Source: an uncultured Halioglobus sp. (GTDB lineage Bacteria > Pseudomonadota > Gammaproteobacteria > Pseudomonadales > Halieaceae). Taken from it: a stretch of DNA of 64,000 bases. The notes under the pieces are model-generated. The model searched no databases and was not told the DNA's origin. It saw nothing but the letters and a program-made list of their open reading frames with translations. The stretch spans positions 18 through 64,017 of the forward strand of contig CAYWWD010000010.1 in the NCBI GenBank assembly GCA_964461965.1. The letters run 5' to 3'. The translations under genes were made by a program, and so were the position numbers. This document shows positions 1 through 64,000 of this stretch, in pieces (position 1 is the first letter of the stretch; each line of letters opens with the position of its first letter).

Positions 1-523
1 CCGGGTCGGAGAACAGCGCCTGGGCCAGCAGCACGCGCAGTTTCCAGCCCGGCGCCACCTGGCTCATTGGCCCGTCATGCAATTCCTGTGCGATGCCGGC
101 GGCGATGAGGATCTCGCCGGCGCGGCTCTCGGCACTGTAACCGTCCAACTCGGCGAAACGGACTTCCAGTTCCGCAACCGCCATGCCCTCGTCTTCCGAC
201 ATCTCGGCCAGGCTATAAATACGGTCACGCTCCTGTTTCACCTGCCACAGTTCCTCATGCCCCATCAGCACCGTGTCGATCACGCTGTACTGCTCGTAAG
301 CGAACTGGTCCTGGCGCAGTGTGCCGACGCGCTCGTTCGGCGTAATGGAGACATTGCCCGCCGTGGGTGCAAGGCTGCCGTCGAGAATCTTCATGAACGT
401 CGATTTGCCGCAGCCGTTGGCGCCGATCAGGCCGTAGCGGTTGCCGTCGCCGAACTTCACCGAGATGTTCTCGAACAGGGGTTTGGCGGCAAACTGCATA
501 GTGATATTAGCAGTGGAAATCAC
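1..523 (-). CDS. ybiT: ABC-F family ATP-binding protein (YbiT-like), 5' part; runs off the window
   Basis: Manual translation from GTG at 523: [47 protein letters not shown], with Walker [10 protein letters not shown] and a YbiT-like N-terminus. Not in the supplied ORF track because it is truncated. Confidence 0.85.
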
Positions 524-670
524 GGGCGGGTCCTGGTGGGGGCGTTCAGTTCGGGTGTCGAGGAGGCGGGCGTGCAAAAAGGGGCGTACTTTAGACGCTT
601 GCAGGCCACAGGTCGAGCCCGTGCTGCGGTAATAATCCGAATCGCGGGTAATGAATACCCGCCGTGGAAT

Positions 671-1927
671 TCAGGGCAACTGCGCCTCTAACAGGCGCAG
701 CTGATTTTTGAGCCAGGATGACAACCAGAAGTTGTCGCTGTCCTGCAACAGCGCTGTATGCGCCTCGATGGCGGCAGCGACCGCTCCCGGCGCTTCGCGT
801 CCCAGCGGCAGCACGATATCCAGCAGGTGCAGGGCTTCCACATAGTCCCGTTGCGCGAGCTTCTCCTGCGCGCGCTGCACGATAGCCGCAGGCCCTCCGG
901 CAAGTTCGATCAGGTCGGCGTGAATCGCGCTGCGCGGTGCGCTGTACAGTTCGGTGGTCGACTGATGCTTGAACCAGCCCGCGTAATTCTCCCAGATCGC
1001 GCGCACGCTCCAGGAGACCTTGCCGTAGCCCTCGCCCACCTCCAGCGCCGGCGGCAATTGAATCCGTTCCATGAGGATGTGCAGGTCTTCACCGGCATTC
1101 ATGCCCTTCACTGTTTCATCGTGCACGTAGAGGATAGCATCGCGCAGCACGGTCAACTCCGTCTCAATCAACGCGGCGCCCCGCACCGGCTCGTGGTGGC
1201 CGTAGAGAATCATCTCGGCACCGAGATCCAGCACCTTCTGCGCTGCGGCCGCCACGGTCAGCGCATCGCGATAGCGATCACCGCGAATGGTCACCAGGTT
1301 GGGAAAGTGCCCGAACGGGCAGCCGAACAGATTCCCGGTGAGGCAGATCCGGTGCTGCGGCAGCCAGACAATCAGCGAGTCGTTGGTCTCCGCGCCTGGC
1401 ACGGCGATGAGCTCCACCTGCAGCCCGCCCAGTTCGAACGCGTACTGACCATCCACCAGGATGTCCGGCACGGGGACATCCTGCGGCGGAAATGCCTGCA
1501 GGTTGTGCTGTGCGTAGTGTTCGAACGCGCTGGCAAATTTGTCACTGAAGGCAAAGGCGGAACGGCTGCCGCGAAATGCCGCCAGCCGCCCGTCGTAGGC
1601 TTGGTGCTCCGGATTCCCGGCCTGCGCAATCACCTTGAGGCCCGGGTTGCGTTCACGGAAGTACGCGACGCCGCCAACGTGGTCCACATGACCCTGGGTG
1701 AGTATCAGGTAGCGCAGCGGTGCGCTGGAGATTTGCGCGAAGTTGTGCGCAATGACCGGCGCCTCGATCCCCATACCGGCGTTCACCTGTATGTTTCCAT
1801 CGGGCGTTTGCAGCAGGTAACTGTTGGAGAACGCCTCGGACAGGGCGATGAAATCATTAATGCGCTCACCACCAAACCGCGCGGGGTTGGGCTCGACGGG
1901 GCGGGATTTGTAGAGTGGGACTCTCAT
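671..1927 (-). CDS. MBL-fold metallo-hydrolase, alkyl/aryl-sulfatase (SdsA-like) family
   Basis: TQGHVDHVGG (HxxxDH), PGAETND, FPNLVTIRGDRYRD, and a GEGYGKVSWSVRAIWENYAGWF dimerisation-domain motif. Confidence 0.8.
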   Translation of the reverse strand: MRVPLYKSRPVEPNPARFGGERINDFIALSEAFSNSYLLQTPDGNIQVNAGMGIEAPVIAHNFAQISSAPLRYLILTQGHVDHVGGVAYFRERNPGLKVIAQAGNPEHQAYDGRLAAFRGSRSAFAFSDKFASAFEHYAQHNLQAFPPQDVPVPDILVDGQYAFELGGLQVELIAVPGAETNDSLIVWLPQHRICLTGNLFGCPFGHFPNLVTIRGDRYRDALTVAAAAQKVLDLGAEMILYGHHEPVRGAALIETELTVLRDAILYVHDETVKGMNAGEDLHILMERIQLPPALEVGEGYGKVSWSVRAIWENYAGWFKHQSTTELYSAPRSAIHADLIELAGGPAAIVQRAQEKLAQRDYVEALHLLDIVLPLGREAPGAVAAAIEAHTALLQDSDNFWLSSWLKNQLRLLEAQLP

Positions 1928-1944
1928 GGTGACACCAGATTGAT

Positions 1945-3213
1945 TTAAACGACTTCCACCTGCACGGGAAAGCGGTCGAAGTAAAAAGCGAAGCGCTCGC
2001 GCAGCTGCGCCGGCTCCACGCCAAAATCACCGCGCAGGTCATACACCACGCGACCATCCCGGCCGCGCGCATGCCCGGCGAGAAATTGTTGCAGTTGTGT
2101 GCGCGCCGGTGCCGTCAGCTCCAGTTGCGCCCTGGCGTAGATTTTCTCCACCATACCGATGTCATCGGCCATGAACTCATGAAACAGCACATCGATGCTC
2201 TCGGTAGTCGGGATGACATCGCGATCCCGTACACAGGCCTGCAACAGGTGCAGTACGCGATCGCTCCAGTACGCAATCAACGCCTGCGGATCCACGCGTT
2301 TGCGATTGATGCGCTGGCCGTATGCCAGCATGGTCGCGGCGGATTGGATGACCGACACCGGGTCGCGGTGCGTGATGGCCACCGTGGCATCCGGGAATAC
2401 CCGCCGCAGTACCGGTAATTGTTCGAGGTGTTGCGGGCACTTGAGCACCCAGCGGGTGTTCTCACCGGTGGCGTCCCCGTCCTGCCAGGTGAGGATCTTC
2501 AACACCGTCTTCATGTAGTCGTAATGCGGGGTCTGGTCGCAGGCGTAGTAGGTGTCGCGCCAACGCGGCGACACGGCGAGCCACTCGTAGTTGTAGGAGG
2601 CGAAGTCCGGCCCCATCAACTCCAGCTCCTCGTGGATGTGATCCGGGTTCATCGGGTGCATCGCGGCCAACAGCGGCGACATGAATTGCATCATCTGCCA
2701 CTGATCGGCGCAACGCTGGTAGCGCGGATCCACACCGTTCGCCGATAGTCGCTCTCCCGGCAGCGGCACCGGTTCATAGGACTCCCACAGCGGCAGGGAG
2801 CGCAACCGGGTATCGGCGGCCATCAGGTTGAGGAGGTGCGTCGTGCCCGAGCGCGGCAGGCCTGCGACAATAATCGGTGCACGTATCGCGACCTGGTGAA
2901 TTTCGGGGTGGCGCTTCAGCACATCCTGTATCAGCAGCCGGCTGCGGGCGTGTTGCAGCAGCTTATTGCGCAGCGAGAGCCGGCCGAGGTTGGTAAGACC
3001 TGTATCGCTCCCCCACTCATCGCACAGCAGGTCGAGGCGGTGCATGAACTCCGCCGGACCAGAATCCTCAAGGCCCGTCGCGCGCCGCGCTTCCTGCAGA
3101 ATGCTCGCGCTTGAAAGCTCGATCCGCAGCGTGTCCGCGTAATCGAGCGCGCCCTGTTGCGTGGCAGTGAGGATGGGCTGTGCCAGATCGGTGATGCGGA
3201 TGTCACCGCTCAT
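1945..3213 (-). CDS. Sulfotransferase (Stf/Sulfotransfer_3 type)
   Basis: PAPS-binding GLPRSGTTHL, WVLKCPQHL and THRDPVSV motifs. Confidence 0.88.
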   Translation of the reverse strand: MSGDIRITDLAQPILTATQQGALDYADTLRIELSSASILQEARRATGLEDSGPAEFMHRLDLLCDEWGSDTGLTNLGRLSLRNKLLQHARSRLLIQDVLKRHPEIHQVAIRAPIIVAGLPRSGTTHLLNLMAADTRLRSLPLWESYEPVPLPGERLSANGVDPRYQRCADQWQMMQFMSPLLAAMHPMNPDHIHEELELMGPDFASYNYEWLAVSPRWRDTYYACDQTPHYDYMKTVLKILTWQDGDATGENTRWVLKCPQHLEQLPVLRRVFPDATVAITHRDPVSVIQSAATMLAYGQRINRKRVDPQALIAYWSDRVLHLLQACVRDRDVIPTTESIDVLFHEFMADDIGMVEKIYARAQLELTAPARTQLQQFLAGHARGRDGRVVYDLRGDFGVEPAQLRERFAFYFDRFPVQVEVV

Positions 3214-3249
3214 GCGGACAGCCCGGCACAGTGCAAAGCGTCGATGCTG

Positions 3250-3918
3250 CTACTGTTTACTGATCGCAGCGAGGTGGGAATTCAGCAGCTGCGCCCAGCG
3301 CTGCACCACGCGATCAAAGTCGGCGGTGTTAGTGACGCCATTGGCAACCTGCGCCAGGCCGGCATCATCGGCTGCCTCAGGGTCGATTACCCGCGCAATC
3401 AGGTCGCCGGTCTTGCCGTCGAGAAATTCGACATACAACGTCATGCTGCCGGCGCTGGCGACGAACGTCTGCTCCATACCCGGTGTCATCAGGTCTGGCT
3501 GGGTGACCTGCAGATTGACAATTGCCGGGCGCAAGATGAGCACACCGTCGCCGCCGGTGCTCACCAGCTGGCGGCCATCTGCGGTGAGCACCCGTGTCAT
3601 TTCTGCGTTGAACTCACGCGCGACATTGGCACGGATTGCCTGCATCTCTTTATCGGTGACTTGATTTTCGAAGGTTGCCTCTTCGTTGTAATCGCGTTGC
3701 CAGTTTTTGGCGAAGGAAACGTAGGTTTCCAGCAGCGCGATCTTGCTGTACTGACTCAGGTTCGCCCCGGGCTTCTTGTACACCGCAGCCACCGTGGTGC
3801 CCGGCACCAGTACCAGGCCGTCGGGGCTCTGGGGCGGAAAGCCCGGTTTGGTGGTCGCGGCACAGGCAGCCAGCATCACCATTGCCAGGGAAACCAACGC
3901 ACGTTGCAGCATGATCAT
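3250..3918 (-). CDS. DUF3313-like lipoprotein
   Basis: Lipobox MLAAC after a hydrophobic stretch; SAGSMTLYVEFLDGKTGDLIARVID is typical of DUF3313. Start placed at ATG 3918, with GAGG upstream. Confidence 0.7.
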   Translation of the reverse strand: MIMLQRALVSLAMVMLAACAATTKPGFPPQSPDGLVLVPGTTVAAVYKKPGANLSQYSKIALLETYVSFAKNWQRDYNEEATFENQVTDKEMQAIRANVAREFNAEMTRVLTADGRQLVSTGGDGVLILRPAIVNLQVTQPDLMTPGMEQTFVASAGSMTLYVEFLDGKTGDLIARVIDPEAADDAGLAQVANGVTNTADFDRVVQRWAQLLNSHLAAISKQ

Positions 3919-4108
3919 TGCCTCTTGAATAATTATTGATGGAAAAAGCCCTGCTAACCTAGTGCATACCCCACGACAAATCAATCCGGGAAAGCTGCGT
4001 GCGCGAAACTCGCGAGCATGAAATGTTATACCCAATCAGGGCACTGGTGGATCGCAAGGCACACTGGTAGCATGACCGGCCACCAGCGTAATTTCGGGGG
4101 CGACAGCC

Positions 4109-4609
4109 ATGTTTGACCGCGGCAGGAATAAAACACCGGCGACTCCGCCCAACGAACATTTCACTCCCCAGGCCCCTGCTGTTCCCACTGCCCCTGTCGC
4201 CTCGAGGAGTGTTGCCATGATCGGACCCAGCATCGTCATCAAGGGTGAAGTCACCGGAGCGGAAGACCTGCTCATCCAGGGTCGCGTCGAGGGCAACATC
4301 AACCTGAACGGCAACCAGGTCGCCGTCGGCGAAACCGGCGAGGTCGCTGCGAATATCCAGGCCAAGGTCATTAAAGTGGACGGCAAGGTCACCGGCGATA
4401 TCAGCGGTATCGAGAAAGTCATTATTTCCCGCTCCGGCAATGTGCATGGCAATATCGTGGCGCCGCGCGTCACACTGGAAGACGGCGCTATTTTCAAAGG
4501 CAGTATCGATATGGACCCGGCCGGCGCCGCTGCCGCCAAAACACCGCACACCCTCCACGCACCGACCACACCACTGAAGGCCTCTGGCCTGGACCTGAAA
4601 AGCGTCTGA
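4109..4609 (+). CDS. Bactofilin (polymer-forming cytoskeletal protein)
   Basis: IGPSIVIKGEVTGAEDLLIQGRVEGNI...VHGNIVAPRVTLEDGAIFKGSIDM beta-helix repeats. Confidence 0.9.
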   Translation: MFDRGRNKTPATPPNEHFTPQAPAVPTAPVASRSVAMIGPSIVIKGEVTGAEDLLIQGRVEGNINLNGNQVAVGETGEVAANIQAKVIKVDGKVTGDISGIEKVIISRSGNVHGNIVAPRVTLEDGAIFKGSIDMDPAGAAAAKTPHTLHAPTTPLKASGLDLKSV

Positions 4610-4659
4610 TGGCAGTACAGCCAGTCGGCGAGCTCGCCGGTTGGCAGGTGTAAGCATTC

Positions 4660-5259
4660 ATGCCCGCAGCTCAACCTTTGCGCAATCACCTGCCCACCCA
4701 GGCATCCAAGCTACTGCCGTCATTGTTCAGGCAACTCGACCCTGAAGCGCTGGTGACGGTTTTCCACGTCGGCCCTGCCGTACCGGAAACCGTGGACTTC
4801 TTCTGCGGCTACCGCTGCAAGCTGCATTTCGTCGATGTGTTTGCCGAACTCCCGATCGTCGCCACGGACGCAGCGCCTCTGGCCGTACTGGATCGATTCT
4901 CCGCGCTACTGCGACTGCCCCGCGACACGCGCTTCGACATCTGTCTGTTCTGGGATATTTTTAACTACCTCGACCGTGAAGCCATCCGGGCATTTGTATC
5001 ACGACTGCAGCCCTACCTCCACCCGCACAGCCTGGCTCACGCATTTTCTGTGCACAATCGCAATGCGCCCGAGGGCAGGCACCTCTACGGCATCCAACAG
5101 GTCGATACCCTCAGCTGCCGGCGCCGCGCGATTCCTCCGCCGGGATATGCACCGCACAGCCAGCGCGAGCTGATTGAAATGCTGCACTGTTTCCGCCTCG
5201 AGCGCAGCGTGCTGCTCCCCGACAGCCGACTCGAATTGTTGCTGCAGGCCAAACCCTGA
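4660..5259 (+). CDS. Hypothetical protein with a degenerate class I SAM-methyltransferase-like fold
   Basis: VFHVGPA (motif I-like) and FDICLFWDIFNYL (motif IV-like); directly downstream of bactofilin. Confidence 0.5.
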   Translation: MPAAQPLRNHLPTQASKLLPSLFRQLDPEALVTVFHVGPAVPETVDFFCGYRCKLHFVDVFAELPIVATDAAPLAVLDRFSALLRLPRDTRFDICLFWDIFNYLDREAIRAFVSRLQPYLHPHSLAHAFSVHNRNAPEGRHLYGIQQVDTLSCRRRAIPPPGYAPHSQRELIEMLHCFRLERSVLLPDSRLELLLQAKP

Positions 5260-5351
5260 CACCGCCTTCGCAGCAGCAGTCACTGCTGCGGCGCGAACTC
5301 TCCCTCCCGCGCACCCTGTGCGGGGCTGCGGATTGACCTATACTCCCTCGT

Positions 5352-5909
5352 ATGAAACGAACCAGCGTACAACATCTGCTCCCGGCCCTGTCTCTGCTGT
5401 GCTGCACGAGTGTCATGTCGGCAACCATCTATAAATCCGTCGACGCCAACGGCGTGGTCACCTACTCAGACACCAGACCACGGGAAGACGTCCTGGTTGA
5501 AACACTGGTCATAGAGGAACGGGAACCGCCCCAGGGCGAGACAGCACAGCAGCAACTGCAGGAGATGCGCGAGACAACCGACCGCATGGTAGCGGATCGT
5601 ATGGCGCGGGAGCGGCACCGCGCCGAGTTGCGCCAGCTTGATAGAGAGCCTGCGGCTGAGGACACGACACCGGAGCTGGCTGAGTACTACACAAACCCGG
5701 TCGTCGATACCGGGTATCCCGTGTTTCCCGGCTGGCGACCGTGGCATCGCCCGCGACCGCCGTACCCGGTACACCCCGGCACACGGCCGCCGCTGCTGCC
5801 ACTCGATCCACCGAATACCGCCGGCACTCGGCCACCACCGAGCAGCGATTATCCGGCATCGCTGGTGCGCCGGCATTACAACCCCAAAGTCAGGGCCTCA
5901 CTGGACTGA
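5352..5909 (+). CDS. DUF4124-domain exported protein with Pro-rich tail
   Basis: Signal peptide followed by TIYKSVDANGVVTYSD, the DUF4124 signature. Confidence 0.8.
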   Translation: MKRTSVQHLLPALSLLCCTSVMSATIYKSVDANGVVTYSDTRPREDVLVETLVIEEREPPQGETAQQQLQEMRETTDRMVADRMARERHRAELRQLDREPAAEDTTPELAEYYTNPVVDTGYPVFPGWRPWHRPRPPYPVHPGTRPPLLPLDPPNTAGTRPPPSSDYPASLVRRHYNPKVRASLD

Positions 5910-5934
5910 GCGCGCGCCGCGCGCCCGGTACCAC

Positions 5935-6957
5935 CTAGAAGCGGCGCAGCAGTGACGCGCCCACTGTCCACATGCTGAAGTCGTTGAATTCGATATTGTT
6001 GTCGAGATCCGCATAGTTGACGCTGAGCGTCGGCGACCATTTACCAAGGAAATCGACGCAGCCCGGGAATGAGACCGCCGAGGCGAGACCGAAACCGCTG
6101 GCGCCATTCTTGTTGCCAAAAATCGGGTTGGTTTTATCGCCGCTCAGATCGGTGTAAGACACCTTATTCACCCAGATCGTGTGCTGGCCTTCATAGTTGT
6201 GCGCCAGCGAGATCACCACGCCATCCTGCGACATGGCGCCGCCATCGAGATCGCGATCCACATACGCAACGGCAGGCCGCACGGAGTGGCGCTCATCCAC
6301 TTTGTAAAAATAGCTCACCTCGGCGGTGGTGATATCGCCATTGCGATCGAGTAGATGCTGCTGGGACGGCGCGAGATCGTCGCTGGCGACCAGCGCGTTA
6401 CCGCTGAATTCATCATCGATATCGCGCTCTTTCACGGCGACTTCCAGACCGAAGCCGGAACCGAACATGCCGTCCCAGGTCAATTGCACGCCGGAGGTCT
6501 CCATATCCGTGCTCTTGCGGTTCACACCCGTCTGGTACGGATCGGCATAGACCCGGGTCGCCAATCCCGCGGGCGACAGCAGGTCGAGGCGCGTCTGTCC
6601 CAGCGAGTCGAAGTCGTGGCGCAGTGACAGGCGCGTGGTGCGATCGAACTCGATGAGGTCGCTGAAATCATTGGCGATGGAGAGGCGCGTCCTGCCGCCC
6701 GAAAACACATAGCCGATGTCGAAGTTAGCGACGGGCATGCCGAGTCCCTCGGACTCGGGGCTGCCAAAGTCATCGATACGCTCCGGGCCGAGGTCGATAT
6801 TAGGGCCGTCAATTTCCGCGAGGAAATTGGTCTCGATTTCACCGCCGGCATAACCCAGGTTCACCAGGCCGTCGAAACCGGGCTCACCCATGGGTGGCAG
6901 TGCCAGTGCGGGTAGCGAAATACCGGTCAGAAGCGGGAGGAGCAGACGTGTTTTCAT
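5935..6957 (-). CDS. Outer-membrane beta-barrel protein (DUF2860-like)
   Basis: Signal MKTRLLLPLL..ALA, amphipathic strands, YADPYQTGVNRKSTD motif, C-terminal Phe. Confidence 0.7.
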   Translation of the reverse strand: MKTRLLLPLLTGISLPALALPPMGEPGFDGLVNLGYAGGEIETNFLAEIDGPNIDLGPERIDDFGSPESEGLGMPVANFDIGYVFSGGRTRLSIANDFSDLIEFDRTTRLSLRHDFDSLGQTRLDLLSPAGLATRVYADPYQTGVNRKSTDMETSGVQLTWDGMFGSGFGLEVAVKERDIDDEFSGNALVASDDLAPSQQHLLDRNGDITTAEVSYFYKVDERHSVRPAVAYVDRDLDGGAMSQDGVVISLAHNYEGQHTIWVNKVSYTDLSGDKTNPIFGNKNGASGFGLASAVSFPGCVDFLGKWSPTLSVNYADLDNNIEFNDFSMWTVGASLLRRF

Positions 6958-7141
6958 GGGTTGCGGAGCCTCTTGTCGTTGGATGTGCGCGGGGCAAGGC
7001 AAAGTGTAACGACGACAACAACGCCGAACCTACAGCGGAAGGTGCTGAATATTCACACTCCCATTTCTCATTACACAGGTCGCGGTGCGCGTGCCCTACA
7101 ATGACGCCTCCTGTCTCCAACCTCATGGTGTTCAACTGCAC

Positions 7142-7999
7142 ATGCCCGAACCCCGAGAATTTCGAGTACCCGTTGGCGATGTCGATCTGGCGGTAGTTGA
7201 ATGGCCGGGGGCCGGAGATCCTATTCTGCTGCTGCACGCCACCGGCTTCCACAGCCGCTGCTGGAACGAAGTGGTGACACTCCTGCCGGGACGTCACATC
7301 TACGCCGCAGACCTGCGTTTCCACGGCCGCAGCGGCGACGCAGGCCGTGTGAGCTGGGACGTCATGGCAACGGACATCCGGCAGTTGCTCCAAAAATTGG
7401 ACCTCACCCGTCTGGTGGGTGTGGGGCACTCGATCGGCGGATACCTGATCGCGCGCGCCGCCGCACACGCGCCCGAGCGCTTCAAGCGCCTGGTGCTGAT
7501 CGACCCGGTGATCCTGTCCGCCGGGCGCTACGCCCTGTTCGAGCAGATGCCCACGGATCCCGGCGCACACCCTGTCAGCAGGCGCCGGAACCAGTGGCGC
7601 GATGCCGACGAAATGGTCGCGCGGTTCCAGGACCGCGCGCCGTTCAACACCTGGCAGCCCGCCGTGCTGCGCGATTACTGTGCGCACGCGCTATCGGCGC
7701 CGGATGACCAGGGCTTCTGCCGCTTAGCCTGCGACCCGCGGCACGAGGCGGCGATCTACCTCAACCAGAAAGGCAACGAAATCGTACTCGATGAACTGCC
7801 TCGCATCGTCGCACCTGTCACGCTGCTGCGTGCCCCGCCCGGGGATGCGGCGCCACCCGACCTCAGTGCGTCGCCAACCTGGCCGGAACTCGCCTCGGCA
7901 CTGCATGATTGTCGCGAAATGTATCTGCCAGAGATGAACCATTTCATTCCCATGCAGGACCCGGCGCTGGTGGCGCGCGCGATACAGTCCGCGCGATAA
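7142..7999 (+). CDS. Alpha/beta-fold hydrolase
   Basis: LLHATGFH oxyanion motif, GHSIGG nucleophile elbow, catalytic His in HFIPMQ. Confidence 0.9.
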   Translation: MPEPREFRVPVGDVDLAVVEWPGAGDPILLLHATGFHSRCWNEVVTLLPGRHIYAADLRFHGRSGDAGRVSWDVMATDIRQLLQKLDLTRLVGVGHSIGGYLIARAAAHAPERFKRLVLIDPVILSAGRYALFEQMPTDPGAHPVSRRRNQWRDADEMVARFQDRAPFNTWQPAVLRDYCAHALSAPDDQGFCRLACDPRHEAAIYLNQKGNEIVLDELPRIVAPVTLLRAPPGDAAPPDLSASPTWPELASALHDCREMYLPEMNHFIPMQDPALVARAIQSAR

Positions 8000-8063
8000 T
8001 CGCGGCACTCCGTCGGGATCATGGTGTATCCTGCTACGGCCGTTCCCACCCTGAGAGGCCACC

Positions 8064-9431
8064 ATGAAGATTCTGCACATCGCCGTTGCGCTGCTGCCTG
8101 TCGCACTCCTGCTCGGCTGTTCCGACGGCTCGGACCAGTACACGCCGCCATCCTCCCTGACAATCGTACCGATGGCAGCGCCCGAGGGCGCTGCAGGCGA
8201 ACTCAGGCCGCTCAGGTTCCGGGTCACCCTTACTGCGCCGCAACCGCGGCCAGTACTCATCGACTACAGCACTGTCGCCGGCACCGCTACCGCGGGAGAG
8301 GACTACCTGGACACGGCCGGCCATCTCAATATCCCGGCTGGCGCCATCGAAGGATTTATCAGTGTCGAGATGATCGGCGATGACGATGAAGAACCGGCGG
8401 AGACGCTGACGCTGAATTTCAGTGCTTCGCAGAACACTGCGCCTACCGCAATGTCCGCACTCGGCACCATCGCCAACGATGACACCGCATGCGATAAACC
8501 CTTCACCAAGGATCCCAACCCCTGGCTGGTCAATGGCGCGGACCCGCTGAATTTTGCGCATCGCGGCGGGGTCACCGACTTTCCGGAAAATACGCTGTAC
8601 GCGTATGCAGAAGCGGCCAAGGCCGGCGCGGATGTACTGGAAATGGATGTCTACCAGACCAAGGACAACCAACTGGTCATCCTGCACGATCTCGACGTGG
8701 ACCGCACCACCAATGGCCAGGGCAATGTGGTTGACCTGACGCTGGCTGAACTGCGCGCACTCGATGCCGCATACTGGTTCGTGACCGGCGCGGGAACACC
8801 GCACGACCGCCCTGCCGCCGATTACAGTTTTCGCGGTATCGCCACCGGCGCGGTAGCGCCACCACCGGGCTACAGCGCTGAGGATTTCCGCATCCCGACG
8901 CTGGAGGAAGCGCTGGCCCGCTTCCCGCACAACCTGATCAATATCGAACTGAAGCCCGACCTGGATGGGAGCGGCGACTACGAGCAGCAGATAGCCGACG
9001 TACTGCAGCGCTACGGTCGTTTCACCGACCTGATTGCCGCCTCCTTCGTGGACGAGGCGGCGAATAACTTCAAAGCCGTGGCGCCGTGTGTTTACACCTC
9101 AGTGCCATTGAACCAGGGCACGGCGCTGGTGCTGGGAGCGCTTGGCGACGGCGTGATGCCACCGGTGCCGGAGCACATCGCCTTCCAGGTGCCGCCGGAT
9201 ACCAGCCAGATCGGCGAGCAGATTCCAGACGATTTCTTCCTGGAAGTGGTCACGCCCGACTTTGTCGCGGACAGCCACGCAGTCAATCTCGCGGTGCAGG
9301 TGTGGACCATCAATACCTGCGAGGAGATGCTGCGCATGATCGATCTCAAGGTGGATGCGATCATGACGGATAAACCGCTGCTGCTGGAATCGATACTCTC
9401 GACGCCTCCCGGCGAACGCTCGTGCGACTGA
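8064..9431 (+). CDS. Lipoprotein: Calx-beta domain fused to glycerophosphodiester phosphodiesterase
   Basis: Lipobox LLGC; IDYSTVAGTATAGEDY..VEMIGDDDEEPAETLTL (Calx-beta); FAHRGG..PENTLYAY..LEMDV..HD (GDPD). Confidence 0.85.
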   Translation: MKILHIAVALLPVALLLGCSDGSDQYTPPSSLTIVPMAAPEGAAGELRPLRFRVTLTAPQPRPVLIDYSTVAGTATAGEDYLDTAGHLNIPAGAIEGFISVEMIGDDDEEPAETLTLNFSASQNTAPTAMSALGTIANDDTACDKPFTKDPNPWLVNGADPLNFAHRGGVTDFPENTLYAYAEAAKAGADVLEMDVYQTKDNQLVILHDLDVDRTTNGQGNVVDLTLAELRALDAAYWFVTGAGTPHDRPAADYSFRGIATGAVAPPPGYSAEDFRIPTLEEALARFPHNLINIELKPDLDGSGDYEQQIADVLQRYGRFTDLIAASFVDEAANNFKAVAPCVYTSVPLNQGTALVLGALGDGVMPPVPEHIAFQVPPDTSQIGEQIPDDFFLEVVTPDFVADSHAVNLAVQVWTINTCEEMLRMIDLKVDAIMTDKPLLLESILSTPPGERSCD

Positions 9432-9490
9432 CGGCAGCCTCACTGGCACTGCCCCCTACAACACACTACTGACCATGGAGTAACAGGTTT

Positions 9491-9886
9491 ATGAATACAG
9501 TGATCGGCAGCCTTCTCATCCTGTGCATACTGCCGCTGGCTTGCGCGTGGATCGGCGGTTACTTCCGCCAGAAACAGCTGGGCAAGGTGGACAACAAGGA
9601 GCCGCGCACCCAATCCCTGCAACTGACCGGAGCCGGCGCACGGGCAGTTGCCGCCCAGGGCAACAGCTGGGAGGCGCTGGCAGTGTTCAGCGCGGCCGTG
9701 CTGGCGGTGTCGATCAGCGGTATCGACCTGCAACGCATCGCCACGCTGGCGCAGGTGTTCGTGGCACTGCGCATCGTGTATATCGGGGCCTACCTGGCCA
9801 ACCAGGACAAGTTGCGCTCGCTGATCTTCCTGGTCGGGTTCGGTATCTGCATGTACCTGTTCTACCTCGCGCTCTCGGCCCACTGA
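9491..9886 (+). CDS. MAPEG family membrane protein
   Basis: RAVAAQGNSWEALAVF and LRIVYIGAYLAN motifs; hydrophobic helices. Confidence 0.85.
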   Translation: MNTVIGSLLILCILPLACAWIGGYFRQKQLGKVDNKEPRTQSLQLTGAGARAVAAQGNSWEALAVFSAAVLAVSISGIDLQRIATLAQVFVALRIVYIGAYLANQDKLRSLIFLVGFGICMYLFYLALSAH

Positions 9887-9911
9887 CTCGCAGGCGGTCG
9901 CGGGCGCGCGC

Positions 9912-10841
9912 TTACTGGCGCTCGCGCCCGCGCAGGCGGTCCACCACCAGGCGCGCGAGTGAGCCCACGATGCGCTTCTTGCGCAGCTGCCCGCGCGCAC
10001 CGACGATATCGCGCAGGGTGTAGGCGCGCTCCAGGTAGGACACATCGCTGACATAGTGGTAGCGCGGCTCGTCGTACACGCGCAGGTCGGCCAGCATCGC
10101 CTTGGCGTCGAACTCCCGCGCGTTGACGCCCATGTCCGGCACATGGATCTCACTAGCCTGCGACAGGAATGCCGTCCACCAGGCGAAGCCGCTGTTGGAG
10201 ACAATCATGCGGTTGAAGCCTTTTATGAACAGGAAATCATCGACCGGCTCGCCCTGCACATAGACCGGATCATAACGGGCGAAGATCCGGCGCACCTCCC
10301 TGTCGATGCCGAACCCGCAAATGTACAGCTTGCGAAACGTGAGTGTGTCAAGCAGCTGCGTATAGAACGCCAGGCTGATCGCCCAGCCCAGCACGACGTT
10401 GTCGCCGAGGCGGATGTGGATTACCACGTCGTCCGGGGAAATGGCGTGGCCGAAGTTCTGTGGCGCCACATCGAACCATTCACGTATACGCGCCTTGTGG
10501 GGGCGCAACAGGTCGTAGTGCTGGTAATAGCCGGCCATTTCAATGCGGCGGTCGTCGCGCCGGCGCAGTATGGCCGGCAGATCCAGCTTGAAGCCGTCGA
10601 ACCCCTCGTGTCCCATGCTGGCGCTGAAATCCACGGGCTGGGCGAAGGATTTTCCGGGCAGGCTGAGCGGTGCATCCCGGAAACGGGACATAAGCGCCAG
10701 CAGGCGCGGGATGTTTTTTTCGGGGTGCATGCGCGAATGGCTCACCTGGAGCGCATAGCCGAGATCCTCGGCAATCAGGCGCGCCGCCGTGTACTGGAAC
10801 AGGTTGTCGGCGATAAACCCGTTCATGCGCAGATGCACCAT
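9912..10841 (-). CDS. GT11-like (alpha-1,2-fucosyltransferase-like) glycosyltransferase
   Basis: VVIHIRLGD (HxRxxD), AGYYQH and IVSNSGFAWWTAFL motifs; divergent N-terminal motif GFIADNLFQY. Confidence 0.6.
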   Translation of the reverse strand: MVHLRMNGFIADNLFQYTAARLIAEDLGYALQVSHSRMHPEKNIPRLLALMSRFRDAPLSLPGKSFAQPVDFSASMGHEGFDGFKLDLPAILRRRDDRRIEMAGYYQHYDLLRPHKARIREWFDVAPQNFGHAISPDDVVIHIRLGDNVVLGWAISLAFYTQLLDTLTFRKLYICGFGIDREVRRIFARYDPVYVQGEPVDDFLFIKGFNRMIVSNSGFAWWTAFLSQASEIHVPDMGVNAREFDAKAMLADLRVYDEPRYHYVSDVSYLERAYTLRDIVGARGQLRKKRIVGSLARLVVDRLRGRERQ

Positions 10842-10848
10842 AGTCTCG

Positions 10849-12768
10849 CTACACGTCCTCGCGGCGCGAAAGGAAATAGGCTTCGACTTCGCGCTTCAGC
10901 GTCTCCCTGCCCTCGCGCCACGCCAGGCAGCCGGACGCGTCCCACACCAGGTCGGACGCTGGATCGAAGTCGTTGCGGTACAGGATGTCATGGCGTGTCA
11001 TGTAGCCACGATCCTCGCGCTTGCCGTGAAACATATCCGTCAGGTGCAGGCGCGCGTAATCGACCTTGCCGTCAATCGCGCCAGACCAACGCTGTGCCCA
11101 GTCCAGCAGTTGTGCGCGATACGCCTCGGAGCGGTTGCGATGCCCGCAGGCACTGCAGGGAAACTTCGACTGGCTGAGATCCTGGAACTGGCTGGCCGAA
11201 AAATCGCCGGCGAGACTGGCGATGTACATCAGTTTGTCGCCGCCACCGACCACGGCACCTTCAAACAGCGGCACACTGCGCAGTACCTCGGCTCGCGCCG
11301 CCCAGCCAAAACCGGACTGCCCACCCTTGAGCACACCGCCGAGCATGGACAGACCGCGACGTGACGGCTGCTGGTAGAGCTGCCCGGTGTCGCGGAAATA
11401 CTTGACTGCCGAGGGCGCGATGATGGGCGGCCCGCTGGCATGGGTCTGGATACCGATGGTTTCGAACACCTGGCACAGGTTGGCCCGTTCCAGTCGATCG
11501 GCTATTTCCAATGGCCAGTTGGCATCCTGGAACAGGATATCGCCGTCCAGCCAGGCGATCTTCCGATAGCCGTCGCTGAGCAATTGCTGGATACCGATAT
11601 TCAGCAGGCGCTCCTTGTGCCACAGCACGTTGTTTGAGCGCAGCTGGATCACGTCCTCGTGATCGACAATCCGGAATTCGTTGCTGCCAAAGGCGAGTTC
11701 CACCACCAGACAGCGCACGCCGCTCTCGCGCATGGCCGCCAGATACGCCTGGAAATTACTGACGCGCCGGGCCGAACCGCCGGGATTGAAAAAACAGGAC
11801 ACCACCGCCAGCTCGCGCTCGGGAAGCCCTGCTGAAAAGCGCGCGGCCGGGCGCGAGAGCGCGCGGCGCAGCGGTTTGCGGACAGCGCGGATCATGCCCT
11901 GCAGCTCACAGAAAGCGCCGCGCGCCACCGGCGACTCACGCAGACGCTCCGGCCCGAAACTCCTGACCTTGCGCAACAGTGTTGGGGAGATGACCCGCTT
12001 AAGCATGGCTTTCACGCCCGTGGACGAAGGCGCCGCTTCATCAGGAGACTTCTTCTTGATGACCGTGCGCTGGTGGCAGGCCTGGCACTCGAGCCCGCGC
12101 TTGAGGCGCCGGTTCTCCTCGATCAGCTGCGCATCCTGGGGCGTGTACTGTTGGCGGTTGGCATGCGGAAATTCTCGGTCTGGCACCGGCAGCCCGAGAA
12201 AGCCGCACAGTTTTTCCCAGCCGTCGCCCTGTTCGAAATTCATGACCAGCAATCTGCCGGTACCGGCGAAGTAGTCCTGCACCTCGCGGTTATAGCGCAG
12301 GTAGCTCTCGGTCATGGACTCCTTGCCCGGCTCGTGCACTCGCAGGTGTTGCTCGTAACGCGCCATCACACCGGGCTTGGTCACCGTAATCCAGCGTTCC
12401 GTGGAGCGCCACCAGGACTCGGGATCGCGCACTGTCAGGATGAAGCGGCTGTCCGGAAAGCGTTCGTAGAGATGCCGGTACATGCTCCACATGTTCCAGG
12501 GCCGATCCTCAAAGGCCTTGTAATGTTCGGCCAGGTCCAGCATCACATCGTACGATTTGTGTTTGTAGAAGTGCTGAATCAGGCGTCGCGCAGAGCGGTC
12601 ATACGTGTTCGGGGAGGCAATCGGCAAGAGGCGCAGGATCTCGAAACAGTGTTTCAGCGTAGAGGTGCCGGTTTTGTTCATGCCAATGCAGATGACGCGC
12701 TCGGACACAGCGCCCGGCGCGGTCGGTTCCTTGCTGCCTGTGCCCGTCGGCTCCCGGTCATTTACCAT
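10849..12768 (-). CDS. Fusion: N-terminal sulfotransferase plus C-terminal GT-A-like domain
   Basis: ICIGMNKTGTSTL and FILTVRDPESWWRS (sulfotransferase); WHKERLLNIGI..KIAWLDGDILF (DxD-type GT-like). Alternative start at 12786. Confidence 0.65.
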   Translation of the reverse strand: MVNDREPTGTGSKEPTAPGAVSERVICIGMNKTGTSTLKHCFEILRLLPIASPNTYDRSARRLIQHFYKHKSYDVMLDLAEHYKAFEDRPWNMWSMYRHLYERFPDSRFILTVRDPESWWRSTERWITVTKPGVMARYEQHLRVHEPGKESMTESYLRYNREVQDYFAGTGRLLVMNFEQGDGWEKLCGFLGLPVPDREFPHANRQQYTPQDAQLIEENRRLKRGLECQACHQRTVIKKKSPDEAAPSSTGVKAMLKRVISPTLLRKVRSFGPERLRESPVARGAFCELQGMIRAVRKPLRRALSRPAARFSAGLPERELAVVSCFFNPGGSARRVSNFQAYLAAMRESGVRCLVVELAFGSNEFRIVDHEDVIQLRSNNVLWHKERLLNIGIQQLLSDGYRKIAWLDGDILFQDANWPLEIADRLERANLCQVFETIGIQTHASGPPIIAPSAVKYFRDTGQLYQQPSRRGLSMLGGVLKGGQSGFGWAARAEVLRSVPLFEGAVVGGGDKLMYIASLAGDFSASQFQDLSQSKFPCSACGHRNRSEAYRAQLLDWAQRWSGAIDGKVDYARLHLTDMFHGKREDRGYMTRHDILYRNDFDPASDLVWDASGCLAWREGRETLKREVEAYFLSRREDV

Positions 12769-12778
12769 GTCCACCCTC

Positions 12779-13945
12779 TCATCCACCCGCTGTCAGCGGC
12801 GTCAGGCGCGCCAGCCCGATGGCCTGCTCGCCGCCGCCGGCGTAAAACAAATACAGCCTGCCCTCGTCGCTGAACACAAACGGGTCACGCAACGCATTCT
12901 CCGGCTCCCGGGCGATACCGTCGCGCGAAGGACGCGGTGCCAGGCTCGCGCCTTCCCAGTCGCGCTCCGCGCGCAGGATTTCGACCGGCGACTGCTGCGG
13001 CGCGGCCGCGTACCAGTCGGCTTCCGTCAGCTTCACATTCGTGGCGAGAATGCGTTCGGGCGAGTGCCCGGCCATGGTAAAGAAGACGTACAGCGTGTCA
13101 CCGGCCAGGTACAGGCCGAGGTGTCGAGGGCGAGGAGCCTGCTTCCGTTTACGCGCCACCGATACGTCGCGAGGGCCTGCCGGGAACTCCAGGAACCGGG
13201 ATTTGAGACACTTCCACAGGCCCTGCTGTATCCCGGCGTCCGCGTTACCTGCCTCCCAGGGAGCGCTGCTGTCGCGCGGGCGACAATAGCTTTTCCTGGT
13301 CAGGCCCTGCAACTGGTCGCGGAACGCAAACACCCGCAGATAGCTGGCGGCCAGCGGAGACGGCGCAATGCCGGCGGAAAAATCGAGCCCCGTGGTGGAG
13401 GTCGCCACATAAGACTGTTGCTCCCTCCAGTCCGCGCCGGTGTGCTGCGTGGTGCCGTGGAAATACATCTCGATGCGGCGTGCGTCGTGGTCGACATGCA
13501 CATCGGGCGAGGCGATGTGCGACACGATGGCAAGGCCATTGCCCAGATCGATGCGTCGTTCGGCGCCCATGTCGAGCACGCCGCGCGCACCTGGCGCCAC
13601 GTTCGCACCCGTGCGGTAGAGCTGCCACGGGCCTTCGATGTCGTGCGCCCAGGCCAGACGGATGTAATCGCCCGCATGGTGTGCGAAGTACATATAGTAG
13701 CGCGCGGTGGGCGCGGCCCGCTGTGCCGGGGGAATCCAGTCCGGCACCCGGATCACTGACGGACCGTTGAGATTGGCGCCCTCCGCGGCCGGCGCACCGA
13801 GTTGCCGGAAGTGTTGCGCGGTGAGAATGGGTTCGCCGCCGTTTAGTCGCTCAGCCGTGAAATTTTGTGCCCACAGCGGCAATGATAGAAGACACAGGAA
13901 ACTCAACAGCCATCCGGCCAGTGACGTGGAACTGCAGTTGAACAT
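12779..13945 (-). CDS. Exported five-bladed beta-propeller glycoside-hydrolase-like protein (GH43/32/130-like)
   Basis: Signal peptide ending LWAQ; YYMYFAHH, HIASPDV, ALRDPFVF..YLFYAGGGE blade motifs. Confidence 0.55.
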   Translation of the reverse strand: MFNCSSTSLAGWLLSFLCLLSLPLWAQNFTAERLNGGEPILTAQHFRQLGAPAAEGANLNGPSVIRVPDWIPPAQRAAPTARYYMYFAHHAGDYIRLAWAHDIEGPWQLYRTGANVAPGARGVLDMGAERRIDLGNGLAIVSHIASPDVHVDHDARRIEMYFHGTTQHTGADWREQQSYVATSTTGLDFSAGIAPSPLAASYLRVFAFRDQLQGLTRKSYCRPRDSSAPWEAGNADAGIQQGLWKCLKSRFLEFPAGPRDVSVARKRKQAPRPRHLGLYLAGDTLYVFFTMAGHSPERILATNVKLTEADWYAAAPQQSPVEILRAERDWEGASLAPRPSRDGIAREPENALRDPFVFSDEGRLYLFYAGGGEQAIGLARLTPLTAGG

Positions 13946-14123
13946 GCTGGCCCTGCGGTGGCGCCATCAGCGGGCGATTTGCGGTGGGCAATCATAGACC
14001 GGACGCTGTGGGCTTGGCAAAGTTTTGCTAAGATTGTGCCGCTCCCATCGCTGCACAGACCCATGATGAATCCTTCGCGTATTCCGCTGACTCTCCGTCG
14101 TCCCGATCGCACAGCCACACAGC

Positions 14124-15530
14124 ATGCCGCGCAACGGTTCTAACGCGTCACTCACCGTCACCCTGGCCCCGTTGCTCGACGGCCTGTGGGTGGCGTTCGC
14201 CGGATGGCTCGCCTATGCCACACGCTGGGACCGGTGGGGTATGCCGCTGGAATACCTCTCCGTGCTGGTACTCGGCACCGGGCTGGTCCTGGTGTTATTC
14301 CCCGCCACCGGCGCCTATCGCGCCTGGCGGGAAAGGCGCTACTGGCAGAACACCGCCAATGCGCTGCCCGGCCTGTGCCTGGTCGCGGCCCTGCTCATGG
14401 TGGTGGGCACGCTCACCAAGACGACAGCGTATTTCTCCCGCCTGTGGATGGCGTACTGGCTGCTGTACACCTTTGCCTCGCTGTTCCTGTTCCGCCTCGG
14501 CATCGCCACCCTGGCACAGGCGCTGCGCCTCGGTGTGTCCCGACCCACGCGCATACTGATCGTCGGCGAGGGCGAGTTAGCGCAGTCCGTGGCGTCCAGG
14601 CTGCGGCGCGCGGTGGACGCGAACTGGGAAGTGGTCGATATCGTCGCCCCATTCGCCACGGGTCGCCAGGTGGCCAATGGCTTGCCGACGGTGGATGCAT
14701 CACTTCACGCGATGGAAGCACGGCTCTACAATCCCGGCAGCGACATTGATGAAATCTGGATCGCTATGGACAACACCGCGCCGGACCGGCAGGACGCCGT
14801 GATCGACGTGCTGCGCACCAGCAGCGTGACCGTGCGCTATGTCCCTGACCTGTCCATGCTGGCACTGCTCAATCATGCGCCCTCGGAAGTCGCGGGCATG
14901 ACCGTGGTCGATCTCAATGCGTCACCGCTCACCGGCTACAACACGCTGATCAAAGCCGCTGTCGACAAACTCATCGCCATGGTCGCGCTGCTGGCACTGT
15001 CGCCGTTGCTGGTGGTGATCGCGGCACTCATCAAACACGACTCGCCGGGGCCGGTATTCTTCCGGCAGCAGCGCCACGGCTGGGATGGCCGGGTCATCAA
15101 CGTGCTGAAATTCCGGACCATGCGGGATACACCGGCGCCGGGGGACGATGCGCGACAGGCCAGCCACAACGATCCGCGTGTCACGTCGATCGGCCGCCTG
15201 CTGCGCAGCACCAGCCTGGATGAGTTGCCGCAGTTCATCAACGTGCTGCGCGGGGATATGTCTGTGGTCGGGCCACGCCCTCACCCGCTGGCACTGAACC
15301 AGAGTTTCGCCGGTCGCATCGATGCCTATATGCAACGCCACCGGGTAAAACCGGGAATCACGGGCTGGGCGCAGGTACACGGGCTGCGCGGTGAAACCCA
15401 GACGCTGGAGAAAATGCAACGGCGCATCGAGTTCGACCTCTATTACATCCAGCACTGGTCGCTGTGGCTGGACATCAGGATCATCCTGCTCACCCTGGCC
15501 ACCGGATGGAGCGGCAAGAATGCCTATTGA
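14124..15530 (+). CDS. wcaJ: Undecaprenyl-phosphate glucose phosphotransferase (WcaJ family)
   Basis: N-terminal TM helices; KFRTM, RSTSLDELPQFINVLRGDMSVVGPRP and VKPGITGWAQVHG motifs. Confidence 0.92.
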   Translation: MPRNGSNASLTVTLAPLLDGLWVAFAGWLAYATRWDRWGMPLEYLSVLVLGTGLVLVLFPATGAYRAWRERRYWQNTANALPGLCLVAALLMVVGTLTKTTAYFSRLWMAYWLLYTFASLFLFRLGIATLAQALRLGVSRPTRILIVGEGELAQSVASRLRRAVDANWEVVDIVAPFATGRQVANGLPTVDASLHAMEARLYNPGSDIDEIWIAMDNTAPDRQDAVIDVLRTSSVTVRYVPDLSMLALLNHAPSEVAGMTVVDLNASPLTGYNTLIKAAVDKLIAMVALLALSPLLVVIAALIKHDSPGPVFFRQQRHGWDGRVINVLKFRTMRDTPAPGDDARQASHNDPRVTSIGRLLRSTSLDELPQFINVLRGDMSVVGPRPHPLALNQSFAGRIDAYMQRHRVKPGITGWAQVHGLRGETQTLEKMQRRIEFDLYYIQHWSLWLDIRIILLTLATGWSGKNAY

Positions 15531-16431
15531 GTCCGGACCGAACCTATTCATCGTCGGCGCACAGAAAGCCGGCACCAGCGCACTGGCGGGCTGGCTCAGC
15601 CAGCATCCGCAGGTGTGCATGTCGTTCCCCAAGGAGCCGGGCTTCCTGGCGTTCGGCAACGCCGGCTATACCTTCCCGGACGGTTATGGCAGGCCCGCGC
15701 CCGCCAGCCAGTATGTGGTGCGCAGCGAACGCGCGTATCTCAAGCTGTTCGAGCAGGCGACGCCATTGCAACACATCCGCGGCGAAGCCAGCACCTGGTA
15801 CTTCGCGCTCCCGGGGATGGCGCAGACGCTGCGCAACTACCGGCCCGAGGCGAAGATTGTCGTGATGCTGCGCGACCCGGTGGAGCGTGCCTACTCCGCG
15901 TGGTGCCACGCCCGCAGTGACGATCTCGAACCCTGCGCCAGTTTTTCCGCGGCACTCGCGCAGGAGGCACAGCGTGGCGATGTGGAGTTCCTGCTGCGCT
16001 ACCAGCGCATGGGCCTGTACAGCGCGGCGCTGGCGGAATACCAGTCAACCTTTCCGGCGGCGCAACTGCTGGTGCTGTTCCACGACGACGTGCGCGCCGA
16101 TCCGCTGGCGGTCTGGCACGCAGTCTGTGCGTTCCTCGGCATCGATGCAGCACACACTCCCGCCTTCGACAAGCGTTACAACCGCTCCGGACAGCCGCGT
16201 AACCGCCTGCTGCACGGCCTGTTACGCTCGCACCAGATCAAGCGCGTAGTGCGCGCCGTACTGCCGCATCGACTGTTGATGCGCGCCAAACAGCAGGTGG
16301 ATGCGGTGAACCTCGTACAGTTTCCGGCCATGGACGCTGCCAGTCGCGCGGCACTGCGCGAGTATTATCGACCGGATATCCAGCAGCTCAGCCGGTTGAC
16401 GAACAGGGACCTGGCGGCTTGGCTACAGTAA
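15520..16431 (+). CDS. Sulfotransferase (glycan-type)
   Basis: 5'-PSB GAQKAGTSAL, KEPGF, EASTWY, 3'-PB LRDPVERAYSAW; ATG overlaps the wcaJ stop region. Confidence 0.88.
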   Translation: MPIESGPNLFIVGAQKAGTSALAGWLSQHPQVCMSFPKEPGFLAFGNAGYTFPDGYGRPAPASQYVVRSERAYLKLFEQATPLQHIRGEASTWYFALPGMAQTLRNYRPEAKIVVMLRDPVERAYSAWCHARSDDLEPCASFSAALAQEAQRGDVEFLLRYQRMGLYSAALAEYQSTFPAAQLLVLFHDDVRADPLAVWHAVCAFLGIDAAHTPAFDKRYNRSGQPRNRLLHGLLRSHQIKRVVRAVLPHRLLMRAKQQVDAVNLVQFPAMDAASRAALREYYRPDIQQLSRLTNRDLAAWLQ

Positions 16432-17222
16432 ACATCGCGGACGCCGTGCGACAGCCGGATGCAAACCAGCCGTACTTCGGCACCCGCGTCCACCCGCAGA
16501 CCTTCGAACAGTGGGTGGAGGGAATTGCACGCGTGCGCGAAAGCGGGCAGCGCCGGTGGTTGAGCGGCCACCACAACCTGCACAGCCTCTACCAGCTGCC
16601 GCGAGATACCGACGTGCGCCGCTTCTACGCGCGTTGTGACGACTGTTATATCGACGGCATGCCGGTGCTGCTGTTGCTCCGGGCGTTCGGTGTGCGCACC
16701 AACACCGCACAGCGCTTTTCGCTGATGGATCATTTCCTGGACCTGCTGCACCTCGCCGAACAGCGGCAGTGGTCCGTGTTCTACCTCGGCGCCAGCGAAT
16801 CAGTCGTCGCCGCGGGCAGTGCCCTGATTGCACGGCGCTTTCCTGCGCTGCGCATCCAATTGCACCACGGTTACTGCAGCGATTCGGCTGCGCTGGTGCG
16901 GGCGATCAACGCGCAGCGCCCCGATGTACTACTGGTGGGCATGGGCATGCCGCGCCAGGAGCGCTGGCTGCTGGAACATCTCGACGCGCTCGACGTGGGT
17001 GTTGCCACACAGGCCGGCGCCACGCTGGATTACTACACTGGCGCCCAGGCCCGGCCACCGCTGTGGCTGAGCCGGCTGGGCCTGGCCTGGTTGTATCGCC
17101 TGGCGCACGACCCAGCGCGGCTCTGGCGGCGCTATCTGCTGGAGCCCTGGAGCCTGTTGCCACCCACGCTGCGCCACTGGCGGCAGTTGCGCCGCGCCGG
17201 GCGACAGGCACATGAACAGTAA
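16419..17222 (+). CDS. WecB/TagA/CpsF family glycosyltransferase
   Basis: IDGMPV, VFYLGA, DVLLVGMGMPRQERW, RAPLW-like ARPPLW, RLWRRYL. Start is uncertain. Confidence 0.9.
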   Translation: MATVNIADAVRQPDANQPYFGTRVHPQTFEQWVEGIARVRESGQRRWLSGHHNLHSLYQLPRDTDVRRFYARCDDCYIDGMPVLLLLRAFGVRTNTAQRFSLMDHFLDLLHLAEQRQWSVFYLGASESVVAAGSALIARRFPALRIQLHHGYCSDSAALVRAINAQRPDVLLVGMGMPRQERWLLEHLDALDVGVATQAGATLDYYTGAQARPPLWLSRLGLAWLYRLAHDPARLWRRYLLEPWSLLPPTLRHWRQLRRAGRQAHEQ

Positions 17223-18564
17223 CGGCGCGCCGCGCGCGGCGACGTATTCCAGCCGCAACTTTCTGCGGCGCAGCGCCTTCGTTGCTGTCATACGGGTGAG
17301 CGGGCTGTTCTTCGTCTTTTTGCTGCAGGTCGTTCTCGCACGGCTCATCGGAAATGGCGAGGAGTACGGTGTCTACGCGTGGGGCCAGTCGCTGATGTTC
17401 CTGGCAGGTTCGCTGGCCTGCCTGGGGTTACCCGTCATCACCAACCGGTTCATTGCAGCGCTGCGCACGCAGCGCGATGAACAGGGCATCATCAATGTGG
17501 TGCGCACATCGCGCGTCCTGCTGCTGCGCGCCTCGGGCGTGCTGGTGCTGGTTGCACTGCTGGTCAACCTCGCCTGGCGCGACGCACCCGACGGGCAGCA
17601 CTACCGGAACGTGGCGAGCCTCGCGTTCCTGCTGGCACCCGGCGTCACGTTCGCCTACCTGTACCTCGACTATTGCCGGGCACGGCAGTGGCTCGGGCTC
17701 GCCCTGCTGCCGCTCAACGTCATGCGCCCCTTGGTGACCGGCGCGCTGGTATATGGTGCCTGGTGGCTGTCGGGCGCCAGGCTCTCCGGCGAACTGGTCA
17801 TGGGCCTGGCCGGCGGCAGCGTGCTGGCGGTACTGTTGCCGCAGATGTTCATCTTCCATCGGCGCTCGCGTCGACTCGCCGCCAGCAGCGGCACCGCATC
17901 ATCGGCACCCGGCGATTACCACCCGTCGCAGTTGTTTCGCACCTCGCTGCCGGTGTTTGCCGTACGCTGCGCGGCGCTGACGATTCGCTACTCCAATGTG
18001 CTGCTGGTGGGCTTTCTCGCAGGGCCGGCGGCCGCCGGCGCGTATTTTGCCGCCGAGCGGCTGGCCCAACTCGCGGCGATCCCCCAGTCCGTCGTCGGCT
18101 CGGTCAACCAGCAGTCCATGGCGGCGGCCCACGCCACCCACAATGCCGCAGGCGTACAGAAGATAGTGACGCAGAGCGCGCACGGCAGCCTGTGGCCCAC
18201 GTTGCTGATTGCGATTGGCCTCGCCGTACTGGCCACACCCCTGTTGCAACTGTTCGGCGACGATTTTCCAACGGCACGGATGACACTCATCACGCTGGCC
18301 ATCGGCAACGTGATCGGCGTCGCCATGGGTCCGGCGCAGGATGTGCTGATCATGACCGGGCGGCAGCGGCGAGTCCCCCGCATCATGCTGCTCGCGGCCG
18401 CCGTGCACCTCGTCGCGCTCACCCTGCTCGTGCCTGTCTACGGCGCGGTGGGCGCAGCGCTCGCCAGTATCGCCAGCGGCCTGGTCGGGGCGTTCCTGTC
18501 GATGCGCGTGGCGCACCAGGAGATGGGAATCAGCACCACAGTGCTCCGGAGCCTGCGCCGATGA
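17212..18564 (+). CDS. Polysaccharide flippase (Wzx/MOP-like)
   Basis: About 12 hydrophobic segments; EYGVYAWGQSL and AGAYFAAERL motifs. Confidence 0.8.
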   Translation: MNSNGAPRAATYSSRNFLRRSAFVAVIRVSGLFFVFLLQVVLARLIGNGEEYGVYAWGQSLMFLAGSLACLGLPVITNRFIAALRTQRDEQGIINVVRTSRVLLLRASGVLVLVALLVNLAWRDAPDGQHYRNVASLAFLLAPGVTFAYLYLDYCRARQWLGLALLPLNVMRPLVTGALVYGAWWLSGARLSGELVMGLAGGSVLAVLLPQMFIFHRRSRRLAASSGTASSAPGDYHPSQLFRTSLPVFAVRCAALTIRYSNVLLVGFLAGPAAAGAYFAAERLAQLAAIPQSVVGSVNQQSMAAAHATHNAAGVQKIVTQSAHGSLWPTLLIAIGLAVLATPLLQLFGDDFPTARMTLITLAIGNVIGVAMGPAQDVLIMTGRQRRVPRIMLLAAAVHLVALTLLVPVYGAVGAALASIASGLVGAFLSMRVAHQEMGISTTVLRSLRR

Positions 18565-19571
18565 ATGCGCCGCACCTGTCCATTGTCATCAACAATTACA
18601 ACTACGCGCGGTATCTGCCCCAGGCGCTGGACAGCGCCCTGCGCCAGATGCTCGCAGGTGATGAACTGATCGTCGTCGATGACGGTTCGACCGACGGCTC
18701 CTCTGCACTGCTGCGCCGGTATGAACACGAGCATGGCATCCGGGTGATCGAACAGGCGAATCGCGGCCAGATGGGTTCGGTCAGCGCCGGAATCGCGGCG
18801 GCGAGCGGTGAGGTCGTGGTCCTGCTCGACAGCGACGATTATTTCCTCGACGGCTACCTCGAGCGCCTGCGCGAGGTCTATAGGGGAAACCCGGACGTTT
18901 CCTTTGTCTTCGCCAACGCCGAGATCGGCGGCGACAGCGCTGCCGGCTGCGACAACATGCGCGGACTGTTTCATCGGCTGGAACTTCCCGCCGGCAGGCT
19001 TGGTACCAGCAAGTGGGCCGCCCTGCTGTTCCAAGAATTTGTGGGCCTGCCCACTTCCGGCCTGTCGCTGCATCGATCGCTGGCTGTGCGGATCATCGCA
19101 CTGCGCACCGAGCAGGAAGAAGCCGTCGCCATTCCGGCGCTGCGGGCGCGGCTATTGCGCATCTCCAAAACCGAGCAGGCGAAATCCCGGTATACCGCCG
19201 ACGGCGTGATCGTGCGCTGCGCCTCGATATTTGGCGCGCAGAAATACTACGACGACCGTCCGGGCTTTTTTTACCGCATCCACGGCAATAACAAATACGC
19301 CGGCACTTCGCGGCTGGGACGCTGGTACCTGCTGCGCCTGCGCAAACAGCAGTTCGCGAAACTGTTCAGCCAGCATCCTGCCCTCGCGCAAAGACCTACC
19401 GCGCTCGAGCTGCGCGAGGAGATCGTCGGGCGCGCGTTCGGCAGGCGCCTGCTGCGGCGCATCACCGTGCGCGGCAACTACTGCCGCGCAGTACTGCGCA
19501 GCAGAGGCAGCGGGCGGGAGAAGCTTGCAGCCCTGGCGGCTGCCCTGGGATGGCACCGCCGGGCGCCCTGA
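18561..19571 (+). CDS. Glycosyltransferase family 2
   Basis: SIVINNYNYARYL, VVDDGSTDGS, LLDSDD; ATGA overlap with the flippase. Confidence 0.9.
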   Translation: MNAPHLSIVINNYNYARYLPQALDSALRQMLAGDELIVVDDGSTDGSSALLRRYEHEHGIRVIEQANRGQMGSVSAGIAAASGEVVVLLDSDDYFLDGYLERLREVYRGNPDVSFVFANAEIGGDSAAGCDNMRGLFHRLELPAGRLGTSKWAALLFQEFVGLPTSGLSLHRSLAVRIIALRTEQEEAVAIPALRARLLRISKTEQAKSRYTADGVIVRCASIFGAQKYYDDRPGFFYRIHGNNKYAGTSRLGRWYLLRLRKQQFAKLFSQHPALAQRPTALELREEIVGRAFGRRLLRRITVRGNYCRAVLRSRGSGREKLAALAAALGWHRRAP

Positions 19572-19573
19572 TC

Positions 19574-21004
19574 TCACCGGGCAGGCGGCCAGTACGCCTC
19601 GTCGCGCGGGCGAAAACACAGGAACAGACAGAACACGAGTGCCGGCACCGGGTAGAGCAATGCCCGATTCAGCGTGACGAAGTTCAGTGCGGCCAGGTAC
19701 TCGCTGGTGAACATGAAGACCAGGATGACAAAGCCCAGCGCCGCCAGCACCGGCAGGAATTCCGGGGCACCCGCTCCTGCGACAATACGGCGATAGGCGA
19801 TATACACCGCGTAGGGCAACACCAGGAACCACAGGAGGTGCCAGTTGATCATTGCGAAGAGCGCCTGCAGGAGAGCAGGCTCCACCGGGTGGTAGGCAAG
19901 TTCAAACACGCCAAAGCGCCCTGCGGTGATGGTGCCGGAATCGACCGCCATACGCCCGATGCCGGGTACTTCCACGTTGAAGCCGACTGTAAACACCAGC
20001 GCGGCGAGCAGTCCCGCGCACACCCACAGGGCCAGTTCGAGTCTCGCCGGCAAATCGATCCAGATACGTATTCCGAACACCACGACGATCAATGCCAGTA
20101 CCACACCCGGGTTCTTCAGTTGATGGCACAACAACGCGAGCAATAACCACAACACCGCATACGCCCAGTGCCGGCATTGTCGCCATTCGTACAGCGCGCA
20201 CACCGCGAGGCCAAACGCCGCCGCCAGCCAGAGATCGGCATAACCCGCCAGCACCGTGTGCACGTTCAGGTAGGGCAGGCTCAACAGGAAATAACAGCCG
20301 ATCACCGCCAGCAGGTACGGCACTCCCGCAAGGCGCAGGTGGCCGTACAGGGCCAGGCCCAGCGCCAGCGGCGCGAACAGCCACGGCAGGTAGAGCGCGC
20401 TGTGATCGGCCGTACCGGCGCCCAGCATGCTCCAGAGCTGGATGAGCGGCAGCGTGATCGGATAGGGCGTGGCCTGCCGGTTGCCCAGGGTATAGGCGTC
20501 ACCGCCCAGCAACCACTGCTCGGGGCCGGCAAAATCCACCAGAGCGCCGTGATGAAACCACACGATGGCCTTGGGCGCCCAGTTCATCCAGGCATCCCAG
20601 GCGAACAACGGCCGCAACAACAGCTCCTGCGCCAGCGTCACGTGGCGCCAGGCGATGAGGGCGATGAGCACCAGCGCCACCGCTAAATGCCAGGGCGGGA
20701 TGTGCTCCACGCCGCGCCCCGGACTCGATTGCGCCACGCGCCCGCCGCGCAGCACCACTGCCATGGCGCCGATGCCCAGAAGCACCGCCGCGATGCCCCA
20801 GAAGTGCAGCGTAAAACCGAGGGCATCCCACAGGCGAATCAACACTGTGACCAGCAGCATGCCGAGAAAATATCCCTGCCCGAGCACGATAGCGACGTTG
20901 CACCGCCCGGTGCGTCGCAACAGCCCGTCTGCCCACACGCTGCCGCATACCCAGGGCAGGAACAGCGCGACCAGCAGGCCGGGCAGCGAGAAGGTCTCCA
21001 TCAC
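19574..21004 (-). CDS. Polytopic membrane protein, GT-C superfamily-like
   Basis: About 12-13 TM helices; first-loop acidic motif FAWDAWMNWAPKA and GYADLW motif. Confidence 0.55.
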   Translation of the reverse strand: MMETFSLPGLLVALFLPWVCGSVWADGLLRRTGRCNVAIVLGQGYFLGMLLVTVLIRLWDALGFTLHFWGIAAVLLGIGAMAVVLRGGRVAQSSPGRGVEHIPPWHLAVALVLIALIAWRHVTLAQELLLRPLFAWDAWMNWAPKAIVWFHHGALVDFAGPEQWLLGGDAYTLGNRQATPYPITLPLIQLWSMLGAGTADHSALYLPWLFAPLALGLALYGHLRLAGVPYLLAVIGCYFLLSLPYLNVHTVLAGYADLWLAAAFGLAVCALYEWRQCRHWAYAVLWLLLALLCHQLKNPGVVLALIVVVFGIRIWIDLPARLELALWVCAGLLAALVFTVGFNVEVPGIGRMAVDSGTITAGRFGVFELAYHPVEPALLQALFAMINWHLLWFLVLPYAVYIAYRRIVAGAGAPEFLPVLAALGFVILVFMFTSEYLAALNFVTLNRALLYPVPALVFCLFLCFRPRDEAYWPPAR

Positions 21005-22185
21005 TGTGCATCTCCCGCGTTGCCGGGCCGGGGCGTCACCCGATACAGCCGGCCCATAAAATCATCGTCCAGCAGTTCGACACCGAGCGCGCGCTTTCCA
21101 TGTTTCCACCGCAGCGCGTGCGCGTCGGCATCGAAGCTTACGCGCGGGGTCTCACCGAGCAGCAGCACATAGTCGAACGTCTCCAGACCATACGCTGGCG
21201 GAATCCTGCCGAAGTTGTACACATTGTGCGGCAGGAGATAGTACTGCGCTTTGAGCCGGGCAAAATTGTGCGAACTCGAGTCGTGCAGGAGCAGGATGCG
21301 CGCCGGTTTTTCCGGCAGCACATCCTGTTTCAGCCGCATGATGTAGCGGTAGATGTGGCGGTCCACATCCGCCAGGTGCTTTTCCGCTACGGTCTTGCCC
21401 GCAAACTGTTCCCGTGTCTGCACGAGCTGCGCTGCGAGTTCGCGCTGCCACAACAGGTCGAGGGCCAGCCACGGCAGCAGCACCGCAGCGGCAAACGCCG
21501 CAGCCGGGGCAGGCGCGCCGACCCAGCCGCTCACCAGCAGCAGGAGCACCGCCAGCGCGGACCAGGCGGCGGCCACCAGCACCGGCGACAGCACCGTGGT
21601 GTCCACCGTGCCGTAAATCTGGTTGATGGTGCGCGACGTCCAGCCGCGAAAGGTCGCAAGCTCTGCCCAGTAGCTGGCGAGTTCGCCGCGCCAGCCCGCC
21701 GGCTCCAGCGTGAGTTGCCGAATCACCAGCGTGTCCCCGGCATCGCTGGTATACGCATAGACGCCCAGTTCCACCACGGTACCGCGCCACTTTTCGTTCC
21801 GGGACAGGTCCAGCCACACGGGCTCATCCAGCCCACGCGGGAGTTCGATACTCTTGAGAGCGGCAGGCTCATCCGCCGTGCGCCAGATCAGATTCAGTGT
21901 CGGGCCTGGAAATTCCACGTCCACCTGGTAACGCAGGAGCGGGTAGTCCTGTGCACGCACACTGCCGCGCCAGGCGGCCACTGCCACCTGTTCACCATCG
22001 CGCGACTCGTACCCGGTCACGGCAAGCGCATCGCCCGCCACCTCCGCCGTTCCCACCATCGCGTTCAGGTCTTTTCCGGGAATTTGCAACGGCACGGCAG
22101 GCGTGGAACTGTCGCGCGACACGAAGAGTGCAAACACGGCGAGCAGGATCAGCGCACTGGCGAGAAGCGCCAGTGCGCTTCGCAT
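21001..22185 (-). CDS. Membrane-anchored hypothetical protein; coupled partner of the GT-C-like gene
   Basis: N-terminal TM, beta-rich extracytoplasmic domain, 2 TM, C-terminal domain with RLKAQYYLLP; 4-bp overlap with the downstream gene. Confidence 0.6.
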   Translation of the reverse strand: MRSALALLASALILLAVFALFVSRDSSTPAVPLQIPGKDLNAMVGTAEVAGDALAVTGYESRDGEQVAVAAWRGSVRAQDYPLLRYQVDVEFPGPTLNLIWRTADEPAALKSIELPRGLDEPVWLDLSRNEKWRGTVVELGVYAYTSDAGDTLVIRQLTLEPAGWRGELASYWAELATFRGWTSRTINQIYGTVDTTVLSPVLVAAAWSALAVLLLLVSGWVGAPAPAAAFAAAVLLPWLALDLLWQRELAAQLVQTREQFAGKTVAEKHLADVDRHIYRYIMRLKQDVLPEKPARILLLHDSSSHNFARLKAQYYLLPHNVYNFGRIPPAYGLETFDYVLLLGETPRVSFDADAHALRWKHGKRALGVELLDDDFMGRLYRVTPRPGNAGDAQ

Positions 22186-22333
22186 GAAAACTTCCAGCAG
22201 CTTGGTCCCGGTCCGGTACATGCAGGCGCAACGCGTCAGTCAGTAGCAGGCGCTACTATCACATATGTTGACCGCGACATACAGGGTCGTGCCACAATGC
22301 CGCCTCTTATCAATTCAGGAGCAACTGCGCGCA

Positions 22334-22765
22334 ATGGACAACCCGAACAAGGCCGTGGTGGAAAAAATGTGGCGGGCGCTCAGCGCGATGGACTGGGAGG
22401 GCATGAAACAGTGCATGCACCCCGACATCCATTATCGCGACGTACCCAGCGATGACCCCGGCGCCCACGGGCCGGACAACTGCGTAAAGCGTCTGCAGAT
22501 TGCCTTCCGGCACCTCACGAAACAGGAGCAGGTGACGCACCACATCGCCGCCGACGGCGATGTGGTGTTCCTCGACCACACAGAGACCTGGACCTTCACC
22601 ACGGGCGAGACTGCCGCGCACACCTTCGCCAGCATGCATGAAATTCGCGACGGCCTGGTCTACCGCTGGAGCGACTACTGGGACATGCAGAAGTTCGCAG
22701 GGCAGTTTCCGGCCTGGTTCCTGGAGGAGATGATGAAGTCGACTGCGGCTGACTTCTCCGACTGA
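22334..22765 (+). CDS. NTF2-like / limonene-1,2-epoxide hydrolase family protein
   Basis: IHYRDVP, VVFLDHTETW and HEIRDGLVYRWSDYWD motifs. Confidence 0.8.
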   Translation: MDNPNKAVVEKMWRALSAMDWEGMKQCMHPDIHYRDVPSDDPGAHGPDNCVKRLQIAFRHLTKQEQVTHHIAADGDVVFLDHTETWTFTTGETAAHTFASMHEIRDGLVYRWSDYWDMQKFAGQFPAWFLEEMMKSTAADFSD

Positions 22766-22777
22766 GGTGTCGCTTTG

Positions 22778-23857
22778 ATGAGTGTACGCACCGACAAGCT
22801 GCCCGTCTGGACCGTGGCGGTGCCCATCGTGGCGCTGGGCACCGACCTGGCGCTGCACGGCCAGGCTAGCCTGCTCGCCGCCGCGGCACTGGTGCTGGCG
22901 CTGCTCGCCGCCGTACTCGCCGCTGTACACCACGCCGAAGTCGTGGCGCTGCGCGTCGGCGAACCGTTCGGGACGATCGTGCTGGCGCTCGCCGTCACTG
23001 TGATCGAGCTCGGCCTGATCGTCTCCATCATGCTCGGCGACACGCCCGAACCTACACTGCTGCGCGACACCATACACGCCGTCGTCGTGCTGGTGCTGCA
23101 CGGCATTGCCGGCCTGTGCATCGTGGTCGGTGCGCTGCGTCACCGCGAGCAGGAGTTTCGCACCCAGGGCGCGCACGCGTATCTGGCCGTGCTGCTGCCG
23201 ATGGTGGCGATCACGCTGGTGCTGCCAAATTTCACTGACACCGCGCCGGGGCCCTATTACAGCCACGCGCAGCTGGCCTTCGTCAGCGCAGCCTGCCTGC
23301 TGCTGTGGCTGGCCTGCACATTTGTGCAGACGGTGCGCCACCGCGACCACTTCCTGCCACAACAGCTGGAGACGGCAGCGCCCGTCATCCGCCCCGGCGG
23401 GCGCCTGGTCGCTATCGCATCGGTGCTGCTGGTCGTCGCACTGGTGGCCGTGGTGCTGCTGGCCAAGGCGGTATCGCCGTTCATCCAGTTGATGGTTGTG
23501 AATCTGGGCGCTCCGCCCGCACTGGTGGGCGTGATCGTCGCCGCCATCGTGCTGCTGCCCGAGTGCGTGACCGCGTTGCGGGCGGCGCTCGACAACCAAT
23601 TGCAGACCTCGATCAACCTCGCGCTGGGTTCGGGCGTGGCCAGCATCGGCCTGACGGTGCCGACGGTGTCGCTGGTTGCGTGGTGGACTGGCAGCCCGCT
23701 GGCGCTCGGCGTCACCTCCGGGGGCGCCGTGCTGCTGACCCTGTCGTTCATGATGGCGCTGATCACCTACGGTACCGGCCGCGCCAGCCTGCTCTCGGGC
23801 GTGGTGCACCTGATCCTGCTCGCCACCTGGCTGTTCCTGGTCGTCATCCCCTCATAG
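22778..23857 (+). CDS. chaA: Ca2+/H+ antiporter (ChaA/CaCA family)
   Basis: HHAEVVALRVGEPFGTIVLALAVTVIE, VLLPEC and SINLALGSGVASIGLTVP alpha repeats. Confidence 0.88.
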   Translation: MSVRTDKLPVWTVAVPIVALGTDLALHGQASLLAAAALVLALLAAVLAAVHHAEVVALRVGEPFGTIVLALAVTVIELGLIVSIMLGDTPEPTLLRDTIHAVVVLVLHGIAGLCIVVGALRHREQEFRTQGAHAYLAVLLPMVAITLVLPNFTDTAPGPYYSHAQLAFVSAACLLLWLACTFVQTVRHRDHFLPQQLETAAPVIRPGGRLVAIASVLLVVALVAVVLLAKAVSPFIQLMVVNLGAPPALVGVIVAAIVLLPECVTALRAALDNQLQTSINLALGSGVASIGLTVPTVSLVAWWTGSPLALGVTSGGAVLLTLSFMMALITYGTGRASLLSGVVHLILLATWLFLVVIPS

Positions 23858-23887
23858 CTGAACCGCGGATACGCCGCCGCTCGCGGA

Positions 23888-25945
23888 CTAGCGTTCTGGT
23901 GACGTGGTCCAGGCCCAGTCATGCACCTCGCGCAGCGACTCGCCCCGCGACAACAGCTCGCGCTGCTCAGCGGTGCTGAGCGCCTCCAGCCCCTCCTCCA
24001 TGGTTTTGTACATCAGACCCTGCGCGTAGTGCCGCTGGCGCCGGCTCTGCACCTCGTCGGGCGGCAGCAGCGCCTGGTGCAGTGCCTGCATGTGCGGGTC
24101 GCGCACCGCATCGCGCAGCGCCGGCGGCCAGGCGGTTTTTGCCGCCAGCGCCGCATCGAATTCCACCAGCACATCGGGGCGCTTGCGCTCCTCGGGGGTG
24201 ACAAACAATCCCAGCCGGCGCGCGATCTGCCCCAACCGGACGCTGCTCGACACCATCGAGAGAGGAATAGAAAGCAGCACGCCACCGAGCACCGGCACGA
24301 ACCACCAGAAATAATCGGGGAGGTACATCCACGACACCACACCGGCGGCGGCGCCCAGCAGCGTCTGCACACCGTGCATCGCCACCGCATCGCGCAATGT
24401 CGTGCTGTGGTCCGCACGCTGCTGCGCAGGCCAGCCGATGGTGCGACGCAGCAGGATCGCCCACACGAACTTGGTCTGGAACAGCATCAGGATCGGGGCG
24501 ACCAGGATCGAGAACACACTTTCCAACAGCGCACTGGCGGTGGCGCGCAGGATGCCGCCAAACGCGCGCCGCTGCGAGCGGCTGATAGCGATCAGGATCA
24601 GCGCCATCAGTTTCGGCAGCAGCAGCATGGCCAGCGTGAAGATCAGCACGACCTTCATCTCGACCGTGAACGACACCGGCCACACCGGGCCGAGCTGGTT
24701 GCCGAAAAAGTAGTCGGGGATGTCCTGGCTCTGTATGTAGGCCTCGACACTGGTCACGACCAGGAACAACAGCCAGAGCGGCGACGACAGGTAGGACATC
24801 ACGCCCATGGCGAGGTGAATGCGGTTGATATGGTTCCAGCCCCTGGCGCCGATCAGCCTGAAATGCTGCAGGTTGCCCTGGCACCAGCGCCGGTCGCGCT
24901 TGGCGAAGTCGATCAGGGTCGGCGGTAGCTCTTCGTAACTCCCCGCCAGTTCATACGCCAGCCAGGCGCGCCACCCGGCGCGGCGCAGGAGTGCGACTTC
25001 GACGAAGTCGTGGCTCAGGATTTCGCCGCCGAAGGGTTCTCGCCCGGGCAGTTCCGGCAGGCCGCAATGCGCGGCGAAAGGCGCCACGCGAATAATGGCG
25101 TTGTGGCCCCAGAAGTTGCTGTCGCCCATCTGCCAGAAGCTGGCGCCGGCGGTAAACAGCGGGCCGTAGGCCGTACTCGCAAACTGCAGGATGCGGGCGA
25201 ACAGGGTCTCGCGGTTGACCGGCAGCGGCGGCGCCTGGATCAACGCGGTATCCGGGTTGGCCTCCATCAGGCGCACCATCTTGACCAGCGTGTCGCCAGC
25301 CATGACGCTGTCCGCATCCAGCACAACCATGTAGCGGTAGTCAGCGCCCCAGCGCTGCACGAAGTCGGCGATATTGCCGCTCTTGCGCGCGTGATTGTCG
25401 CGGCGGTTGCGGTAGAAGATGCGACCGTGGGCGCCGGCTTCGGTGCACAGGCGGTACCATTGCGCCTCCTCGCGCATCCAGGTATCCACATCGCGGGTAT
25501 CACTCAGGATGAAGAAATCGAAGTGGTCCGCGTGCGCAGTCTTCTCCAGAGAGCGCGCAATGGCGCGGATCGCCGCGAACACGCGATCGGGATCTTCGCT
25601 GTAGATCGGCATCAGGATGGCGGTCCGTCCATCGGCTGGCAGCGGACCGGACTGCTCCGCCACCGCCACGCGGCGCCGGGCGAAGTAATCAAAGCGCGTG
25701 AACAGCACCAGAAAACCGAGCGTCGCCGACCAGAACGACACTGCAATCCACAGGATGAGGATGGCATACAGGATCAGCAGCAACAGTTTCAGCAACGTCA
25801 GCCCGCCACTGGTGTACGACGCGCGCAGCAATACCATCGCACCCACGCTGGTCAGCAGTACCAGCAACAGGTAGGTGGTGCGACGCCAGGCGTAGACACC
25901 ACCGTCCAGCGTACGGCGCCAACCGTGGGTGGCGCCGTTATTCAT
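23888..25945 (-). CDS. opgH: Glucans biosynthesis glucosyltransferase H
   Basis: TAILMPIYSED, RKSGNIADF, VLDADSVM, WGHNAIIR, LSHDFVE, RDRRWCQGNLQH. Confidence 0.95.
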   Translation of the reverse strand: MNNGATHGWRRTLDGGVYAWRRTTYLLLVLLTSVGAMVLLRASYTSGGLTLLKLLLLILYAILILWIAVSFWSATLGFLVLFTRFDYFARRRVAVAEQSGPLPADGRTAILMPIYSEDPDRVFAAIRAIARSLEKTAHADHFDFFILSDTRDVDTWMREEAQWYRLCTEAGAHGRIFYRNRRDNHARKSGNIADFVQRWGADYRYMVVLDADSVMAGDTLVKMVRLMEANPDTALIQAPPLPVNRETLFARILQFASTAYGPLFTAGASFWQMGDSNFWGHNAIIRVAPFAAHCGLPELPGREPFGGEILSHDFVEVALLRRAGWRAWLAYELAGSYEELPPTLIDFAKRDRRWCQGNLQHFRLIGARGWNHINRIHLAMGVMSYLSSPLWLLFLVVTSVEAYIQSQDIPDYFFGNQLGPVWPVSFTVEMKVVLIFTLAMLLLPKLMALILIAISRSQRRAFGGILRATASALLESVFSILVAPILMLFQTKFVWAILLRRTIGWPAQQRADHSTTLRDAVAMHGVQTLLGAAAGVVSWMYLPDYFWWFVPVLGGVLLSIPLSMVSSSVRLGQIARRLGLFVTPEERKRPDVLVEFDAALAAKTAWPPALRDAVRDPHMQALHQALLPPDEVQSRRQRHYAQGLMYKTMEEGLEALSTAEQRELLSRGESLREVHDWAWTTSPER

Positions 25946-26451
25946 TCCGCCCCCCGCAGGCGGCGCAGCAGTGCGCGCACGGAACGCAACTCGATTGTCT
26001 GCACCGGCATGGCCAGCGGCGCCGGCGGTGGCAGCGGCCGGGGGCGATCGCGCGTGATGGCGTCGAGCAGCTGCGAGCGCGTGGCCGGATCGACCGCACT
26101 GCCGTGTTCTGCAAAAACCTTTTCCGCAAGCCCTTCATGGCGCGGGTCGCCAAGCATTGCCAGTATGCCGGCGATCTCGCGGCGGTCGCGCTCCGGATGC
26201 AGATCCGTGAAGCGCGCCAGCCGCGCGTCGATGGTCTCGCGCAGGCGCTCGATCGCCTGCTCCCTGACATCGTCAGCGGCAAACTCTTCCAGGTGCATCT
26301 GCATGCCCAGCAAGACATGCGCCACCCAGCCCGCCCGGGCCTCGGGGGATGCAACTCCCACCTGCCGCAGGTAGGCGTGGAGCACCGGCAGCAGCTCACG
26401 CTGCCAGTTCACGCCCGCATCGGGCGCGCTCAGTGCTTCTCTTTCGCCCAT
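25942..26451 (-). CDS. Hypothetical protein between opgG and opgH
   Basis: 169-aa ORF overlapping both neighbours (22 bp with opgG, 4 bp with opgH); helical with a Pro-rich C-terminus. Confidence 0.6.
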   Translation of the reverse strand: MGEREALSAPDAGVNWQRELLPVLHAYLRQVGVASPEARAGWVAHVLLGMQMHLEEFAADDVREQAIERLRETIDARLARFTDLHPERDRREIAGILAMLGDPRHEGLAEKVFAEHGSAVDPATRSQLLDAITRDRPRPLPPPAPLAMPVQTIELRSVRALLRRLRGAE

Positions 26452-28259
26452 TGGTAGGTCCAGGTTTCGCTCACGGGTGTGTCGCCCGAGCGCAGCACGC
26501 AGCGCAGTTCAGCGAGCGTCTCCTCGCCAGGAGTGAATTCGAAGAACACCCGGAAGCCATCGGTAAAGGAATTCTGCTCCAGGACGGCCGGGCCCAATTT
26601 CCCCACGGAAGATGAAACATCCACAGTCAACTGGCTGGTATCCGTCAACTGCTTGAGTTCACCACCGGCAAAGTCGATCACGAAGAGGCGCTGGCCGGCG
26701 GCGCGTTTCTTTCCAGGGCCGATGCCGGTATACACCACGCGCCCGAGCAGGGAGTCCAGCGTCGGTTCGTCCTCGAAGGAGAGTGTGTACTCGAAGGTGT
26801 GCGTCGACCCGCCCTTGATCGGCTTTGCCGGCACCCAGAACGCGACGATATTGTCATCGACCTCACCGTCGGTCGGGATTTCCACCAGTTCCACGGAGCC
26901 CGCACCCCACTGTCCCGCTGGCGCCACCCAGGCGCTGGGGCGGCGCTGGTGCTTGGCCTCCAGGTCGAGGTAACGCCCGAAGCTACGCTCGCGTTGCACC
27001 AGGCCGAAGCCGAGCGGATTTTCGATACGGAAGTTGCTGAATGCGAGGCGCTGTGGATTGTTGAGCGGACGCCAGATCTGCTCGCCGTTGCCGGCGGCAA
27101 TCAGCAGACCGTCGGAATCGTGGACTTCCGGGCGAAAGTCGTCCACGTAGTGCTGCGTGGTCTTGCCGTGGTAGAACATCGAGGTGAGCGGCGCAATCCC
27201 GAGCTTGGCGATGTCATAGCGAATGTTGAGCCTGGCCGTCACCGCGATCGCGGTGGACGCCCCGGGGCGGATCACAAATCGATAGGCGCCGGTGACACTC
27301 TGCGAATCGAGCAGTGCGTAGATCGTGATCTCTTTCGCGTTGGCGGCGGGCTTCTCCAGCCAGAATTCGCGGAACACCGGGAATTCCTCGCCCTTGGGCA
27401 GGCCGGTGTCCACGGCAAGCCCCCGGGCGGACAGGCCGTAAATCCCCCCGCGCGCCACGGCGCGGAAATAACTGGCGCCGAGGAAGGCGATCACCTCATC
27501 GTAATAGTAGTGCACATTCAACGGGTAGTGCAGACGGAAGCCCGCGAAACCGACATTCTTCGGCACGTCCATCGGGACCGGCAGCCGACCGAAATCGAAC
27601 ATGCCCGGATCGAACTCCACCAGCGTCGGCACGCCCTGTTCGACGATGTGAATCTGCACCCGGTCACGGAAGATCGAGCCGCGCGAGAAAAACTGCGCCT
27701 GAAAGGGCAGGCGCTCGGCTGTCCACAGGCTGTGCTCGGGGCGAAAGCGCACATCGCGATACTGGTCGTAATCGAGATCCGACAGGAACGGCGGCAGTGG
27801 GTTGTCATACCCGGTGAACGGTTTCCTGGACAGCTTCTCGGCCTTGGCCTGCACCTGCTCGAAGATCGGCACCAGCGGCTCGGGTGTTGCGGGCGGCGCC
27901 GGATTCGCAGCCGGGACTGCCGGTGTCTCCGCTTGCGAAGGCGGCGCGGTCTTCCCGCCAGCCTCGGGCGAGGCGGGCTTGGTCGCCGCTGTGTCGGCAG
28001 GTTTCTGCTCGCCTGCGGCGGCCTTGATGGTGGGTTTCACCGCAGACTTGTTGCCGGACTTGTCGGTTGCACTCGACGCTCCCGTGGCGGCGGACTTGCC
28101 GGTGGAACTCGGTGTGGTCTTGGCGGCGGCTTTACCAGCGGGGGCCGGCGCGGGCTTATCCGCCGCGCTGCCTGCCACCGCGAACAGACCCAGTACCACC
28201 GCCGACAGCACGAATTGCCAGCGGGCGCGGCGCGATCGGCCCGGTAATGCCTGTGTCAT
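26430..28259 (-). CDS. opgG: Glucan biosynthesis protein G/D (OpgG family) with an N-terminal low-complexity extension
   Basis: LDYDQYRDVRF, FLGASYFRAV, YGLSARGLAVDT, EEFPVFREFW, FRPEVHDSDGL, SETWTYQW. Confidence 0.93.
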   Translation of the reverse strand: MTQALPGRSRRARWQFVLSAVVLGLFAVAGSAADKPAPAPAGKAAAKTTPSSTGKSAATGASSATDKSGNKSAVKPTIKAAAGEQKPADTAATKPASPEAGGKTAPPSQAETPAVPAANPAPPATPEPLVPIFEQVQAKAEKLSRKPFTGYDNPLPPFLSDLDYDQYRDVRFRPEHSLWTAERLPFQAQFFSRGSIFRDRVQIHIVEQGVPTLVEFDPGMFDFGRLPVPMDVPKNVGFAGFRLHYPLNVHYYYDEVIAFLGASYFRAVARGGIYGLSARGLAVDTGLPKGEEFPVFREFWLEKPAANAKEITIYALLDSQSVTGAYRFVIRPGASTAIAVTARLNIRYDIAKLGIAPLTSMFYHGKTTQHYVDDFRPEVHDSDGLLIAAGNGEQIWRPLNNPQRLAFSNFRIENPLGFGLVQRERSFGRYLDLEAKHQRRPSAWVAPAGQWGAGSVELVEIPTDGEVDDNIVAFWVPAKPIKGGSTHTFEYTLSFEDEPTLDSLLGRVVYTGIGPGKKRAAGQRLFVIDFAGGELKQLTDTSQLTVDVSSSVGKLGPAVLEQNSFTDGFRVFFEFTPGEETLAELRCVLRSGDTPVSETWTYQWAKEKH

Positions 28260-28424
28260 GGTGTACTCGTGTCCAGCCTGCGGTCGGGCCGTCATCATAG
28301 TCGCTGCCCCTGCCGGTGAAAAGCAGCGTCACGGGTAGTTTTACGGCAAGCGCGGCGACGGTGTTTATTGCCGTCGCCGCGCGTTATGCTACATCGCGCC
28401 ATAAAACAATAAGAAGGATGCAGG

Positions 28425-30671
28425 ATGACACGCCATCAGTTGACTTCACTACTGCACATCGTGATCTGCGCCGCCCTGCTGCCGGCGCCCCCCGCGCTGG
28501 CCCAGCAAGCAGGTACTGGCGATTTGCCGATCCTCGAGGAACTCATCGTCACCGCGCAGAAGCGCGAGCAGAATCTGCAGGATGTGCCGGTCGGCGTATC
28601 GCTGCTCTCCGGCGCGGCGATGCAGGAGGCGCAGCTCAAGAACGCCGCCGAACTGGCCACGCTGTTGCCGACGCTGAACGTGCAGTCCAGCTCCGGCCCG
28701 TCCACGTCCTCCTTCAACATTCGCGGTATCGGCACGCAGGCGTTCAGTCCTGGCGTCGACCCCAGCGTGTCCACCATGCTCGACGGCGTGGTGATGGGCC
28801 GCTCCGGCATGGCGTTCCTGGACCTGGTGGACATCGAGCGCGTGGAAGTGCTGCGCGGACCGCAGGGCACTCTGTACGGCAAGAACGCCTCCGGTGGCGT
28901 GGTACACATCATTACCCGCGACCCGACGCCCGAACTGAGCGGCACCGGGGCGGCCACGGCCATCGAGGATGGAGAATACCGCCTCGACGGCAGCATCGCC
29001 GGCCCTATCACTGACACCCTCGGCTACCGCCTCACCGGCTCTGGCGTGGACGACGATGGCTATTCCACCAACTATTACAACGGCGATACCGTCAACGACA
29101 ACGAAAGCTACAACGTGCGCGGCAAACTGTTGTGGCAGGCGCGCGACAACCTGGAGTTGATGCTAGCCAGCGACTACAGCAAGAGCGACTGCAACTGCAC
29201 CGCACTCAGCGTGCGCGACATTCTCCCGGGCCCGAACCAGCAGACCCTGCTGGAAGAGCAGCTTCCTGTCGTGCCCTCCGATCACAACCAGGACGTGAAC
29301 AACGACCAGCAGACCTTCACGCATATTCGCAGCAGCGGTTACTCCCTCACCGCCGACTGGGATCTGGAAGAACACGTACTCACCTCGATCACCGCCTACC
29401 GCGACTGGGAGAGCGAGAGCATCGTGGATTTCGACGACACACCCGGGAACCCGCTGGCGCTGAGCTTTCCCGGCCCGCCACTGACCGACCAGGACCAGGT
29501 CTCGCAGGAACTACGCCTGGCCTCGGCGCCGGCCGACTGGGGCTCGTATGTGGTGGGCGCGTTCTACTTCGAGCAGGACGTGCACACCAGCAACACCACC
29601 ACTGCGGCGCTGTTCGAGCCCATCGTGCCCGCCACCACCCGGGAGTCGAAAACGCAGGTCGACAGCCAGAATGCCGCGCTGTTCGGCGAAGTCAATTTCA
29701 ATCTGTGGCGCGACTGGCAACTGATCCTCGGCGGGCGCTACACCTATGACGACCTCGAGTACCACACCACGGCGGACAAAACCGACAACTTCATCTTTCC
29801 GCCGCCGGGCGAGGCCAGCGACTCCCAGAACGAGAGCGATTTTTCGCCCAAGGTTTCGCTGCAGTGGGATGTGCGCGACTACGCCATGCTCTACGCCAGC
29901 TACGTCAGCGGCTACAAGGGGCCGGCCTTCGACACCGGCCTGATCACCGGCGGCATGGCGGTGAAGCCGGAGACCAGCGACTCCTGGGAAACGGGATTGA
30001 AATCACGCTGGCTCGACAACCGGTTGATCCTCAACGTCGCCGTCTTCTACGCCGAATACCACGACTTCCAGGCCGAGACCTCGATCGATGTCGGCCCGCT
30101 CGGCACCATCGTGCTCACCAACGCGGGCGAGGTGTCCACCCAGGGCGTGGAGGCGGAATTCCTGGCGCAGCCGCTGGACAACTGGACCTTCAGCGGCGGC
30201 ATCACCTGGACCGATGCCAGCATCGACGAGTACCCCAATGGCAACTGCAGCGGCGGGCAGAAATTCCGCGGCGAGTGCCCGAACAATTTCCAGGACCTCG
30301 CCGGTGGCGACCTGCCCTACATCCCCAAATGGAAGCTGAACCTCAGCACCGATTACACCATCGCACTGAAGGACGCGCCCTTCGACGTGATCTTGGGCGC
30401 CAACCTGCGTTCGCAGGACGACGTGCTGTACGAGCTCTCGCAGGATCCGTATTCGCGGCAGGACGGCTACACCGTCGTCGACCTGCGCACGGTGCTCGCA
30501 GGCCGCAACACCGGGTATCGCGTCACCGCCTTCGTGAAAAACGCATTCGACAAGAACTACGCCTCGCTGATCTACGCCAACAGCCCCGCCCTGTTGCAGA
30601 ACGGTTACATCCAGCTGGTACCCAAGTACGCCAATCGCACACTGGGCGTCGAGGTTCGCTACGATTTCTGA
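28425..30671 (+). CDS. TonB-dependent receptor
   Basis: TonB box LEELIVTAQKREQ, plug motif VEVLRGPQGTLYGKNASGG, C-terminal EVRYDF. Confidence 0.95.
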   Translation: MTRHQLTSLLHIVICAALLPAPPALAQQAGTGDLPILEELIVTAQKREQNLQDVPVGVSLLSGAAMQEAQLKNAAELATLLPTLNVQSSSGPSTSSFNIRGIGTQAFSPGVDPSVSTMLDGVVMGRSGMAFLDLVDIERVEVLRGPQGTLYGKNASGGVVHIITRDPTPELSGTGAATAIEDGEYRLDGSIAGPITDTLGYRLTGSGVDDDGYSTNYYNGDTVNDNESYNVRGKLLWQARDNLELMLASDYSKSDCNCTALSVRDILPGPNQQTLLEEQLPVVPSDHNQDVNNDQQTFTHIRSSGYSLTADWDLEEHVLTSITAYRDWESESIVDFDDTPGNPLALSFPGPPLTDQDQVSQELRLASAPADWGSYVVGAFYFEQDVHTSNTTTAALFEPIVPATTRESKTQVDSQNAALFGEVNFNLWRDWQLILGGRYTYDDLEYHTTADKTDNFIFPPPGEASDSQNESDFSPKVSLQWDVRDYAMLYASYVSGYKGPAFDTGLITGGMAVKPETSDSWETGLKSRWLDNRLILNVAVFYAEYHDFQAETSIDVGPLGTIVLTNAGEVSTQGVEAEFLAQPLDNWTFSGGITWTDASIDEYPNGNCSGGQKFRGECPNNFQDLAGGDLPYIPKWKLNLSTDYTIALKDAPFDVILGANLRSQDDVLYELSQDPYSRQDGYTVVDLRTVLAGRNTGYRVTAFVKNAFDKNYASLIYANSPALLQNGYIQLVPKYANRTLGVEVRYDF

Positions 30672-30697
30672 AGCACAGACCGGCTCAGGCTGTGTGC

Positions 30698-30776
30698 GGC
30701 AGTCAGGCTGGGTGCAGGCCGCTCAGCTCAGACGGCTGAGATATTCGCTGAGCGACCTGCACCCAGCCTGACTGCC
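30698..30776 (+). repeat. Hairpin repeat copy A
   Basis: 30-bp inverted arms 30698-30727 and 30747-30776 (1 mismatch) enclosing core GCTCAGACGGCTGAGATATTCG (30726-30747). Confidence 0.8.
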
Positions 30777-30825
30777 ATCGCTCGCAACGCGAACGCAGTT
30801 GGTATTTTGCACGCTCTCCCTGCGA

Positions 30826-30907
30826 GGCCGTGGCGGTAAAGGCTCCCGAGGCGAATATCTCAGCCCTCTGAGCCTTGGGAGCCTTTACCGCCACGGCCGT
30901 CGAAAGC
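30826..30907 (-). repeat. Hairpin repeat copy B (inverted orientation)
   Basis: Perfect 22-bp inverted arms 30826-30847 and 30877-30898 enclosing reverse-strand core GGCTCAGAGGGCTGAGATATTCG (30852-30874); terminus GCTTTCGACGGCC on the minus strand. Confidence 0.8.
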
Positions 30908-30972
30908 AACTAACCGGCAGAAACGCCGCACTGCATTGCACCGCCACGGGGTTTGCACCTAGCATCACTGCC

Positions 30973-32280
30973 ATGACACCCGGCCACTACGCCTGCCATC
31001 TTTTGCACACACTGGGCATCGACGATCCTGCGATCGCCAGCGCCGACACGCGCCCCGCAGCGCAGCTGTGGGCGCAGTCCGGCGCTCAATACCTGACCGG
31101 CGAGCCCGACGGACCGCCACTGGCCTGCCCCGCACCGCTGGCGAGCTGCGCACAGGGTGCGTGGCTGGCATTGTCGGCAGTCGCCGACGGTGTGCTCGAT
31201 CCCGGCTTTCCCGCCTACCGGTTGCTCGGTGAGCGCGCTGCGCTGCTCGGGCTGCAACGCCGTGGCGCGATCTCGCCCGGCGGCGCCTGCCGTCTGCTGG
31301 ACTGCATCGATGGGCAGCTCGCGCTCAACCTCCCCCGCGCCGACGACTGGCAACTGCTGCCGGCGTGGCTGGAACGGCCGACTGAGGACTGGGACGATGT
31401 CGCACTCGCACTGCGCACGCGTGCTTGCGCGGCACTGGTTGAACGCGGCCGCCTGCTGGGGCTGGCCGTGGCGGCGTCGCGCCCGCCGGCGACGCGTGCT
31501 CCCTGGTATTGCGCGCAGCGGTTGCGACTCGCCGCAGCGCGAACAGCTGCCACCGGGCGCCGCGCGCTCCCGCTGGTGATCGACCTCAGCGCCCTGTGGG
31601 CCGGACCGCTCTGCACGCAGCTACTCGGCGAGCTGGGCGCGCGTGTCATCAAGGTGGAGAGCGTGTCCCGGCCGGACGGCGCGCGGCTCGGTCCGCCGCA
31701 GTTCTTCGACCTGCTCAACCACGGGAAGCAGAGCGTGGCGCTCGATCTCAACGCCGGCAGCGGCAGGCGGCAGCTGCGCGCGCTGCTGGCGCGCGCGGAC
31801 ATCGTCGTGGAATCGGCGCGGCCACGCGCACTGGAGCAGATGGGCATACACGCGGCGGACATCGTGCGCGAACGCGACGGGCAGGTGTGGGTGTCGATCA
31901 CCGGCCACGGCCGGGCCGCGCCGGCCGGCAACTGGATCGCCTACGGCGATGACGCGGGGGTCGACGCCGGCCTGAGCTCGCTGCTGCGCGAGCGCCACGG
32001 CCGCAACCTGTTCTGCTCCGATGCGATCGCCGACCCGCTGGCCGGCCTGCACGCCGCCCTGCTGGCCTGGGCCGCGTGGCGCGACGGCGGTGGCGTACTG
32101 CTGGATGTGTCGCTGCGCGCGGTGGTCGCCCATTGCGTGGCGGTGGCCGAGCCTGACGCCGCCGGGCCCGTGGCACCCGGGCAGGTGGCGCAACCTGCGG
32201 CGCGCGCAGTCACCGGCCGGGCGGCTCCACTCGGGAGCGGCACCCGCCAGATACTGCGGGAGTTGGGTATCCGCGGGTAA
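30973..32280 (+). CDS. CoA transferase (CaiB/BaiF family III)
   Basis: VIDLSALWAGPLCTQLLGELGARVIKVES, LNHGKQSVALDL, IADPLAGLHAA. Confidence 0.85.
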   Translation: MTPGHYACHLLHTLGIDDPAIASADTRPAAQLWAQSGAQYLTGEPDGPPLACPAPLASCAQGAWLALSAVADGVLDPGFPAYRLLGERAALLGLQRRGAISPGGACRLLDCIDGQLALNLPRADDWQLLPAWLERPTEDWDDVALALRTRACAALVERGRLLGLAVAASRPPATRAPWYCAQRLRLAAARTAATGRRALPLVIDLSALWAGPLCTQLLGELGARVIKVESVSRPDGARLGPPQFFDLLNHGKQSVALDLNAGSGRRQLRALLARADIVVESARPRALEQMGIHAADIVRERDGQVWVSITGHGRAAPAGNWIAYGDDAGVDAGLSSLLRERHGRNLFCSDAIADPLAGLHAALLAWAAWRDGGGVLLDVSLRAVVAHCVAVAEPDAAGPVAPGQVAQPAARAVTGRAAPLGSGTRQILRELGIRG

Positions 32281-32382
32281 CCCATCGCCGGGAAATTCTG
32301 CCATGATAGAGGCAGTGCTTGTTTCATCCTGGCACGGCTACGCAGCCAGTGAATACGCCCGCTATAAGAACGAGATGTCTCC

Positions 32383-34980
32383 ATGCTGCGCACTACTTCC
32401 GGCATCATCCGTCACCGTCTGGCTGCCACCGGCCTCGCGCTCCTCCCCCTGCTGACAGCACCCGTCACCCACGCGCAGGAGGCGACGCCCGCCGAGCGGG
32501 CAGTGGCAGACGCGCCCGAGCTCTACCAGGGCCAGATGGCGCTGGAGGAAGTCATCGTGACGGCGCGGCGTCGGGAAGAGGCGCTGCAGGACGTACCGGT
32601 GGCGGTGTCCGCGTTTTCCGCCGAGGCGCTGAAGGTGCAGGGCATCGCCAACACGCGCGACCTGCAGGAGGCCGTTCCGAACCTGGTGTTCAGCGAGATG
32701 GGTAACAAGGCGCCTTCGATCTTCATCCGCGGTGTCGGCCAGAAGGAAGCATCGGCGGTGCTGGACCCCGGCGTCGGCGTCTACATCAACTCCATCTACA
32801 TCGCGCGCACCGACAGCCAGTTGCTGGATGTCGTCGATCCGCAGTCCATCCAGGTATTGCGCGGGCCGCAGGGCACGCTGTTCGGCAAGAACAACACTGG
32901 CGGCGCGCTGCTCATCACCACGCAGGCACCCCACACCGACACCTACGAGGGAGAGGTCACCACACGGCTCGGCAATTTCGGGCGGCGCGACCTGAAGCTG
33001 AGCGGCAACTTGCCGCTGCTCGATGACACCCTGGCAGCGCGGGTGAGCCTCAACAGCACCAAGACCGACGGCTACATGGAAAGCACCTACAACGGCGAAA
33101 AATATGGCGACGAGGACCGTCTCGGCGCGACCGCCCGCGTGGTCTGGCAGCCCACCGACACCTTCAACACCGACCTCTTCTATTACTGGTCGAAGATCAA
33201 TGAGAACGGCGCCGGGCTCAGTTGCGTGTTCCAGAATCCGGGCAGTTCATTCAACACCTTCACCTGGCCGGGCTTCACGGCGCCCGCCTCCTACCAGAGC
33301 CGCTGCAACGCCAGCGAGGCCCGGGCGGATGACACCGATGTCCTGATCAACGGCCCCACCCAATTCGAGCTCACCAGCCAGATCGTCGGCCTGACGCTGA
33401 GCTGGGAATTCGATGCGTTCGAGATCAAAAGCATCACCGCCTGGAGCAGACAGGACGATATCGCCGTCGTCGACGACAGCGACGGCACCGATATCACGGG
33501 CGTGCTCACCAACGATCTCGCGGTCAGGGGCGCGCTCGAGCGCTCGCTGCATGCCGGGTTCGGCGATTTCACCATTCCCGATCCCGAGCAGCGCGACCAG
33601 TACAGCCAGGAACTGCAATTGTCCGGCCATGCCTTTGACGAACGCCTGGCCTATACCACCGGCATCTTTCTCGCCAGGGAGGAGATCGAGGACAACCTGT
33701 CGGGGAATTTCGTGGGTTACAACGGCTACTCCTACAAGGCCGACACGGCGACCCTCGTGCCCAAGCTCATCGGCACCAGCAGCGACCTCACCAATGACAG
33801 CTACGCCATCTTTGTGCAGGGCACGTACGATGTCACCGACTGGTACCAACTCACCGTCGGCACGCGCTACACCACGGAGAAACGCGATCGGCAAGCGCGG
33901 CTGTACGAAGCGGACTGCGAAGGCATCGTGAGCGCCAATCTCGTGCCCGGCGCGGTCGATCTCTGCGCGTTCGACGTGCTGTCCCTGCCTGATCCGAGCG
34001 GCTTCTACGCCAATCCACCGTCCTTCCTGCCGGTCCGGCTGGTCGATGAGTACACCACCGTGGACGGCGATCACATCGTCGCCGACAACGGCAGAGTCCA
34101 GGATGACAAGGAATGGTCCAAGTGGACGCCGACGATCACCAGTGCATTCAGTCTGCCCGAGGCGTACATGGCGGATACCGTGCTGGACAGCAGCCTGCTG
34201 TACCTTACCTACAGCAAGGGCTTCAAGTCCGGCGGATTCGAGATGAAGGGGCTGGAAATCAGCGAGTTCGAGCCGGAGTCCGTGACCAACTACGAAATCG
34301 GGGTAAAGATCGACGCCTTCGACCAGCGCCTGCGCTTCAATTCCGCGCTCTACTACATGGATTACGATGACATCCAGATTCGCATCACCGAGCAGGGCCT
34401 GTCCTTCGCCGACATCCTGCTGTTCATTGACAACGCCGGCGCTGCCACCATCCAGGGTTTCGAGATGGAGCTGACCGCGCTGCCCACGCCGAACATCATC
34501 CTGAATGCGTCAATGGGCTACACCGACGCGCAATACGACGAATTCATCGCCTCCGATGTCGACACCTCGGCGATCCCGCCGGTGCAGTCCACCGTCGATC
34601 GTTCCGACGAGGCGTTTGCCGGCATCCCGGAACTCACCTATTCACTCTCCGGCATGGTGATCATCCCCACTGCGTTCGGTGAAGTCGTGCCGCGCCTGTC
34701 GATGTACTACCGGGACTCCTTCTTCACCGGCCTCGATGCGACGTCGTGGAATGCGCAGTTTCGCGACCGGGCGACTATTCCCGATGTCACCCTGTGGAAC
34801 TTTCGACTCGGCTTTACGCCATCGGCCTACGATGCAGTGCAGCTCTGGGTATTCGTCGACAACGTTACCGACGAGCAGTATTACCAGGGCGGGTTCTCCA
34901 ATACCGAGTCGCTCGGTGCAGGCTCGTTCGTGCTGGGCCAGCCGCGAAGCTACGGTATCGAGGCGTCGATCTCGTTCTAG
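32383..34980 (+). CDS. TonB-dependent receptor
   Basis: LEEVIVTARRREE TonB box, IQVLRGPQGTLFGKNNTGG, YSKGFKSGGF, C-terminal EASISF. Confidence 0.95.
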   Translation: MLRTTSGIIRHRLAATGLALLPLLTAPVTHAQEATPAERAVADAPELYQGQMALEEVIVTARRREEALQDVPVAVSAFSAEALKVQGIANTRDLQEAVPNLVFSEMGNKAPSIFIRGVGQKEASAVLDPGVGVYINSIYIARTDSQLLDVVDPQSIQVLRGPQGTLFGKNNTGGALLITTQAPHTDTYEGEVTTRLGNFGRRDLKLSGNLPLLDDTLAARVSLNSTKTDGYMESTYNGEKYGDEDRLGATARVVWQPTDTFNTDLFYYWSKINENGAGLSCVFQNPGSSFNTFTWPGFTAPASYQSRCNASEARADDTDVLINGPTQFELTSQIVGLTLSWEFDAFEIKSITAWSRQDDIAVVDDSDGTDITGVLTNDLAVRGALERSLHAGFGDFTIPDPEQRDQYSQELQLSGHAFDERLAYTTGIFLAREEIEDNLSGNFVGYNGYSYKADTATLVPKLIGTSSDLTNDSYAIFVQGTYDVTDWYQLTVGTRYTTEKRDRQARLYEADCEGIVSANLVPGAVDLCAFDVLSLPDPSGFYANPPSFLPVRLVDEYTTVDGDHIVADNGRVQDDKEWSKWTPTITSAFSLPEAYMADTVLDSSLLYLTYSKGFKSGGFEMKGLEISEFEPESVTNYEIGVKIDAFDQRLRFNSALYYMDYDDIQIRITEQGLSFADILLFIDNAGAATIQGFEMELTALPTPNIILNASMGYTDAQYDEFIASDVDTSAIPPVQSTVDRSDEAFAGIPELTYSLSGMVIIPTAFGEVVPRLSMYYRDSFFTGLDATSWNAQFRDRATIPDVTLWNFRLGFTPSAYDAVQLWVFVDNVTDEQYYQGGFSNTESLGAGSFVLGQPRSYGIEASISF

Positions 34981-36431
34981 AGTATCGGCCCCATCATGGC
35001 CACGCAGTTGTTCCACAGCCGGCGGTGCAGCGGCCAGTTCGCCACCTCTTCCGCTGTCACGGTGTTGGCATTTTCGATGTACTGCTGCTGGCGCTGGCGG
35101 ACGGCCCGTGTCAGTAGCGGGTCGTAGAGCAGGATATTGTTCTCGAAATTCAACTCGAAGCTGCGCCGATCCATGTTCGCGGAACCGATCAGCGTGATAT
35201 CGCCATCCAGTGTCAGCGTTTTGCTGTGCAGCAGGCCGCCGCGGTATTCGCGGATGTGCACACCGGCCTGCAGCAGTTCCGCATAGTAACTGCGACTGGC
35301 GCCGGCCACCTCGCGGGAATCGTTCCTGGCCGGCAGGATCAGCGTGGTCTGCACACCCCGGTAGGCTGCGGCGCACAATGCGGCCTGCATCGCCTGGTTC
35401 GGAACGTAGTACGGCGTGGAAATCACCAGTTCGCGGCGCGCCGTGAACAGCAGCGAGACAAACAGCTCCGGAATGGCGGTGGGGCGCAGCGTAGGGCCAC
35501 TGGCGATGACCTGCGCGATCGCGCCCGCCTCCTGTCGCACCGCGACCTGGCATTCGCTCGCCTGCTCGTCGCCGTGGACATCCTCACCGGTGTACACCGC
35601 CCAGTCGGTGGCGAACAGCAGTTCATTCTGCCGCGCGATCGGGCCGTGCAGGCGGACCACGGCATCCACCCACGGCGCATAGCGGGCCTTGATGAGGAAC
35701 TCGGCATCCGCGCAGTTCTGGCTGCCACAGTAGGTGATGTCGCTGTCGACGACCAGAATCTTGCGGTGATTGCGCAGGTCGACGCGCCCCTGCAGCGGGC
35801 GCAACAGGACATTCCCGAGCGGCAACGCCACCGCAGTGCGCACGCCCGCCGCGTCCATCTCCTTCCACAGGCGGGATTTGAGCAGCAGGCGCGATCCCAG
35901 CCCGTCCACCATCACGCGGCAGGTTACCCCACGGCGCGCCGCGCGCTGCAGCGCCTGCGCGATTCGGGTGCCACTTGCATCGGAAAGCCAGATGTAGAAT
36001 AGCGCACTCACCTGGCAGCGGGCCGCGTCGATGTCCGCCACCATGCTGTCGATGGTCGCGACGGAATCGGCCAGCAGCTGCGCGCTGTTTCCCGGTACTG
36101 CGGGAAATCCGCTGATCGAATAGCCCACGCGGAACAGGTGGGCGTAGAGCGGTGGAATCCCCGGATCGATATCCATGTTCTCCGCGTGCGCGCTCGCGCG
36201 CTCGCGCACTTCCCGTATCACCGCCTGCATAGCCTTGTGATTGCGCCGGCCGACGTTCGTCTCGCCGAGCATCACATAGGCGAGCACCCCGACGACCGGC
36301 AGCGCCAGCACCACCACCATCCACGCAATGCGCGACGCGGGTTCGCGGTTGGGACGCTGCAGGACTCGGAACATCACGCCGACCTGCACAAGCAGGTGCA
36401 TGCCGACCAGCCAGGTACTGTTTATTATCAT
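34977..36431 (-). CDS. cls: Cardiolipin synthase
   Basis: PLDc_N segment (SRIAWMVVVLALPVVG) and two HKD motifs, RNHRKILVVD and LHSKTLTLDG. Confidence 0.92.
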   Translation of the reverse strand: MIINSTWLVGMHLLVQVGVMFRVLQRPNREPASRIAWMVVVLALPVVGVLAYVMLGETNVGRRNHKAMQAVIREVRERASAHAENMDIDPGIPPLYAHLFRVGYSISGFPAVPGNSAQLLADSVATIDSMVADIDAARCQVSALFYIWLSDASGTRIAQALQRAARRGVTCRVMVDGLGSRLLLKSRLWKEMDAAGVRTAVALPLGNVLLRPLQGRVDLRNHRKILVVDSDITYCGSQNCADAEFLIKARYAPWVDAVVRLHGPIARQNELLFATDWAVYTGEDVHGDEQASECQVAVRQEAGAIAQVIASGPTLRPTAIPELFVSLLFTARRELVISTPYYVPNQAMQAALCAAAYRGVQTTLILPARNDSREVAGASRSYYAELLQAGVHIREYRGGLLHSKTLTLDGDITLIGSANMDRRSFELNFENNILLYDPLLTRAVRQRQQQYIENANTVTAEEVANWPLHRRLWNNCVAMMGPIL

Positions 36432-36612
36432 GGCGCCAGCTTGCATCATACGCACCGACGCGGCAAGCCTCGTCCGCCTGCGGCGAATCGCGCGCGGCCA
36501 CGCGAAACGGCGCCGTCCACAAATCGCCGTACGCCCGGCCACGATACGCTTTCCCCCGGGTCGGATTTCGGCTACTTTCGCACCTCGCAACTACGACGTT
36601 CAGCCAAATCCG

Positions 36613-37644
36613 ATGTCCGACCACTTCTCCCTGCTGCCCGAATGGGCGAGACAAGCTGCCGTGTTGATGGCCTGGCCCCACGCCGCCACCGACTGGCAGC
36701 CCTGGCTGGCCCCCATTGAGCGGGATTACGTCGCGCTGGCCGAGGCCATCGCGCGCGAGGTACCGCCCATCATCCTCTGCCAGGACGAAGCGCACCGCGA
36801 GTCGATCCTGCGTCAGCTCCACGACCGCTGCGAGCACGTGCCCGTACTGGTGATTGCACCGTACAACGATACCTGGTGCCGCGACTACGGGCCACTCACC
36901 TGCGACAACCACGGCAAGTTGAAACTGCTGGACTTCTGTTTCAACGGCTGGGGCGACAAATACGATGCCAGCCTGGACGATCAGGTCAACCACGCCCTCG
37001 CGGCACTGTGGAACGCAGAGCTGACGACACTGGATTTTGAACTGGAAGGCGGCAGCATCGAGACCGACGGTGCGGGCACACTGCTCACCACCACTCGCTG
37101 CCTGCTGGAGAGCAATCGCAACAGCGGTTTCCCTGCCGAGCGGATCGAAGCCTTTTTACTGGAGACGCTTGGCCTGCAGCGCTGCCTGTGGCTGCGCAGC
37201 GGGGCCCTGCTCGGGGACGACACCGACAGCCACATCGACAACCTCGCCCGCTTTACCAGCGCCGACACCATCGTCCACGCCATCTGCGACGATGCCGATG
37301 ACCCGCACAGCGCGCAGCTGCAGGCCATGGCGGCGGAACTCAGGACGTTTCGGCAAACCAATGGCGAGCCCTACGTACTGAGAGCCATTCACCTTCCCAA
37401 GCCGCAACACGATGAATCGGGCCGGCGCCTGCCCGGCAGTTATATCAACTTCCTGATCGTGAATGGCAGCGTGATCGTGCCGGTGTTCGATTGCCCCGAG
37501 GACGATGCGGCACTGGCCACGTTGCAGCGTTGTTTCCCGGACAAGCGGCTGCTGCCGGTGCCTGGCGGGAACCTGATCAGGCAGTACGGCGGCCCGCACT
37601 GTGCGACCATGCAGTTGCCGTGCGGCACTGTGAAACTTTCGTGA
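36613..37644 (+). CDS. aguA: Agmatine deiminase family protein
   Basis: LLPEW, DTWCRDYGP, LEGGSIETDG, DTDSHIDN, SYINF, GGPHCATMQ. Confidence 0.88.
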   Translation: MSDHFSLLPEWARQAAVLMAWPHAATDWQPWLAPIERDYVALAEAIAREVPPIILCQDEAHRESILRQLHDRCEHVPVLVIAPYNDTWCRDYGPLTCDNHGKLKLLDFCFNGWGDKYDASLDDQVNHALAALWNAELTTLDFELEGGSIETDGAGTLLTTTRCLLESNRNSGFPAERIEAFLLETLGLQRCLWLRSGALLGDDTDSHIDNLARFTSADTIVHAICDDADDPHSAQLQAMAAELRTFRQTNGEPYVLRAIHLPKPQHDESGRRLPGSYINFLIVNGSVIVPVFDCPEDDAALATLQRCFPDKRLLPVPGGNLIRQYGGPHCATMQLPCGTVKLS

Positions 37645-37663
37645 TTCCAGCAAAGGTTCAACC

Positions 37664-38581
37664 ATGAGCGACAAAACCCTGCGCGTCGGCGTCATCCAGC
37701 AACCCGCCTGGCCCGACAAGGCGCAATCCCTGGCGGAGACTGAACACCTGCTAAAACAACTGGTGGACGCGGGCAAGCCGGAGCTGGTGCTGCTGCAGGA
37801 ACTGCACTGTACGCATTACTTCTGCCAAGTGGAGGATCAGGCGCTGTTCGACCTGGCGGAGCCTCTCGACGGCCCCAGCGCGCAGACCCTGTCGCGCTGG
37901 GCCAGGCAGTACGACTGCGTGTTGGTCGGCTCCCTGTTCGAGAAACGCGCCCCCGGCGTCTTCCACAACACCGCCGTGGTGTTCGAGAGAGACGGCACCA
38001 TGGCCGGCTTCTACCGCAAGATGCACATTCCGGACGATCCGGCCTTTTACGAAAAATTCTATTTCACGCCGGGCGATGCCACCCGTGTGGGCGGCGGGAG
38101 CGGCTTCACCCCGATCCAGACCAGCGCGGGCAAGCTGGGCGTGCTGGTGTGCTGGGACCAGTGGTATCCGGAGGCCGCCCGCCTCATGGCCCTCGCCGGC
38201 GCCGAGCTGCTGCTCTACCCCACCGCCATCGGCTGGGATCCACACGACGCCGCAGCGGAACAGGCCCGGCAAAAAGACGCCTGGCTATTGATACAACGTT
38301 CGCACGCTGTCGCTAATCACCTGCCGGTGGTCGTGGCGAACCGGGTCGGCCACGAACCCGATCCCTCCGGACAGGGCGCCGGCATCCAGTTCTGGGGCGG
38401 TAGCTTCATCAGCGGTCCGCAGGGAGATATGCTGGCCGAAAGCAGTGCGGACACCGCGCAATTCCTGCTGGCAGATATCGAGCTCGGCCGCACCGAATAC
38501 CTGCGCCGCATGTGGCCCTACTTCCGCGACCGTCGCATCGACGCTTACGGCGGCCTGCAGCATCGCTTTCTGGAGCCCTGA
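37664..38581 (+). CDS. aguB: Carbon-nitrogen hydrolase, N-carbamoylputrescine amidase-like
   Basis: LQELH, YRKMHIPDDPAFYEKFYFTPGD, VCWDQWYPE, YPTAIGW; adjacent to aguA. Confidence 0.85.
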   Translation: MSDKTLRVGVIQQPAWPDKAQSLAETEHLLKQLVDAGKPELVLLQELHCTHYFCQVEDQALFDLAEPLDGPSAQTLSRWARQYDCVLVGSLFEKRAPGVFHNTAVVFERDGTMAGFYRKMHIPDDPAFYEKFYFTPGDATRVGGGSGFTPIQTSAGKLGVLVCWDQWYPEAARLMALAGAELLLYPTAIGWDPHDAAAEQARQKDAWLLIQRSHAVANHLPVVVANRVGHEPDPSGQGAGIQFWGGSFISGPQGDMLAESSADTAQFLLADIELGRTEYLRRMWPYFRDRRIDAYGGLQHRFLEP

Positions 38582-38582
38582 G

Positions 38583-38673
38583 GCTTTCGACGGCCGGTGT
38601 GGTGAAGCCCCTCACGGCTCAGAAGGCTGAGATATTCGTCGTGGGGGGCTCTACCGGCCCGGCCGCCGAAAGC
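38583..38673 (+). repeat. Hairpin repeat copy C
   Basis: GCTTTCGACGGCC...GGCCGCCGAAAGC imperfect inverted arms enclosing core GGCTCAGAAGGCTGAGATATTCG (38616-38638). Confidence 0.8.
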
Positions 38674-38711
38674 AATCACACCAGCCAATCTACCTGCGGG
38701 AACGCAATACG

Positions 38712-40348
38712 CTAAAACGTATAGCCGACGTACAACCGCACCGTGCGCGGCTCCAGCACATGGTAGTGGATGTCCTCCACGCCCTCGTCCGGTTCACCGG
38801 GCAGGCGCGACGCATAGAAGTAGTCGATGTCATGGTCGTTGCTGTCCAGCACGTTCAGCACGTCGACTTTCGCCTCCCAGCGGCGCGCGGCGTAACCGGC
38901 GCGCAGGTTCACCACCGTGGAGTCGTCCGACTTGACGCTGTTGTCCTCGAGCAGCGGCCGCTCGCCGAAATAGCGCAGGCGCACGCTGCCGAACCAGCCG
39001 CCTTCCAGTTCCGCGCTGAGGCCCATCTGCACGACTTGGTCGATCGCGCCGGAGCTGTGGTCGCCTTCGGGGGCGTAGTCGGTGAACTTGGAATCGGTGT
39101 ATGCGTATTCGAGGTCCACGGTCCACCGGTCGGTCAGACGGTAGTAGCTCGTCACTTCCACGCGCTCACGCTTTGATCCGCGGCTGGCCTCCGTGTTGCC
39201 CGCATCGCCGACGAACAGCAGTTCGCTGTCGAGTTCCAGACTCCACAGCGCGATGGAGGAATTGAGGCGCGCATTCCAGAAGCCGCGCAGGCCGGCCTCG
39301 TAGCCGAATGAGTCCACCAGCGGGTCCACCGGATCGATTGCGCCGCCCTCGATCGGATCGACGGCGGCGGTGCTGCCGCGCGCATCGTTGGAATGCAGGC
39401 CCTGGCCGGCCGAGCGATACGCCTCCCACTCGGGGTTGAAGGTGTAGATCAGGCTGCCCTTGAGCATGAACTTGTCGGCATCGGCCTGCCCGCTGTTGGC
39501 ATCGAGGTCGACGCCGTTGACGTTGCGATCGATGCGGCTGTGCACGTCGAAATCGAAATACTCGTAGCGCGCGCCCGGCCGTCTGGTACAGGCCCACCTC
39601 GTCGATGGCATCGTAGCGGATGGCGTAGGCCATCAGGCTGACACTGGCATCGCCGTCGCCGAGTGACTGCCCGTACTTCAACAGCGCGTTGAGCTTCTGC
39701 ACATCTTCCTTGATATCGCTCCACGGACCGTCGTAGCTGTTCAGTTCCAGCGCGTACGTCGCCGTCCCCTGCGCGAACGCATGACTGCCGAGTCCCAGCG
39801 CACGGTAGTACGCGTCCTCGCCGGCGCCCAGCTCGATCTCGCGTTGTTCGAAGCGCGATGCCGTGCTCAGGTGCGCGCTGCCGGCACTGCTGAAGTCGCC
39901 CACATCGGCGTAATAGGGCCCCTTCTTGTAGGCCAGCGTATCGACCGTCTCGGGGATGATGAAATTCAGGTCAGTGTAGCCCTGGCCGTGGGTGCGCATA
40001 TTCACCGGCATGCCGTCGATATAGGTGGCAAAATCGGTGCCGTGGTCCAGATTGAAGCCGCGCAGGAAGTACTGGTTCGCCTTGCCGGTGCCGCTGTGCT
40101 GGGTCACCACCATGCCAGGCACCAGCTCCATCACATCGCCGGTGCGCAGCAGCGGGCGCAGCGCGATCTCCTGCTGGCTGATAAGGCCCTGTGAGGCGGA
40201 GGGGGCATGGCGTAGATCTCCTCGGGATGACAGTCCGGGTTTTCGTCCGCAGCGACGGGCCGCGCGGCTTGACTCATGCAGACCTTGCGTCTTGCGTTAT
40301 GGCGGCGCTGGCGGCGCTGGCGGCGAGTATACGTGTCGGGAATTTCAC
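38712..40348 (-). pseudogene. TonB-dependent receptor pseudogene (frameshifts and internal deletions)
   Basis: GTG 40348 gives the signal-like MKFPTRILAASAASAAI, then a stop/frameshift. Plug fragment SASQGLISQQEIALRPLLRTGDVMELVPGMVVTQHSGTGKANQYFLRGFNLDHGTDF is in a second frame; barrel C-terminus (..HVLEPRTVRLYVGYTF) is in another frame after about 39580. About 1.6 kb, shorter than the 2.2 and 2.6 kb intact TBDRs in this window. Confidence 0.85.
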
Positions 40349-40360
40349 ATTCAAAGAAAT

Positions 40361-41419
40361 TCAATTTCCGGATCGATGACACTCAGGAGCCGGTTCACGC
40401 GCACGCCGCCAACCCAATGGTTGACCCCACTCACCGCGCCACGCGCCGGGCGCCAGGCCCGTCCACTGCCGGAACGCACGCCGGAACGCCGGTGTATCGC
40501 TGAAGCCCAGCTGCGCCGCGATCTCGTTGATCGCCAACTCCTCCCGGCCCAGCAGTTCCTCGGCGCTGCGCAACAGGCACTGCTCGCGTAACTCCCGGAA
40601 GGTCGTGCCTGCCTCGGCGAGCCGACGGCGAAACGTGGACAGTGAAATACCGAGGCTGCGCGCCAGCGCTGCCTGGCTCGGCACGCCGTCGCCCTGGCGC
40701 ACCCAGGCGTGCAGCAGCGCCAGCACCTGTTCCGGCAGTGTGCTGGCGCGGAGCTCGAACACCCCGCAGGGGAACACCTCGAACAGCGCGGCGAGCTCAT
40801 GGCTGCCGCGCACCACCGGCAATTGCAGCACACTGGCATTGAATGTCAGCACATAGCTGTCGCCGCCGGCCAGCACCGGCGCGCGAAACAGCCGGAGGAA
40901 GGCCAGCACGTCCTCGCGTTCGATCGGGCCGATGCCGACCTGCAGCAGCGGGAAGTCCACACCCACCAGCCACTGGAACAATTGGTGGAACGCGATCAGA
41001 CCGGTGATGTCCACCAGGTTGGCAGCTGTACTCGTGGCGCCGCGCAGCGAGTCGAGCGTGAAGACAGCAGTGTCCCCGCGTACGGTCAGTGCGGGCTGGC
41101 CGGCGCGTGGGTGCAGCATCGCGCTGTACGTCACGCACAGCTCGATGGCCTGCGCCAGTGTCGCGCCCGTCACCGCGCAGCGACACATCAGCTCCACCTC
41201 GGTGCGCGACATCGGCGCGCGAGCATCAGCGGCAGCGACCTGCGCTTCCAGCCGCTGCACTACCTCCAGGTAGTAACGCGTGAACTGCCGGGGTGTGCGC
41301 GTGCGCGGTCGCGGGAAGACGATTCCCGCCGCGTCCAACTCCTGCTGCAGCAGCGCGACCAGCGGTTCGAAAGTCGACTGCGGGTGCGCGCCAACGCCCG
41401 AACGGTTCCGCCTGCCCAT
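40361..41419 (-). CDS. AraC family transcriptional regulator
   Basis: C-terminal HTH LGISLSTFRRRL..IAAQLGFSDTPAFRRAFRQWTG; GGAGG RBS before ATG 41419; divergent from the monooxygenase. Confidence 0.9.
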   Translation of the reverse strand: MGRRNRSGVGAHPQSTFEPLVALLQQELDAAGIVFPRPRTRTPRQFTRYYLEVVQRLEAQVAAADARAPMSRTEVELMCRCAVTGATLAQAIELCVTYSAMLHPRAGQPALTVRGDTAVFTLDSLRGATSTAANLVDITGLIAFHQLFQWLVGVDFPLLQVGIGPIEREDVLAFLRLFRAPVLAGGDSYVLTFNASVLQLPVVRGSHELAALFEVFPCGVFELRASTLPEQVLALLHAWVRQGDGVPSQAALARSLGISLSTFRRRLAEAGTTFRELREQCLLRSAEELLGREELAINEIAAQLGFSDTPAFRRAFRQWTGLAPGAWRGEWGQPLGWRRAREPAPECHRSGN

Positions 41420-41565
41420 AGCACCTCCACCTGTTCTCGCTGTGCCTGCCACAGCGTAGCCCATTGTGGATATAAATGTAGTTATCACTGAACACTATTA
41501 ACCTGTGCGCTGCGACTGCGCCCGCTTATGCTGCTCGCCATCGACACTCCGGACGAGGCAGCGAC

Positions 41566-43038
41566 ATGGCACAGCAACAGGGCAAGCGGGTGGTGGTGAT
41601 CGGTGCGGGCATGGCGGGCATCCTGGCGGGCATCAAGCTGCAGGAAGCGGGGTTTACCGACGTGGCGATCTACGAGAAAGCCGACCGCATCGGCGGCACC
41701 TGGCGCGAGAACACCTATCCCGGCCTCACCTGCGACGTGCCCTCGCACCACTACACCTATACCTTCGAGCGCAATCCCGACTGGACGCGGCACCTGCCGC
41801 CGGGGCATGAAATCCAGTCCTATTTCGAGCGCACCACAACCAAGTACGGCGTGGATAAACTGCTGCATTTCAACCAGGAGGCCACCGGAGCTACGTTCAT
41901 CGACGGGCGCTGGCAGCTCGACTTCAAGGATGGTCACCGCGATGTAGCCGACATCCTGATCGCGGCGACCGGCGTGCTGCACAAGCCCCGGATGCCGAGC
42001 ATCGACGGCATGGCATCCTTCGGCGGCGTATCGTTCCACAGCGCGCGCTGGGACCACAGCGTGCCGCTGGACGGCAAGCGGATCGCGATCATCGGCACCG
42101 GCTCCACCGGGGTGCAGATCATCTCCGCCCTGGCAGGTCGCGCCGCCCTGGTGGAACACTACGTCCGCACCCCGCAGTGGATCATGCCAGTGGAGAACGG
42201 GTACTTCTCCGCGGAAGAACGCGCCGCCTTCCGCGACCCGGCTGTGCTCGCAAAGGCGATGAACTTCGCGGAGTACAACGCCGCCGTCGAGCAATACACC
42301 ATGGCCATCATCGACACGGAATCGGACGGCGCCAAAGCGATGGCTGCCGCCTGTGTCGCCAACCTCGAGCAATCGGTGGTCGACCCCGCGCTGCGTGAGC
42401 GGCTGCGCCCCGACCACCAGCCCCTGTGCAAGCGGCTGATCTTCTCGCCGGATTACTACCAGGCCATCCAGCACCCCGGCGCGGCCCTGGTGACCGAGGA
42501 CATCGCGCGCATCGAACCGACCGGCATCCGCACCCACGACGGACAGTTGCATGAGGTGGACATCATCGTCTACGCGACGGGCTTCCACGCTGACACCTTC
42601 ATGCGGCCGATGCGCTTCACCGGGCGCAACGGCGCCGACCTGGAGTCGCTGTGGGCACAGGGCCCCAAGGCCTATCTGGCCATCACGCTGCCGGAGTTTC
42701 CCAATTTTTTCATGCTCAACGGCCCCAACGGTCCGGTCGGCAATTTCTCCCTGATCGACATCGCCGAGCACCAGTGGCACTACATCGCCCAGCTGATCGA
42801 GCGCCTGCGGCGCGGCGAATACGACGAAATATCCCCGCGCCTCGAAGCGCTGCGCGACTTCGAAGCCGAGCGCGCGGAAGCCGCCCGCCACACGGTCTGG
42901 TACACCGGCGGCTGCAGCAGCTGGTACCTCGGAAAGGACGGCGTCCCGAGCAGCTGGCCCTGGACGTATTCACGCTTCGTCGAGGAGATGTCCGCACCGA
43001 AGTGGGATGACTTCGACTGCGTGAAACGCGTCGCCTGA
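41566..43038 (+). CDS. Flavin-containing monooxygenase (Baeyer-Villiger type)
   Basis: GAGMAG, GGTWRENTYPGLTCDVPS, fingerprint FGGVSFHSARWD, GTGSTG. Confidence 0.9.
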   Translation: MAQQQGKRVVVIGAGMAGILAGIKLQEAGFTDVAIYEKADRIGGTWRENTYPGLTCDVPSHHYTYTFERNPDWTRHLPPGHEIQSYFERTTTKYGVDKLLHFNQEATGATFIDGRWQLDFKDGHRDVADILIAATGVLHKPRMPSIDGMASFGGVSFHSARWDHSVPLDGKRIAIIGTGSTGVQIISALAGRAALVEHYVRTPQWIMPVENGYFSAEERAAFRDPAVLAKAMNFAEYNAAVEQYTMAIIDTESDGAKAMAAACVANLEQSVVDPALRERLRPDHQPLCKRLIFSPDYYQAIQHPGAALVTEDIARIEPTGIRTHDGQLHEVDIIVYATGFHADTFMRPMRFTGRNGADLESLWAQGPKAYLAITLPEFPNFFMLNGPNGPVGNFSLIDIAEHQWHYIAQLIERLRRGEYDEISPRLEALRDFEAERAEAARHTVWYTGGCSSWYLGKDGVPSSWPWTYSRFVEEMSAPKWDDFDCVKRVA

Positions 43039-43063
43039 CCGGGCGCGACAGGCACGCTCCCCC

Positions 43064-43085
43064 GCGCGCAAATTTTTTTGCGCGC
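43064..43085. terminator. Palindromic hairpin GCGCGCAAA-TTTT-TTTGCGCGC (possible terminator or binding site)
   Basis: Perfect 9-bp stem 25 nt after the monooxygenase stop, in an AT-richer spacer upstream of the SET genes. Confidence 0.35.
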
Positions 43086-43177
43086 CCCCCTTTTATAAAG
43101 CCGAAAACAATGCATACTCTGCGCGAGCACGTATAAGAAAAGGGCGATCAGCCAAACATTCACAGGGGAGTGAACGG

Positions 43178-43816
43178 GTGATACATCCAGGTACCGAGTT
43201 ACGCTTCATCTCAGCGGAAGTGGGATACGGCGTATTCGCCACGGAAGCAATTCCCCGCGGCACTTTTCTCTGGGTCCTGGACAGTTTCGACAGGATTCTC
43301 TCGCCACGCGAAGTCGGCGCATTACAGCCCGCGCTGCGCAGCATTGTGGACCGCTATTCCTACCAGGCTGCCGATGGCAACTTCGTTTTCTGCTGGGATT
43401 TCGGCCGCTACATGAACCACAGTTGCGAGCCCACCAGCCGCGGCGTCGGCGATGCATTCGAGATTGCGGTGCGCGACGTCCAGCCCGGTGAGCAGCTCAC
43501 CTGCGAGTACGGCACGCTGAACCTGCTCACGCCGATGACATGCTACTGCGGGGCGCCAAGCTGCCGCGGCACGATTCACCGCGACGATACCGTGCGCCAC
43601 TTCGAGCGCTGGGACGCCGAGAGTCGCAGCGCCTTTGCCCTGGCACACACCGTTGCGCAGCCACTGCTGCCCTACGCCAAGCTGGGACCGCGCGACCTGC
43701 CACTCATCGAAGCCATGCAGGCGGGGAGAGCCGCCTGGGTGCCCTCGTCACGTGATTTCCACATTGTCGAAGTACCAGAAGAGGTGCAATACGCCGCGGT
43801 GAACAGCGCTCAATGA
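43178..43816 (+). CDS. SET-domain protein-lysine methyltransferase-like protein 1
   Basis: GYGVFATEAIPRG, RYMNHSCEP, GEQLTCEYG, post-SET CYCGAPSCRG; GTG start with GGGGAG RBS. Confidence 0.9.
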   Translation: MIHPGTELRFISAEVGYGVFATEAIPRGTFLWVLDSFDRILSPREVGALQPALRSIVDRYSYQAADGNFVFCWDFGRYMNHSCEPTSRGVGDAFEIAVRDVQPGEQLTCEYGTLNLLTPMTCYCGAPSCRGTIHRDDTVRHFERWDAESRSAFALAHTVAQPLLPYAKLGPRDLPLIEAMQAGRAAWVPSSRDFHIVEVPEEVQYAAVNSAQ

Positions 43817-44418
43817 TTCACCCACATACCCGTCTCGTAACCATAGACGAGATTGTCGGCAGCGGAGTCATCGCGACCCGCCGCATCCCTCGCGGCACGA
43901 TTACCTGGGTGCTGGACGATCTCGACCGCCACTTCACCGGCTCCGAAATGAACGCGATGCCGCCCTGTTACGACAAGCTGATCGATCGCTGGACGTTTCA
44001 CGACGGGCGCGGCCGGCGCGTGCTGTGCTGGGACCACGGGCGCTACCTGAACCACTCCTGCGAGCCCAACTGCGGCGGCAGCGAATTCTGGTTCGAGGTC
44101 GCCCTGCGCGATATCGAGCCCGGCGAGCAGCTCACCAACGATTATGCCACGCTCTACATGCGCCCCAGCGAGGGTTTCGATTGCCGCTGCGGCGCGCCGA
44201 GCTGCCGCGGGGCCGCATCCCACGAGTTGCTGCCGCAAGCCGTCTCGCGTGTGAATGAACAATTGCGCCAGGCACTTGATAACCTGGCGCTGGTACCACA
44301 GCCGCTCTCCGCGCTGCTGCGCGCCGACTGGCTTGAACATGCGCGGGCCTCACTGGCCCCGGCCCCTCGGCGCCGCAGTCGCCGCCGTCGGGCCGCACCG
44401 CTGCCCGTGGCCGACTAA
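43813..44418 (+). CDS. SET-domain protein-lysine methyltransferase-like protein 2
   Basis: GSGVIATRRIPRG, RYLNHSCEPN, GEQLTNDYA, post-SET CRCGAPSCRG; ATGA overlap with SET 1. Confidence 0.9.
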   Translation: MIHPHTRLVTIDEIVGSGVIATRRIPRGTITWVLDDLDRHFTGSEMNAMPPCYDKLIDRWTFHDGRGRRVLCWDHGRYLNHSCEPNCGGSEFWFEVALRDIEPGEQLTNDYATLYMRPSEGFDCRCGAPSCRGAASHELLPQAVSRVNEQLRQALDNLALVPQPLSALLRADWLEHARASLAPAPRRRSRRRRAAPLPVAD

Positions 44419-46115
44419 CGCGCGTCCGCCAGCGCGAGCGCCTCGCGCACCTCGCGCTTGACGAACTTGCCATTGGCATTGCGCGGCAGCGGCGTATTCA
44501 CCAACCAGATGTAACGCGGAACTTTGTAGGGAGACAACTTTTCCTTCAGGCTCTCGCGCAATCGATTGATGTCGATTGACCGGCCCGGCTGGGCCAGGAT
44601 AGCAGCGCCGACTTCCTCGCCCAGGCGCTCGTCCTCCACGCCGAACACCACGCACTCTGCCACTGACGCCTGCGCATAGATCGCGCTCTCCACCTCCGCG
44701 CAGTACACATTCTCACCGCCGCGCAACACCATCTCCTTGGCACGGTCCACCAGGTAGATAAACTCATCGTCATCCATATACGCGATGTCGCCGGTGTGCA
44801 ACCACCCGTCGGTAATCGCCTCCAGGGTGGCCTCAGGCCGGTTGAGGTAGCCCTTGATCACACAGGCACCGCGCACCCAGAGCTCGCCGGGCGTCCCGTT
44901 GGGGACGGTGTTGCCCTGCCCGTCCACGCACTTGGCCTCATAGGTCGGCATAGCGCGACCCACACTGTTCGGGCGGTCGACCAGGTAGTGATCCGAGAGC
45001 GCGGCAATGATGCCACAGGTCTCGGTCATGCCGTAACCGGCATTGGGTGCAGCATTTTTTGTGGCGGTGAACATTTTGTGCGTGAGGTCGGGCTGCACCG
45101 GGGCGCCGCCGCCGCCGAGGCTTTTCAGGCTTGAGGTATCGTACTTGCCAAAATCGGGGTGTATGAGCATCTCACGCGACATCATCGGCACGGCGCTGAA
45201 TGCCGTCACGCGCTCGGCCTCGATGATGCGCAACGCCTCGCCGGCATCCCATTTGTACATGTGGATCAGTTTGCCGCCCACCGCAGCGATTCCCTGTGCC
45301 ACGCAGTTGTTGCCGGTGACATGGAACAGGGGTGTGGCGACCAGTGCGACATTGACTTCATCCGGCGCCATCGCGCTGCGCGGTTTCATGCCCGCGCGGT
45401 CCAATGCGGTACCCTGCGCGGCGCGGCCGAAGCCGATGTTCATCAGGTTGGCCACGCAGCCGCGGTGGGTCAGTTGCGCACCCTTGGGCTTGCCGGTGGT
45501 ACCGGACGTGTAGAACACACAGGCGTCGTCATCCGAATCGATGGTCACCGCCGGCATGGCCGGTGCGGTGTTGATAACCTCGACCCAGTCGATCACCCCC
45601 GGCGGCGCCTCGTCCCGCAGCCGTACCACCGTTACCACCAGGTGCGGGAAATCGTTGCGAATCTCCTGGAGGCGCAGCAGGCGCTCGCGATCGCAGATCA
45701 GCACTTTCGGAGCGGAGTCCTGCAGCGCGAACTGCATCTCGTGCGGCACCCACCACGCGTTCATGCCCACCACAACGGCGCCCATCGACACCACCGCCCA
45801 GTACGCCAGCATCCACTCGGGATAATTGCGCATCGCGATCGCCACGCGGTCGCCGGGTTGCACGCCCTGCTGTACAAGCCAGTTGGCGATGGACGCGGTG
45901 AACTGGTGGGCTTGCGCATAGGTGCAGCGTTCATCCTGGAAGATCAGGTACTCGCGGTCCTGATAGCCGGCGGTACCCATCCAGATATCGCGCAGCGAGG
46001 CGGGGGCATGCTTGTAATGGCGCATCGGCGAGCCGCGCACCTGAAGCGTTTCGATTTCGAAGATCTGGCCGGGCGCGATCATCTCGTCCCAGGTCCGCTT
46101 CAGCTCGCTGTACAT
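44415..46115 (-). CDS. Acyl-CoA synthetase (class I adenylate-forming, long-chain fatty acid--CoA ligase-like)
   Basis: FYTSGTTGKPKG, GYGMTET, WLHTGD, DRAKEMVLRGGENVY. Confidence 0.92.
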   Translation of the reverse strand: MYSELKRTWDEMIAPGQIFEIETLQVRGSPMRHYKHAPASLRDIWMGTAGYQDREYLIFQDERCTYAQAHQFTASIANWLVQQGVQPGDRVAIAMRNYPEWMLAYWAVVSMGAVVVGMNAWWVPHEMQFALQDSAPKVLICDRERLLRLQEIRNDFPHLVVTVVRLRDEAPPGVIDWVEVINTAPAMPAVTIDSDDDACVFYTSGTTGKPKGAQLTHRGCVANLMNIGFGRAAQGTALDRAGMKPRSAMAPDEVNVALVATPLFHVTGNNCVAQGIAAVGGKLIHMYKWDAGEALRIIEAERVTAFSAVPMMSREMLIHPDFGKYDTSSLKSLGGGGAPVQPDLTHKMFTATKNAAPNAGYGMTETCGIIAALSDHYLVDRPNSVGRAMPTYEAKCVDGQGNTVPNGTPGELWVRGACVIKGYLNRPEATLEAITDGWLHTGDIAYMDDDEFIYLVDRAKEMVLRGGENVYCAEVESAIYAQASVAECVVFGVEDERLGEEVGAAILAQPGRSIDINRLRESLKEKLSPYKVPRYIWLVNTPLPRNANGKFVKREVREALALADAR

Positions 46116-46214
46116 ACAACTACTCCTCGGTGATTGCTATTATCGTCTGCGCAGGATAGCGGCTGCGCCGAACTCCCTCAACACACCCACAAACCAACGC
46201 AAGGTTGATGCGCC

Positions 46215-47705
46215 ATGAAAGACACCGTTTCGCCCCTCCCGCCCATCGACGCGCGCGACATATCCGCCTGGGATACCGAGGCCGACGTCGTGATAGTCGG
46301 CGGTGGCGGCGCCGGCCTTTCCGCCGCCATCGAGGCCGCCGATGCCGGCGTCCGCGCAGTGGTACTGGAAGCGGCCAGCGCACCCGGCGGCTCCACGGCC
46401 ATGGCCGGCGGCCTCATTTACATGGGTGGCGGCACGCCCACACAGCGCGCCTGCGGCTTCGAGGATGATCTCGAGGAGATGTACCGCTACCTGATGCTGG
46501 CCTCGGGACCGGACGCGGATGCGGCGAAAGTGCGACTGTACTGCGACCGCACACTGGAGCACTACGACTGGCTGACGCGCCAGGGCGTGGTCTTCAAGCC
46601 CGAATACTACCCGCTCAAGCACACCAACACGCCCAACGAGGCGGCCCTGATGCTCACGGGCAATGAGGAAGCCTGGCCGTTTATCGAACAGGCGAAGCCG
46701 GCACCACGCGGGCACAAACCGCAGATCAAGGGTGATCACGGCGGTATCCCCCTGATGCAGAATTTGCTGCGCAGGGCGACCGAGAAAGGTGTGCAGGTCA
46801 TTCCGGAGGCGCGCGCCCTCGGCGTCGTCATGCAGGACGGGGAGGCAATGGGCGTCGCCGCGCGGATAAACCTGCGCGAACACCACCTGCGCGCGCGCGG
46901 CGGCGTGATCCTCGCCGCCGGCGGCTTTATCATGAATCGTGCAATGGTGGCCGCGTACGCCCCGCGCCTGGCGCGAGGGAATTACCCCAACGGCAATCCG
47001 AACGACACCGGCGACGGGATTCGCATGGGTATCGGGGCCGGTGGCGTGGCTATCAACATGCACGAGGGTTTCATCTGCACCCCGTTCTACCCGCCGCACG
47101 AATTCCTTGAAGCCATCATCGTCGACGCCAGCGGGCAGCGTTTCATCAATGAAGACGTCTACCACGGCCGGCTGGGCAGCGCGCTGCTGGACCGGCCCGA
47201 CGACCGTTTCTACCTGATCATCGACAGTCGTCATTTCAACGTGCTCACCCGGCCTCCGCTGGGCGGTTACCCGGTGGCGTCAACGGCAGACAGCGCACAC
47301 GAGTTGGCGGAGGAACTGGGCCTGCCGCCGGAGAGCCTGGCCGCCACACTGCAAAACTATAATCGTCACGCTGCAGACGGTCAGGATCCGCAGTGCCACA
47401 AACAGCCGAAGTTTCTCACCCCGCTCGATCGCCCCCCATACGCCGCCTTCGACCTTACACCGGGCAATGGCGCAATATTTGCCACTATGACATTTGGCGG
47501 GCTGGACACCCTGCCGACCGGGGAAGTCCTCCGACAGGACCGCTCAGTCATTCCCGGGCTGTTCGCCGCCGGGCGAACCAGTGCGGGCCTGCCGCGTTGT
47601 GCAGCGGGGTATGCCAGCGGTATGAGTATCGGCGATGCGACATTCTTCGGCCGGCTCGCCGGCCTGGGCGCGGCGCAACGCGCCAGCCGAGTCGTGCCAA
47701 CCTGA
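46215..47705 (+). CDS. FAD-binding dehydrogenase (FAD_binding_2; 3-ketosteroid dehydrogenase-like)
   Basis: DVVIVGGGGAG, GGSTAMAGGLIY, GVILAAGGF, TFGGLDT, IPGLFAAGR. Confidence 0.8.
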   Translation: MKDTVSPLPPIDARDISAWDTEADVVIVGGGGAGLSAAIEAADAGVRAVVLEAASAPGGSTAMAGGLIYMGGGTPTQRACGFEDDLEEMYRYLMLASGPDADAAKVRLYCDRTLEHYDWLTRQGVVFKPEYYPLKHTNTPNEAALMLTGNEEAWPFIEQAKPAPRGHKPQIKGDHGGIPLMQNLLRRATEKGVQVIPEARALGVVMQDGEAMGVAARINLREHHLRARGGVILAAGGFIMNRAMVAAYAPRLARGNYPNGNPNDTGDGIRMGIGAGGVAINMHEGFICTPFYPPHEFLEAIIVDASGQRFINEDVYHGRLGSALLDRPDDRFYLIIDSRHFNVLTRPPLGGYPVASTADSAHELAEELGLPPESLAATLQNYNRHAADGQDPQCHKQPKFLTPLDRPPYAAFDLTPGNGAIFATMTFGGLDTLPTGEVLRQDRSVIPGLFAAGRTSAGLPRCAAGYASGMSIGDATFFGRLAGLGAAQRASRVVPT

Positions 47706-47797
47706 CTCGCTCGACGCAGAGCTCCCAACGACACGGAATTTTTGGCTTATACTGGGAGAGCGTCGACCGTCCTCTCGTCATCCGCAGGTGTACCGCC

Positions 47798-48820
47798 ATG
47801 GCCAATCGACCGCGAAGTAAAAGCACGCTCGCATGCGCCGCTGGATGCGCATCGGCAGTTCTGGCAACCACCCTGTTGCTCTCTCCACCTGCTTCCGCCT
47901 GTTACGTCTACGGCAAGGGCTGGGGCAGCAAATGGGACAACCCGGTCTGGCCGAACGGTGCCACTATTACATGGAGTTATATGACACCCGGTGTCGGTTT
48001 GGGCCCGTCCGCGCCGCCGGCCTGGAGCGGCACCAACTCGCTGGGCTCGGGCGCCGCCAATGATATCCGGGTCAAGATCGACGCTGTGCACGGCGCCGGC
48101 GCCTTCAACGCCGCGGTGCAGCGCGCCTTCAACAAATGGGCTGCGGCCGCCAACATCACCTTCGTGAATGTCGCGGACCAGGGTGGTGATTTCGGCACGG
48201 TGACGGCTCCGGATATCCGTATCGGCGCGTTCAGTTTCGGTGCGGGAGACTACTCGGGCGCTGCCGGCTTCGGCCCACCGGGTGACGACATCAACTTCCC
48301 CGACGCACTCTCGGGGGATATCGCCTTCAACAGCCTGAATAATTTCAATATCGACCCCGGCGTGGAAGGCGCGCCGCTGCAGACAGGTCCGGGCGGACTG
48401 TACCTGAATGACATCGAGGGCCTGCTGATCCATGAGATCGGGCACACCCTGGGCATAGGCCATTCGGAGAGCGCAAGCGCGATACTCTGTGGGTACCAGT
48501 CACCGCTCTTCAACGGCTCGGTGTGCGACTACACGCATGTGCATCGCATTCTGGCGGTGGACGATCTGACTGCAATCAAGAATATCTATGGCCCCGCACC
48601 GCCACCGGACGGCGATGTGTCGTTCGATTGCCGGGTGGACTCAGCGGATGTGCTGCTCGCCAACCGGATTGTGCTCTACACACTGCAGCCAAATGCGGCG
48701 CAGACCACGCGGGCGGATGTTGCCCCGCTGGTGGGTGGTGTACCCGTCCCGAACGGCCAGGTAACCACCGCCGACGTGCTCGCCATCCTGCAGAAGAGCC
48801 TGAAGCAGATCAGCTTCTAG
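47798..48820 (+). CDS. Secreted matrixin (M10-like) zinc metalloprotease with C-terminal dockerin-like domain
   Basis: Signal peptide ending ASA; HEIGHTLGIGH (HExxHxxGxxH); C-terminal GDVSFDCRVDSADVLL..RADVAPLVGGVPVPNGQVTTADVLAILQK duplicated EF-hand-like repeat. Confidence 0.8.
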   Translation: MANRPRSKSTLACAAGCASAVLATTLLLSPPASACYVYGKGWGSKWDNPVWPNGATITWSYMTPGVGLGPSAPPAWSGTNSLGSGAANDIRVKIDAVHGAGAFNAAVQRAFNKWAAAANITFVNVADQGGDFGTVTAPDIRIGAFSFGAGDYSGAAGFGPPGDDINFPDALSGDIAFNSLNNFNIDPGVEGAPLQTGPGGLYLNDIEGLLIHEIGHTLGIGHSESASAILCGYQSPLFNGSVCDYTHVHRILAVDDLTAIKNIYGPAPPPDGDVSFDCRVDSADVLLANRIVLYTLQPNAAQTTRADVAPLVGGVPVPNGQVTTADVLAILQKSLKQISF

Positions 48821-48857
48821 GATTTGTCCGCGAGCTTCCCGGGCGCGATGCCCTTGA

Positions 48858-49838
48858 TTACAAGTCCACCGCGTGCACCAGTACCGGATAGATACTGCCC
48901 ATCGTGTACCCATTGAGATCGATGTAGTAGCTCTTCATGGTATTGATGCTGAACTTGGTCTTGGCCTGCGTCGGCGTGCCGTCGGAAAAATAATTCATAC
49001 GGACCGTCAAATCCGAGAGCCGGGATGAGTTGGGCGTGGCGGTCGCCAGCGTCTTGAAGCCGGCAGGATTGACCAGCGTGACATAAATCGTGCCGCTGCC
49101 GTCGCCATCCGGAACGATGTTGTAATTGGTCTGCACATACGGATTGTGATCCGAGGGCACCACCACGGGCATCACACCGTTCTTGAAAAACGAATCGTCG
49201 CTGTATTCGATCGCCAGGAATGCTCCGCCTACATTGTTCACGCCGGCGAGGCTATTGGGACGAACGACAAAACTGTTGGGCGTGTTGATATAGCCGACGA
49301 ACTGCCGGACAAAATCGACATCCTGGAGCGACGAACCTGCAATGATCTGGATCGGAATTGCATTGAGATTGCCCTCGATGGCGTTGGCAGTATTGGTCAA
49401 TTTGGGCGAGGTGACCGAGATGGTCGCCGCACCCACGGCCAGGGGTAGCGGCGAATTGTACTGGCCGGGATAGGTCAGTGGTGCCACGACAACCCAGCCG
49501 CCGTCGTACGGCACCATGCCGGTGAGCCCTACCAATGCATTGGTACCGTCGAAGCTGTAGGTGTTCACCTGCGCGGTGTAGTCGACATAGGACTTGTACA
49601 CATAGCGCGGTTCGAGCACGAACTGCTGGTTGTTGAAGTCGGTCAACGTGATCGTCAGGTCGCTGGGTTTGAGCGCTGCCGTGCCACCGGCATTGCGAAT
49701 CGCGCCACCGAGACCGATGACGATGTGATCCCCGGCCCGCGCATACCCCGGTGTGGTTTTGGTTTGTACACACCCCGACAGCCACGCCGCGGCGATCACC
49801 ATCAGGAGTATTTTCATCACGAAGATATTGGTATTCAT
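48858..49838 (-). CDS. Hypothetical lipoprotein, beta-rich (possible C-terminal cohesin-like domain)
   Basis: GGAG RBS 6 nt before ATG 49838; lipobox LSGC; all-beta composition rich in T/N/V/G. Confidence 0.65.
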   Translation of the reverse strand: MNTNIFVMKILLMVIAAAWLSGCVQTKTTPGYARAGDHIVIGLGGAIRNAGGTAALKPSDLTITLTDFNNQQFVLEPRYVYKSYVDYTAQVNTYSFDGTNALVGLTGMVPYDGGWVVVAPLTYPGQYNSPLPLAVGAATISVTSPKLTNTANAIEGNLNAIPIQIIAGSSLQDVDFVRQFVGYINTPNSFVVRPNSLAGVNNVGGAFLAIEYSDDSFFKNGVMPVVVPSDHNPYVQTNYNIVPDGDGSGTIYVTLVNPAGFKTLATATPNSSRLSDLTVRMNYFSDGTPTQAKTKFSINTMKSYYIDLNGYTMGSIYPVLVHAVDL

Positions 49839-50159
49839 GGCCATCTCCCGACGCACAGCCGTTCAACGTCTTGGGTAGAACACGATCACTGCGGATGCAG
49901 TGATGCGCCTTTCAATTATGGCCCATTCGCTGTCGCACGCAAATCCACCCGCGGCGATGAGACCACGCCCGGATATCCTTCAACATTTAAAATGTCAGGT
50001 CGATATTCCCGGTCGTTAAAACCAGGCGGGTTCTTATCGCTTTTCGATACCATCCAGTCGAGTAAGCGAGTATTGTCTGTGCGGGAGATAGCACCGTGGC
50101 AAGCCGACGCGTTGGCGCGGACCAGTGCACACATCATTCGCAACAGAAGGAAATCATGC

Positions 50160-51260
50160 ATGAGAGCAGCCGTATTCGAAGCATTGGGACAACCCATTCG
50201 GATCTACGACGACATCGAGATCATCGCCCCGCGCGCCGGCGAAGTGCGGGTCAAGGTCAAGTACTGCAGCGTCTGCCACTCCGACCTGAGCGTGGTGGAC
50301 GGCTCGCTCCCGGCGTTCGGCGCGGTCATCCTCGGCCATGAAGCATCGGGCGTCGTCGACGCCGTGGGTCCGGGCGTCACCCGCTTGCAGGTGGGCGATC
50401 ACGTAGTGCTGACTCCGGTGCCGCCCTGCGGCACCTGCTACTTCTGCATTCGCGGCGAGACCACGCTGTGTTCGAGCAACATCAGCCTGTATACCTCCGC
50501 GCTCACCGACGGCAACACCGGCCTGTCGCGCAAGGGCGAGGTCATCTATCGGGGCCTCGGTGTCGGCGCCTTCGCGGAGTACGCGATTACACAGGAGAAC
50601 GGCGCGGTGAAGATTTCCCGCGACGTGCCGCTGGAACTCGCCTGCCTGATGGGCTGCGCGCTGCAGACCGGTATCGGCTCTGTGCTGAATACCGCGCAAG
50701 TAGAGACCGGGGCTACCGTGGTGATCATGGGCCTTGGCGGCATCGGCATCGCCGCCGTGCAGGGCGCGAAACTGGCGGGCGCTGCCATCATCCTGGCCTC
50801 CGACCCGGTAGCCGAGCGCCGCGAGATCGCGAAGCGGTTCGGGGCGACCCACGTCATCGACCCGCTCAAGGAGGACATCGCACTGCGCTGCCGCGAACTC
50901 ACGGATAATATCGGCATGGACTATGCCTTCGAGACCGCCGGCATTGCCAAGCTCGTGGAAACCGGCATCGCGGTGACCCGCTCGGGCGGTACCACGGTGT
51001 GCGTGGGCGCCGCGCCGCTGGACCAGGGTATCGAAATCAACCCGCTGACGCTGTTCAGCAGCTGCGAGAAAAAACTGTGCGGCTGCCTGATGGGCAGTTG
51101 CAACTCGCTGCTGGAAATCCCACGCCTGGTCAGCCTGTGGAAGAACCAGAGACTTGATCTGGCCGGCATGGTGAGCAACACCCGCCCGCTGGAGGAAATC
51201 AACGAGGCGTTCGCCGACCTGAAAGCGGGCCGCGGCATACGCACAGTGCTGGCACTCTGA
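50160..51260 (+). CDS. Zn-dependent alcohol/aldehyde dehydrogenase (class III-like)
   Basis: VCHSD, LGHEASG, CGTCYFC..C structural Zn site, GLGGIG. Confidence 0.92.
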   Translation: MRAAVFEALGQPIRIYDDIEIIAPRAGEVRVKVKYCSVCHSDLSVVDGSLPAFGAVILGHEASGVVDAVGPGVTRLQVGDHVVLTPVPPCGTCYFCIRGETTLCSSNISLYTSALTDGNTGLSRKGEVIYRGLGVGAFAEYAITQENGAVKISRDVPLELACLMGCALQTGIGSVLNTAQVETGATVVIMGLGGIGIAAVQGAKLAGAAIILASDPVAERREIAKRFGATHVIDPLKEDIALRCRELTDNIGMDYAFETAGIAKLVETGIAVTRSGGTTVCVGAAPLDQGIEINPLTLFSSCEKKLCGCLMGSCNSLLEIPRLVSLWKNQRLDLAGMVSNTRPLEEINEAFADLKAGRGIRTVLAL

Positions 51261-51273
51261 GCAGTACCGCCTC

Positions 51274-52734
51274 ATGCCAGAGTCCAGCTACACAAGGTGC
51301 ATCATCGTCGGCAGCGGCTTTTCCGGCATCTGCATGGCGATCAAACTCAAGCAGGCGGGGATCGACGATTTTCTCCTGCTTGAGAAAGCGGGCGACCTCG
51401 GCGGCACCTGGCGGGACAATCACTATCCGGGCGCGGAATGCGATGTGCCATCGGCACTCTACAGTTACTCCTTCGAAACCAGGACCGACTGGGACTACCA
51501 GTGGTCGGAGCAGCCACAGATACTCGAATACATCCGCAAGACCGCCCGCAAACACGGGATCCTGTCACACATTCGCTTCGACAGTGAATTGACAGACGCC
51601 ACCTACGACACAGCGCACAGCCGCTGGCATCTCACACTCGCCAGCGACGACACGCTGTCAGCGCAGTTCCTGATCAGCGCCGTCGGACAACTGCACAAAC
51701 CCCGCATCCCGGACATTCCCGGTGCAGCGTCATTCCGGGGCGCGCAATTTCACTCCGCCCAATGGGACCACGGCGTCGCGCTGGACGGCAAGTCCGTGGC
51801 TGTCATCGGCAATGCCGCCAGCGCAACCCAGTTCGTGCCGGTGGTAGCGGCGCGGGCCGCGCGCCTCACAGTGTTCCAGCGCAGCGCCAACTGGGTCTCG
51901 CGCAAGCTCGATCGCCGTTACACCGAGCGGGAAAAAGCCTTCATGCGCAGGTTCCCGTTCACCCGACGACTGGCACGCCTGAAAATTTACCTGCGCAATG
52001 AACTGCTGGTCTTCCCCGCGCTCAAAGGCAATCGGCTCTGCCAATGGCTGCTCCGGCAGGCCTGCCTGGCGTACCTAAACAGCACCGTCAAGGATACAGC
52101 CCTGCGTCGCAAGCTGCTTCCGGACTATCCCGTGGGCGCAAAGCGTGTGCTGGTGGTCGAGGGCTACTACGAAGCGCTGGTGCGCGACAACGTCGCGCTG
52201 GTGACCGACACTATCGACGCCATCACGGAAACAGGCATTCGCACAAGCGCGGGCGAGCACTACGCCTGTGACGTCATTGTTTACGGCACCGGGTTTGTGA
52301 CCAATCCTTTCCTCGACGGCATTCGCATTACCGGTCGCACCGGTGCGGCGCTCGCGCAGCACTGGGCGAACGGCGCCCAGGCCTACCTCGGCATTGCCAC
52401 CGCCGAGTTCCCCAATCTGTTCTTCCTGTATGGGCCAAACACCAACCTCGGACACAACTCCATCCTGTTGATGGCGGAGGCGCAGGCCAACTACATCCTG
52501 CAGGCGATCGCGGCGGTCGACCGGCAGCGAGGTTCTACCGTAGAGGTGCGCGGGGAAATCGAAGCGCAATACAACCGCGTCTTGCAGTCGCGGCTGCGCG
52601 GCATGGTGTGGAACTGCGTGGCGGACAGCTGGTACAAAAGCGGAGGGCGCATCACCAACAACTGGCCGGGCAGCGTCGGTGAGTATCGCCGCGCCACACG
52701 TCGCTTTCACGCCGGGGATTTCTCTGTGAGCTAG
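51274..52734 (+). CDS. Flavin-containing monooxygenase (Baeyer-Villiger type)
   Basis: GSGFSG, GGTWRDNHYPGAECDVPS, fingerprint FRGAQFHSAQWD. Confidence 0.9.
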   Translation: MPESSYTRCIIVGSGFSGICMAIKLKQAGIDDFLLLEKAGDLGGTWRDNHYPGAECDVPSALYSYSFETRTDWDYQWSEQPQILEYIRKTARKHGILSHIRFDSELTDATYDTAHSRWHLTLASDDTLSAQFLISAVGQLHKPRIPDIPGAASFRGAQFHSAQWDHGVALDGKSVAVIGNAASATQFVPVVAARAARLTVFQRSANWVSRKLDRRYTEREKAFMRRFPFTRRLARLKIYLRNELLVFPALKGNRLCQWLLRQACLAYLNSTVKDTALRRKLLPDYPVGAKRVLVVEGYYEALVRDNVALVTDTIDAITETGIRTSAGEHYACDVIVYGTGFVTNPFLDGIRITGRTGAALAQHWANGAQAYLGIATAEFPNLFFLYGPNTNLGHNSILLMAEAQANYILQAIAAVDRQRGSTVEVRGEIEAQYNRVLQSRLRGMVWNCVADSWYKSGGRITNNWPGSVGEYRRATRRFHAGDFSVS

Positions 52735-52741
52735 CAGCGCG

Positions 52742-53275
52742 CTAGCGATTGACCGTGAGGATGACCAGCGTGGGCGTGTCGATCAGGCCGAGGGTGTAGT
52801 TGCCTTTGATCCAGCCACGCCGCCTGGAATGGCTCCAGCCCTCCTGCTCCGCCGGGCTTGCACCGTGGTCCGGTGGACCGTATTGACCCTCCAGATACCG
52901 CGCCACCACTTCGAGTTCGCCCTCGAATTCAAACACGATGCGCGTCAATTGTGCGGAGTCAGCCGGCGCCTCCATACCGATGCGCGTGATCGGTTGCGCG
53001 CCGATTGCGAGCCCAGGATGCGCCGCAGGCGACGGCGCCGAACCCTCACCGGCGGGCTCGCCGGCGGACGTAAACACACACTGGGCGCTGACACCCTCGC
53101 CCGTCTTTCGCGGCGGTTTGACGCGGCACTGCCCGCCCAGCGCTTCAACCGCAGCTTTGGCGTCGGCAAACACCTGATCGGTGTCCAGGCCGTTGATCAC
53201 AAACGGCGGCTGTGCCAAGGTCGCAGACGCGGATACCAGCAGCACTGCGCTCATCAGAAATTGCGTACATCGCAT
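52742..53275 (-). CDS. Hypothetical exported protein
   Basis: Signal-like LLVSASATLA; ORF fills the gap between flanking genes; no recognised motif. Confidence 0.5.
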   Translation of the reverse strand: MRCTQFLMSAVLLVSASATLAQPPFVINGLDTDQVFADAKAAVEALGGQCRVKPPRKTGEGVSAQCVFTSAGEPAGEGSAPSPAAHPGLAIGAQPITRIGMEAPADSAQLTRIVFEFEGELEVVARYLEGQYGPPDHGASPAEQEGWSHSRRRGWIKGNYTLGLIDTPTLVILTVNR

Positions 53276-53451
53276 GGCTAACCTCTTCGCTGCCGGTGAC
53301 AACGGCACCACGCCGGTCGCGCTCGTCGGGATGGACAGCATATACGAGCCCAGTTGCGCCGCAAACGGTGTGCGGTTAGTGCTCCTCGCCGGATGCAATT
53401 CGCGCAAGACACATTACACTGGCAACCTTCCTCTTCCACAAGGCGTGACCA

Positions 53452-54717
53452 TTGGCTTCGCAGCGTCTCCCTGCGGTTTACATCCGGCTGTTGAACCGCA
53501 TCGGCCGGCTACTTGAGCACGTGCGCATCAGCCAACCCGAGTTGTGCTCACAGCGGCTGCAGCAACACGCCGAACGCAGGACGGGGCTGCATGAGTGGGG
53601 CGATGCCGCAGCCTTGATCGGCCTCGACCGGCTCACAACGGCGCTGCGCGCGCAGGCGAACCTCTCACAGATCGGCCGCATCACTGCCTATTTCAACCTG
53701 TTGGATCACCTGAGTGTCCGCCTGCGACTGATCGACTACCGCGCGCGACGACCCGAAGTTTGCGGGCAAGTGATCCGCCAGCCGGTGTTCATCCTCGGCC
53801 TGCCGCGCACGGGCACCACCATCCTGTATGAGTTGATCGCGCAGGACCCTGCGTTCCGCGCGCCGGCGACCTGGGAGGTCGCGCGCCCCTTACCGCCCCC
53901 AACGGCAGCGAGTTACACGGGTGACGCGCGCATCGACGCGGTCGAGCGGCTGCTGCGACTGATGGAAAAACTTGCGCCCGGTTTCCAGGCGATCCATGCC
54001 ATCGGCGCCCGGCTGCCACAGGAGTGTGTGTACATGATGGCGTCGTCATTCCAGAGCGAACAGTTCAGCTACATGTTCGATATCCCCGATTACCGGGACT
54101 GGGTGTTACGGCAGGATATGACCCCCGCCTACCAGTGGCATGCCCGCTTCCTGCAGCACCTGCAGGTGGATCAGGCGCCCGCACGCTGGCTGCTCAAGAC
54201 GCCCGCCCACCTCGCATGCCTGCCCTTCCTGCTCGCGCAGTATCCGGATGCTTCTATCATCTGGACGCACCGGCGGCCGCTGGACGCCATCGCATCATTC
54301 TCCAGCCTTGCTCACACACTGCGCGGCGGGTTCTGCCGCACAGTCGATCCGGTGACTACGGGTGAGCAGGAGTTTCGCCATTTTTCCACCGTGGTGCAGC
54401 TTGGAATGGACGACCGGCGCGAGCTGGATCGCGGCCAGTTCTTCGATGTGGGTTTTGATGCCATCTGCGCCGATCCTATGGCCGTGGTGGCGTCTATCTA
54501 CCACCGTTTCGACTGGCCGCTCTCACACACGGCAGAAGCCCGCATGCGCGCCTACCTGCAACGCCATCCCCGGCACCTGTACGGTGAACACTGTTACTCG
54601 CCTGCGGAATTCGGCCTCGATGCCGCCAGCGAGATCCGCAGCTTCGGCGGGTATCTCTCGCAGTACGATGAGTACCTCAGCGAGCAGGCATTCCCGCCGG
54701 GCGCCCAATGTCTATAG
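53452..54717 (+). CDS. Sulfotransferase (Stf/Sulfotransfer_3 type)
   Basis: GLPRTGTTIL, PQEC, WLLKTPAHL, THRRP motifs. Confidence 0.88.
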   Translation: MASQRLPAVYIRLLNRIGRLLEHVRISQPELCSQRLQQHAERRTGLHEWGDAAALIGLDRLTTALRAQANLSQIGRITAYFNLLDHLSVRLRLIDYRARRPEVCGQVIRQPVFILGLPRTGTTILYELIAQDPAFRAPATWEVARPLPPPTAASYTGDARIDAVERLLRLMEKLAPGFQAIHAIGARLPQECVYMMASSFQSEQFSYMFDIPDYRDWVLRQDMTPAYQWHARFLQHLQVDQAPARWLLKTPAHLACLPFLLAQYPDASIIWTHRRPLDAIASFSSLAHTLRGGFCRTVDPVTTGEQEFRHFSTVVQLGMDDRRELDRGQFFDVGFDAICADPMAVVASIYHRFDWPLSHTAEARMRAYLQRHPRHLYGEHCYSPAEFGLDAASEIRSFGGYLSQYDEYLSEQAFPPGAQCL

Positions 54718-55116
54718 ATAGAGGGCGAACAGCCGCATCCGTACCCGGCAAGTGACAGGTTTTTTTACAGTCCGCGCATCCGCTCACTTGGTGCAATTCA
54801 GATACTTCCCTGTAAATCAATAAGATACGGGGAAAAGGTATAAATATTGCGTACTTTCATAAACGTTCGTTTAAGACGGGACGGGAATGCGGCAGTTGCA
54901 GGCAGGTCAATTTCCAAGCCAGCGTGCGATGCGTCCGGCCCTGTACAGCGTAAAGCTATTGCTCGCTATATTTTTTTGGCCGGTAGCTGTTTGCGGTTTG
55001 ACGACTGTGCTAGCCTGCCGCTTCCTGCAGCTTAAACGAACGCTTATAACAACACGCCTGGTCCGCCGCAGGTATGGCGCCATGTGCGACTGGCAGATCA
55101 GCCGAGGAATCTTCCC

Positions 55117-58086
55117 ATGCTATACAACCGATCAACTCTTCGTTCACGCTTTAACCTGACAAGCGCCTTATTTACCTGCCTGACAGCACTGGCGGGCATA
55201 GCGGGCGTCGCCCTGCCAGCGCACGCGCAGCGCACCTTCGTCGAGTTTGAAAGCGGTCCCGTCCGGCCGGTTGCACTGACGCCGGACGGTAACACGCTGC
55301 TGGCAGTCAATACGCCCGACAATCGCCTGGAAGTGTTCTCGGTGCAGGATGGCAAGCTGACGGCAACGGATTCCATCCCGGTGGGCATGGAGCCGGTATC
55401 AGTCGCCGCGCGTAGCAACAGTGAAGTCTGGGTGGTCAACCATCTGTCGGACAGCGTGAGCATCATCGACCTTTCCGCGACGCCGGCGAAAGTCGTGCGC
55501 ACGCTGCTGGTGGGCGACGAACCGCGCGATATCGTGTTCGCCGGTACCGGCTTCAACCGCGCGTTCATCACCACTGCGCATCGCGGACAGCAGCGTTCAG
55601 ATCCTTCGATTGCCGCGGTACCCGGCGCCGGCGGGCCGCAATTGACCACCGAGGGTATTGGCCGCGCGGACGTGTGGGTCTTCGATGGCAACAACCTCGG
55701 TACCACTCTCGGCGGCACGCCGCTGCGGATTATGAGCTTCTTTGCCGATACCCCGCGCGGCCTGGCCGTGACACCCGACGGCGGTACGGTGTACGTCGCG
55801 GCCTTCCAGTCGGGCAACCAGACCACCGTCATCAATGAAGTGCAGGTGCCCAACGGTTTCGGTGCCAACGGCGCTTTCGGACCGGCCAACAACTGCTGGC
55901 AAAACGATGCCGACCCGGCCTGCGAACAAAGCGTCGCCGCGCCAGAAGTGGGGGTAATCGCGAAATTCAACGGCACCAACTGGGTTGACCAGCAAGGCAC
56001 CAACTGGAACAGCCAGGTGAAATTCAGCCTGCCGGACCGCGATGTTTTCGCTGTTAATGCCAACACCCTGGCGCCAGGCGCCGTCTACACCAGCGTCGGC
56101 ACCATCCTCTTCAATATGGCGGTGAACCCGGTCACCGGCAAGGTGTATGTCACCAACACCGAACTGCCGAACCACATCAACTTTGAAGGGCCCGGCATCT
56201 TCGGCGGCAGCACTGTGCAGGGCCACCTCTCCGAGTCGCGCATCACCGTCCTCAACCCCGTCGGCGCGACCAAGGACGTGCAGCACCTGAACCAGCACAT
56301 CGATTACAGCCAGCGCCACACCAACCCTGGCGCCGATCACGCGGCGATCAACGCGCAGGCGGCCCACAGCCTGGCGACGCCATTGCAGCCGGTGGTTTCG
56401 GCCGACGGCACCAAACTGTATGTGGCAGCATTTGGTTCGGGCAAGATCGGCGTATTCGATGTTGCGGACATTGAAGATCCGAACTTCGAAAGCAATTTTG
56501 ACCCCACCACGGAAAGCGCCAACTACATCGCCGTGGGCGGTGGCCCCGCCGGCATGGTGCTGGATGAGTCGGACGAGTTGAACAAACGTCTCTACGTACT
56601 CACCCGGTTCGGCAACCAGATCGAGGTTGTCGACCTGAACACCAATGCCGTGGTGGAAACACACGCCATGCACAACCCGGAACCGCCCGAGGTCGTGCAG
56701 GGTCGCCCCTTCCTGTACGATGCGCTCGCGACGTCGGCCAACGGCGAAACGTCCTGCTCGAGCTGCCATATCTTTGGCGACATGGACCAGCTCGCCTGGA
56801 ACCTGGGCAATCCGGACGACCGCACCTCCACCAGCAACCAGCCACAGGCCACCATTCTCGCCGGCCAGGGCACCCTGCACCCGATGAAAGGTCCCATGAC
56901 TACGCAGACCCTGCGCGGCATGGCGACGCACGGCGGTCTGCACTGGCGCGGTGACCGCGTCGACGGCTTCTTCGGCACCGATCCCTGCGCAGAACCCACA
57001 GGTGCGGCCTGCTCCGAAGACCTGTCGTTCCGCAACTTCATCGTCGCCTTTGAGGGACTGGTCGGCAAGGAGGGCACCATCACCCCGGCTGAAATGCAGC
57101 AGTTTACGGATTTCGCGCTGCAGATCATGCTCCCACCCAACCCGATCCGCCCGCTGAACAATACGCTGTCCGGTCTGGTCACTCCGGGCTTGCCCAACAG
57201 TGCCACCAACCCCAGCGCACAGCTGGGGCTGGCACGGTTCAACGGCGCCGCCACTGACACCGTGGCCAACTGCAACGGCTGCCACACGCTGGACCCCGCG
57301 AATGGTTTCTTCGGTACGGGTGGCGACCAGAGCTTCGAGGGTGAAACCCAGCACTTCAAGGTTGCGCACATGCGCAACGACTACCACAAGGTGGGCATGT
57401 TCGGCTCTTCCACCCAGAGTACGAACACCGGCGAGCAGATTCGCGGTTTCGGCATCCTGCATGACGGTTCGATCGACACGGTACGCAACTTCCTGACGGC
57501 AAGCGTGTTCACGCTCAACACGACGGATGAGGCCAATCTGGAGGCTTTCACCTTTGAGTTCCCCTCGGATCTTGCGCCCATCGTCGGCCAACAGATCACA
57601 CTCACCGCCACCAACGGCGCCGTCACCAATCCGCGCATCGATCTGTTGATCCAGCGCGCGAATGCCAACTTCACCTCGCTGATGATGGGCGGCACTGTGA
57701 AGGAATGCGATCTGATCGTGAAGGGATCGGTCGACGGGGTGGAGCGCGGCGCCGTGCGCGAGGCCAGCGGGCAGTTCCGCACGGACAAGAACGAGCTCTT
57801 CTCCGACACCACCATACGCTCGCTCGCGACCTCCCAGGGGCCCCTGACGTACACCTGTGCTCCTCCCGGCTCAGGCGTCCGTATGGGCATCGACCGGGAT
57901 CTGGACGCGGACCTCGATGGCCTGGACAACTGCCCGGCCGCCGCCAACGCCGATCAGGTGGACGACGACAACGATGGCGTGGGCTCAGCCTGCGACAACT
58001 GTCCGTTGATCCCGAACCCTGACCAGCTGGATTCCAACAGCGATGGCAGGGGCGATCTCTGCCAGGACCTGCCGCCGGGCTGCTGA
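55117..58086 (+). CDS. Secreted YVTN/YncE-type beta-propeller + diheme c-type cytochrome + TSP3-repeat protein ending LPPGC
   Basis: Signal ending AHA; propeller repeats ([29 protein letters not shown]); CSSCH and CNGCH heme motifs; DNCP..NADQ.D.D.DGVGSAC TSP3 repeats. Confidence 0.85.
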
Positions 58087-58162
58087 CACCCGGCTTCCGG
58101 GAAACCGCGCCCCGTTCTAGAATTGGGGCGCGTATTCCCGCTCACTACACGCGAGTCCTGCC

Positions 58163-58948
58163 ATGTACCCCAACGGCCTGTTTGGTTTTGACGCGCTCAG
58201 GTTGTTGATCACACCCATCGTGCTGTTTGGAATAGCGTTCTTCTCGCTGTACCTGCGCCAGGAGGGGATACGCACCGGACGCACGGTGCTCCTGTTGCTC
58301 CTGATCGGCGTGGTGGCCTTCCTGGGCGCCAAGGTGTTCTCGCTATACGTTCGCAACTGGCAACCCTACCTTCCGCTCTCGGTGGAATGGCGCAGCGGGT
58401 TGCGCTATCCCGGCGGACTCCTCGCCATGGTGTTGTTTGCGCCATTGCTGAAGCGCTGGCTATTGCCAGAACTGCCATTGGCGCGCTTCCTGGATGTGCT
58501 CGCAATCACCGTCTGTTTTTCGTTTGCACTGGTGCGTATCAGTTGCCTGCTGAACGGCTGCTGCACCGGCGGGCAGTGCACCGACTTTTACTGCCTCTCC
58601 TACGCGCCGGGCAGCCAGGCCTGGTACACCCAGTTGAAGGCAGGCGAACTGGCTGCAGGGATGGACCACAGCCATCCGGTGCTGCCGTTGCACCTGTTGT
58701 TCATGGCCGCGTCATTCACTGTGGGCGTGTTTCTCATGTGGTTCGACGGAAAGCGGACGTTCAACGGGCAGATCGCCCTGCTCTACCTCGTGCTGCACGA
58801 CGGCGCGAAAGGTTTGCTGGAATCCCTGCGGGAACCCTACCTCGCGCAACTGCAGATCACTTCACTGACAATCAGCGCGACCGGCCTTGCGGTGTTGCTC
58901 TTCGTCCTGTTTCTGCGCCGCAGGGGGGCAAAAGCGGCGGCGCAGTGA
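58163..58948 (+). CDS. Divergent prolipoprotein diacylglyceryl transferase (Lgt) family protein
   Basis: 7 TM pattern; GAKVFS, SGLRYPGG, VRISCLLNGCCTG, YLVLHDGAKGLLESLREP align to Lgt motifs but several canonical residues are changed. Confidence 0.75.
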   Translation: MYPNGLFGFDALRLLITPIVLFGIAFFSLYLRQEGIRTGRTVLLLLLIGVVAFLGAKVFSLYVRNWQPYLPLSVEWRSGLRYPGGLLAMVLFAPLLKRWLLPELPLARFLDVLAITVCFSFALVRISCLLNGCCTGGQCTDFYCLSYAPGSQAWYTQLKAGELAAGMDHSHPVLPLHLLFMAASFTVGVFLMWFDGKRTFNGQIALLYLVLHDGAKGLLESLREPYLAQLQITSLTISATGLAVLLFVLFLRRRGAKAAAQ

Positions 58949-58975
58949 ATGTACGCAGGCGGAGGTGATTACTGC

Positions 58976-59263
58976 CTAGTCGTGCTTGAGGGATTTTGTA
59001 GTGAACAGGAAATCCTTCAGTTCCTTGTCGAATGTCGGGTCCTGGCGTCGAATCCACTCCAGCACCATGGCCGCGTGTTCTTTTTCCTCGTCCCGGTTGT
59101 GTTCGAGGATGGATCTGAGTTCGTCGTTCTTGCACGCATCCACGCGCTGGTTGTACCAGTCGACGGCCTCCAGTTCCTCCATCAGGGAGGTGATCGCCCG
59201 GTGCATATCCCTGGTCGCGTCCGACAGTTCTTCGATCGGCTCGTGATATCCTTCGTTTGCCAT
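58976..59263 (-). CDS. Encapsulin-associated ferritin-like protein (EncFtn/Flp type)
   Basis: EGYHEP, SLMEELEAVDWYNQR, HNRDEEKEHAAM ferroxidase motifs. Confidence 0.9.
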   Translation of the reverse strand: MANEGYHEPIEELSDATRDMHRAITSLMEELEAVDWYNQRVDACKNDELRSILEHNRDEEKEHAAMVLEWIRRQDPTFDKELKDFLFTTKSLKHD

Positions 59264-59365
59264 TACCTGTTCTCCTGTATTCGGCTTTTTCCCGTATCGG
59301 GAATGACAGCCTATCGCAGATGCCAGCGCCATTAAAGTCACGCGCGCGCATGCTATGATGCCTGT

Positions 59366-60172
59366 ATGCGTCCACTGCTCTTCCTGCTACTGAGTCTTTT
59401 CACCGCCCTCGCCTGCGCGCAGCGGCAGATGACGACCATCCCGGTGTACTACACCACAGCAGCGCAACTGGCGGCCGTCATCCGCCCCCATCTCTCCGAC
59501 GGCAGTACCGTCAGCGTGTTCCAGAACCAGCTGGTGCTGAACGCCACGCCGGAGGAACTGGCCAAAACCCGCGAGCTGCTGCGGCAGCTCGACGTCCGTG
59601 GCCGGCAATTGCTGGTATCGCTGCGCACCGATGGTATGGGTAGCGACAGCAGCCGCGGGGTGGATGTCCAGGGCACTGTACACGCGGGTGACACAGTGAT
59701 CACCAACCAGCAGGGAAGAATCCCCACGGAATCGCGCACCACGGTGCGGGTGCAGAACCACCGCGGCGCGAGTGCGGACAACGGCAACCAGTCGGTGCGC
59801 GTAACAGAAGGGCAAGCGGCGTTTATCGGCACGGGTATGGTCGCCCCGCTGCGCAGCGTCACCGTGGGGCCGGACGGACGTCGCTACGTACAGCAGGAAA
59901 CGGTCAATGCCATGTCGGGCTTCTACGCCACGACCTGGGTCAACGGCGGCAGCGTGCGGATCAGCATCGACCAGAGCAACGACCGCATACAGGGTTCGCA
60001 GATCGCCACTCAGCAATTGCGTTCCGAGGTGAGCGGAGCACTGGGGGAATGGATTCCCATCGGCGGGATCGACACATCGTCCACGCAGCAGGATCGCGGC
60101 CTGGGTTCGCGTGGTCAGTCCAGCCAGGCAAATTCCACGCAGTTGTTCATCAAGGTTGAGGCACTGGAATAA
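59366..60172 (+). CDS. Short secretin-like protein (secretin N-domain plus truncated C-domain)
   Basis: Signal peptide; N-domain (NQLVLNATPEELAKTRELLRQLD); VRVTEGQAAFIGTG and GEWIPIGG motifs. Confidence 0.7.
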   Translation: MRPLLFLLLSLFTALACAQRQMTTIPVYYTTAAQLAAVIRPHLSDGSTVSVFQNQLVLNATPEELAKTRELLRQLDVRGRQLLVSLRTDGMGSDSSRGVDVQGTVHAGDTVITNQQGRIPTESRTTVRVQNHRGASADNGNQSVRVTEGQAAFIGTGMVAPLRSVTVGPDGRRYVQQETVNAMSGFYATTWVNGGSVRISIDQSNDRIQGSQIATQQLRSEVSGALGEWIPIGGIDTSSTQQDRGLGSRGQSSQANSTQLFIKVEALE

Positions 60173-60261
60173 ACCGCTGCGAAGCGCCGCGAGCAGCTCG
60201 CAGGCACCCCCGCAACTTGCTAGGATGCCCGCAGACCATCCCACTCAAGGAGCGCCTCGCA

Positions 60262-61491
60262 ATGACTTCACCCTTCGATCCGGTCCGTATCGGCCCGCTG
60301 CAACTGCGCAACCGCTTCATCAAGTCCGGCGCCAACGAAGCGATGTCCTTCAACGGCGTACCGACCAAAGCCCTGGCCCGGCATCACAGCGAACTCGCCC
60401 GGGGCGGTGTGGGGATGACGACCGTCGCCTACATGGCGGTTGCACCGGAGTCGCGCACCCTGCCCAACCAGATCTGGATGCGCCCCGAAATCCAGCCGGA
60501 CCTGCGCGCCCTGACCGACGCCGTACACGCAGGCGGCGCGGCCATTTCCGCGCAGATCACCCACGGGGGTTCTTTTGTCACCGGTATGAAGGTAAAGGGC
60601 CGCACCATCAGTTCCTCCTCGGGCTTTAATCCGGCGGGGATGCTCAAGGGCAATTTCCTGCAGCGCGCGATGACCGAGGCGGACATGGATCGTGTGATCC
60701 GGGAGTTCGTCGCCGCCGCGCAACTGGCGCGGGATACCGGTTTCGACGCGATCGAACTGCACATGGGCCACGGCTACCTGCTGAACCAGTTCATCTCGCC
60801 GCTCAGCAACCGGCGCGAAGATCAATACGGTGGCAGTGCCGAAAACCGCGTGCGTTTCCCGGCGCGGGTACTCGCCGCGGTCAAGGAGGCAGTCGGCACG
60901 ACCACGGCGGTGCTGGCGAAGATCAACGTCGCCGACGGCACGCGCCGCGGCGCGAAGGTAGAAGATGGAATTGTCACCGCCAAGGCCCTGGAAGCGGCCG
61001 GCGCCGACATGCTGGTGCTGAGCGGCGGCCGCAACGTGGAATCCACCTGGTTCATGTTCGGCAGCCGCATGAACCGCGAGGAAATGAGCAAGGTGTTGAA
61101 GCAACAGGGCGAGTGGATTACCGCCTTCATGATGAAAGCCGCCGCCTCCCGCGAACCGGACGTCAAATTCAAAGAGATGTACTTCCTCGAATACTCGCGC
61201 AAGATTCGCGCGGCAGTCACACTGCCGCTGGCCTTCCTCGGCGGCGTCAAGTCTCTGGCAAACGCCGAGCAGGCCGTGGCGGAAGGATTCGAGTGCGTGG
61301 TGCTGGCGCGCGCGCTGCTGCGCGACCCTAACCTGGTCAACCAGTTCCGCAGCGGCGAACTGACGCAATCACGCTGCGACAACTGCAATGGCTGCGTGGC
61401 GTACATCTACCACCCGGCGGGCACACGCTGTGTCTACAACCCGCCGAACGACCTGGCGCTCAACCGGATACCGGCGAGCGCCGCAGATTAA
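60262..61491 (+). CDS. NADH:flavin oxidoreductase (old yellow enzyme family)
   Basis: LRNRFIKSGANE, QITHGG, IELHMGHGYLLNQFISP..NRREDQYGGSAENR, LARALLRDP. Confidence 0.92.
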   Translation: MTSPFDPVRIGPLQLRNRFIKSGANEAMSFNGVPTKALARHHSELARGGVGMTTVAYMAVAPESRTLPNQIWMRPEIQPDLRALTDAVHAGGAAISAQITHGGSFVTGMKVKGRTISSSSGFNPAGMLKGNFLQRAMTEADMDRVIREFVAAAQLARDTGFDAIELHMGHGYLLNQFISPLSNRREDQYGGSAENRVRFPARVLAAVKEAVGTTTAVLAKINVADGTRRGAKVEDGIVTAKALEAAGADMLVLSGGRNVESTWFMFGSRMNREEMSKVLKQQGEWITAFMMKAAASREPDVKFKEMYFLEYSRKIRAAVTLPLAFLGGVKSLANAEQAVAEGFECVVLARALLRDPNLVNQFRSGELTQSRCDNCNGCVAYIYHPAGTRCVYNPPNDLALNRIPASAAD

Positions 61492-62360
61492 TCGCCGAGC
61501 CCAGCCTCCCCCAGGCCCATAGCCTGCACAGCTTCGGGCGGAATTTCCGGCGTTGACTGCGTCGAGAGATAGCGGGCGCGCTGCTCGGCGAAATCGCGCG
61601 TCATCTCCGGGTGGGTGGACACCCAGAACCGGCCTTCGGCGAGTTGCGGCAGGATACGCCTGGCGGCCTCATCGCCGCTGATACCGCCGCTGGCGATCAT
61701 GCCGTGCATGACCTGCCGGTGGCGCTCGCCGCCCGGCGCGGCCCCGGTAGTCGAATCCTCGAAAATACGCGTGGAGACCAGCCCCGGCAGGATGGCGCTC
61801 ACCACGATGGGCGCTTGCAGAACCTGCATTTCCAGCCGCAGGCATTCCGAGAACGACAGGACCGCATGCTTGCTCAGGATGTAGGAGGTCTGTACCGGCA
61901 TCATGCTCAAGCCGCCGATGGAGGAGGTGTTGGCGATCCAGGCTTTCCTGCCCGCCGCCAGCATGCCGGGCACGAACGCCCGCACGCCGTGTATCACGCC
62001 GTGAATATTGATCCGCAGCGTCTTCTCCCACACATCCGCCGGCAACTCCCAAGTAAAGCCCAGTGTTTCGATACCGGCGTTATTCACCAGCAAGGTCACA
62101 TCGCCGAAGCGCTCGCGGGTGACCGCCGCGAGCGCCTCCAGTGACTCGGGCTGCGAGACATCCGTGTGCACCGCCAGCGCTTCACCGCCCGTCGCATGGA
62201 TTTCCTCGGCGACGGATTCCGCGCGCTGCAGGGACACATCGGCCAGCACGACGCGCATACCGAGCTCCGCACTGTACCGGGCCAGTCCCGCGCCAATGCC
62301 GGAACCGGCACCCGTAATCACCGCCACACCGCCCTGGAAGCACTTCACGTTGTCAGACAT
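61488..62360 (-). CDS. Short-chain dehydrogenase/reductase
   Basis: VITGAGSGIG, LVNNAG, YILSKHA (YxxxK). Confidence 0.92.
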   Translation of the reverse strand: MSDNVKCFQGGVAVITGAGSGIGAGLARYSAELGMRVVLADVSLQRAESVAEEIHATGGEALAVHTDVSQPESLEALAAVTRERFGDVTLLVNNAGIETLGFTWELPADVWEKTLRINIHGVIHGVRAFVPGMLAAGRKAWIANTSSIGGLSMMPVQTSYILSKHAVLSFSECLRLEMQVLQAPIVVSAILPGLVSTRIFEDSTTGAAPGGERHRQVMHGMIASGGISGDEAARRILPQLAEGRFWVSTHPEMTRDFAEQRARYLSTQSTPEIPPEAVQAMGLGEAGLGD

Positions 62361-62397
62361 TGGGGATTTCCTGTTTGCGGCCCATCGAGTGTGCATA

Positions 62398-62808
62398 CTA
62401 TCCCGCCAGGTACAGCGCCGTCACGGGTGCATCGTCGGGATAGCTGCTGGGACCGCCGATATCGCAGGCCGCATTGATGGCCTTGATGCAGACCGGATCG
62501 CGTAGCGGATCGGTGGGAGTCTCACTCTGCACGCCGCGCAAGCGCACGTCGTCGATCAGCATCTCGATCGCGCGCTCGTGCGTCAGGTCATCCGTGCCGT
62601 CCAAGTTCTTCTTGAGCTCAGCGGCGTCCTCGAACACCTCCGCTGACCAGTGCACCATCATTTCATTCTGCACCACGACACCGCGATTGAAGATCGGCGG
62701 CATCAGGCGCTGCGCCTGGTCGGGGGTGTACACCTCCTGCAACGGCACGGACGGCGCCACCGGCCGGAGGTTGTCGGACAATTGCCGCTTTTGGGCTGCG
62801 TTCAGCAT
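62398..62808 (-). pseudogene. Probable internally deleted remnant of a longer conserved hypothetical gene
   Basis: 136-aa ORF that seems to join an N-terminus (..VYTPDQAQRLM), a short middle motif (PPIFNRGVVVQNEMM) and a C-terminus (VHWSAEVFED..TDDLTHE..PTDPLRDP); the longer family is recalled from memory, not verified. Confidence 0.5.
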
Positions 62809-62809
62809 A

Positions 62810-62851
62810 CGGGTTCTGCAGAAGGTCCCTCATGTGCACGTCGGTGATCTG
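62810..62851 (-). pseudogene. 42-nt sulfotransferase remnant (QITDVHMRDLLQNP)
   Basis: 33 of 42 nt match 63681-63722 (QITDVHFKDLMQDP) in the sulfotransferase at the window end. Confidence 0.55.
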
Positions 62852-62922
62852 CCGGAGCGGAGTCACTTTAATGCGGAGCCTACAAGGCACGCACCATCCG
62901 AGACCTCCATGTCGATCCGGCA

Positions 62923-63312
62923 CTATTTCACGGGTATCACAGCCGGGTCGCCCTTGTTCTTGACGAAGAACACCAGGAACTTCGCTGGAGCAGTCTTGCT
63001 CGCATTTCGACCCACGGTGTGCACATCATCGGGGGACTCGTAAAAAGTCTGGCCCGGATTCAGGACAACCTCCTCGCCGCCTTCCACCTGCATGACGATA
63101 GAGCCTTCCAGCACATAGACAAACGTATGGGCATTGTGTCGGTGGACAGAGTCTGTACCACCCGGCGGGAACGTAACGGTGAGCATGACCCCTTCCTTTC
63201 CAGGAAGGTCTGCAAGATCCTTTGAAAGGAGCAGGTTGACGTCCGACTGCTGCGCCAGGACAGAACTGGAGACAAGACCCATGAGACAACAAATGAACAG
63301 GATGATTCTCAT
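62923..63312 (-). CDS. Exported cupin domain protein
   Basis: Signal ending VLA; HRHNAHTFVYVLEG and GQTFYESPDDVH cupin motifs. Confidence 0.9.
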   Translation of the reverse strand: MRIILFICCLMGLVSSSVLAQQSDVNLLLSKDLADLPGKEGVMLTVTFPPGGTDSVHRHNAHTFVYVLEGSIVMQVEGGEEVVLNPGQTFYESPDDVHTVGRNASKTAPAKFLVFFVKNKGDPAVIPVK

Positions 63313-63470
63313 CGCAAACTCCTCAATATTTGAACGACCGTATCTTTCGATGATATGGGATTTCCGCAAACCTGTGCGCTTGCCGAAGTTTGCGCGATTC
63401 GGGCCAATGCGGTTTCCTCGACGCCAGAGAGCGCCAATGTAGTTTCCCGGCAAACATCGCCAACGACGAT

Positions 63471-64000
63471 TCAATCCTCCAGCACGATGCCGTAGTGATC
63501 CGTGTAGAAGCGGAACTCCTCGCGGATACCCTGTTTGCTGAGCCCGTAGTCCTCGGGTGCGTAGCGGTGTTTGCCGAACTGGTCGCGCGGCTTGTGCGCG
63601 AGGTAGTCGCGGATTGCGCCTGCGAAACTCGCCGTGAACGGCAGCCCCAGTGCGTCGTAGCTGCGCTCCACCGTACCCACCGGATCCTGCATGAGATCCT
63701 TAAAGTGCACGTCCGTGATCTGCCCGGGCGGGATCGCGCCGCTGCCGCGCTCTTCAATGACCTTGCGCAGCATCCCGCCGTAGCCTGCCACCACCATCTG
63801 GCCGAGGAGTCTGGCATCCACGCCGTTGGCGCGGCTGCCGCGCATCAGCGTGGAGAGACTCACGGTGGACGGCACCGAGCGCACCGGATCGCGGTGAGTG
63901 TGGATAATCCGGATGTCCGGGTACTGGCGCAGCAGGTGGTCGAGGTTGCCGAGATGCGCCGGTGACTTCAGCAGCCAGCGGCGCGCGTCACCGCGCCCGT
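63471..64000 (-). CDS. Sulfotransferase (Stf type), 3' part; 5' end is outside the window
   Basis: WLLKSPAHLGNL, IHTHRDPVRSVPS, FGKHRYAPEDYGL. Confidence 0.85.
   Translation of the reverse strand, partial: GRGDARRWLLKSPAHLGNLDHLLRQYPDIRIIHTHRDPVRSVPSTVSLSTLMRGSRANGVDARLLGQMVVAGYGGMLRKVIEERGSGAIPPGQITDVHFKDLMQDPVGTVERSYDALGLPFTASFAGAIRDYLAHKPRDQFGKHRYAPEDYGLSKQGIREEFRFYTDHYGIVLED

Follow-up and report, generated by a model that had tools for sequence, protein, structure and literature searches.

Lipoproteins encoded beside dockerin-bearing exoproteins as candidate non-cohesin dockerin receptors in marine Gammaproteobacteria

In the window (the whole 64,000-nucleotide stretch of DNA analyzed here, from an uncultured Halioglobus sp.), a gene for a secreted metalloprotease ending in a dockerin module converges on a gene for a lipoprotein of an unnamed family. 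Relatives of this lipoprotein are almost always encoded beside a dockerin-tagged enzyme, so the family probably provides a new socket for dockerins that is not a cohesin. Sequence and gene-neighborhood comparisons make it fairly likely that this small family acts as dockerin receptor and anchor, an analog of cohesins rather than a detectable homolog.

A dockerin-tagged matrixin and a convergent lipoprotein gene

The protease gene (47798 to 48820, plus strand) encodes a 340-amino-acid protein, P0001, whose translation and Pfam matches identify it as an M10 (matrixin) metalloprotease that is secreted and ends in a dockerin. A Peptidase_M10 match (E = 8.4e-12; 45.7 bits, with the cut-off at 24) and an HExxHxxGxxH zinc site (HEIGHTLGIGH, aa 212 to 222, 48431 to 48463) bear out the M10-like protease that a first-pass annotation of this DNA had placed here. 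Read by eye, the sequence begins with a predicted Sec signal peptide (aa 1 to 34, 47798 to 47899) whose predicted cut falls after ASA, giving a mature protein that starts with CYVYG. The matrixin catalytic domain, placed by Pfam and by motif, spans aa 103 to 265 (48104 to 48592). In the homolog alignment, the Met-turn methionine is absent from P0001, where Leu230 (LCGY) takes the place of the MCGY found in most homologs; leucine also occupies this position in several other members of the matrixin family. The 88 homologs of P0001 belong for the most part to Halioglobus, and homologs from this genus and other Halieaceae agree with the original assignment of the DNA to a gammaproteobacterium.

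Type I dockerins (PF00404) consist of two tandem segments of approximately 22 residues. Each segment has an EF-hand-like calcium loop of 12 residues, with acidic or amide residues at positions 1, 3, 5, 9, and 12, and then a helix. The tail of P0001 has this layout of two tandem calcium-loop and helix segments. Delimited by tail alignment and by profile comparison with dockerins in the PDB, the module (aa 272 to 340, 48611 to 48817, plus strand) takes up the last 69 residues as a duplicated loop-helix (GDVSFDCRVDSAD-helix, linker, ADVAPLVGGVPVPNGQVTTAD-helix). In segment 1, the calcium loop DVSFDCRVDSAD (48614 to 48649; residues D-V-S-F-D-C-R-V-D-S-A-D) leads into a helix, and in segment 2, the loop DVAPLVGGVPVPNGQVTTAD (48716 to 48775) carries an 8-residue insert between DVAP and NGQVTTAD and again leads into a helix. 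Both segments are conserved across the 31 aligned dockerin tails. As a single sequence, the tail scored 15.3 bits against Dockerin_1 in Pfam, under the cut-off of 22.9 (E = 0.023). When 20 dockerin modules of this kind were combined into a profile (A3), it aligned from end to end with type I dockerins of known structure (2ccl_B, E = 3.9e-12; 1ohz_B, E = 4.2e-11) and also hit more than 20 other dockerin chains in the PDB. 1OHZ and 2CCL are complexes of the Xyn10B dockerin with cohesin. Judged by these profile matches, the tail is a genuine dockerin, and the duplicated dockerin-type repeat first read at the protease C terminus stands.

Exactly 37 bp (48821 to 48857) separate the convergent stop codons at 48820 on the plus strand and 48858 on the minus strand, the distance originally given. 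No terminator-like hairpin was found in this gap, and the idea of a bidirectional terminator was dropped for that reason. As had been noted, overall GC content is lower in the lipoprotein gene (0.564) than in the protease gene (0.627), though third-position GC is the same (0.749 versus 0.748). The difference therefore reflects amino acid composition, and foreign origin of the lipoprotein gene was rejected on the equal third-position values.

The convergent gene (48858 to 49838, minus strand) encodes P0002, a 326-amino-acid lipoprotein and the proposed dockerin receptor. Its signal peptide end and lipobox read MKILLMVIAAAWLSGC, with the lipobox LSGC (aa 20 to 23, 49770 to 49781, minus strand) fitting the pattern [LVI][ASTVI][GAS]C and Cys23 as the lipidated residue. 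All 51 aligned homologs retain the lipobox, with Cys23 unchanged throughout, and distant representatives also have the lipobox, in accord with the LSGC lipoprotein described at first. Valine follows the lipidated cysteine at position +2, so P0002 carries no inner membrane retention signal by the Escherichia coli rule. The lipobox thus predicts an outer membrane location; the lipoprotein may be exposed at the surface, although it could face the periplasm instead.

AlphaFold models of P0002 were confident (pLDDT 90 to 93) and contained two β-sandwich domains, one N-terminal (aa 29 to 171, 49326 to 49754, minus strand; AF2 pLDDT 90) and one C-terminal (aa 172 to 326, 48861 to 49325, minus strand; AF2 pLDDT 92.6). 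The two have no detectable kinship to each other (hhalign probability, 0.5%), giving no sign of an internal duplication. The first-pass annotation had named the C-terminal domain as the cohesin-like part. Nothing singles it out; within the family, conservation is higher in the N-terminal domain, and distant relatives match only positions ~3 to 152 of the family HMM. The family comprises 233 clusters at 50% identity, mostly from marine Gammaproteobacteria of the Halieaceae, and literature searches found no published description of it. The UniRef name "DUF4382," attached to one homolog (P0054), was not borne out by a Pfam scan of 51 members.

Association of the lipoprotein gene with dockerin modules

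Across the family, the immediate neighbor of the lipoprotein gene bears a dockerin in 30 of 31 evaluable loci, including those of the most distant relatives, whereas the chance of finding such a module on a neighbor is about 1e-4. These neighbors have at least a dozen architectures. For example, the partner is an M10 matrixin in the window and at L004, L005, L013, and L014, an M6 peptidase at L006 to L008, L010, and L012, an S8 subtilase at L009, an LVIVD β-propeller at L016, a DHOR di-heme oxidoreductase with F5/8C at L023, a GH16 protein at L024, an S53 sedolisin at L033, and a β-helix protein at L045. Other partners are of no known type, being proteins of 275, 442, and 470 amino acids plus giants of 1,171 to 2,963 amino acids. 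Two of the loci belong to cultivable carriers, the M6 pair L010 to the Halioglobus japonicus BC5_1 assembly and the GH16 pair L024 to Litorirhabdus singularis IMCC14734. The lipoprotein gene comes first in 13 pairs and the partner gene in 12, with 4 pairs convergent and 1 divergent, and the partner may carry its dockerin at either terminus. GH16 has it at the N terminus, and the dockerin of the p470 type is Cys-stapled. Apart from the dockerin, nothing is shared by all 30 neighbors, and they have no substrate class in common. The one exception is a lipoprotein gene without a dockerin neighbor (L019).

The same association appears at the level of genomes. HMM searches of the 4.2-Mb genome containing the window found a single member of the lipoprotein family, P0002, and a single strong dockerin module, the P0001 tail, and the two genes adjoin each other. 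Among 101 Halieaceae genomes, the dockerin module occurred in 6, the lipoprotein in 7, and both in 5 (Fisher P = 1.6e-6).

Partner type follows the lipoprotein tree, indicating co-inheritance: mapping partners on the tree required 13 changes, where at least 12 are needed, while shuffled partners required a mean of 19.5, and none of 200 shuffles gave a number as low. Sister lipoprotein clades with different enzymes (M10 versus M6) occur nonetheless. Sequence divergence of dockerins and lipoproteins was weakly correlated (Mantel r = 0.19), and neither lipoprotein domain stood out, so a mirror-tree search for the co-varying domain gave no discrimination. Judged by lengths and matched ranges, no fusions of the lipoprotein domain with a dockerin or cohesin were apparent among the best 150 representatives.

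These data support a functional link between the lipoprotein and its neighbor that runs through the dockerin module rather than the protease. The two-gene pairing originally proposed for the window thus holds as a functional link conserved in gene neighborhoods.

Alternatives to a dockerin receptor

Adjacency reveals a linkage and not its mode of action, so the same data would also apply if the lipoprotein were tied to dockerin proteins as a helper in folding, export, or maturation that recognizes the dockerin at the outer membrane or within the periplasm, or as a factor controlling release, without tethering anything. The weak co-divergence of dockerin and lipoprotein is consistent with such a role, as is the N-terminal domain of P0002, which starts only ~6 to 8 residues past the lipidated cysteine and must therefore lie close to the membrane. 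However, nothing about a two-domain β-sandwich lipoprotein resembles a translocon or an ATP-dependent chaperone, and homologs of the protease itself point elsewhere. Dockerin-less matrixins with 49 to 66% identity to P0001 had a lipoprotein neighbor at none of three loci, and four of five examined end in a PEP-CTERM or VPLPA-CTERM sorting tag (P0120, at 23.1 bits, clears the Pfam PEP-CTERM cut-off of 20.7). The dockerin therefore holds the position of a known cell surface sorting device, and the replacement of one by the other on the same protease suggests that anchoring or sorting is the role of the dockerin, leaving a helper function unlikely. PEP-CTERM/exosortase and VPLPA-CTERM tags resemble the proposed dockerin device in their C-terminal position on homologous matrixins and in retaining a secreted protein at the cell. 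They differ in kind: PEP-CTERM is a sorting signal that spans the membrane and is cut by exosortase, whereas the dockerin folds into a calcium-binding module and depends on a receptor protein.

The dockerin might instead bind some other partner, such as a canonical cohesin, another protein, or a polysaccharide, with the lipoprotein traveling along as an independent surface-binding or adhesin module. In a Litorirhabdus genome (G011), dockerins of the same subtypes occur alongside canonical cohesins. In this genome a cohesin-plus-dockerin protein adjoins a multi-cohesin scaffoldin-like open reading frame, and only one of the eight dockerin genes adjoins the lipoprotein gene. Dockerins of these subtypes may therefore bind ordinary cohesins in genomes that have them. 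The weak structural neighbors of the C-terminal domain of P0002 in Foldseek, which are carbohydrate-binding modules and lectins, would also suit an adhesin. Pfam detected no cohesin anywhere in the genome studied here or in G086, however, and an independent surface-binding module would explain neither why the dockerin alone unites neighbors lacking a common substrate class nor why dockerin-less matrixins lack the lipoprotein neighbor. Taken together, these observations make a different dockerin partner quite improbable.

Slightly less probable again is that P0002 is a true cohesin that has diverged extremely, and thus a homolog rather than an analog. Its two domains are cohesin-sized β-sandwiches (both ~140 to 155 residues, with about nine strands), among the weak best Foldseek matches of the C-terminal domain are cellulosomal proteins that contain a CBM3 (CelQ, E = 0.05; a CBM3b at rank 26), and 1 of 51 family members gave a Pfam Cohesin match at chance level (E = 0.034). 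Direct comparisons argue against homology. Pfam returned no Cohesin (PF00963) match to P0002, Pfam and NCBIfam scans gave the lipoprotein no cohesin identity, and its profile found nothing among PDB sequences. Aligned by hhalign with six Halieaceae cohesins (A5), the P0002 profile (A1) had a probability of 0.15%, and each domain alone had one of 0.1%. Foldseek was queried with both the whole model and the C-terminal domain; the whole model had weak tandem-Ig matches only, the domain had a best E of 0.05 against the PDB, and no cohesin appeared among the top 50 for either query. By sequence and predicted fold, then, P0002 is not recognizably a cohesin. The cohesin-like strand pattern that the first-pass annotation had seen in the C-terminal region proved to be a 155-residue predicted β-sandwich lacking cohesin similarity, and the Foldseek comparison proposed to confirm it came out negative. 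The analogy with cohesins is consequently drawn from gene context alone.

Finally, although the genes are convergent and form no operon, and close relatives have the whole neighborhood in common, the recurrence of the adjacency across partners, orientations, and lineages, against so low a background, effectively refutes the idea that two unrelated genes lie together by chance. Because close relatives share the neighborhood, synteny alone would be uninformative. In same-genus genomes that lack the pair (G046 and G010), an ortholog of the FAD enzyme is followed by a BVMO paralog and the ADH flank is at another place, which prevents the demonstration of a clean empty site.

Proposed mechanism and relation to known anchoring systems

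In the receptor model, the two convergent genes would form one functional module. The protease would be exported through its Sec signal peptide with the calcium-loop dockerin at its C terminus, and the lipoprotein, predicted by its lipobox to reach the outer membrane, would bind the dockerin in a putatively calcium-dependent contact and so hold the enzyme on the cell envelope. Members of the family would be dedicated partners of dockerin-tagged exoproteins, filling the role of a single-cohesin anchoring protein with a protein not detectably related to cohesins. We lean, if only slightly, toward the specific version in which two-domain β-sandwich lipoproteins are the non-cohesin receptors of type I-like dockerins at the outer membrane, with one exoenzyme per receptor.

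Single-cohesin anchoring proteins, such as OlpA and OlpC of Clostridium thermocellum, pair with type I dockerins. The proposed system resembles them in having a duplicated calcium-loop dockerin on the enzyme and a nearby-encoded, envelope-anchored β-sandwich protein, which would likewise hold the enzyme on the cell. Unlike them, the proposed receptor shows no detectable resemblance to cohesins in sequence or fold. It would be anchored in the envelope of a Gram-negative cell by a lipid at its N terminus rather than by an SLH domain or sortase, and each receptor would take a single protease or other enzyme of various kinds as cargo, in a system lacking a scaffoldin.

Noncellulosomal cohesin and dockerin modules were reportedly surveyed by Peer et al. 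in FEMS Microbiol Lett in 2009. Dockerin-like and cohesin-like open reading frames have been noted in Saccharophagus degradans (PMC2386152). The P0001 module is similar to other noncellulosomal dockerins, which occur on noncellulolytic proteins in Proteobacteria and have mostly unknown partners; it differs in having a specific, recurrent non-cohesin neighbor as a candidate partner.

Dockerins occur in many bacteria that lack cohesins. The compact pair of a 326-residue lipoprotein and a 69-residue dockerin, recurring with many enzymes, offers a candidate for what they bind there. If it is correct, "orphan" proteobacterial dockerins would gain a partner, and the dockerin plug would be matched with a second, unrelated socket. 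Confirmed binding would mean that a protein-protein docking module in wide use has a receptor of a new fold. It would also explain how exoenzymes that are costly to make, such as proteases and glucanases, stay at the cell in some particle-associated marine Gammaproteobacteria rather than being lost to seawater. Surface display in Gram-negative hosts would gain a second, orthogonal plug-and-socket pair.

The Dockerin-Tailed Matrixin and Its Convergent Lipoprotein

Gene 1 (positions 47798 to 48820, forward strand) encodes a 340-residue matrixin with a predicted Sec-type signal peptide, read by eye as cleaved after ASA at residue 34, and a catalytic domain matching Pfam Peptidase_M10 (E = 8.4e-12; 45.7 bits, cut-off 24) that contains the zinc motif HEIGHTLGIGH (48431 to 48463). 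At the Met-turn position after this motif, the window protein has Leu230 (48485 to 48487; LCGY) where most homologs have MCGY; Leu is also found in several other family members. The Cys after the Met-turn and the Cys of a downstream GS.CD motif are conserved in most close homologs sampled.

The first-pass annotation described this protease as ending in a duplicated dockerin-type repeat, a description that was upheld. As a single sequence, the 69-residue tail (48611 to 48817) scored 15.3 bits against Pfam Dockerin_1 (E = 0.023), under the Pfam cut-off. Across 31 homologous tails, an architecture of two calcium-loop-plus-helix segments was conserved, the first reading GD[VI][SN]FDCx[VI][DN]xxD and the second, after a linker, ADVAPLxxGxPxP[DN]Gx[VI]xxxD, with an insert of ~8 residues within the second calcium loop. 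A profile built from 20 modules of the matrixin family and other partner proteins of lipoprotein loci matched type I dockerins of known structure along their entire length (2ccl_B, E = 3.9e-12; 1ohz_B, E = 4.2e-11), along with more than 20 additional dockerin chains. These whole-length matches make the dockerin identity of the tail sound at the level of sequence.

Gene 2 (48858 to 49838, reverse strand) converges on gene 1 across a spacer of exactly 37 bp, in which no terminator-like hairpin was found, and encodes a 326-residue protein with a signal peptide ending in the lipobox LSGC; both spacing and lipobox agree with the earlier reading. The gene is also, as first noticed, less GC-rich than the matrixin gene (0.564 versus 0.627), with equal third-position GC (0.749 versus 0.748). 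The gap is therefore one of amino acid composition and no sign of gene transfer. No Pfam or NCBIfam family was found for the lipoprotein. A confident AlphaFold2 model of the whole protein from a 51-sequence alignment (pLDDT 90.1, pTM 0.80) predicts two beta-sandwich domains, at about residues 29 to 171 and 172 to 326, and the C-terminal domain modeled alone reached a pLDDT of 92.6.

When 1.84 billion representative proteins were searched with the family profile, 233 clusters matched at an E value of ≤0.001. Among the 150 best of the 233, full-length matches were nearly all 300 to 350 residues, shorter ones being partial and covering one part of the profile, and the lipobox was present in the representatives inspected. 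Distant relatives often matched only in the N-terminal domain, which is the conserved core of the family.

Dockerin Genes Beside Lipoprotein Genes

Homologs of both proteins occur chiefly in Halioglobus and other Halieaceae. Loci examined comprised 23 from reference genomes, those of distant homologs, and those of five further family genomes. The matrixin adjoins the lipoprotein gene only in the window and at L004, L005, L013, and L014; unexpectedly, the immediate neighbor elsewhere was nearly always a different dockerin-bearing protein. These partners include M6 (InhA-like) peptidases with TSP3 repeats (L006, L007, L008, L010, and L012), a 1,764-residue S8 subtilase (L009), an LVIVD beta-propeller (L016), an S53 sedolisin (L033), a beta-helix protein (L045), a di-haem oxidoreductase with an F5/8C domain (L023) and a GH16 glycosidase (L024), both with N-terminal dockerins, unknown proteins of 275 and 442 residues (L011 and L035) or about 470 residues (L015, L017, L018, L020, L022, and L025), and giant proteins (L037 to L040). 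At L047 the partner gene begins with a signal peptide followed directly by a dockerin, and at L036 the upstream gene is truncated at the contig end, its last 24 residues being a dockerin helix.

The neighborhood is conserved with respect to the dockerin rather than the matrixin: 30 of 31 evaluable loci have a dockerin-bearing immediate neighbor, the tally leaving out L021 and L026, which are cut by contig ends. Gene order is lipoprotein first at 13 of the 30, partner first at 12, convergent at 4, and divergent at 1, and the dockerin lies at either end of the partner, so no fixed DNA arrangement accounts for the association. In the sole exception, L019, a 1,013-residue TSP3-repeat protein ending in EGPPGC (2333 to 5371, reverse strand) lies divergently upstream in the dockerin's stead. 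It shares a Gly-Cys ending with the window protein at 55117 to 58086 (compare 55053 to 58100).

In the 4.2-Mb source genome, the dockerin module model has one strong match and the lipoprotein model one match, and the two are adjacent. Of 101 Halieaceae genomes drawn evenly, 6 have the module, 7 the lipoprotein, and 5 both (Fisher P = 1.6e-6). All intact lipoprotein copies in this set (in G000, G011, G029, and G086, and two in G084) adjoin a dockerin gene; the one in G086 is of the canonical DxNxDG type, below the module search threshold. In G068 and G095 the lipoprotein gene is present only as fragments (G068:C4:100903-101259 and G095:C2:276342-276584, at L044 and L041), which look like decayed copies. 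One has an in-frame TAG, and the dockerin-like matches left in G068 fall in short ORFs at other sites of its genome.

A maximum-likelihood tree of 28 lipoproteins required 13 changes of partner type against a minimum of 12, while shuffled partner types averaged 19.5 changes and none of 200 shuffles was as low as the observed value. The lipoprotein and its partner are thus inherited as a unit, despite which sister lipoprotein clades carry different enzymes (M10 versus M6). Dockerin and lipoprotein divergence correlate only weakly (r = 0.19).

Several further features accompany these loci. The ~470-residue partners form an uncharacterized secreted family with TSP3 repeats, whose dockerin variant has a Cys at the start of each segment (CDVD and CDL[DN]), suggestive of a disulfide that staples the two calcium loops together. 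G084, a Halioglobus genome, has two divergent lipoprotein copies on contig C1 (~284 kb, L037; 3.92 Mb, L038), each adjoining its own giant: an ORF of 2,363 residues has its dockerin at the C terminus, and one of 2,963 residues at the N terminus. This is a hint of paralogous pairs that differ in specificity. Outside the window, a 929-residue ORF of the source genome with TSP3-like repeats (C4:83588-86374, reverse strand) has a weak Pfam dockerin match near its C terminus (E = 0.07), no match to the module model, and no lipoprotein-family gene nearby.

Proposed Role of the Lipoprotein

Of the features of these 30 neighbors, only the dockerin is common to all, and recognition of the dockerin by the lipoprotein would account for this most economically. 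Residue +2 of the lipobox is Val, which by the E. coli rule means no inner-membrane retention and would place the lipoprotein at the outer membrane. There it probably tethers its own dockerin-tagged enzyme and would act as a functional analog of single-cohesin anchoring proteins, its fold being unrelated, or undetectably related, to theirs. The main alternative, that the lipoprotein serves dockerin proteins otherwise, as in export, folding, or release, is unlikely, and an independent adhesin role is rather improbable.

Sister matrixins bear on anchoring. Homologs P0115, P0116, P0120, and P0128 (loci L050 and L051; 62 to 65% identity over 73 to 77% of the window matrixin) end in PEP-CTERM or VPLPA-CTERM tags. 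P0120 scores above the Pfam PEP-CTERM cut-off; on TIGR03370, both P0128 and P0116 reach 22 bits, under the cut-off of 25.35. The dockerin therefore occupies the site of a known cell-surface sorting signal, and the two thus appear as alternative anchoring devices within one protease family. Serving as a negative control, the loci of the dockerin-less P0128, P0116, and P0136 (297 to 311 residues) lack lipoprotein and dockerin throughout; P0136 has no match to either tag.

The first-pass proposal that the C-terminal region is cohesin-like did not hold. Foldseek searches of the PDB gave only weak tandem-Ig matches for the whole model (filamin and Fabs; best E = 4e-4, TM < 0.2), with no cohesin in the 50 best, and for the C-terminal domain nothing at an E value of ≤0.001 and no cohesin in the top 50 (CelQ best at E = 0.05; a CBM3b at rank 26). 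The family profile had no matches among PDB sequences, Pfam Cohesin matched 1 of 51 family members at a chance-level E value of 0.034, and, compared by hhalign with six genuine cohesins of other Halieaceae, the whole lipoprotein and each domain separately gave probabilities of 0.1 to 0.2%. These results do not support placing the lipoprotein in the cohesin family, and a true but unrecognizable cohesin is improbable. Chance adjacency of the two genes is highly improbable.

Anchoring through dockerins is already known. In the literature covered, neither this lipoprotein family nor any dockerin partner other than a cohesin was described. Noncellulosomal dockerins in Proteobacteria are known as well, having been noted in Saccharophagus (PMC2386152).

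Canonical Cohesins in Halieaceae

Canonical cohesins occur in 9 of the 101 Halieaceae genomes, and the source genome has no cohesin match. The genome of "Candidatus Litorirhabdus singularis" (G011) has canonical cohesins alongside dockerins of the same subtypes, and only one of its eight dockerin-bearing ORFs adjoins a lipoprotein gene. Its locus L043 (G011:C14:592000-600900), where a 1,513-residue ORF carrying two or more canonical cohesins precedes a 260-residue ORF with one cohesin and a dockerin, looks like a genuine noncellulosomal cohesin-dockerin system in a Halieaceae isolate. Where present, canonical cohesins may be partners of such dockerins.

What the first reader, a model, noticed from the sequence alone, without database searches (positions are those of the whole stretch)
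55117..58948. Candidate C-terminal Cys lipidation system: secreted protein ending LPPGC-stop followed by a dedicated divergent Lgt paralog
Seen: the 989-aa exported protein has a cleavable (non-lipobox) signal peptide and ends DLPPGC-stop (58069-58086). Counting cysteines in the mature chain gives 4 in two CxxCH motifs, pairs at NCWQ..PAC, DPC..AAC and KEC..YTC, 4 in the TSP3 repeats, and one left over: the terminal Cys. 76 bp downstream on the same strand lies an Lgt-family gene. Established: Lgt transfers diacylglyceryl to the thiol of an N-terminal lipobox Cys, and C-terminal sorting tags with an invariant Cys (MYXO-CTERM) are known, but those carry a TM helix and basic tail, which this protein lacks. 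Inference: this Lgt paralog may lipidate, or otherwise modify, a free C-terminal Gly-Cys, anchoring soluble exported proteins to a membrane without a lipobox or TM anchor. I do not know of such a pathway being described.
Basis: partly seen in the sequence, partly recalled or inferred. Interest (0 to 1): 0.82.

Follow-up and report, generated by a model that had tools for sequence, protein, structure and literature searches.

The report
Terminal Gly-Cys tag with dedicated Lgt-like enzyme
A large exported protein that ends exactly in Gly-Cys sits next to a strongly remodelled relative of the lipoprotein-lipidating enzyme Lgt. Comparison across genomes suggests the pair is an undescribed way of anchoring secreted proteins by their last residue; no experiment has tested this.

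Summary
A 989-aa exported protein (55117-58086) ends LPPGC-stop. It has no C-terminal hydrophobic segment, and its terminal Cys is the one unpaired Cys. An Lgt-family gene (58163-58948) follows 76 nt downstream.

The terminal Gly-Cys is conserved. Of the 120 best homologs, 78 end in GC and 9 in GC plus one residue. Another 30 carry a motif + TM helix + Arg-rich sorting tail instead, so GC occupies the slot of a membrane anchor.

The Lgt-like protein has the Lgt fold, and E. coli Lgt is its only PDB match. It belongs to a distinct subfamily, called "class B" here. This subfamily keeps R143, E243 and R246 but has lost H103, N146, E151, Y235 and R239, residues E. coli Lgt cannot tolerate changing.

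Class B genes sit next to unrelated exported proteins ending in Cys or Cys+1: proteases, propellers, Ig-like, cohesin and pilin-like proteins.
- Halieaceae/Cellvibrionales: 17/24 loci.
- Other phyla: 6/26 loci.
- Sister class that keeps R239: 4/98 loci.

No paper or curated model was found describing this. Lipid transfer to the terminal Cys is the best reading. It remains inference: the chemistry, the donor lipid and a separate canonical lgt were not shown.

The parts
55117..58086 (+). Gene for a 989-aa exported protein: YVTN-type beta-propeller, two CxxCH haem-binding motifs, C-terminal TSP3 repeats, ending LPPGC-stop. It is the presumed substrate.
   Evidence: ORF and translation. Pfam Lactonase/SGL/TSP_3 and a weak CCP_MauG hit. 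NCBIfam beta_rpt_yvtn. 100% identical database protein P0121.
55117..55227 (+). Signal peptide (residues 1-37, ...ALPAHA|QRT), signal-peptidase-I type with no lipobox.
   Evidence: Read from the translation. The strongest hydrophobic stretch of the protein starts at residue 17.
56755..56769 (+). First CxxCH haem c attachment motif (C547-H551).
57271..57285 (+). Second CxxCH motif (C719-H723).
57889..58065 (+). Thrombospondin type 3 (Ca-binding, Cys-containing) repeats directly before the tag.
   Evidence: Pfam TSP_3 at residues 949-970. NCBIfam MtsC-like TSP3 region at residues 925-983.
58069..58086 (+). C-terminal tag Leu-Pro-Pro-Gly-Cys followed by the stop codon.
   Evidence: Sequence. In 78 GC-ended homologs: -1 Gly 78/78, -2 Pro 51, -3 Pro 57, -4 Leu 45.
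58087..58162 (+). 76-nt spacer with a stable stem-loop (about 58098-58140) and no T-run.
   Evidence: RNA fold -34.9 kcal/mol, z -3.2, 0 of 200 shuffles as stable. No terminator-like site called here. GC-rich arms followed by (T/C)ATTCCC recur in L002 and L004 and, more loosely, L001; L054 and L050 have longer spacers with T-runs.
58163..58948 (+). Gene for a 261-aa class B Lgt-like membrane protein. It is the presumed modifying enzyme.
   Evidence: Pfam LGT 65.5 bits. hhalign to E. coli Lgt at 97.6% probability. AF2 model pLDDT 96.2. Only significant PDB fold match is 5AZB, TM 0.69.
58403..58414 (+). R81-Y82-P83-G84, which replaces the S-F-H103-G of the Lgt HGGL motif.
58535..58570 (+). Remodelled Lgt signature motif R125-I-S-C128-L-L-N-G-C133-C134-T-G136. 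E. coli has R143-L-G-N146-F-I-N-G-E151-L-W-G154.
   Evidence: R125 is 98% conserved, and C128, C133, C134 and G136 are invariant, in 122 diverse family representatives. Register confirmed by hhalign and MAFFT.
58808..58831 (+). K216...E220...R223, equivalent to E. coli R239 (here Lys), E243 and R246.
53452..54717 (+). Upstream Sulfotransfer_3 gene. It is syntenic with the pair in Halieaceae only, and its functional connection is unknown.
   Evidence: Pfam PF13469 131 bits. Present upstream in L001-L008, L039-L041 and others, absent from distant loci.

Best explanation
The pair is a two-component C-terminal anchoring system. The large protein is exported by Sec and its signal peptide is removed by signal peptidase I. 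It folds in the periplasm and presents a free C-terminal ...Gly-Cys-COOH at the end of a flexible TSP3 region. The neighbouring class B Lgt-like membrane enzyme, whose remodelled signature motif lies at the periplasmic end of TM4, transfers a lipid to the thiol of this terminal Cys. The lipid is most simply a diacylglyceryl group from a membrane phospholipid, as with Lgt. The protein then becomes membrane-anchored by its last residue, without a lipobox, a TM helix or a sortase-like cleavage step.

Shown: the tag, its conservation, its exchange with TM-type tails, the Lgt fold, the subfamily-specific active-site changes, and the enrichment of Cys-terminal exported neighbours.

Inferred: that the enzyme acts on the tag, that the modification is a lipid, which lipid it is, and where the protein ends up.
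For: 1. The tag is conserved and behaves like an anchor. Of 120 homologs, 78 end GC and 9 end GC+1. Another 30 have a [VI]P[AML][LM]P-like motif, a hydrophobic helix and an Arg-rich tail at the same position. This is the 'choice of anchor' pattern.
2. Gly is invariant at -1, as in the lipobox. Eight of 78 ends fit the strict lipobox [LVI][ASTVI][GAS]C at the very C-terminus.
3. The neighbour has the Lgt fold. Foldseek finds only 5AZB (prob 1.00, TM 0.69) and hhalign gives 97.6%. It keeps D129, R143, G154, E243 and R246. R143 binds the diacylglyceryl moiety in E. coli Lgt (PMC4728403).
4. The variable partners share only the Cys end. Next to class B genes lie the following:
- an Ig-like protein (..TLPPGC);
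- matrixin/CARDB proteases (..PPGCD, ..SAGCY);
- a PQQ propeller (..LIPPGC);
- a subtilisin (..GGGCGG);
- a prepilin-type protein in the same ORF as the enzyme (..PAPGC);
- cohesin-domain proteins (..GCGCE, ..GCGCG);
- beta-helix proteins (..GPDGC, ..GPTCP);
- others (..ASGC, ..VSGC, ..CTCQ).
5. Internal control. Flanking products ending in Cys or Cys+1 occur at 17/24 class B loci in Halieaceae/Cellvibrionales and at 6/26 class B loci in other phyla. They occur at 4/98 loci of the sister class that keeps R239. B-other against A gives p = 0.006 by loci and 0.002 by genes.
6. Same-genome co-occurrence without adjacency.
7. A 2025 working model for MYXO-CTERM predicts an unidentified 'Lgt-like acyl-transferase' acting on a C-terminal GCGC Cys (PMC11980579).
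Against: - No biochemical evidence of any modification exists.
- The subfamily has lost residues whose substitution inactivates E. coli Lgt (PMC4728403): H103 (here Pro), E151 (Cys), R239 (Lys; R239K is inactive) and Y235 (His). The donor, the mechanism or even enzymatic competence may therefore differ.
- The substrate has no membrane-embedded segment to bring the Cys to a lateral cleft.
- Adjacency is incomplete. L015 and L017 (GC-ended homologs) have no LGT neighbour. L003, L008, L046 and L051 have the enzyme without a Cys-ended neighbour. About three quarters of class B loci outside Halieaceae show no Cys-ended flank.
- Halieaceae loci are orthologous synteny, not independent events.
- ORF calling in the loci was heuristic.
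- In some relatives a T-run terminator and 200-300 nt separate the two genes.
- The presence of a canonical lgt in the same genome was not verified.
Confidence: 0.5

Rival explanations
1. The enzyme and the tag are functionally linked, but the chemistry is not Lgt-like lipid transfer. The three invariant cysteines (C128, C133, C134) at the periplasmic end of TM4 might form a mixed disulfide with the terminal Cys, tethering the protein covalently and reversibly to the membrane protein itself. Alternatively they might catalyse another thiol modification through a covalent enzyme intermediate.
For: N146, E151 and L152 are replaced by invariant Cys in all 122 representatives. The Halieaceae clade adds further conserved Cys (C118, C139, C144) around the same motif and loop. 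Catalytic H103 and R239 of Lgt are lost. The substrate's one unpaired Cys is the terminal one.
Against: The Cys-x3-Gly-Cys-Cys variant is also present in class A proteins that keep Y26, H103 and R239. One of these sits next to ileS-lspA in a Melainabacteria genome. The Cys triad is therefore compatible with an ordinary Lgt-like enzyme and is not specific to the tag-linked subfamily. A stoichiometric tether would not explain several Cys-ended proteins per genome with one enzyme gene.
Confidence: 0.17
2. There is no direct link. The Lgt-like gene is a membrane enzyme with another role, such as lipid metabolism or a second Lgt for ordinary lipoproteins. The terminal Gly-Cys serves something else, for example intermolecular disulfide formation, metal binding or lipidation by the housekeeping Lgt. 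The adjacency would then be inherited synteny plus chance.
For: Most support comes from one family (Halieaceae), where gene order is inherited. Outside it, only 6/26 loci show a Cys-ended flank. Some GC-ended homologs lack the neighbour. Some paralogs keep only the sulfotransferase neighbour. MrtX processed a MYXO-CTERM substrate in E. coli, which led its authors to favour the housekeeping Lgt for C-terminal Cys lipidation (PMC11980579).
Against: At least ten unrelated protein families with Cys ends lie beside class B genes in different genomes and phyla, while the sister class shows 4/98. Different Cys-ended genes have been inserted next to the same enzyme gene within Halieaceae (L009, L044, L053, L057). 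One ORF joins the enzyme to a GC-ended pilin-like protein.
Confidence: 0.2
3. The Lgt-like protein is a maturation factor for the neighbouring di-haem cytochrome, for example a thiol-redox or haem-handling membrane protein. The terminal Cys would then be incidental.
For: The window's substrate carries two CxxCH motifs, and the membrane protein has invariant periplasm-facing cysteines.
Against: Other neighbours of class B genes are proteases, Ig-like, cohesin, beta-helix and pilin-like proteins with no cytochrome or haem-binding domain hit. The feature they share is the Cys end.
Confidence: 0.03

Closest known systems
Lgt, phosphatidylglycerol:prolipoprotein diacylglyceryl transferase (Pfam PF01790; E. 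coli structure 5AZB)
   Same: Same 7-TM fold (TM-score 0.69). Homologous by profile comparison (97.6%). D129, R143, G150, G154, E243 and R246 are conserved. The presumed acceptor is a Cys thiol preceded by Gly.
   Different: Falls far below the lgt equivalog cut-off (37.7 against 118.9 bits) and is not detected by phmmer with E. coli Lgt. H103 is Pro, N146, E151 and L152 are Cys, Y235 is His, R239 is Lys and E202 is hydrophobic. The presumed acceptor Cys is the last residue of a soluble mature protein, not the +1 residue after a signal-peptide helix.
MYXO-CTERM and related invariant-Cys C-terminal sorting signals (JDVT-, Synerg-, CGP-CTERM) processed by myxosortases
   Same: A C-terminal tag with an invariant Cys, often in a G-C context, on diverse exported surface-type proteins. 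Lipidation of that Cys by an unidentified 'Lgt-like' enzyme has been proposed (PMC11980579; bioRxiv 10.1101/2023.06.07.544157). After myxosortase cleavage the predicted product also ends at the Cys. Some class B neighbours end ..GCGCE or ..GCGCG.
   Different: No TM helix, no basic tail, and so no need for a CPBP protease. No CPBP gene appears among the called neighbours. No MYXO-CTERM model hit was found. The partner here is an Lgt-family gene, for which those systems have no identified counterpart.
Other tripartite C-terminal sorting systems (PEP-CTERM/exosortase, GlyGly-CTERM/rhombosortase, PGF-CTERM/archaeosortase, IPTL-/VPAMP-CTERM)
   Same: Orthologs of the window's protein carry a motif + TM + Arg-rich tail in place of GC (30/120), so the two kinds of end appear interchangeable. 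Rhombosortase and ArtA substrates end up lipid-linked at the C-terminus.
   Different: Those signals are cleaved off by a dedicated protease or transpeptidase. Here nothing needs removing, or at most one or two residues in the GC+1 and GCGG variants. The tails in the orthologs reach no curated CTERM model cut-off and show only weak IPTL/VPAMP resemblance.
Eukaryotic C-terminal Cys prenylation (CaaX; Rab -GC/-CC/-CXC ends)
   Same: Membrane anchoring through a thioether lipid on a Cys at or next to the C-terminus, including ends of the form -GC. This comparison is from general knowledge.
   Different: A cytosolic, soluble prenyltransferase with isoprenoid donors, unrelated in fold. This is an analogy only.

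Membership tests
Lgt (prolipoprotein diacylglyceryl transferase) | Match to Pfam PF01790 above the gathering score | tested here: met
   65.5 bits against 24.9, covering residues 20-246
Lgt (prolipoprotein diacylglyceryl transferase) | Score above the NCBIfam equivalog cut-off (TIGR00544) | tested here: not met
   37.7 bits against 118.9. phmmer with E. coli Lgt does not find it at E <= 1e-3.
Lgt (prolipoprotein diacylglyceryl transferase) | Seven-helix Lgt fold | tested here: met
   AF2 pLDDT 96.2, pTM 0.89. The only PDB match with E <= 0.001 is 5AZB, TM 0.69/0.64 over 259 columns.
Lgt (prolipoprotein diacylglyceryl transferase) | Signature motif G142-R-x-G-N146-F-x-N-G-E151-x-x-G154 | tested here: not met
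   R143, N149, G150 and G154 are kept. N146, E151 and L152 are replaced by invariant Cys, and G142 and G145 are not kept. E151A/Q is inactive in E. coli.
Lgt (prolipoprotein diacylglyceryl transferase) | HGGL motif with essential H103 | tested here: not met
   The equivalent is R-Y-P83-G-G. Pro occurs in 89% of family representatives. H103A/N/Q/R/Y are all inactive in E. coli.
Lgt (prolipoprotein diacylglyceryl transferase) | R239-E243-R246 hydrogen-bond network, with Y235 | tested here: not met
   E243 and R246 are kept (98-99%). R239 is Lys (81%) and Y235 is His. R239K and Y235F/L/S are inactive in E. coli.
Lgt (prolipoprotein diacylglyceryl transferase) | Transfers diacylglyceryl from phosphatidylglycerol to a lipobox Cys | not testable with these tools
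   Needs an enzyme assay or mass spectrometry
Classical bacterial lipoprotein (substrate side) | Lipobox [LVI][ASTVI][GAS]C at the end of the N-terminal signal peptide | tested here: not met
   The signal peptide ends ALPAHA|Q. The only Cys in it (LFTC) has Thr at -1.
MYXO-CTERM-type invariant-Cys sorting signal | Short signature motif with an invariant Cys near the C-terminus | tested here: met
   78/120 homologs end GC and 9 end GC+1
MYXO-CTERM-type invariant-Cys sorting signal | Transmembrane helix after the motif | tested here: not met
   The protein ends at the Cys. The maximum hydropathy in the last 100 residues is 0.18.
MYXO-CTERM-type invariant-Cys sorting signal | Arg-rich cytoplasmic tail | tested here: not met
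   Absent
MYXO-CTERM-type invariant-Cys sorting signal | Partner CPBP-family myxosortase | tested here: inconclusive
   None among the called genes within 6 kb in L015-L017 and L039-L041. Whole genomes could not be searched.
MYXO-CTERM-type invariant-Cys sorting signal | Hit to a curated CTERM model | tested here: not met
   The C-terminal 80 and 130 residues hit only the TSP3 region of MtsC and an Omp28-related model. No CTERM model was hit at E <= 10.

The most novel reading that the evidence does not exclude
Class B Lgt-like proteins (Pro at the H103 position, Lys/Thr at R239, Cys-x3-Gly-Cys-Cys signature) would be the founding enzymes of a tail-less C-terminal lipoprotein pathway. They would lipidate a Cys that is the last, or nearly the last, residue of Sec-exported proteins. 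This would anchor proteases, redox enzymes, adhesin-like and pilin-like proteins in several bacterial phyla. It would be the first identified example of the 'Lgt-like' activity postulated for invariant-Cys C-terminal sorting signals such as MYXO-CTERM.
Probability: 0.4. Interest if true: 0.9.

Novelty: new variant of a known kind. Interest (0 to 1): 0.8.

Why it matters
Known bacterial lipoprotein biogenesis acts only on an N-terminal lipobox Cys. Known C-terminal anchors all need a cleavable TM tail and a sortase-like enzyme. A pathway that lipidates a free C-terminal Gly-Cys would be a third, simpler logic for attaching secreted proteins to membranes.

It would change how surface proteomes are predicted, because such proteins are now scored as soluble. 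It would give a concrete candidate enzyme family for the unidentified step, lipidation of the invariant Cys, in MYXO-CTERM-type sorting. It would also offer a minimal two-residue tag plus one enzyme for engineering membrane display.

The hypothesis can be tested directly with one gene pair, a Cys-to-Ser mutant and mass spectrometry.

Tried and rejected
- A recollection of a curated 'GC-type dockerin' C-terminal domain was checked. No such model hit the tail or any other Cys-ended neighbour in NCBIfam, and no paper holds the term. It was dropped.
- A sequence search of the PDB with the family profile found nothing, even at E = 10. Fold comparison was needed instead.
- The 61-sequence alignment A2 was too divergent for the search for related loci. 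Narrower subsets were used.
- I first took the Cys-x3-Gly-Cys-Cys motif to be the hallmark of the tag-linked enzymes. The last scan showed it in at least 561 loci of many phyla, including proteins that keep H103 and R239 and one next to ileS-lspA. Those show no enrichment of Cys-ended neighbours (0/25 and 4/98). The hallmark is therefore the class B changes, not the Cys triad.
- A first, cruder neighbour statistic in the distant clade was weak (3/26 against 5/75, p = 0.34). It improved only after defining class B and using class A as the control.
- The Myxococcaceae hit (L086) is a degraded fragment lacking the conserved Arg. It gives no evidence for a link to Myxococcus.
- The sulfotransferase neighbour is confined to Halieaceae synteny and was not taken as part of the system.
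- Cytochrome maturation was rejected because the other neighbours returned no cytochrome or haem-binding domain hit.
- Transcript evidence was sought, but only DNA metagenomes from activated sludge and wastewater hold the sequence.
- A canonical lgt was sought in the window and in all fetched loci with E. coli Lgt. None was found in the window, and whole genomes could not be read.


Full report
**1. The observation**

The ORF 55117..58086 (+) encodes 989 aa and ends ...[11 protein letters not shown]-stop. The LPPGC codons are 58069-58083.

The N-terminus ([37 protein letters not shown]|QRT) is a signal-peptidase-I type signal peptide. Its only Cys is preceded by Thr, so it does not fit a lipobox.

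- four Cys in two CxxCH motifs (547/550 and 719/722);
- three plausible pairs (260/269, 624/632, 864/914);
- four in the TSP3 repeats (939, 959, 962, 982);
- one left over, the terminal C989.

There is no hydrophobic segment near the C-terminus.

After a 76-nt spacer comes a 261-aa ORF (58163..58948). It matches Pfam LGT well above threshold (65.5 against 24.9 bits). It scores far below NCBI's lgt equivalog model (37.7 against 118.9 bits).

Names attached to close homologs place the window in Halieaceae (Halioglobus/Haliea, Cellvibrionales). The sequence is found in activated-sludge and wastewater metagenomes.

**2. The tag is conserved and sits where other orthologs carry a membrane anchor**

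The protein has thousands of homologs. The C-termini of the 120 best were tabulated:
- 78 end in Gly-Cys. Gly at -1 is invariant. Pro dominates -2 and -3, and Leu dominates -4.
- Eight of these fit the strict lipobox [LVI][ASTVI][GAS]C at the very end, for example ..VVGC, ..IAGC, ..VIGC.
- 9 end in GC plus one residue (GCG, GCA, GCQ, GCF).
- 30 have, at the same position after the acidic repeats, a [VI]P[AML][LM]P-like motif, a hydrophobic helix and an Arg-rich tail. This is the tripartite architecture of C-terminal sorting signals.

The tails reach no curated CTERM model and resemble IPTL- and VPAMP-CTERM only weakly. This exchange of a two-residue end for a TM-type anchor in orthologs is the strongest argument that Gly-Cys-COOH is itself an anchoring or sorting signal.

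**3. What the neighbour is**

A profile of the paralog and close relatives was searched against 1.84 billion representative proteins. It finds only 3,159 hits at E <= 1e-3 (666 at 1e-10), so it does not pick up the bulk of ordinary Lgt proteins. Sequence search of the PDB finds nothing.

Other methods establish the homology:
- Profile comparison with E. coli Lgt gives 97.6% probability.
- An AlphaFold2 model is very confident (pLDDT 96.2).
- Its only significant structural match is E. coli Lgt 5AZB (TM 0.69).

In E. coli numbering, the family keeps D129, R143, G150, G154, E243 and R246. It replaces N146, E151 and L152 by three invariant cysteines, giving the signature R-x-G-C-x3-G-C-C-x-G.

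The last genome scan showed that this Cys-containing signature is widespread, in at least 561 loci: Planctomycetota, Armatimonadota, Clostridia, Synergistaceae and others. One Melainabacteria member keeps Y26, H103 and R239 and lies beside ileS-lspA, so it may be the housekeeping Lgt there.

I classified 192 such proteins by the residues at positions 103 and 239. This separates two groups:
- class A, which keeps R239;
- class B, with Pro at 103 (R-Y/F-P-G in place of S-F-H-G) and Lys, Thr or Ser at 239. Y235 and E202 are also lost.

The window's protein, all the Halieaceae ones, and those of Binatia and of Desulfurellales and other deltaproteobacterial MAGs are class B.

In E. coli Lgt, H103A/N/Q/R/Y, E151A/Q, R239K and Y235F/L/S all abolish activity, and R143 contacts the diacylglyceryl moiety (PMC4728403). 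Class B is therefore an Lgt-fold protein that keeps part of the lipid-binding core. It has a rebuilt arm-2/HGGL region and head-domain network. These are parts of the E. coli enzyme implicated in donor-lipid (PG) binding and catalysis, and the arm-2/HGGL region borders the front cleft.

**4. Is the enzyme linked to Cys-terminal proteins?**

*Within Halieaceae and Cellvibrionales.* The order sulfotransferase, large protein, Lgt-like gene is conserved. That alone could be inherited synteny. However, other unrelated Cys-ended genes lie beside the same enzyme gene in individual genomes:
- a 530-aa Ig-like protein ending ..TLPPGC (L009);
- 458-464-aa matrixin/CARDB proteases ending ..PPGCD or ..SAGCY (L005, L013, L044);
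- a 1066-aa PQQ-propeller protein ending ..LIPPGC (L053);
- a subtilisin with TSP3 repeats ending ..GGGCGG in the isolate Halieaceae bacterium WMMBA4 (L057);
- in a Cellvibrionales MAG, a single ORF joining the Lgt-like domain to a prepilin-type protein (GFTLIE motif) ending ..PPAPGC (L043 = P0244).

*Co-occurrence without adjacency.* In two genomes, Cys-ended homologs away from the enzyme coexist with it elsewhere:
- On the 4.5-Mb contig of ERZ25074506, P0180 (..INGC) is not adjacent, while P0183 (..AIGC) about 120 kb away is.
- In GCA_039190425.1, P0157 (..LPGCA) is not adjacent, while the enzyme lies on another contig next to the ..LIPPGC protein.

*Outside the family.* Class B genes of Binatia, deltaproteobacterial MAGs and metagenome contigs are flanked by exported proteins with similar ends:
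- ..GCGCE and ..GCGCG (two cohesin-domain proteins, L022);
- ..GPTCP (beta-helix, L023);
- ..GPDGC, followed by a second Lgt-like gene (L024);
- ..SAPGC and ..SSPCE (L028);
- ..ASGC and ..VSGC (L120, L142);
- ..ACTCQ, ..SCVCQ and ..QCYCQ (L105, L144, L152).

*Counts with an internal control.* These are products of at least 150 aa, within 300 nt of the enzyme gene, ending in Cys or Cys+1:

| Group | Loci | Flanking genes |
|---|---|---|
| Class B, Halieaceae/Cellvibrionales | 17/24 | 18/36 |
| Class B, other phyla | 6/26 | 6/32 |
| Class A | 4/98 | 4/157 |

Fisher's test for class B in other phyla against class A gives p = 0.006 by loci and 0.002 by genes.

*Caveats.* ORF calling was heuristic. 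Loci within a family are not independent. A first, cruder count in the distant clade was not significant. Adjacency is far from universal.

**5. Mechanism**

The most economical reading has four steps:
1. Sec export and signal-peptidase-I cleavage.
2. Folding, with the Gly-Cys end exposed after the flexible Ca-binding repeats.
3. Transfer of a lipid by the class B enzyme to the terminal thiol at the outer face of the inner membrane.
4. As a result, a protein anchored by its last residue.

The invariant Gly at -1, the occasional perfect lipobox at the end, and the retained R143/E243/R246 core fit Lgt-like recognition and catalysis. The lost H103, E151 and R239 mean that the donor lipid and the catalytic details may differ. 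The three invariant Cys could take part, possibly through a covalent intermediate, although they are not specific to class B.

GC+1 and GCGG ends suggest either tolerance of one or two extra residues or trimming. Whether the product stays on the inner membrane or is moved outward, for instance by a type II secretion system as proposed for MYXO-CTERM proteins, is unknown.

The spacer carries a stable hairpin without a T-run. Some relatives have longer spacers with T-run terminators. Co-transcription is therefore plausible in the window but is not a general rule.

**6. Comparison with what is known**

Literature searches found no description of a Gly-Cys-stop tag, of this Lgt subfamily, or of an Lgt paralog acting at a C-terminus. 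NCBIfam has no specific model for either partner.

The nearest concept is the MYXO-CTERM family of invariant-Cys sorting signals. Haft's analysis and the 2025 myxosortase paper propose lipidation of the Cys by an unknown enzyme, drawn as an 'Lgt-like acyl-transferase', followed by cleavage just after it. The authors themselves favour the housekeeping Lgt. The window's tag looks like the end product of that cleavage encoded directly, and its partner is a dedicated Lgt-family gene.

Two filings fail:
- As a canonical Lgt, it fails on four defining residues and on the equivalog score.
- As a MYXO-CTERM signal, it fails on the TM helix and the basic tail.

I therefore rate it a new variant of known kinds (C-terminal sorting signals and Lgt-family lipid transfer) rather than a member of either.

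**7. Verdict**

The comparative predictions that were tested held; the chemistry is untested; the presence of a separate canonical lgt could not be checked.
- A functional link between tag and enzyme: about 0.7.
- Lipidation of the terminal Cys by this enzyme: about 0.5.
- Interest: 0.8.

Noticed in passing
window 58976-59341 (-): A 121-aa gene for an EncFtn-like (encapsulated-ferritin-like) protein lies convergent with the Lgt-like gene (Pfam PF22277, 148 bits). No encapsulin shell gene was looked for.
   Followed up: no
window 59366-60172 (+); also L002 7264-8070, L009 7787-8590: A 268-aa exported protein with a single Secretin_N domain recurs just downstream of the Lgt-like gene in some Halieaceae loci. 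It is too short to be a secretin, and its role is unknown.
   Followed up: partly
window 53452-54717 (+): A Sulfotransfer_3 gene is conserved upstream in Halieaceae. It stays next to the Lgt-like gene even where the large protein is missing (L003, L008, L046). It is absent from distant class B loci.
   Followed up: partly
L043 6001-7314 (= P0244): One continuous 437-aa ORF joins a class B Lgt-like domain to a prepilin-type protein (leader ...KKLQQQG|GFTLIE) that ends ..PPAPGC. An internal Met before the leader suggests that two genes may have lost the stop between them, or that the fusion is real.
   Followed up: partly
L170-L249, L062-L090 (e.g. L073 4505-5320): A variant of the Lgt signature motif with Cys at the N146, E151 and L152 positions is common in Planctomycetota, Armatimonadota, Clostridia, Synergistaceae and others. 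In a Melainabacteria MAG it keeps H103 and R239 and lies beside ileS-lspA, so it may be the housekeeping Lgt there. I found no description of this variant.
   Followed up: partly
L005 2629-5751, L013 1383-4403: In two Halieaceae MAGs the ortholog of the large protein ends in a Cys-rich stretch (...CGAACVxVVCGxxxCxNPGP) rather than GC. A convergent protease nearby ends ..PPGCD. This may be a third form of the tag.
   Followed up: no
L014/L056 3178-5938 and 6001-6769; L042 2867-5802: In two long-read-style MAGs the large gene is broken into several frames. In one of them the Lgt-like gene is also split. This could be assembly indels or joint decay.
   Followed up: no
window 58098-58140: A stable GC-rich stem-loop sits in the 76-nt spacer (-34.9 kcal/mol, z -3.2). 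GC-rich arms followed by (T/C)ATTCCC recur in L002 and L004 and, more loosely, in L001. It is not a canonical terminator.
   Followed up: partly
L015 9071-9628 (-), L016 9247-9777 (-), L017 5113-5631 (-): Homologs of the large protein that lack an Lgt-like neighbour each have a 172-185-aa gene without any Pfam hit beside them. Whether these small proteins are related to each other was not checked.
   Followed up: no
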